Under the pieces are notes generated by a model, which was not told the origin of the DNA, ran no database searches, and saw only the letters and a program-made list of their open reading frames with translations. Both the position numbers and the translations under genes were made by a program. A DNA stretch of 43,630 nucleotides, counting the filler, from Jimgerdemannia flammicorona (lineage: Eukaryota), in NCBI GenBank assembly GCA_003990765.1. It is 2 parts of 2 records of this genome, joined end to end, with 100 filler letters (N's around TTAATTAATTAA, not from the genome) between each part and the next. Parts side by side here need not be neighbours in the genome. Positions count along the whole stretch, not along the records: positions 1 to 21,767 come from RBNJ01001398.1; 1 more part is not named here. One strand, 5' to 3'. Positions 1-43,630 of this stretch are shown piece by piece (position 1 is the first letter of the stretch; every line of letters starts with the position of its first letter).

Positions 1-120
1 GTCACTTGGACTCCCGCTTTATTACCAACCAGTCTATGATATACTAATACAGAATAACCCTTTACCCGATCCCACTCTCTCCAAAAGGCCACCACCCCTC
101 TCATCTTCTTTTCCTAACAA
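1..120 (-). mobile_element. 3' end fragment of the L1/Tx1-like LINE family seen full length at 33144-39068
   Basis: Reverse complement ends ...AATAAAGCGGGAGTCCAAGTGAC, matching the 3' terminus of the full-length LINE (GAAGTCCAAGTGACTATA-polyA). Inner boundary approximate. Confidence 0.65.
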
Positions 121-1558
121 AGCTTCACAAACAAAGATATTAATCAAAGCTATGCAAATAATACTATGGTATATAAAATTATACTAAATAAAGTTATATA
201 AGACTACAGGAGCTGTCATATAATGAATGTTGAGGCTGAAGTAATTATAATTTCTAAACTCTTAGTATTTGCTTTTTTTTTTTTTTTTTTTTTTTTTTTA
301 GTCAAATTTAGCTATAATACAGAATAATAGATATATTTAATTATAGATTTTATTAATTTAATATTATATTAATATATTATTTTAAAAATAAGATAATAGT
401 TTTTTTTTATAATAAAGTATTTATCTTATTTATATTAAAGATAAGTCTTTCTTTAGTTTTTAATTTTATAATTATAGTTAAAATTTTATTTATATTATAA
501 ATATAATAAAAAATTACACCTCAATATTATAATGATGATATCACCAAGTGTGACAATATTGAATTTATATTACCAGTAAGATTATATACTAGAAAACTCA
601 ATAATATTAATAAGATCATAGTGATTTTATACTAATTTTAGCTCATAATATTCTAGTTTTTATACTAGTTTAGTATATAATCTTACTGATATATATTACT
701 ATTGTTATATCTTAAAAATAGATTAATAGTACTAATGATATTATAGACTAAAATAGTCTACTTTATAAATAAATATAAGAATGATAATTAGCTCAAAAAA
801 ATAATCAAATAAAGTCTAACTTAAGAACTAACTTCTAAAACAAACTAAACATAAACAAAATTATATCCTCTCTTTCTAAATATATATATTATATATTCTA
901 AAATATTGTTTTTAATCATCAATACTAGTTTATTTAAAAATATATTAATTTAGATATATAATCTTAAGTAATATCTATATATATATAAGCTACTGATAAA
1001 ATTATATCTAGAATATAATAGATTACTAAATATTTCATAATATTAAAAAACTACTAAGTAGATAGACTTATTGTTAGAAGTAGTATGAATACTTTAAAAA
1101 ATTTGAACAAATATAAATCTCTATCTTTAGATAGTATATTCTATTTTATATCTGCTAATTATTCAGAAAAATATTCTTTACTATAAGTAGTATATAAGAT
1201 ATTACTCTTATTGAAATTAATAATCTCAATAATATTTATATATATTATTTAAATAGAGTTAGATCTTATAAATGATTTTAATCTCTAAGACTGTTATAAT
1301 GATAATACTTAGTCTTATAAAAATGAGATATTCAACTTATCATTAGTCTCTTCTAAGAATTAATTATATAAGTTATAATCTCTATTAATACTTAGCTATT
1401 TGGTTTTCTATCTTTATAATATATATTAGACTAGTTTTTAATTAACTATCTATATTATCTAAGACTACATATAAGATCAGAAGTTAGCTCAGATGAGTTA
1501 ATCTATTTCTTATCTAGTATAGAGATAGATAGAAGATCTCTAACCTTATATATGTAGA

Positions 1559-1560
<2 letters not shown>

Positions 1561-1595
<35 letters not shown>

Positions 1596-2100
1596 GTTAC
1601 TTAAACTCTCTTATTTATTACTAAACTAATTTATACTTATACAATATAATAATAAGATCTGACCCCCTACCCAATTCTCTTATAAGGCTCACCTCTAATC
1701 TTTTTTCTATAGAATTCAATTACCTCTCCAATTGTCTAAATTCTTCCTCTACTCTTTGTATAGATTTACTCTGCTAGCTCTTAGTATAGATCTCTTCTGG
1801 AGCTCTATTCAGTCTATCACTCATTCAATAATTCTATTAACAACTACTCCTATCTTACTATCTTTATTATTAGTAGTAGCCTCTAGCTATTCTTAAAGAT
1901 AAACAGTCAATATTCAGAAAGACTAACTCTATAATAGTATATCTTTATTATTATAGTAATTATATCCTTTAAGTTAAATTCTTATTATTAATAACTTAAA
2001 GATACTTATGTCAGATATCTTTAGCTTAAGGAAGTAGCTATCTTGATATCTAAATACTATCTGTTATACTTCTAATTGATCTAGTCTCCTTCTAGTAAAC
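1561..2100 (-). mobile_element. Degraded 5'-truncated LINE copy with poly(A) tail (poly-T on +)
   Basis: Poly-T from 1561 followed by ATAGTTACTTAAAC, the reverse complement of a transition-decayed GTCCAAGTGACTAT(A)n family 3' end. Right boundary approximate. Confidence 0.65.
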
Positions 2101-3637
2101 TTAGATAATAATTTAATAATTATAAACTTTAATTCTTTAAAGTCTAAGTCCTTTAGTATATCTTTTTTAAATATAGTTTAGTTCGAGAATTATATTTAAA
2201 TTCTTCAGAGTTCAAGTATTTATAGAGTTCAGGATATCTAATTTTAAATATAGTCTTTTAATTTAGATTATTTAAAAACTTATTTATATATTATAGACTT
2301 AAGTCTTAATTATTCTCTTTTTTCAAATTGAATATTCTATCCTTTATTGAGTTACTTCTCTGAGAGTATTTATACATTTTAAAGATTTTTAGATATTAAC
2401 TAATTATTAGCTAAAAAATATAAAACAGAAGGCTACTAGAAATAATATAAAAGTTACACTATAATGATATCATTACTAAGTCATAATAATGCTATTTTAT
2501 AATATTATTTTTATATATTAACTATGAGGTAATTATTCTAGATTTCAACTAAAAGTTTGTAATATAATATAATATATCATATAATAGTAATGAACTTTTA
2601 TGAAAAAAGTTGACTATCTTTATACTAGATGAGAAATAAGTTAGCTCTTCTAAGCTAGCTTCTGATCTCATGATCTCAGATAATATAAAAGACCAGTCAG
2701 AGGCTAGTCTAATATTAGAAGAGACAAGGTAGCCAGGGAGCCAGATGCTGATAAAACTAGTAATTTATATAATTGGTCTTTAGAGAAGACTAATAATAGA
2801 GTTAAAGATCTCATTCTCATAAGGTCAAATATTATCATTTTGATAATATTGTAGATTGAAGTTATTTATAAGATCTAACTCTATTTATATATTATATATA
2901 TTATTGAGACTACTAATTTCAATAGAAGCAATATCTTATATATATACCACTAATAGTAAAGAGTATTCTTCTGAATAGTTGGTAGATATAGAGTAAAATA
3001 TACTGTCTAAATATAGAGATATTATATTCATCCAAGATTTCTGCAGTATTTATACTACTTCTGACAATAAGTCTACCTGTTTAATAGTTTCTTAATATTA
3101 TAAAGTATCTGGTAATCTATTATATTCTAGATACAACTTCATCAGTAGTATATACATAAATACTATTCAAAGTTATATATATCTAAGTCAATATTTTTTC
3201 AGATAAACTAGTATTGATGGTCAAAAATGGTATTCTAGAGATATGTTCAGAGAGAGAAAGTATATCTATAAGTTTATATAGTTATTGTTTAGTTAATTAT
3301 TTTCTAGAGCTAATTACTAATCTTTTATTTATTTATCAAACAAACCATTTTAGTTTATGGTAATCATGATTTTATTACTTATTATAGTCTAATTTAGCTT
3401 ATAATATTACTGATCTTAAAGATCTTACTAGCTTATAATATTAAAAAACTAATAATATTAGTAGCTAATTTCAATATATTCTAATTCCTATAATATCATA
3501 GACTATTTTAGCTTATGATATCAATGGAGTTATAGACTAATTTAGTCTTATATTATTTTTAGCATTCTTAGTCTATTTTTGAGATATATCTATAGTGATA
3601 TTAGTAAATTTATATACTAAACTAGTATAAAGGCTAG

Positions 3638-4232
3638 TAGTGCTCCAAATGAGTCAATTTAATCTAGATTAGATTTAGATTGGATTCAGATTGAATTTCA
3701 TCTGGATCAACTTGGATGGAAAATGAGCTAATCCAGATTGATTTCTAAATTAGATAATTAAATGATTATATGTATCAATAACTTAATGAATAATTATTCA
3801 ATTTTAATAATCTTGATGTTATTTGAAAGCCTTTAATAAGGTCTTTCTAATGATATCAATAATATTAAAATAGGATCATATATTGCTGAGTTATCAAGAA
3901 AAACATCCAACTCACTAATTTTGGAAATTATTCAACTTACTGATTTTGGAAATTTCTTCAAAAGAATGTTTTTCTTAATAGCTTAGCAATATGTAATCTG
4001 ATTTCAATGTTCTTGATATCATTAGAAAGGCCTTATTAGGAGCTTTCAAATGACACCAAGATCATCAAAATTAGATAATTATTCATTGAGTTATTGATAT
4101 AATCATTTAATTGTCTAATTTGGAAATCAAAATAATAATTAATTCAAATCAATCTAGATCAGCTTGTTTTCCCATCTAAGTTGATCTAGATGAGATTCAA
4201 ATCTGATTCAGATTAGCTCATTCAGAGCACTA
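3638..4232. mobile_element. Non-autonomous foldback/TIR element (hAT-like MITE family with TAGTGCTC termini)
   Basis: Termini TAGTGCTCCAAATGAG / CTCATTCAGAGCACTA. Arms ~3740-3908 and ~3964-4129 are near-perfect inverted copies differing mostly by transitions. Confidence 0.75.
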
Positions 4233-4419
4233 GAGACTGTGTGATTACTATAATAATATTAACTGAAGAGAGTAGAAATTAGTATAAAATTTGAGTTTTT
4301 TAGTATATAACCTTACTGATAATATAAATCCAATAATGTTAGCTTGATAATATTATTCTTTATGATATTGGAATGTAATTTCATTACAGACCCACGCTAT
4401 AGGGACTCAATCTACAGAG

Positions 4420-7400
4420 AGTTACTCATTACTAACTCTCTTTATCAGTTATGACTAGAGAGTACTCTACTACTCACTATCTACTCTATCAGATAGTTAC
4501 ATATCTAACCAATGTTGAGATCTGTATCATTCTTCTCTCCTATCTAATATTGAAGTACTTCTTACATTCAAACAATCTCCTTTTTATCAAATATCTTAAC
4601 TTAATTTGGCATCATATTCTATTATAAGAGTTACTACTACACTAGGTGAGAGCCATCTCAATACTTCCTCTCTCCATGACCAGATACTTACCTAGTTCTA
4701 AGCCACAGGTCTCTACTCTATTCTTGCTGATACTTTATACTATTTTTCAGCTAAAAGTCAACTACTAGAGAACTCCTTAATAGAAGATGATTCTATCTCT
4801 ATATATTTAGTCTCCAGACTATCTCTCTCTTATAACTATATCAGCAGATCTCAATCTATTTACCACTCTTCACCAGAGGCCCTTATATTATATTTAATAA
4901 TTACTATCTAGTATTACTAAGAATAATAAATTACCAGAGATTTTTCTGGAGAAAATCATATCTCCCAGACCTTTTGTATAAGAAGTACCTAGCTCTAGCC
5001 CCTCAGCTCACTAGTCTATTTTAACAATCATACTCTCAAACAATACAGATACTTCATAAAGTCAATAAGACCAAGTTCTCTCTGATCTACTAGTAGTATC
5101 AATATATTTCAGCCTATCTAACTCTACTATCTAGTTCAAATTCAAGATCTGGTTAACTTTAGAAGTCTTCTTATCACTTATACTAAGAAGTCTAAATAAT
5201 ATTCCAAATACTATAGCTTAGACAACTAGTATAAATTCAGTACTATAACTCTCTCTATTAATGAGATACTACAGCCACCTTAGTTCAGAAGAACATTCTT
5301 CTGCTCTGCTAGCTTCTGCTCCCACTATACTTTAGGTAATAATGAGTCATATACTAAAAAGTAAATTTTCAGATATCAGACTATCTTCTTTGCTAAGACA
5401 ATTATTCTAATTATATTCTTTTCTATTACTTCACTACTAAGTACCAATGTCTCATATTTATACTAGTTGAGTTTGGCCCTAGAGTATCCCTCATACTACT
5501 CTACTACTCTCTTCAATATAGCTATATTCTCTACAGAGTCTAGCCTGATCACTATATCATCTACAAAGACTCTCATCTTCCAATTTACCCCCATTATTGT
5601 CAACTCTCTCACTCTGTATCTTATCTAGTCTAGTAAGAATTTTAAAGAGAGAATATAGAGAATAAGTAACAGTGGATCACTCTGTAACACTCCTTTATCT
5701 AAAGAGAAAGATACTCTTCTATAGTTATTAACTAAGATAGCTACTCTGCTTCTCTTCAAAGACTAATCAAAAAATACCAAAAGTCTGGAGAGATGCTGAT
5801 ATATTTCAGTACTCTATCTAATTACACCTTTTGTATCTAGTTATATATCTTCTCTTAATCAAGAAAAACTAGCTATTCATCTACCCCTATCACTCTGGTC
5901 TCTTTGATAATACTATAGACTCAGGCAGTCCTATTCTGAATCAAATGACCTCTAATAAAACTCTGCTGCTTCTCACTTAGTACTCTTTAAGCTATATCTT
6001 GTAGCTATACTATAATAATCTTTATAATCAGCTTTTGATCTATGTCCAGTAGTATGATTAATTGTCAGTTCTTCTACTTCTTTCTTCTTTCTTTATTCTT
6101 AAATAGTAGAGCTATCAGTCTCAGACATTGGTTCTCTAGCCATACTTCAGAACTAATAATCTTGTTATACATTAGTTATAGTTTCTCTAAAACTACTTCT
6201 ACCTCTACTATTCACTTCTAGAAGTCCTAGAGTAGTCTATTCTCTTTGAGAGTCATTCTGAGATTAGCCTCTGAAAATCTCCTCTCTCTGAACTAGGTTC
6301 CCCAACTCTGCCAGCTCCTCTGCTAAGACTGAGTTAGTGCTCAGAATAAATTAAATTGAAGTCTAATTCAATTTGAAATCTAATTTGAACCTAATTTTTC
6401 AAAATTCAATAACTCAATCAAAATATATTTAAATTTAATAAATTTTTAGCTTATTTAATATATCTTATAATAAAGAATCTAGTACAATAAAGAATATTAA
6501 ATTTGGATATATTTCTATTAAGTAATTATATTTTGAGTTTGGAATAAATATTTCAAATTAAATCAGATCCTAAATTAATTTAATTCAAATTCAAAAATTC
6601 TCAATTTGTTCAATTTAAATAACTCTTAATTTAATTTGATTCAAATTGATTCATTTTATTTGGAAGCACTAAACTGAGTACCAGTTCTCCAGATAGTACT
6701 CAATTGTCTACACATTCTCATCTCTCTTCTCCTTACTCTATAGTAAACTCTACCTCTCACTCAGCTGAACTAAGATATTCTGAGTTCTTACCACCAACTT
6801 CTCCTCTTTATTTAATACTCTATCTTAGTACTAATGCATCCTTCTCACTCAAAGAAGCCTTAACAGAAACCTTATCAGTCTCTCTTCTTTCTCTAGGCCC
6901 TATCACTATAGTCTGGCTATCATACTCTATACTTATATACTCTCCTCTATCTGTAATATATATTATAACTTCTCCACCTTTTATCAGATATATCAAACCC
7001 TCCAATTCTCTACTCTCTCAGCCTTTAGCAGACTAATCTATCTCTTCAAGAGCCTTTTCAATCTATATAATATCTACTGCACCCTCTCTTTTCTCTAGGT
7101 ACACCTTATTCTCCCTACCTTTCTTTAGAGATACTACGTATCAGACTTTAGTCTTTACTATTAATTACTAATAGAAATACCCCCCTCTCTCTAAGTAAGC
7201 ATCTTTAGTATAATATCTTCTACTCAAATATCTTATAATAAAGACTCTTTTAATAATATAGAATTCAGATATCAATATTTGTACCCCTCTCTATATTCTC
7301 CAAACCTCTCTCACTCTATAAGACCCCAATAATCTGACCAGAGGTACTATTCAGCTTCTAATAATTTCTAGACATTATCTCTCCAGTACTTAGCAGTTAG

Positions 7401-7689
7401 GACTCAATTAATCCTTAAGCCAAGTCCACCTATCTAATATATGAATACCCAGTATTTACCCTAGCTCTATCTGTCTATACATATCTATAAGAGAGTTAAG
7501 TTATTTAATTTTCTCTCAGCTATTCAGACCACTGCTCCTCTCAGACAGCTCTCTTTTACTATTCATCATATTTATCCTTCTATCTCAGATCATATTGAAG
7601 TTCTCTTTTAGATAGTTGACCCCTACTACAATCAGCTCATCTGACTCTCACAGTCTAGTAATCTAATTTATATAAGTTCTTCTCTCTAT
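4420..7689 (-). pseudogene. Heavily mutated LINE ORF2 (RT) relic, related to 33144-39068
   Basis: Reverse complement near 5640-5700 aligns with the GVPQGDPLSPILY-coding region; near 5430-5500 with the GARLNWHKCE region; near 5050-5140 with the GGLGLVDF region of the intact LINE. Boundaries approximate. Confidence 0.7.
6335..6671. mobile_element. hAT-like MITE inserted in the LINE relic
   Basis: Imperfect TIRs TAGTGCTCAGAATAAA / TTTATTTGGAAGCACTA; 8-bp TSD GACTGAGT (6327-6334) / AACTGAGT (6672-6679) with one G>A. Confidence 0.75.
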
Positions 7690-7985
7690 TAGTGTTCTAA
7701 AATGAATTGAATCAATTTGAATTAAATCAAATTGGAGTTGATTCAAATTGAATTAAATTGGATATTTTTGTTATTTGAATTGAATTCAAATCAAATTAAA
7801 TTTAAATTAAATTGAGAGTCTAATTTAAATTAGTTAAATCAAATTAAATATTAATTCAATAGTTCTTTATTTAAAAGATATATAGGTCACTTGAAATTCA
7901 TATATAAATATATAATTGAAATTTACACCTAATCAAAATTCATATATAACTAATATATATTTTTAAAATTTTCATATATATACAT
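7690..7985. mobile_element. Left end of another TAGTG(C/T)TC-family TIR element, abutting the LTR retrotransposon
   Basis: Starts TAGTGTTCTAAAATGAATTG followed by the same AATTG/AATC subterminal repeats as 3638 and 6335. No matching right end recognised. Confidence 0.5.
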
Positions 7986-8185
7986 TGTCATGTAGTGGTC
8001 GCCGAGTTCTTCAAATACGCCAGATTCTCTTCAAGGTGTATCTCTTAGACTAACTCAAGTTGTTATAAGCAAGTTCTTATTGGAGTGTCTTCCCAAGGTC
8101 TTATAGTTCTCAAACTTCTTATCTTTAACTATCTTGTTATCTCTTAGATTGCTTACAAGAAAGTGTGTAGGTGAACTTGACTGAC

Positions 8186-8218
8186 TTTATTTCAGAGGAA
8201 ATAAGAGAGGTATTTATA
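8186..8218 (-). promoter_or_regulatory. Putative main LTR TATA box (TATAAATA 8211-8218) and poly(A) signal (AATAAA 8186-8191); 5' LTR equivalents at 15447-15454 and 15422-15427
   Basis: Motifs on the element's sense strand ~230 nt before the LTR end, conserved in both LTRs. Function inferred. Confidence 0.55.
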
Positions 8219-8284
8219 CAAAATATAATTCAATGATTGCTAAGATATAAAGCTAAATATGAATTCCAATAACTAAAACTACTA

Positions 8285-8420
8285 AGTTCTAGAGCTGGTA
8301 TTATTTAGTATTATATCAAAATACTGGTGCTGGAACAATTTCGTGTCACCTCAGAATACTGGTGCTGGTATTATTCAGTGTTACATGAGAATACCGGTGC
8401 TGGCATTATCCAGTGTAACA
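8285..8420. repeat. Four degenerate 35-bp-period repeats (core AATAC(C/T)GGTGCTGG) in U3
   Basis: Cores at 8320, 8355, 8390 and a partial at 8294; also present in the other LTR (+7236). Confidence 0.85.
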
Positions 8421-8426
8421 AAGAAC

Positions 8427-9275
8427 TTAGAGCAGAAAGTTCAGGACTATGGGAGCTTCATCATCATCATTACTGAAGGAGATGAGGTCCATGAATTCAT
8501 CATGCAGGTCGTGCGTCTCACGTACTTTGTATGCCTCATTGCGTGGTTCACATGCTTCGGGTATGTTGTGCAGGATGACATCATCGATGATGTCATCACG
8601 TTCAGCTGTAGCGGGGAAATCGGGAACAAGGTCTGGGGCTCTCCAGTCTATGAGGTTCTCTTCTACAAAATAAGGAACAAATGTGGGGTCTTGGGGAGAT
8701 CTAACCCAGATGCTTGGGCCTTGGAATACTGAGATCAATTCTTGCAGAAATTGGTCTGGGTTGTCCTGAAGGATAGGGTGCCAGAAGTCTTCTACTTCTT
8801 CGCTGTTGAGGGTGATGGTGGACTGGGCTTCTGTGACTACCCTGGCTTCTAGTGCATTGATATGGCAGGATGACAGGTCTCTGAAGTCTGAGACTCTAAC
8901 ATACTCCAAGTTGGGGATCAACCATGGTGCATGCCTGAAGATCTGATAGATCTTCTTTGCTGTCCTTGCCTCATGTAGGTCTATGGGAGTGGCATCTTGT
9001 AGCTCTTGAGGGCTGGCCTGTGGGAACTCCTAGCAGAGGAGGTTTCCTATTTCATATTTCTGCCACATTTAGAGGCATTTGGTGGCAATGGTGATCTTTG
9101 TTTCCATTTCGCAGCAGTAGAGAATGAAGTGATAGGGGTCTACAGTACTCAGGTTGACACTAGGAGTCCTTCTTGAGTGGGTCCTCATGGCTCTTCTGAT
9201 GTCTTGGAACATCCTTTCCTCGACCGAGATACCTTGATGATTTCTTGACCTTGAGGTTTGGCAGGCAGCAGGCAT
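8427..9275 (-). pseudogene. LTR-encoded accessory ORF, 282 aa, unknown function (3' LTR copy, 2 premature stops)
   Basis: ORF-track pieces 9069..9275 and 8427..8921 are in one frame. Stops at 9069-9071 (TAA; CAA in the other LTR) and 9030-9032 (TAG; CGG in the other LTR). A-rich start context and TATAAAAG at 9355-9362. Confidence 0.85.
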
Positions 9276-9517
9276 TTTTTTTGTGGTAAGTCTTTGAGCT
9301 ATTTTGGGATTGGTGGTTCTTATTGGTTGCTGCTACTGTGGTTCCTTGATCCTTCTTTTATATTTTTCAGGATGCTTGTACTGTGGTCACAATGACTCAC
9401 AGTTGGTCATCATTGCTTATCTCATATGCTATATGATCTTCTTGTACTCCGATCTGGTGGCTTGTAAAGAAAGGCTGTCTCCTGTGCTGATGTCATCATT
9501 CTGGGGTCACTGTTATA

Positions 9518-9526
9518 TCTTTCTCC
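9518..9526 (-). other. Polypurine tract (GGAGAAAGA) abutting the 3' LTR
   Basis: TCTTTCTCC on + immediately inside the LTR boundary. Confidence 0.7.
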
Positions 9527-9873
9527 TGAATAAAGATCTTCCTGAGCATCCTTATTCATTAGTCCAGTTCTGAAAAATTTGCTGATCCCATAACCTCTGG
9601 CAAGGGGTTGAAAACTGATGTTTATGGGCTAGCATCTTCCCTTTGTATTTTGGTGTGATGGTGAAGGGTTGCTCCCTTCATATAGAGCAAGGGCCTGATT
9701 CTGATCTTGACCAATCAGTTGACAGTTCAAACTCCTCTGACTGCAAAAGTCTTTACGGATGAGTAGTTGCCAGTGCTGTATCCCTTAGAGAATGGTCCAG
9801 ACAGATAGCCTGCTGGTCATGGGACATGCTGTTACAATTCGCAGACTAGAACCTTATGGGTGGTCATCACATT

Positions 9874-11079
9874 TTACTTCTCTTGTATAGGTTCATGGTA
9901 CTTCTTGAGTCTGTTCTTATATACCATGGTAGGAAGTATGGTCCCTGAGATTTTTTTAAGCCAAAAGGTAGTTCTCTTAATATCTTACACATAGAAGAGT
10001 CCTTCCTATTTGGGCTCCAGTTTTCATGACCATGAGGCTTCTACCATATTTCGATACAGTAGAACCTTTTCTCCAATTTGGATATATTCTAGGGCCTTGT
10101 GATTCTTTTCTATATTCTTCCTTGTCAGTGCTTGTGACTTGGTGATGTAATCTTCAGCCTTCTTCCTGATTTGGTGTAGTCTCCGGATTTCTGCATCAAC
10201 CTGTCTCCAAGTTAGATCTAGATTTGTGGCTGAGGTTCCATTAGAATCTTCTTCTCTGAAGAGCAGCTCTCTTGGGGTAAAATGTGTGCTCTGTGATCGT
10301 ATATCTCGTAGAACAGAGAGGGCAGTTGGGAGATAGTTATCCCAATTCTCATATGTCTCTGAGATCTTTGCTAGGATGTTCTTGAGGGTCTTGTTGGTTC
10401 TCTCTATCTGTCCATTTCCTTGAGGGTGATATGCAGTGATCTTGATGTGCTGGATCTTGTATTTCTAGTACATTATCTCATAGAATCCATTGACAAATTC
10501 TGTGCTGCAGTCTGATGTGATTTGCTTTGGTGTCTTATAGCGGTAGATGATTTCTCGGTGTAGGAAATCAGCTATAGAGAGGGCATTGGCTTCTTGTAAT
10601 ACTCCTGCCTCTATCTATTTGGTGAAGAGGTCTACAATAACTATAATATAGCAGTTTCCTGATAGTGTTACTGGTAGTGGTCCAATGATATCCATTGTGA
10701 TGTGGTGGAAGGGGATAGGTTCAATTCTTGATAATCTGGGTGCCTGGTCTTACTGATCTTGTTTCTGTTTTTGGCACTTGTCACACCCTTTGACAAATTG
10801 GTGCAGGTCTTCTTCCATCTTGGGCCACCACATGGTTCTTTTTGCCTTGTCGTATATGTTGGTTCCTCCTAAGTGTCCTTGCTCATATACTTCCTTCATT
10901 ACTTGATACTTCTTGTGTTCAGGTATTACTAGCTTTCCTCCTTTTCTGAGTGTAGTGTTGTCTAATTCAAACTGTTTTCAAGTTCAGTTGATGATGGTGA
11001 TTGTCCAGAGTTTGAGATGGTTGGGCATCTTCTGCTGCCTAAGGTAGCTGATTAATCCATAGTATAGCTCCTTATTCAT
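9874..11079 (-). pseudogene. Integrase, separate 401-codon ORF with internal stops
   Basis: Begins MNKELYYGLISYL; degenerate HHCC (EQGHLG...CDKCQ), core MDIIGPL and YHPQGNGQIERTN, GPF-like KLEPK*EGLF; ends TAA at 9874. No chromodomain recognised. Confidence 0.88.
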
Positions 11080-14000
11080 GTTGAATAGTCTTGATGGAGA
11101 TGTTTCGGGGTATCCTTGAGAGTGCATCAGCATTGGTGTTGGTCTTTCCTGGGTAGTGCTTGACAGTACAGTCATATTCTTGCAGTCTATAGATCCATCT
11201 GGCATATATTTCTTTGGGGTTCAGAGTGTGGAATAGCTAGGCAAGAGTGGAATGGTCTGTCTGAATGGTAAAGTGTTTTCCAGCTAGGTAGTAGTGGAAC
11301 TTGTCTACTGCCCAAACTACCGCTAAGCATTCAAGCTTGTATGACTCGTAGTTCTGTTCTGCTCTGCAGGTACCTCGGCTTACGTAGGAGATGACATATT
11401 CATGTCCATCTTTCTTCTGAGCTAGGACTGCTCCAAGTCCTATAGCACTCACATCTGTCTGCAGGATGAATTCTAGGTTCCAGTCTGGTCTTCTGAGGAT
11501 GGGTACTTGGGTCAACCTGGTCTTAAGTTCATTGAAGGTTTCTTGGTACTCCTTGGTCTATTCGAATTTGGTCTCCTTCTTCAGTAGCTCATAGATAGGT
11601 GCTACAATGTTAGAGTATCCTTTGATAAATCTTCTGTAGTAGCTGGCCAGTCCAAGGAAGGCATGGACTTCTGTGGTTATTCTGGGTCTTGGGTAGGCTG
11701 CAACAGCCTCAATCTTCATGGGGTCTGTGTGGATTCCAGTCTGGTTGATTAGGTGTCCTAGGTAGGTAATTTCTTGAGCTGCAAACTTGCATTTCTTGGG
11801 CTTGATGTAGAGGCCATGCTCCTTGAGCCTCTCGAGAGCTAGCTGTATGTGATTGACATGTTCCTGTGCAGTATTGCTGAAGATGATCATATCATCAATA
11901 TAGACAAAGAGCCATTTTCCAATCTCGTTGCTGAAGACTCTATTCATCATTCACTGGAAACTTGCTGGGGCATTATACATTCCAAATGGCATTCGCAGAT
12001 AGATATAGGTGGCATCAGGTATGATGAAGGCTGATTTCTCACTGGCATCTTGAGTGAGACCGATCTGATGGAAGCCTGAGAACAGATCCAAGGTGGTGTA
12101 GTATTTGGCTTTGCTTCCAAGGGTGGTAAGGATTTCTTGAATATTCGGCAAGGGCTGCCTATCCTTCTTAGTGATGGCATTGAGTTTCCTGTAGTCAATG
12201 CAGGGTCTTGGTGCAAACTCTCCAGGCTTGCTTCCTTTCTTCGGGGCAAGGACAATGGGTGAGGCCCAGGGGCTGATAGCTTGCTTGATGATTCCGGCTT
12301 CTTCTATTTCCTTGAGTTCAGCTTGTAGCCACTCTCTGTAGGCAGGTGGTATGGGTCTGGCTTTCTGGTAGATAGGCTTGGTATCACCAGTGTCAACTTC
12401 ATGGTAGTACTTGGGTTCTTGATTGTGGATATCCCTAAAGTCTGTAGCAAGTACTCCTTCATTCTGGTGCAGGATCTTGAGAAGTTGTTCCTCCAGGGGA
12501 AATTTTTCTCCAATGGTATATGTGTGCTTGTTCTGGTTCTTGTTTTTCTTGTGCTCAAGTTTGGTAATCTTGGTGGCGGCATAGGCTCCTCTTCCAGTAG
12601 ATCCAAAGTCTTGTTCTCCTCTCTTGGTCTTGATAAGTTCAGTGGCCTCTTTGATCTTGGGCTTCTTGATTTCGTGGATCAGCATCTGGCCAATCCTGTC
12701 ATGCTTCTTGACTTCAAAGGGGGTGGTGTGGTTGTGATTTCTGACTATGAGAAAAATCTCACCGGTGTAATCAGGGTCAATTACTCCTCCTTCAACTGAG
12801 ATTTCACTTTTGGCTAGACTGCTCCTGGTCTTGATAATTCCGGCGTAGTTTTCTGGCAGCTTGACTCCAATTCCAGTGCCAAGTAGGGTGGTGGTCTGTG
12901 GTTTGAGGGTAGCATCTTGAATGCTGGCAAGGTCCATTCCTATGGCTTCTTCAGTCTTGTATTCTGGGATCTTGGCTTCAGGGTGAAACTTCTTGACCTT
13001 CAGAGTGATGTCTGATTCTTGTTCCTCCTCATCATCACTGTCAGCTTGAAGCTCTGGGGGCTGGTCATCTTCTTTGGCTTTCCTTTTTGCTTCGGCAGCT
13101 TCTTGCTCATATTTTTGTTGGTGGATTTTCCTAACTTTGCTGATACAGGACCAGCAGTCATTCAGGTGTTCAGAGTAGTACATTCTAGTACCATGGGGGC
13201 ATCTTCCTTGAGGGGCATACCCATCGATGATCTTGTTATACCACTGCTCATCTGTGAGCTTGGGTGTCTTGTTCTTGTTCTTGTTCACCAAGGGCATAAA
13301 GACCTCTGTGTCTTCTTCATCTCCTTCCTCCATGTCTGGCAGGACTCCTTTGTGGACATTAATAGAAACTCATACCTTTCTTCCTCTGTAGTTGATCTGC
13401 ATCTTCTGGGCATTGAGGTTAATGATGGCCTTGGCCTTGTGAAGCCATTGGTTACCAATGAGGATGTCATAGTTGATGGTGCTTGTAACAATCATGTCTA
13501 CTAGGATGGTAGCTCCTCCTATCTTGATGGGGACTTCTCGGATTTTGCCAAGGGGGATAGCTCATGTACCATCTGCTGTAACATAGACTATTTTGGTGGA
13601 CTCTTCAATGTCCCAACCTAGGTGGTCAATTGCCTTCTTGCTCATGAGATATCCTCCAGCACCAGTATCAATGATGGTATCAAAGATACAGTCTTCAATC
13701 TGGCAAGGGGTATAGGCTGATGTCTTGTGCTGGTCTTTGGATTCTTCACCTGAGTTCTCAGATTCTTCTTGTGCATTGTGAGCTTCTACAATCTTGTACT
13801 CTTGATTCTTGACAGTAGTTGCAAGTCCTACTCTCAACTGCTGTCTGAAGGCAGGGACTTCAGCTAGCTACCCAAAAGTGGCATTGACCTTCTGTTCCTT
13901 GAGGTCCTTGTAGATGTCATACTGATAGATCTTAGTCTTATGCAGCTTCTGTTCCTTCTTGCTCTCACTTTCTCCTGAGACTGGAGTAGTACCTTCAATG

Positions 14001-15100
14001 ATTTGGTGGGCAGCCTTGTCTAACTCCATGTCTTGATCAATCTCCTCATGTTGGGTCTTACTTTAAATAGTGACAGCTGGAGTCTTTTTTGGTCTTCCAA
14101 CTGGCTTGCTATTGCTCTTCTTGTCATAGGGCTTGGACTAGGTTCTGGTACCTTCAGTAGTAGGGTAGAATTCGAGCTCCTCATAATACTCTTCATCATC
14201 AGTGTCACCAATCTCCTCAATGACTACTGCATTGGTTTGTTCTCTGGTTCTGCTAGCATTGCTTGGTTGGGCTTTGTGTCTTGTTTCGGTCATGCAATTC
14301 TTTGCATAGTGGCCTTCTTCTCCATATTTGAAGTATGTGATGTTATTGCGTTCTTCTATAGCAGCTGCAAATCTCTACACTGGTCTCCTGTTGACACTTC
14401 GGACTTCTTTAACAACATCACCAAGGTGTGCAGTCATCTCAGCGAACTGCTTGGCAAGTTCTTCCACTGGGTCAGCTTTGGCTGTCTTGGGGGTAGGTGG
14501 GGTTGGTTGTCTGTTTACAACTGTGGTAGGTAAGATACTAGTTGGCTTTGATAGCTTTATCTTGATGCTAGTTATTTTCTCCATTGAGTGTTTGGCAGGG
14601 TGTCTAGCAGTCCAATATCTCTGTGCAAAGACCACTTTCTGATCAAGGGTCAGTGCAGCTAGGGTAGACCAGATTGCTAGGGCAATTTCAGGGTGAACTC
14701 CTTTAAGAAAGGTTGAATCTGCTATTTGTTCCTTGAGGCGGTCATCATAGCCAGCCAAGACAATCTGGTGGCAAATTTGGATATAGAATGAGTTGGGATC
14801 TTCACTAAGTCTCTGGCAGATAGTATTGAGTTGATCCTTGAGAGCTTGCTTGATCTCTTCGGTATAATATATTGTTCTGAGGAAGGTCTTCATGTTGGCA
14901 AGTTTGGGTGCACCAGCATCAGCAATGGTGGCTGCATTAAACTTGTCTCAGGCAGGTCCTCTGAGGCTGACTGGTAAAAGGGCCAATTGAGCATCCACAC
15001 CAAGGGCTCGTATGGTGGCAAATTGTTCAAAGTCTTCAATGAAGGTCAGGATTGACTCTTCAGTAGTATATCTATAGAATGTAGGGGGACACATTTCCAT
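11072..15100 (-). pseudogene. Gag-PR-dUTPase-RT-RNase H polyprotein, one frame (~1342 codons) with scattered stops
   Basis: ORF-track fragments starting 14893, 13837, 13333, 11950 and 11515 share a frame. PPTFY Gag start, decayed zinc knuckle YFKYGEEGHYAKNC, protease IIDTGA, RT LDLFSGFHQI/MPFG/YIDD, RNase H LQTDVS...ADALSR. True Gag start uncertain. Confidence 0.92.
12593..13003 (-). other. dut: Trimeric dUTPase domain within Pol
   Basis: All five motifs: AIGMDL, RSSLA, GVIDPDYTGEI, DRIGQML, RGEQDFGSTG. Confidence 0.95.
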
Positions 15101-15201
15101 CTTATCTTGAATTCTTGCAGGGGGTGACTCTTGTAGTCAGAGTAGTTGTTGTGGGGGTTGTTCATTTTTCAGCTTGAAAGTGAGGGATTTGTCTTGAATC
15201 A

Positions 15202-15218
15202 CCAGCCAATGGGCACCA
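15202..15218 (-). other. Putative primer-binding site TGGTGCCCATTGGCTGG (tRNA not identified)
   Basis: Starts with TGG 3 nt after the 5' LTR end on the sense strand. Confidence 0.6.
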
Positions 15219-15221
15219 AGT

Positions 15222-16753
15222 TGTCACGTAGTGGTCGCCGAGTCCTTCAAATATGCCAGATTCTCTTCAAGGTGTATCTCTTAGACTAACTCAAGTTGTT
15301 ATAAGCAAGTTCTTATTGGAGTGCCTTCCCAAGGTCTTATAGTCCTCAAACTTCTTATCTTTAACTGTCTTGTTATCTCTTAGATTGCTTGCAAGGAAGT
15401 GTGTAGATGAACTTGACTGACTTTATTTCAGAGGAAATAAGAGAGATATTTATACAAAATATAATTCAATGGTTGCTAAGATATAAAGCTAAATATGAAT
15501 TCCAATAACTAAAACTACTAAGTTTCAGGGCTGGCATTATTTAGTATCACATTAAAATACTAGTGCTGGAACAATTTTGCATCACCTCAGAATACTGGTA
15601 CTGACATTATCCAGTGTTACATGAGAATACCAGTGCTGGCATTATCCAGTGTAACAAAGAACTTAGAGCAGAAAGTTCAGAACCATGGGAGCTTCATCAT
15701 CATCATCACTGAAGGAGATGAGGTCCGCGAATTCATCATGCAGGCCACACATCTCGTGTACTTTGTATGCCTCGTCGCATGGTTCACATGCTTTGGGTAT
15801 GTCATGTGGGATGACATCATCGATGACGTCATCACGTTCGGCTGTGGCGGGGAAATCAGGAACAAGGTCTGGGGCTCTCTAGTCTATGAGGTTCTCTTCC
15901 ACAAAATAAGGAACAAATGTGGGGTCTTGGGGAGATCTAACCCAGATGCTTGGGCCTTGGAATACTGAGATCAATCTTTGCAGGAATTGGTCTGGGTTGT
16001 CCTGAAGGATAGAGTGCCAGAAGTCTTCTACTTCTTTGCTGTTAAGAGTGATGGTGGACTGGGCTTCTGTGGCTACCCTGGCTTCTAGTGCATTGATATG
16101 GCAGGATGACAGGTCTCTGAAGTCTGAGACTCTAACATACTCCAAGTTGGAGATCGACCATGGTGCATGCCTGAAGATCTGATGGATCTTCTTTGCTGTC
16201 CTTGTCTCACATAGGTCCATAAGAGTGGTATCTTATAGCTCTTGAGGGCTGGCCTGTGGGAACTCCCGGCAGAGGAGGTTTCCTATTTCGTATTCCTGCT
16301 ACATTTGGAAGCATTCAGTGGCAATGGTGATCCTTGTTTCCATTTCGCAGTGATAGAGAATGAAGTGATAGGGGTCTGCAATACCCAGGTTGATACTAGG
16401 AGTCCTTCTTGAGCGGGTCCTCATGGCTCTTCTGATGTCTTGGAACATCCTTTCCTCAACTGAGATACCTTGATGATTCCTTGACCTTGAGGTTTGGTGG
16501 GCAGCAGGCATTTTGTTTATAGTAAGTCTTTGAGCTATTTTGGGATTGGTGGTTCTTGTTGGTTGCTGCTACTGTAGTTTCTTGATCCTTCTTTTATATT
16601 CTTCAGGATGCTTGTACTGTGGTCACAATGACTTACAGTTGGTCATCATTGCTCATCTTATATGCCATATGATCTTCTTGTACTCCAATCTGGTGGCTTG
16701 TAAAGAAAGGCTGTCTCCTGTGCTGATGTCATTATTCTGGGGTCACCATTACA
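15222..16753 (-). repeat. 5' LTR (1532 bp)
   Basis: TGTCACGTAGTGGTCGCCGAG...GGGGTCACCATTACA; direct repeat of 7986-9517. Confidence 0.96.
15663..16511 (-). pseudogene. LTR-encoded accessory ORF (5' LTR copy, 3 premature stops)
   Basis: Stops at 16299-16301 (TAG; TGG in the other LTR), 16233-16235 (TAA; CAA) and 15879-15881 (TAG; TGG). None is shared with the 3' LTR copy. Confidence 0.85.
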
Positions 16754-17679
16754 ACATATAACTCTGGTTCTGATCCTAGTCTCAACTATACCTGGTTATA
16801 GTAATAGCTATCTAGTGAATATTATTATATGATATTTTTTTCAGCAGAAGATTAGAGATCAATGGATTGAGTTGTTGACAAATTTTGAGAAAAATACAAT
16901 ATATTTTTCTATATCTTCTACAATTGTTGCAGCTTATATGAGGTCAACCTTTAGTTTTTTAATGAGTAGTAGCTTGAGTGATGGCTTGGGCTTAGACTTG
17001 GGGTTGGGTAGCAGCTTGGACTTGAGCAATAGCTTAGACTTAGGTGGTATCTTTAGAGGTCTCAGAGGCCTCAGGAGTGGAGGCTTTAGGAGTAGCCTGA
17101 GGGGTAGTTTCAGGTTTAATTCTTGAGATAAATTGCTTGATTACTTCTTCAATCTTCTTTTTCTTCTTCTTATATTTATTATCAGTTTTAGGTTCTTCAT
17201 CATTCAACCAGATAACAATCTTGTTAGTAGTATGGTTTATATTCTCAAAGGCTCTAGAAAGATGATTAACATAGAATTGAAGTTTTTTATAAGGTGAGAT
17301 TATTTTTTTATTTTTTATTTTTAGTTTGTTTTTTATTATTATTAAAGTCAGCTTATTTATATATACTTTATCTATACTTATTACAATATCTGAAGCTCTT
17401 GGCTCATACTTATTATAATATTTAAAGCTCTTAGCTTATATTTATTACTTACAAAATTGTAGACTTGTAAACTTGCAAGCATAAGTATTTTGGATATAGT
17501 GACTAAGTATATATAATATATATCCTTAAGTTTTGAATATATTTAAAATTCTATATATTATACAATTAATGCTGCTTATCATCTATCTCTAGTACTTTTA
17601 AATAGATATAATGATATCTCACTTATCTCATTAGAGCTAAAAATAACAAAAATTATATTCAAATATAACAATTAGATAT

Positions 17680-19136
17680 TGTAACAGACCAAAACATACC
17701 ACCTGAATTATAACTTAGCCAGATGATGCAAACAATTAGCATACTTACTCAGCATGATGTGACTTCTAGTGTATCATAGTTACTCATACCCGCCATACTT
17801 ATAATTAGCCAAGACACCAGATCAGGATTGTTTATCTGTGTCCTGAGGACACACTTATGTCCGGCAGACACACTCATGTCCTGCAGACACACTCATGTCC
17901 TGCGGACACACTCATGTCCTGTGGACACACCTGTACCCAGAGGATACACCCAAATATTATCAAAGATAGCAAATCTATAGTTAGCCACATAGTAACCAGA
18001 TAGCAACCAACTCATATAAATTACCCCAGAGGTGAGAGTGAATAAAAACCTCAGTCCAATAAGTCTGAAATTGAAGCAAAAGACAAGTCTGCCTACCATA
18101 CTTCGAGAGGAACTCTACAGCCACTGTTAGGAGATTGTGAGCTTATTTCCCCTTTCCACTCTGGTCCACTTTCTGATACAAAGAACGAGTTCATTTTTGG
18201 TATGCTTGCCAGATAAGCCTGAAGAATTCCAGTTTTCTGCCAAGTTTAAGGAAGAACTTTGCCACATTCCCAGAGAGCCCGCCTTTCTTGCTACAAGCCA
18301 GTTTCTGATGCAACTTCGCAGTGACCCATTCGCACAAATAAAGCCAGTCTTTGATGCAACTTTACCAAGAGACCCTTTCCAAGCTGCCATCCCATTTCCC
18401 AGAAGCCCGCCGATTCAGGAAGAATCCACATCACTTGCCGTTTTTGAGTTATCCACTGTATTCCCAGTTGAAACTGATTCAGGAAGAGTCCATACCATCC
18501 AAGTTAATTCCCAGTTAAGCCGCCATTTTCAAGAAGTCCACTGATTCAGAAAGAATCCACGTCATCTGCTATTTCCAAGTTATCTGCATTCCCAGTGAGC
18601 CTGAGAAGAATCCGCTGCCAGCATTATTCCCAGTTATTCGAACTATCTGCGCCACCAAGCTATTATTCCCAGAAGAAGAATCCACGCCATACAATTCCTA
18701 GTGAGCCAAATCGAGTTATTTGCTGAATTATCAGAACATCTGCATAAGGAACCTACCATGCTATACAGAGATCATCATGCTACATGAGATCGTCATGCAG
18801 AAATCACATAAGAAGAATCGCTAAATTGCCAGATCATCATGCAGAAATCAGAGATCGTCACTCAAGAAGGAAACCGCTCATGCTATATATAAAATTCTGC
18901 CATTCCCAGTTGACCTAAGAAGGAAAAGACATACAAATTGCTGCTACACCCAGAGAACTGTCCCAATAAGGAAATCACTCGCAGATATCCAGCTTTGACT
19001 ATTATACCACTAAACACCAAGGACCTCAGAAATCTTAGAACATTTTGTTACTTTTTGACAAAGTAACTGGGGGCTCAAGCCAAACTACATCAATCCCCAA
19101 CCTTGTAATTTGCCTCTATTGAGCCGGCATGTTACA
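17680..19136 (+). repeat. 5' LTR of element 2 (~1457 bp)
   Basis: 7-bp terminal inverted repeat, TATATATAAAA near 18884, PBS directly after. No second LTR is in the window, so the left end is inferred. Confidence 0.75.
17847..17930. repeat. 19-bp tandem repeat x4.4 (GGACACACTCATGTCCTGC)
   Basis: Units start 17847, 17866, 17885, 17904, 17923; consensus contains a GGACA..TGTCC inverted pair. Confidence 0.92.
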
Positions 19137-19138
19137 TT

Positions 19139-19155
19139 TGGGGGCTCAACTGGGA
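19139..19155 (+). other. Primer-binding site, tRNA-Pro-like (TGGGGGCTCAACTGGGA)
   Basis: 2 nt after TGTTACA; close to the canonical tRNA-Pro PBS TGGGGGCTCGTCCGGGAT. Confidence 0.8.
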
Positions 19156-19176
19156 AGATTTCAAAAATCGACATGA

Positions 19177-21767
19177 CTTTTCAGCTCACAAGAACCCACA
19201 GTCAAACTGGATACATTTGATACAACACTAATTTCTGCCACTACAGGAGAACCAGTCATCACTAGCATTTGGACAGGAAGAGAAGTAATCATCTCAAGAC
19301 TTGCCAACTACCCAGCATCAGAAGGATCCCAATCAGAAGCAGGAGGCAGTACAGCCCGAAATCCCCAACTAGATCAACTAGAACAACCAGACAATACAGG
19401 CAGCCCTGCTAGAGTTTTTGGAGAACTTGCACAAGAACTAGACAAACTTATTACCTGGACCCAACATCTTACAGCCAGACAGCATACACCAGTCCCACCA
19501 ATTTTACCAATAGAACCCCTACCACAACCTCTTGCAGAACCAGAAGTAGCTCCTATAAGGATACCTAGGCCTACTCCACCTCACCCAAGAACAAGAACAC
19601 CATCTTTGAGATACCCAAGCACCCTGGTCTCTAGTGATAGTTCAGAAAGTGAATCAGAATCAGAATCCGAATTCGAACCAGAATTAGAAGAAAGTGACAA
19701 AGAAATGGCCACCTCATTGCCAATCTTTGCAGGATACCCAGAGGAAGACCCCAGAGAATTCCTTGATGGAATCGAAGGAATCGCAGCCTTGAGGAATCTC
19801 TCAGATGAAAGGAAAATTGCCATCTACAAAGCTCAGCTCAGAGAACCAGCCAGAGGGATTTTCCATTGAACAGCAAACAACCCAGATTTGGAACTAGCAA
19901 GACAGATACAAGCAGTAGTCTCCTATGAGCTAGAATATCAGGCCATGGTCTACTGGCTCATAGAAAAGTATACAGGAAATGAAACCCACCACAAGGCCCA
20001 GGAATCCATCATGGGAATGAAGATGAATCTTGGAGAATCACCCAGAGCCTTCTTCACAAGAATCCAGAAGAGGATGTACTCTGCTGGGTTCAATGCCACC
20101 AACCAAGACATCATAGGTCCAATGACCTTCATGAATGGGATTCCTCTGAATATTGCCCAGCATGTCCGCACCCTAGGCATCAGAAGGTCTGAAGAGCAAG
20201 TAGATGCAGCCCAAGGATTCTTTGATGTCAGGCAAGGAATCACCTGGAGTGACCATGACAAGAAGGAAGATAAAGAAGATATCCTGGTCAAAGCCCTGCA
20301 AGGACTCCTTCAAGGACAAGAAAGGTCTGAAGAAAGAAGGCCAGCCAAGGAAGGAAAGAAGGACAGAAGCAAAATTCAAGACCTCAGCTCCAAGTTAGAC
20401 CGATTGGTTGGACAGATTGAAAAACTCACCACATGTGAAAATCAGGACTACCAAAACAACAGAGAGTACCCACCACAGAGGAGCCAAGGTTATCCATCAA
20501 GAGATAACAGGAATTACCAGCAAGAAGAAAGAAGGTACCCTGTCCAAGACAGAGCCCAAGTCCAATGCTTCCACTGTGGACAACTCGGACACTATGCCAC
20601 TGAATGTGACAACAAAAGAAGTGACCGAAGGGACTCAGAACCACTAAACTGAAGGAATGACACCCAGTACAAGAAGACTGAAGCCCATCCTGTTGAAGAT
20701 TTCGAGGAAGCAAGCAACAGTGAAGACTACAGTGACCTAGACTTGTACCCTACCAAGGTTACCACCTGAAAGACAGTCTACCCAGCAGAGAAAAGAAAGA
20801 GACCTGTGGGAAGACCATCCAGGAACATCAGCAGGAGAATTATTCAAGAAGAAGATGAAGAACATGAGGAGGAACAAGTTGAAACACCTCTCTGAACCCC
20901 TTCACCTTTTATGCCCGAGACAAACGAGTTGCCACCAGAAGATGAAGAAATAGAACAAGAAGAACGGGAACCTGCTGCTCCAAAGTCTAAGAAGAAGTAC
21001 ACCCTGAAGACCATGTCTAGGGATATTTACAATGAAGCCTGGCAGAAGATTCAAGAAGCCAAGATGGAAGTCCCTCTCCTGCAGTTCTTGCAACTGACAC
21101 CAGCTGGAGTCTGAAACAAATTGCTGAGAACCACCAGGTCTAGCACTGGCCAAGTTCCAATCCCACAGCAAGAACCAGCTTCCATCCCGGTCCAAGCAGC
21201 TGAAAGACATGTCAGCACCTACTTACATGGAGATATTGGAGGGCAAAAAGCGAAAATTCTCATAGATACAGGAGCAGCTGTCTGTGTCATTGCCAAACGA
21301 TTCTTGGACACCCTCCAATGGCCCATTGATGGACCATCCAACCTCAGCATCATAGTAGCAGATGGAGCCCGAACTCAACCCCTCGGAGAAGTACAAAATA
21401 TCACCATCTCCCTTGGACACATTCAGTTCTCTATCCCCAAAGCTGTTGTTACCGAAGCTGTCACCTATGACATGATTCTTGGCACCAACTGGATGAAGGA
21501 AATGAATGCAGTTATTGATATTGGCCAACAAGTACTCAAGTTTGACTACCGAGGCAAGAAGTACAGAGTCAAGGTAACCAGCTATGAGCAATCAAAGAAG
21601 AAGAAGAAGGTCACTATTCAAGAAGAATATGCCAGCAGTAAGGAGTCTACTACAGAAGAGGAAGAAGAATCCGAAGATGGAAATGATCCCAGACTCAATC
21701 CACGAATTAACCTGGTGGATGACAGACCAGAAGACAATGTGTGGGCCAAGAACACTATCCCTATCAC
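19177..21767 (+). pseudogene. Gag-protease frame of element 2 with in-frame TGA stops
   Basis: Fragments 19606, 19888, 20911 and 21121 share a frame that is open from 19177. LPIFAG..EDP Gag motif, CFHCGQLGHYATEC, ILIDTGA...ILGTNW protease. Confidence 0.9.
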
Positions 21768-21867
21768 NNNNNNNNNNNNNNNNNNNNNNNNNNNNNNNNN
21801 NNNNNNNNNNNTTAATTAATTAANNNNNNNNNNNNNNNNNNNNNNNNNNNNNNNNNNNNNNNNNNNN
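21768..21867. other. Artificial contig linker
   Basis: 44 N + TTAATTAATTAA (21812-21823; stops in all six frames) + 44 N = 100 nt. Confidence 0.95.
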
Positions 21868-21963
21868 AAAAAAAAAAAAAAAAAGCTTACTAATAAATCC
21901 AATAAACAACACTGGTACTATCGGACAATGAGAATATACATATCGAGGAAGTAGATCTGTTAC

Positions 21964-23310
21964 CTCGTACTGCTCAACAAGTACGGTGGTTTCTGTGCCG
22001 AGCTTTGTATCCAGTTCAAGGTCATAGCTGTATAAGTACAAGTTAGTACCAAATCATCAGCAAATGAGCAAACCACAACCGATACGTGTAGTGAAGCTCG
22101 ACTATCGTTGTCTCTACGAATATCCCCAACATCGACATGCAAATCTACCAACCCACCGATGATTCCATGCATGAATAAGACCCCTTTCCTCATCCTTACC
22201 TTACATAGCACCATTTCTCTTTAATCTGTCTCACGGTCTCGAAATCGGCCGTCCGATTGAAGGCGTACCCACGCAAGAGTAACAACTTTATCAAGTACTG
22301 GGTCACGCTGCGGCCGGCCACGTCGAGACGTCTGGTAAGGTTTGCGGGTGCGAACCCCTCGTAGACGGGGACCTGAAGAGATCACATACGGTGGAGAATT
22401 AGCCTTTATCTAAAAATAGATGTGAGAAGGAGACATGTCGTACGATAACCACAAGTGCGTAGGATGCGTACGATGTGGGTAACACCATCTCCAGAGTCGA
22501 CAACGACACCGGTGAGAAGACCTAATGAGTGAAGGAGGACAACGTGTTCAAATTGATATGCTAATAAAACTATAAATTGTTACAAGATCATCATCTCATC
22601 CTGGATGTTGTGATTTTTTTTTCTTACCTTGAGCGTACAGCGTGAGCACCGCCTGAATTGCGACATACACTCCCTGGAACCCGTACTCCTCGAACATAAC
22701 CTGGGCCATCTTCTCCCTATTGGCCTTCGGGTTCATTGGCGGCTCCGTCAGCAAGATTTTGGCATCCCGCGGGTTGACCTTGAGCTTCTCGTCGAACGTG
22801 TAGTTCCATAGGTGACGCATGTCCTCCCAGTTGTTGATGATGCCATTCGTCATAGGGTATGACATTTGGAGGATCGCACGTAGCGCCGCGGCCTCCTCGC
22901 CGACCATGATGTCCTTCACCACCACGTTATTGATCTTCTCCTCTGCACGGAGAATAGGCCGGCCGACGACGGAGGGGAATACGTGCTCGGGGAAGTGGGA
23001 CCCGGCAAAGCCGCATTTGACGAACTGAGAGATAAAGAGGAGGAGTGTTTGTTTGAACGTGCGTGTCACGAAATGGCAGAGCGCATCGGCGCGTGGCGAC
23101 CGCGGTTGTCAACCGAGTTCCAACTTTGAATTTAGGATGTGTCGATTCGTGTCAAGCGCTGATTACAGACATCTCATGGCCTTCGTTGGGTTCGCCCTTT
23201 CGATTTTGAAATGCCAACCATGACCATTCAACTCAACTTCCCGCGCTTTCGAGCGGAACCCAACTTACCCCGGTGCCGTTATCAACAACGAGTGTCTTCG
23301 AGTCGTTCAT
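21964..23310 (-). CDS. ARP2: Actin-related protein 2, 5' part (3' exons lost at contig end)
   Basis: Exons 23269-23310, 22628-23024, 22472-22521, 22200-22372, 21964-22027 with GT-AG introns; [53 protein letters not shown]. Confidence 0.95.
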
Positions 23311-23744
23311 TGTTTGATGAATTCCAAGAAAGTGTCGAAAGGGTATTAAGTTTGTCGATGGGGGAGTCTCAACGGGCGTCCTCTGACAGCAAGTTTGGGA
23401 GTTGAGCCTTTTGTGACTGAGGATCAGTGTGGTGACGTCACTACACGACTACGAGGACCTCGCGCACACTTCTCTTTATGTGTGAGGTTGGAAGCATTTT
23501 CCCTTGCATAAGTAACAAAGGTTGCCAAGAAATTTATGCAAATATAAATAGATTCAATAAAACGAAAGGAAAATACAAAATGTCCGTAGTAAACAATTTC
23601 TACATCTAGGATATCGCACGTAATGATCAGTTTTGGGTAAAGGACACGCCATCCCATCTATTCACTTTCCACGCCAAGTATCTCGGCATTCAATCCGCAG
23701 CCAAATTTTTAGCCTCGCGTTTTGTACCTCTCCCAACTAGTATT

Positions 23745-24849
23745 TTAAAATGGGTTCCCCGTCTTATCCAGCAGCGCCTGCCAGTATTTCTCAAAATCCC
23801 ACTTGAAGTTTATACCTCCATTGAAGTCCTTCTCGAGTTGTTCCGGGGTGTAATACTCGAACAGGCTGACCCACTCGTGTTCTTTACTGGAGTCTTTGGC
23901 GGGTTCGTACACGTGCTTGGGATCCACGAACTTGATCTTCGAACGCGTAATTGGGTCGATGAACGGACTGATGACCTTAAAGAAGGGCCAAAAGAACCAG
24001 GGAGCTAGAAGAGAGTTACAATGGTGCGTCAATCAACAATTTTCCCTTGCATCATACAACTCACCAGATCCTCATAACTCATAAACAAAACCATAACAAT
24101 CCGCCTAGATTCACACTCACAATGCACGATGCACGCCACTCCCAGCCTCTCTGGATAATGATTGCCCAACACGTCCAAAAATTGCTTCGAGATCCCGACT
24201 CCCGGCGAGGTCGACATCGACGACCCGGCCATGTCGATGATGATATTGAGGTTATCGACTCCCTCGGGCATCAGACGAGTGGCTCGTTCGAGATTGAACA
24301 CGACGTTACGAATCTGCGCTGCGGAAGGTTTGGTATTCTCGTAGCGCGGCTTGAGGTAGAGCGTCGGGCGGCCGTGTTTGTCGAAGCCATTGAGATACAT
24401 CTTGCCAGTTAGGGACTTTGTAGGAGAGAGAGGAGAAGAGAAGGAATGAATTCGGGTTGCCGGACATGGGAAGGGGAAATCTTGCCAAGAATACCGACCT
24501 CAGGTTCGACCTCCTTCGGATCAATCATTTCTGGCTTATATGACCTCCTCCACAGGATACTCCCATCGAGCTGCTTCTTCGCAGACTCGAGATCCCACTT
24601 CCTGGCACGCAAATATCTCTGCAACGTCGAGTCCGATAGGAACGCCGTTTCTTTCGCATGGTAGTCGTCGGTCTCGGGCAGGACCTGTACCTGAACGTGC
24701 TCACGCAGCGCCTTGAGTTTGTGCTGCTGGGACTCGTCCAGCGCCGGGTTCAATAGCAGTTGGATTCCCGAGCTGGGTTCGAGCACGGGGATGTGAGTCA
24801 CGGGTGTCTCGACATTGGGGTCGGGTTTGGGGGTGGAGTCGGTGGTCAT
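23745..24849 (-). CDS. CRAL-TRIO (Sec14/Pdr16-like) lipid transfer protein
   Basis: Exons 24499-24849, 24121-24415, 23745-24004; LQRYLRARKWD, GFDKHGRP, HYPERLG, PFIDPITRSKIKF. Confidence 0.93.
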
Positions 24850-25543
24850 TGTGTGTATGAGAAATAAACTGCTTAGAGAGTCGGGCGGAGGAAAGGGAAG
24901 GGTTTTATTGTGGCGTGGTTGAGGAAACAGAGAATGCTTTGAGCCGTCCCACGTGCAGAGACGTGGAAAAATACTTGTGAGTTCGCCCTTGGACAAAGTT
25001 GGAGAACCAAAGGACTCGGGGACGATGATTGCTAATTAATTATAACCCAAAGATAACAAAGGTCACTGCCAGATATGTCCTTCTCGCAAATTGCGTGGCG
25101 ACTGTCAAAGAAGGTCCCATGATGTGAGCTTATCCTAGTAATCAAAAACAAAGGAACACAACGCATCGTTGAAAATCGAGCCTTTCCTTTTACATGCAAC
25201 TCTTTATATAAAACACTAAATCTCAACATGTGGTTGGAGAACCCATCAATATTACTGATAAAACCCCGCTTCACCTCTTAAGTTTCAGCCAAAACATCCC
25301 TCGCTCAACATCTGTCACCACCTCAATCCTAAGTGTCACACCTTCCCCGCTTCCGCTAAGCAACGAGATGGCGACGTTCGAGTGGCCGGCGGCTCCTTGA
25401 ATTTGCCAGATGTCTAGCAGCATGAGGTGAAGGGAATTAGCGAGTGAACAATTGGATGAGACCCCCCTCACCCCCCCCCCCAAAAAAAAACCATTCAGCA
25501 ACACGTAAGGGCATAACATATCGTTGCGAGTAAAGTTACAACA

Positions 25544-26272
25544 TTACATACTTTCGCTATTTTCCGCATGAACGAACCGCCAACCCTCTGTTTTGTAGTC
25601 ATGAGAGCACAAGTCGTATTGAGAGGGGTACCACCCAGAGAACATAAGGTTTTTGTCCTCACCCTCCACCGCCTTTTGGGAATACCTTACTGACGGGACC
25701 CAATGCTTTACAAACTCCTCGATCCACTGCAGCCGGGTGGTCGCGTACCTCTGCTTGCCGACCTGGGGGTCGACGTACGTGATCCTAACCCCGTCTGGGT
25801 GGATACAGTGGATAGTGGTCCCAGAGAGTGCGACGAGTCCGTCCACGCCGTGGAGATGAAGCCGAGGGATGTATAGCTGCGAATAGCCAGTATTGGCTTT
25901 TCGGAGGCGGGATAGCGGATCCCTTGGGTGTTTGGCAGTGAAGTCCCAGCCCGTGTGGAAGCGCGCCCGGTTGACAGCGGGAAACTTGTTGGGGATAAAT
26001 GGGGAGGAAGATAGCTGGCGGCTCTGGAAACCAAGGGCGTAAAATATCATACGCCAGCTGCGTGGATCACGGCGAGCGAGAGCAACCAGCTGGGCCGCGT
26101 TCTCCAGGTGTTTGAGGTCGGGGATGAGCTGTTCGAGCTGGTAGAGCCAGCCACTGTGTGAGTTTAGCAATGAATGGTTGCGATGGCATGTTGTGGAGAG
26201 GCAGAGAAATTCGGGAAGGTGGAGGAATCGAGAGAGTGTTTGTATGAGTTCGTCGGGAAGGGTGATAAGCAT
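25544..26272 (-). CDS. Putative F-box protein, 242 aa, single exon
   Basis: N-terminal LITLPDELIQTLSRFLHLPEFLCLSTTCH fits the F-box pattern; CpG-rich gene-like composition; C-terminus not recognised. Confidence 0.7.
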   Translation of the reverse strand: MLITLPDELIQTLSRFLHLPEFLCLSTTCHRNHSLLNSHSGWLYQLEQLIPDLKHLENAAQLVALARRDPRSWRMIFYALGFQSRQLSSSPFIPNKFPAVNRARFHTGWDFTAKHPRDPLSRLRKANTGYSQLYIPRLHLHGVDGLVALSGTTIHCIHPDGVRITYVDPQVGKQRYATTRLQWIEEFVKHWVPSVRYSQKAVEGEDKNLMFSGWYPSQYDLCSHDYKTEGWRFVHAENSESM

Positions 26273-26658
26273 GTTAGGCGTGTGGGTGGCGGTCGGAGTG
26301 GGTGGTGGTCGGAGTGGGATGCACGTGGTATTATTATTAATGTCTCAACACATATGACTGTGGCATTACCTTTTTTACATTACCTCCGTTCTTCATTTCA
26401 CTCTCCCCATGAACCAAGGCCCCATATTTTCTATAAAACCACCTTCTGATTGTAGGTTGAGGCGTGTCATGCTGCACCTCCACAAGTGGATTCGCTACCT
26501 GGTCGGTGACTACCATTGCAAGCTCGCATGATGGCCATGCGAGAACTACGGGTTGTGCTATATCAAACCTGACCCACTGACCCTAAAATTAAGTTGGTCC
26601 ATAGAGGCAAAAATTGTCCAGCATATAATAAGCAAGTCGCACTGACCCACACCCTGGA

Positions 26659-28224
26659 ATGATGAATCCTTCTCCTGCCCCCGCAAAAAGACGTAACTCC
26701 ACCGTTTCCGACAAACAACCCACCGTACGTTCATTGACCCTCCTTATTTCACTCACTTCATCTCCCATCGCTTTGATACTGACACATCATCCCCAACAGA
26801 AACGATGCGTCCAAAACCGCGATGCCCAGCGTGCCTTCCGCGAGCGCAAGGCCGAGTACGTCAAAGAGCTCGAGGAGAAGGTACGCCGCACTGAGGCAGA
26901 CCAATCCCAGTTCACTGCGAGATTGCAAGAGACCGCTCGCAAGCTATCGGAAGAGAACCAGACTCTGAAATCCGTTGTCCTTCGTCTTCATGCCGACAAC
27001 AACCTGTTGCGAACCGCCTTGCTTGCGGCCGACCTTCCCATCCCAACGTCACCGGACTTCGCAATAGACATTCTCTCGTCGCCGTTATCTGGTCAACCTA
27101 TCCCACCACTTCATCGACCCACCTACAACACCACCACTCAACCCATCCAACCTCAGGTCCTCCCATTATCCACCACCAACAAACAACCACTCATCCAACC
27201 AAGCATTGTATCCACCTCCGACACCCAACGCGACAGCCCTATCATCTGTCCACCGACACCCCCGTCCCTCGCGCAATCCATCGAAAACCCGTGCGCATGC
27301 AAACCCCAGACCACCTGCAAACCCCAGACCACCTGCAAACCCCAGACCACCTGCAAACCCCAGACCACCTACAACTCAACACCATCCCAACCAAATTTTT
27401 CCCTCACAACCCTGGTCCCTACCAGTCCGTCGATAAAACCTACTACCTCCTGCGCCATCACACCCGCCCCGCCATCCTCCGAAACCCCAAACACTCTCTC
27501 TCGTGTTGTCCTGGTTTCGACTGAAGATCTGGACCTGACGCAAGACAACGACGATGGTGACTATCTCCCTGACGTCGCGTGCATGAGCTGCATGGGGACC
27601 GACCCGCTTGGCAAGCAGTTCTGCCGTGTTCTCAACTCCAAAGCCTGCACCGTGAGGCCACAGCTCCAGTGCAGCCCCGAGCAGATCCTACATCGCCCGC
27701 TGTTCCTCGAATCCGAGAGCGGGATCGTCACCCTGGCCGATATGGTGGCGAGGAAGCCGACAGAGGATTATTGTGGGGGGATGGTAAACTGTGGGGAGGA
27801 GGACGTTGCTGATATCGGTAAGTGCCTGTGGTTTGACGCGTTTTGCATGTCGTTTTTGTTAAATAGGTTAATTAAAACTTCATCATTTATGACTTACAAT
27901 GCCCTCTGCCTGTATCCGAAATCTACCCTAAACTCAGCGAACGACTATGTCCCTTGCCAAACCGTCTGGGACCTGTTCGGCAACCACGTCCGGTCTAACC
28001 AGTTGTCGATTCACGAGCTTTGCTCGTGGCTTGAGATGAGGACGCGATGTTCGCGTGAGGGGCCTTTGGTTGAGGGTCACGCCGTGATTGAGGCTCTTAG
28101 TCGACTATCGATTAATGACACGAGTGTGGAGGCGAGGGTTGAGACGGAGGTTGAGGCGGGGGTTGAGGTGAATGGGGAATATAGCGGCCAGCGGATAATG
28201 TTGGCGTTCAATGCTGACTTTTAG
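26659..28224 (+). CDS. AP-1-like bZIP transcription factor (Yap1/Pap1/HapX family) with Cys-rich domains
   Basis: QNRDAQRAFRERK basic region plus zipper; CMSCMGTDPLGKQFC; C-terminal PCQTVWD...ELCSWLEMRTRCSREG. Probable introns 26725-26799 and 27818-27937. Confidence 0.88.
   Translation: MMNPSPAPAKRRNSTVSDKQPTVRSLTLLISLTSSPIALILTHHPQQKRCVQNRDAQRAFRERKAEYVKELEEKVRRTEADQSQFTARLQETARKLSEENQTLKSVVLRLHADNNLLRTALLAADLPIPTSPDFAIDILSSPLSGQPIPPLHRPTYNTTTQPIQPQVLPLSTTNKQPLIQPSIVSTSDTQRDSPIICPPTPPSLAQSIENPCACKPQTTCKPQTTCKPQTTCKPQTTYNSTPSQPNFSLTTLVPTSPSIKPTTSCAITPAPPSSETPNTLSRVVLVSTEDLDLTQDNDDGDYLPDVACMSCMGTDPLGKQFCRVLNSKACTVRPQLQCSPEQILHRPLFLESESGIVTLADMVARKPTEDYCGGMVNCGEEDVADIGKCLWFDAFCMSFLLNRLIKTSSFMTYNALCLYPKSTLNSANDYVPCQTVWDLFGNHVRSNQLSIHELCSWLEMRTRCSREGPLVEGHAVIEALSRLSINDTSVEARVETEVEAGVEVNGEYSGQRIMLAFNADF
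27298..27369 (+). repeat. Perfect 18-bp coding tandem repeat x4 (CKPQTT)
   Basis: TGCAAACCCCAGACCACC repeated four times. Confidence 0.97.
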
Positions 28225-28539
28225 CACAGCAATTATAGAAAAGAATGATAAAGGAGCAGGTATAGATGCCCACATAGCATAACATTTCAAACTTTTTTTT
28301 TTCTCCGTCTTTTGTTGATTTCTTTACGTCATTTTTCTTTTGCATATTTGCAATAATATTTTTTATGTTTGACTCCCCTTCCTTGATTGCCACTCTCGAC
28401 GTACTGGCAAAATACAGGCGAGAAAATGAATTTGCTTCCCTGTTCGTTACCAGATGCCTCAAACAAAACCTACGCCATTCCTCATCTCTGCACCCAATTT
28501 ACCCACTCACGCGTACACACAAAGCAATGCCAGACGTCA

Positions 28540-29690
28540 TCACCGTATCGCAGTATGCATCAACATCGTCGTCGTCGAGAATGGCGGCATGTCGCTCAGG
28601 TCGACGGTATCAAACATCGGTCTGCATGGATTTGTCACGCATATGAATATTTGGAGCTACGAGTCACATCCGAATGCAGTGACATATGGGATGTTGTATA
28701 GTCTCGACTTACGTTCTTGGGCCGTAGACTTTGACCTGCCGTATATGCGTGTCTTTGCCGTTTTGGTGGTTAGAGAGGACGGCGAGTTGGAGAAAGTGGG
28801 TGCGGAATGGGCGCCTGAAGAAATAAAGTGAATGAAGACGCTTTGAGCCTCGGTGGAACTGTGAAATGGCCACACACTTTTTTTTTTTTTTTTTTTTTGA
28901 CTTATTTGATCATAGGTCATGGATATAGTAATAAACAAACCTATCATCCGTGTACAAAATTATATGCTCCCATCCGACGGGTTCTTCGAGCTCGATTACC
29001 TGAATCTCCTGTCAGACCCCATAGTAATAAACACATGTGTCAAGATAAGCAAACACTGATAAGGCATTAAGGAAAAAGATTGAATTGAAAATTAGAAACA
29101 TTACTTGCAGGTCATGATAGCCAGTGCCAGCCCGGACGGATATCTTGGACGGGGTGTAGCTTTCATCTTGTTTGTAATCGGTGTAGATTGAGACTTGCTG
29201 GAATACGAAGGATGAAAATATGTCAATTGAGGGATCAGTTAATTCGGCCGTTTTCTAATAGAATATGGAGGTAAGGATCTCGCTCCATTACCTTCACGGT
29301 CGTCTTCTTGGAAAATTGGATATTCACCAAGTGCGGCTGAGGTCCGTCAGACCTGTGCGAAAGCAGTCAGTACGGCACTGCAAAAAAAAAAAAAAAAAAA
29401 AAAAGGAACCTAATACGCACTGCCAGTATGTGTCCTTGCTGTCATCCCGCAGCTGCTCGACACCAAAGCCCGCCTTGCATGACGATAGAGACCATATGGC
29501 CATCCCACCAATGTCCCGCTTGTCCGCAATGGTGTCATCGGCAATAGGTTGGGTCCCGGTTTCGGGGACGGGAATGGCTGAAGCGGTATATTGTAAGATG
29601 GTAAATAGCAATGTTTAACTGGCTACATATGTTGAGGTATCCGAGAATGACAAGGGGGTACGCACCATCGTCCACTAGACTGTTGGACAT
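28540..29690 (-). CDS. APC10: Anaphase-promoting complex subunit 10 (Doc1), about 7 exons
   Basis: Spliced reading gives [78 protein letters not shown] and a C-terminal IR tail (HTAIR*). Confidence 0.93.
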
Positions 29691-29776
29691 GTTTGCGGTG
29701 TCTCGGACGCGTTTGTGACTGGAAAAAAAAAAAAAAATACGACTCCGCTGACCCAGCCACCACCATCCCGATTCCC

Positions 29777-31080
29777 ATGGCCGATCGATTTGGCTTCCTC
29801 GTCGGCGGCGCTGTCTTGGGTGCAATATCTGCGGCTGCCTTCTTTGAGAAGCTTCAATTCCAAAGGGCTCCACCCCCGCCTCCCGTGCAGATCGTTGCAC
29901 CCATTCCGAACATACAGCCCGTGCAGCAGCCAGCAGAGTTCGGTAAACCGCTGAACAAATTCGAGGTGGCGAGGCATATTCTGCCCTTTGGTAGTCCAGG
30001 TGAGATTCAGTAGTGTGGGATATGACGAATGCACTGCAATATTTCCCATCATTGACCCTTTCACAGGTCCCGTCAGCGATATCATCTTCCGCTCCGCATA
30101 CATTGCGTCATATAACCGTCGGGATAGAAATCCCAATTGGGTGCGTCTTGTTTGGTGCGTTTCACCGCCGACATCTCTTGCACGTCTTCAACTCATTTCT
30201 GCTTACATGCATCATCCTGTTCAATCTCTTGATGCCACCACGTCTCTTGATGCCACCACGTACAGGTTGCTGAGCACATAACGGCGGCTAGCCTAGGGTC
30301 AGGCGACGGCGTTAGCCGCGGCAAATCGCAATTCAAGGAAGACGAAAGCATCCCACCCCAGTTTCGCGCGCGGCTGCAAGACTACTTCAAGAGCAACTTC
30401 GATCGCGGACACATGGTCCCGGCGGCGGACGCCAAGAACAACCAAGACGCCATGGATGAGACGTTTGTCATGACCAACATCGCGCCGCAGGTTGGAGATG
30501 GGTTCAATCGTGATTGTACGCTCGCTTTACAATTTTTCCTTCTGATGTCGCTTTTACTAATCACGTTGATCCGCATTAAACGTACCCGGAGGCCCATAAT
30601 ACCTTCCTACCATTTCCTCCCCCATACGCAGATTGGGCCCACTTGGAATCCTTCTGCCGGCACCTCACCAAGACCTTCTCAGACGTCTACGTCATAACCG
30701 GTCCGCTCTACCTCCCGCGCCAGGACCCAACGGACGGCAAATGGTACGTGCGTTACCAAATGATTGGCAACCCACCCAACGTGGCAGTACCGACGCACTT
30801 CTACAAGGTGATTGTGGCGGTGCGCAATGGCGAGCACAGCGTAGGCGCCTTTGTGCTGCCTAACGCGCCCATCGGCGACGAGACCCCACTCGAGCAGTTC
30901 AAGGTACCGCTGGATGCGATTGAGAGGGCCGCCGGCATGATCTTCCTTGAGAAGTTGCCGGCTCCCGGGGGGGATCGGGGTAAGGTGAAGGATTTGTGCA
31001 AGGAAACCAAGTGCCAGATCGTGCTGAGCCGGTTTGCGGAGGCGAAGAAGAGGGAGGAGCAGAAGAGGTTGAGTGCATGA
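29777..31080 (+). CDS. NUC1: Mitochondrial DNA/RNA non-specific nuclease (endonuclease G)
   Basis: Exons 29777-29999, 30067-30140, 30266-30515, 30632-31080; RNPNW-VAEH, DRGHMVPAAD, TNIAPQVGDGFNRD, VAVPTHFYKV. Confidence 0.94.
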
Positions 31081-31286
31081 AATGGAGTTATGTATTGAAT
31101 GGAGCATCTGTATGGATTATCAAAAAAATTATGGAGTGAGAGTTCTTCAAATACATAAGAGAGGTGTATTCATTGAAGTTAGGTTACTTGATAAATGAAA
31201 TATATTTATTAATTTTATATATTTAGAAAAGTTCTATTAATTAATATTTAGTTTCAGTATTTATATTAAGAATTTATTAAGATTAT

Positions 31287-31288
<2 letters not shown>

Positions 31289-31352
<64 letters not shown>

Positions 31353-32160
31353 GGTTTAATATTTTTGTAGTTTTTATTAGAAGGAAACCTAGACTATATA
31401 GGTTAAAACTTTCCCCCATCTCCACTCTGAGCACTGTCTTCTTATTAATCTAAGTTAATTATTGTCTAGCAGCTTAATTATACTAGATATAGTGAGCTGA
31501 ATTGTCTATATCTTATTTTATATATTATATTCTTTCTATCATCAGAGAGAAAATGACTATATATCTATAACTGAAGATATATATCTACAACTTCAATATA
31601 TATAAGATTATATCCAAGCTGATTTGTATAGCCTCTGTTACTTTAAAAAAAGTAACAAATAAAGAAAAAAACTCTCTCAAAGTACAAAATAGTAGATAAG
31701 ACTTAGTTCTCTCAAATAGAGTAAGTAGAGAACTTATATATAAGGTAGGGGGAGATATTTAATATCCTACTACTCAAGTTTATAGGCCTTGATCATATTA
31801 CTATATCAGCTCCTAGTTTTAGTTAAGTATAGCCAAGATATCTGATCTGGATAGACTCAGATCTCTCAATAACTCTTAATAATCAGAGCCTAATCTTATA
31901 TATTACTAAGAGCTGCTAAGAGTGATATCTATTACCTAACTACTCTATACTAATCAGAAGATCTTATCAAAGTAGTATCTATATTAGTTCTGATAACTAT
32001 CTCCAGTCTGACACCTTATTAGTTTATCATTATATTATCCTTCTTCTTATCTGTGATAGTTATCTTCTCTCTCATCCTGACTCTATCCAAAAAATAGTCA
32101 TTTATACCAGAACTATGCTTATCAGAAAACTCACCAAAGCTTAGAGAGCCCTACTATAGA
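31289..32160 (-). mobile_element. Degraded poly(A)-tailed retroelement fragment (different 3' end from the main LINE family)
   Basis: Long poly-T followed by CpG-free, CT/AG-rich sequence; no protein motif recognised. Confidence 0.4.
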
Positions 32161-33225
32161 TATTTTTTTTTTTTTTATAGTTACTTAAACTTTATTATTT
32201 ATTATTATACCTATCTAATTCATATAATACAAGAGCCCCACTCTTACCCAATCTCTCTAAGAAGACCTCTCCTTGATTAAATGAAATTATATTATTAACT
32301 ACTATAACTCTCTTATCACTTCTCTTATAAATCTCCTCCACTAGACAGTAATGATGACCTCTCTAAGAACTTCACTCCATCAATCAGCTGGACAGAACAT
32401 CCTCCAACAACTCTTTCCATCTTAGTAAATACTCCTTCAAACTCATTTACTTACTCTCTTCAAATATATAATCAGTATTTAGCCAATCTCATCTATACTA
32501 CCAAGACCTATCTAATAGTAAGCTACTTATTATTCATACAGCTTATTAACTGTTCTCACAAATTCTCTCATTGACTCTACATATTATTCTCTCTCCTTAT
32601 TACTCCAAGATAGCTCCTAACTACTATTAGAAGTTACTAAGAATCTCACACTCACTCAGCCAATATATTAGATATCTATAAAGCTTCTTATCTATCCTAT
32701 ATTAAAGTACTCTTTACAATCAAAGATTCTACCAACCACTAAATGGTCAGATCTAAAGTTCAGTATAATATTCCTCCTTAGCAAACACTACTACACTACT
32801 TGGAACTTCAGAGGAAGCTACTATTATATCTCTATACTCTAGGACCAGATACTAGTCCAGTTTTACTCTTTGTTAATTCTGACTATCTGTTGTTTAACTA
32901 ATTATAAATTCTGGCCCATTTCTCATTAATACTCTATACCAGTACTAAGATCAAAGTTAATCAGTAGAGAGCTACTCAATAGAAGCTGATTCTATCACTA
33001 TATTACTAGACTTCAATGTATTTCCCCCTCAGTACTATATTAATATAAATTAATATAATGAGTACTATCTGCCACTCTCTATCAGAAGCTCTTAAACTAC
33101 AAGTATCTACTATTACCTAGTCTAACTAATGACAGCAGATTACCATCTTTCTCTAGTAATATTCAGATTACACAATCTTTTGGCAACACTTTCAACATAG
33201 TTTCTGGAGATAAGCTACTAGTATC

Positions 33226-43630: not shown

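Follow-up and report, generated by a model that had tools for sequence, protein, structure and literature searches.

A probable protein-coding gene inside the long terminal repeats of a fungal Ty3/gypsy retrotransposon

The two long terminal repeats (LTRs) of a Ty3/gypsy retrotransposon in Jimgerdemannia flammicorona each contain, wholly within their bounds, a complete gene of 282 codons. Its frame is very probably a real, selected protein-coding gene, since it has homologues and since its dN/dS ratio against one of them is 0.20-0.22. Judged by its sequence, the encoded protein belongs to an orphan family. On balance, we lean towards a reading in which the gene resides in U3 and is transcribed from a promoter of its own. 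The analysis was carried out on a stretch of 43,630 nucleotides, filler letters included, which is called the window here.

Results

Architecture of the element

When the window was compared with itself, a direct repeat pair was found at 7985-9510 and 15221-16746 with 92.9% identity over 1526 bp. The bounds were refined to 7986-9517 and 15222-16753, which gives two LTRs of 1532 bp each, and the 7 bases added in this way differ between the copies by transitions only. The features of the element are:

15222 to 16753, minus strand: 5' LTR, 1532 bp, TG..CA ends
7986 to 9517, minus strand: 3' LTR, 1532 bp, TA..CA ends, the initial TG having been hit by a transition
16754 to 16757, minus strand: target-site duplication ATGT, upstream copy, perfect over 4 bp
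7982 to 7985, minus strand: target-site duplication ATGT, downstream copy
9518 to 9527, minus strand: polypurine tract AGGAGAAAGA, abutting the 3' LTR
15202 to 15218, minus strand: sequence resembling a primer binding site (PBS), starting with TGG, 3 nt past the 5' LTR; in other copies (sequencing runs X2 and X6) this sequence adjoins the LTR end
9874 to 15100, minus strand: decayed gag-pol with 18 stops and one frame change before IN
13394 to 13708, minus strand: PR
12593 to 12979, minus strand: dUTPase, between protease and reverse transcriptase, E 6e-28
11753 to 12238, minus strand: RT
11174 to 11557, minus strand: RNase H
10759 to 10926, minus strand: IN zinc domain
10423 to 10716, minus strand: IN core

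The Pol domains were detected with E-values from 1e-9 to 1e-34 (3e-8 for PR) and follow each other as PR, dUTPase, RVT_1, RT_RNaseH, Integrase_H2C2 and rve, which is the order of Ty3/gypsy elements (Metaviridae). The direct LTRs with TG..CA, the short target duplication and the polypurine tract adjoining the 3' LTR are also those of a Ty3/gypsy LTR element. A chromodomain was not detected in pol, the element is without env, and a non-coding spacer of about 350 nt extends from the end of pol (9874) to the LTR. We conclude that the element is a dUTPase-bearing Ty3/gypsy LTR retrotransposon of a fungus, lying on the minus strand. A dUTPase between PR and RT is a known position; passages of PMC2864245 and PMC6431247 describe it for PosPlaTy3-5 as well as for elements of fungi and rotifers.

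No tRNA gene was found in the window for comparison with the PBS-like sequence, and no self-priming complement of at least 8 nt was found in the LTR. A search of 7900-16850 against Rfam gave 0 matches.

Contigs from four sequencing runs, two of them soil metagenomes, contained thousands of fragments of the family with 80-100% likeness. Runs X2 and X6 each include a contig in which the LTR end at 7985 is followed by the PBS sequence that is found past the 5' LTR of the window. Since the same LTR end is joined to the same PBS, the LTR acts as a 5' LTR in other copies. In all four runs the LTR had a greater contig depth, which is not copy number, than the internal part of the element (about 2.3-fold in X1). 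Bins of low depth at 8442-8655 were not taken as a finding.

Surroundings of the element

Several other features were observed in the window. An apparent host gene at 26632-28224 on the plus strand is an open frame of 530 codons that encodes bZIP_1 and PAP1 domains and is Yap1/AP-1-like; its neighbours in the Atlas were all fungal, with Basidiomycota, Ascomycota and Mucoromycota mixed. An exon with a CRAL/TRIO N-terminal domain, also apparently of the host, lies at 24409-25035 on the minus strand. These two genes identify the window as fungal DNA. The remnant of another retroelement at 19177-21819 (plus strand) has ORFs that encode a CCHC zinc knuckle and an aspartyl protease; it is interrupted by the N runs at 21768-21811 and 21824-21867, and a separate RT fragment is located at 36655-37203 (plus strand). 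Three inverted repeat pairs with 77-82% identity were also seen (893-1528 and 2614-3244, 659-760 and 3533-3631, 6577-6672 and 7689-7786), the last of them just outside the 3' LTR. These pairs may represent arms of elements of the foldback or TIR type.

The same open frame in both LTRs

The earlier note had claimed that both LTRs hold the same sense-strand frame, running from 9275 to 8427 and from 16511 to 15663, and we found it in both places with 282 codons each:

8427 to 9275, minus strand: gene copy in the 3' LTR, 282 codons and a stop, internal stops at codons 69 and 82
15663 to 16511, minus strand: gene copy in the 5' LTR, 282 codons and a stop, internal stops at codons 71, 93 and 211

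The frame had been said to cover over half of the LTR, and it takes up 55% of the 1532 bp. The earlier description proved correct down to the single base, and the peptide motifs quoted in it were present in both frames. The five premature stops (2 + 3) were each private to one LTR, as proposed, and transitions alone suffice to derive them from the codon of the other LTR. In the 3' LTR copy, codon 69 is TAA where the 5' LTR has CAA, and codon 82 is TAG where it has CGG. In the 5' LTR copy, codons 71, 93 and 211 are TAG, TAA and TAG, and the 3' LTR has TGG, CAA and TGG at these positions.

Per 100 codons, the two copies of the gene have 0.71 and 1.06 stops, and the gag-RH region has 0.76. Since these densities match, the gene was as intact as gag-pol when the element inserted. 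The note had also supposed an intact 282-codon ORF at insertion, which is very probably right because the stops are private and as dense as in gag-RH.

The number of stops was then compared with simulated sequence. The frame of the gene has 3 stops, the terminal one included, against a mean of 14 in Markov simulations of the same composition; 3 stops or fewer occurred in 0.02% of 5000 such simulations. The other five frames of the region have 9-21 stops. The codon use of the gene correlated with that of gag-pol at r 0.56-0.63 and with that of two host ORFs at r 0.30-0.43, and its third-position composition is element-like. No further copy of the gene was found in the window outside the LTRs, all 46 HSPs falling inside them.

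Hypermutation of this copy

The present copy was inactivated after insertion by transition-only hypermutation of the C-to-T type, at a rate as in gag-pol. Its two LTRs differ by 107 transitions, split 55 to 52, and 1 transversion, from which we conclude that hypermutation of the cytosine-deamination type killed it. The presumed C-to-T changes have hit 33% of the CpG, 21% of the CpA, 13% of the CpC and 4% of the CpT sites. Such a signature is that of cytosines deaminated in repeated DNA, whether by a RIP-like process or through methylation. Because of this signature, the divergence of the LTRs cannot be used as a clock here. Dated by its LTR pair, the element offers a clean case of hypermutation through transitions alone.

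Homologues and purifying selection

Relatives of the LTR protein were searched for in several ways. A word-indexed search returned 6 relatives among 386 candidates and a profile search 13 among 4632. The exhaustive HMMER scan of 1.84 billion representative proteins gave 5 matches at E<=0.001, all on short unnamed contigs. The relatives share 26-88% identity with the window copy, and all of them are unnamed proteins encoded on short metagenome contigs of JGI or ENA; the databases hold open frames only, which biases the set towards intact copies. Contig sizes were 4848 bp for protein P0019 and 2375 bp for P0007. No longer or fused form of the protein was found among 8000 candidates.

For the family alignment, 20 database proteins were combined with the two window copies, giving 22 members. 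The fragments P0010, P0013 and P0014 (89-108 aa) and the borderline P0024 were omitted. Four of the 20 aligned proteins (P0002, P0009, P0011 and P0019) extend from a shared MP.. start through a shared ..LNF.. end, and the indels lie mostly in the C-terminal tail. In eleven columns of the alignment, Arg alternates with Cys, His, Trp or Gln across the metagenome homologues, which is what cytosine deamination does to CGN codons. This suggests that many of the database 'proteins' of the family are themselves copies decaying through CpG deamination.

When metagenome DNA was scanned, a single relative was recovered as DNA, on a contig of 1345 bp (L001). No relatives were found among 128 pattern matches in the viral_contigs DNA or among 471 in the genome_contigs DNA. 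L001 carries an open copy of 323 codons, 343 codons from stop to stop, and the longest open frame in 2000 simulations had 233. Between the window and L001, pN was 0.29-0.31 and pS 0.68, with most change at third positions; the resulting dN/dS of 0.20-0.22 is a rough ratio because dS is saturated, but it lies far below neutrality. The first 215 codons gave 0.14-0.16. As a control, the LTRs of the window were compared with each other, which gave a dN/dS of 0.54. This agrees with the neutral value of 0.53 +/- 0.15 obtained for 68 random transitions scattered over the frame. The dN/dS of the gene against L001 is well below the neutral level of about 0.53, which shows purifying selection on the gene within the family.

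Putative promoters and the position of the gene in the LTR

The following motifs were found in the LTRs:

9355 to 9362, minus strand: first TATA, TATAAAAG, in the 3' LTR, 87 nt before the ATG with no intervening ATG; the 10-mer AATATAAAAG is identical in L001
16591 to 16598, minus strand: TATAAAAG before the ORF in the 5' LTR
8211 to 8220 (3' LTR) and 15447 to 15456 (5' LTR), minus strand: second TATA, TGTATAAATA, conserved in L001
8185 to 8191 and 15421 to 15427, minus strand: AATAAAG, a poly(A)-signal-like motif 27 nt past the second TATA, conserved with TCAGTCAA in L001
8294 to 8420, minus strand: 35-bp tandem repeat in 3.6 copies between the ORF stop and the second TATA, an enhancer-like position
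9393 to 9399, minus strand: TGAGTCA, 30 nt ahead of the first TATA; found in the 3' LTR but altered by a transition in the 5' LTR; motif only
9488 to 9495 and 16724 to 16731, minus strand: TGACATCA near the LTR start, in both LTRs; motif only

A TATA about 80 nt upstream of the ORF and a separate one near the LTR end had been noted, and both LTRs have them: TATAAAAG stands 87 nt before an ATG with an A-rich context, and TGTATAAATA is the second. The first TATA is followed by a clean 87-nt A/C-rich leader and preceded by bZIP-type motifs, TGAGTCA being presumably an AP-1/Gcn4-type site and TGACATCA what we take to be a CRE-like site.

In BLASTN, the alignment of L001 with the LTR was confined to two thirds of the ORF, counted from its start, with 70.6% identity, and the flanks were otherwise unalignable. 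Nevertheless, a series of short blocks is kept in the same order in the flanks of L001, namely AATATAAAAG before the ORF, TTAGC..TATA.CTTAGCAA, TGTATAAATA, (T/A)AATAAA followed by TCAGTCAA, and GACTCCAA. The window and L001 therefore have a common layout of TATAAAAG, ORF, second TATA TGTATAAATA and AATAAA..TCAGTCAA, and TATAAAAG is conserved despite a DNA divergence of about 30%. L001 begins 3 nt before the TATA and ends short of the LTR end, so that LTR status outside the window rests on this architecture and on the contig junctions.

A TATA followed by AATAAA 27 nt on is the classical arrangement of a U3/R border. The second TATA, together with the AATAAA downstream and the 35-bp repeat upstream, may form the promoter and poly(A) unit of the genomic RNA. 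Because this group looks like the usual U3/R border, the gene would be placed in U3, a position that the motif spacing suggests. The conserved TATAAAAG 87 nt before the ATG would then be a separate promoter for the gene. That the gene has its own promoter is what we narrowly favour. The predicted mRNA would be about 1.2 kb long, would end at the AATAAA of the LTR itself and could be transcribed from both LTRs of an element as well as from solo LTRs.

The chief rival placement reads the same motifs in another way. The ORF could lie in R instead of U3, with TATAAAAG as the sole promoter, the gene as the first cistron of the genomic RNA and TGTATAAATA..AATAAA as the poly(A) signal. Use of this signal in the 5' LTR would yield a short mRNA, and read-through would produce genomic RNA in which R is about 1.1 kb long. 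Such an RNA would regenerate the same LTR, and the conservation of the first TATA, the lack of an ATG between it and the ORF start and the resemblance of a UGUA/A-rich element plus AAUAAA to a fungal poly(A) signal are all consistent with it. However, gag would then stand behind the 849-nt ORF plus about 600 nt more leader, and an R of 1.1 kb is unusual. The 35-bp tandem repeat and a conserved block also lie directly upstream of the second TATA, like the enhancers of U3, and the second TATA with its AATAAA has the spacing of the classical border. We consider placement in R unlikely and keep to the U3 position with a separate promoter.

Properties and possible function of the protein

The highest hydropathy over 19 residues was 1.07, which indicates that there is no transmembrane segment. 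In the 7 full-length rows of the alignment, the first 45 residues have a net charge of +1 to +8, the 170-residue core of -6 to -18 and the C-tail of -14 to -26 with 18-40 bulky hydrophobic residues. The AlphaFold model has helices within residues 19-185 followed by a small hairpin, with a mean pLDDT of 55 over the full length and 68 over residues 1-221. The LTR protein is accordingly taken to be soluble, its N-tail being basic, its core helical and its C-tail acidic and rich in hydrophobic residues. Within this C-tail, F-x-[DN]-L is reminiscent of an Atg8-binding motif, and LISF with an acid run of a SUMO-binding motif; both motifs are very short.

Searches for known families and folds gave no match. 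Pfam assigned no family to either window copy, and 0 of the 22 family members had a significant hit (the best was ATG5_HBR, E 0.022, in 5 of the 22). The best hit of a sequence profile against the PDB had an E of 1.3. Foldseek with moderate models yielded no match at E<=0.001, neither against the PDB nor against the predicted viral structures of BFVD. VIA-align against 48,161 chains gave best Z scores of 4.2 and 4.4, and the top score in the ESM Atlas was 0.83, the level of shuffled proteins.

If we may guess from the charge layout, the protein is a nuclear regulator with an acidic activation tail. Because of this layout, a self-activating role like that of foamy-virus Tas was rated highest among the functions; speculatively, the soluble product would act in trans on the expression of its own element. 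By analogy, an activator role is a tentative proposal, and that self-activation ranks above counter-defence is likewise a guess.

Counter-defence would mean that the product acts against deamination, against a RIP-like or methylation-linked process or against RNA silencing, comparable to Bet of foamy viruses or VANC of Arabidopsis. The accessory genes of retroelements are often anti-restriction factors, the element has suffered heavy transition-only mutation (107:1), and it carries with its dUTPase another anti-uracil function. Yet the Pfam, PDB and fold searches revealed no similarity to any known inhibitor, and this copy was mutated nonetheless. An anti-defence factor appears distinctly unlikely to us. 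We give as little weight to the most far-reaching idea, that every LTR, solo LTRs included, is a promoter-gene-terminator unit for a new counter-defence or self-activating protein. The family would then be protected or switched on in trans, for example against C-to-T hypermutation or silencing, and thousands of dispersed LTRs would serve as distributed gene dosage.

Other modes of expression and other origins

The gene might also be expressed solely from the 3' end of the element RNA, by means of a spliced subgenomic mRNA for instance, and the upstream TATA would then be incidental or used otherwise. The U3 copy does lie 3' of pol in the genomic RNA, as do the 3' accessory genes of retroviruses, and the spacer of about 350 nt after the end of pol is non-coding. 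However, the 10-mer around the first TATA is identical in L001 amid diverged surroundings, and we regard expression from the 3' end alone as very unlikely.

Accessory ORFs of LTR elements are often captured, according to PMC5408684, and the ORF could be a captured host gene or a passenger without a role in the life cycle of the element. Against this stand the lack of any named or longer host relative (5 matches in 1.84 billion representatives and 0 of 8000 longer candidates), the element-like codon use and third-position composition, and the purifying selection across LTR copies. A captured or passenger ORF is highly improbable on these grounds. The last alternative, a chance open frame without a gene, could appeal to the A/C-rich sense strand, which is poor in T and G and so lengthens random frames, but the stop-count simulations oppose it, and the homologues and the dN/dS rule it out.

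Discussion

LTRs are normally treated as non-coding control regions, and apart from the present case a protein gene inside an LTR is known mainly in a few retroviruses. In open-access full text, the literature on an ORF inside an LTR concerns almost only the sag gene of MMTV, and an LTR-resident gene was not found there for any fungal element. A figure legend of PMC2864245 marks an 'add. ORF' in some fungal elements, which might bear on priority. The ORF of the MMTV 3' LTR is named in the abstract of PMC2118998.

The gene described here resembles MMTV sag in that a complete protein gene is located inside the LTR and is thus present in both LTRs. The hosts differ, since here the LTR gene belongs to a fungus and to an element without env. 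Sag is a type II membrane glycoprotein and a superantigen of a vertebrate retrovirus. In contrast, the LTR protein has no hydrophobic segment (maximal hydropathy 1.07) and no Pfam family in 22 of 22 members.

In foamy viruses, Tas/Bel-1 and Bet are encoded by 3' accessory genes that reach into U3 and have an internal promoter of their own. Tas, a nuclear protein of about 300 aa, carries an acidic activation domain and turns on the LTR. The LTR gene is like Tas in size, charge layout and the putative logic of two promoters. However, Pfam and a Foldseek search of predicted viral structures with moderate models gave no sequence or fold match for its protein, and the foamy internal promoter lies in env whereas the candidate promoter of the LTR gene lies in the LTR. 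The VANC protein of Arabidopsis VANDAL elements is a transposon-encoded, trans-acting anti-silencing factor that serves its own family. Unlike the LTR gene, it comes from a DNA transposon and does not reside in an LTR.

Extra ORFs are also found in plant and rotifer elements. According to passages of PMC3485330, ORF0 of rice Retrosat2/RIRE, ORF3 of bdelloid rotifers and the aORFs of plants are lineage-restricted orphan ORFs of unknown function with Ka/Ks <1, and ORF0 of Retrosat2 is located upstream of gag-pol. The LTR gene shares with them the status of a lineage-restricted orphan ORF in a Ty3/gypsy-type element. They are internal, however, with one copy per element and none in solo LTRs, whereas the LTR gene lies within both LTRs. 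PosPlaTy3-5, Tmt1 and the P. chrysosporium elements are dUTPase-bearing fungal Ty3/gypsy elements like the present one, and the passages on such elements in PMC2864245 and PMC6431247 mention no LTR-resident gene.

If a selected gene with its own promoter indeed resides in the LTR, it is duplicated in every element and remains in each solo LTR. The copy number of LTRs, the formation of solo LTRs and transcription driven by LTRs would then have to be read differently in these fungal genomes. The orphan family, so far seen only in unnamed metagenome contigs, may represent a new class of accessory factor in transposons, be it an activator or a counter-defence. Taken together, what is new here is an LTR-resident accessory gene in a fungal Ty3/gypsy retrotransposon that encodes an orphan family, a kind of gene already known from a retrovirus.
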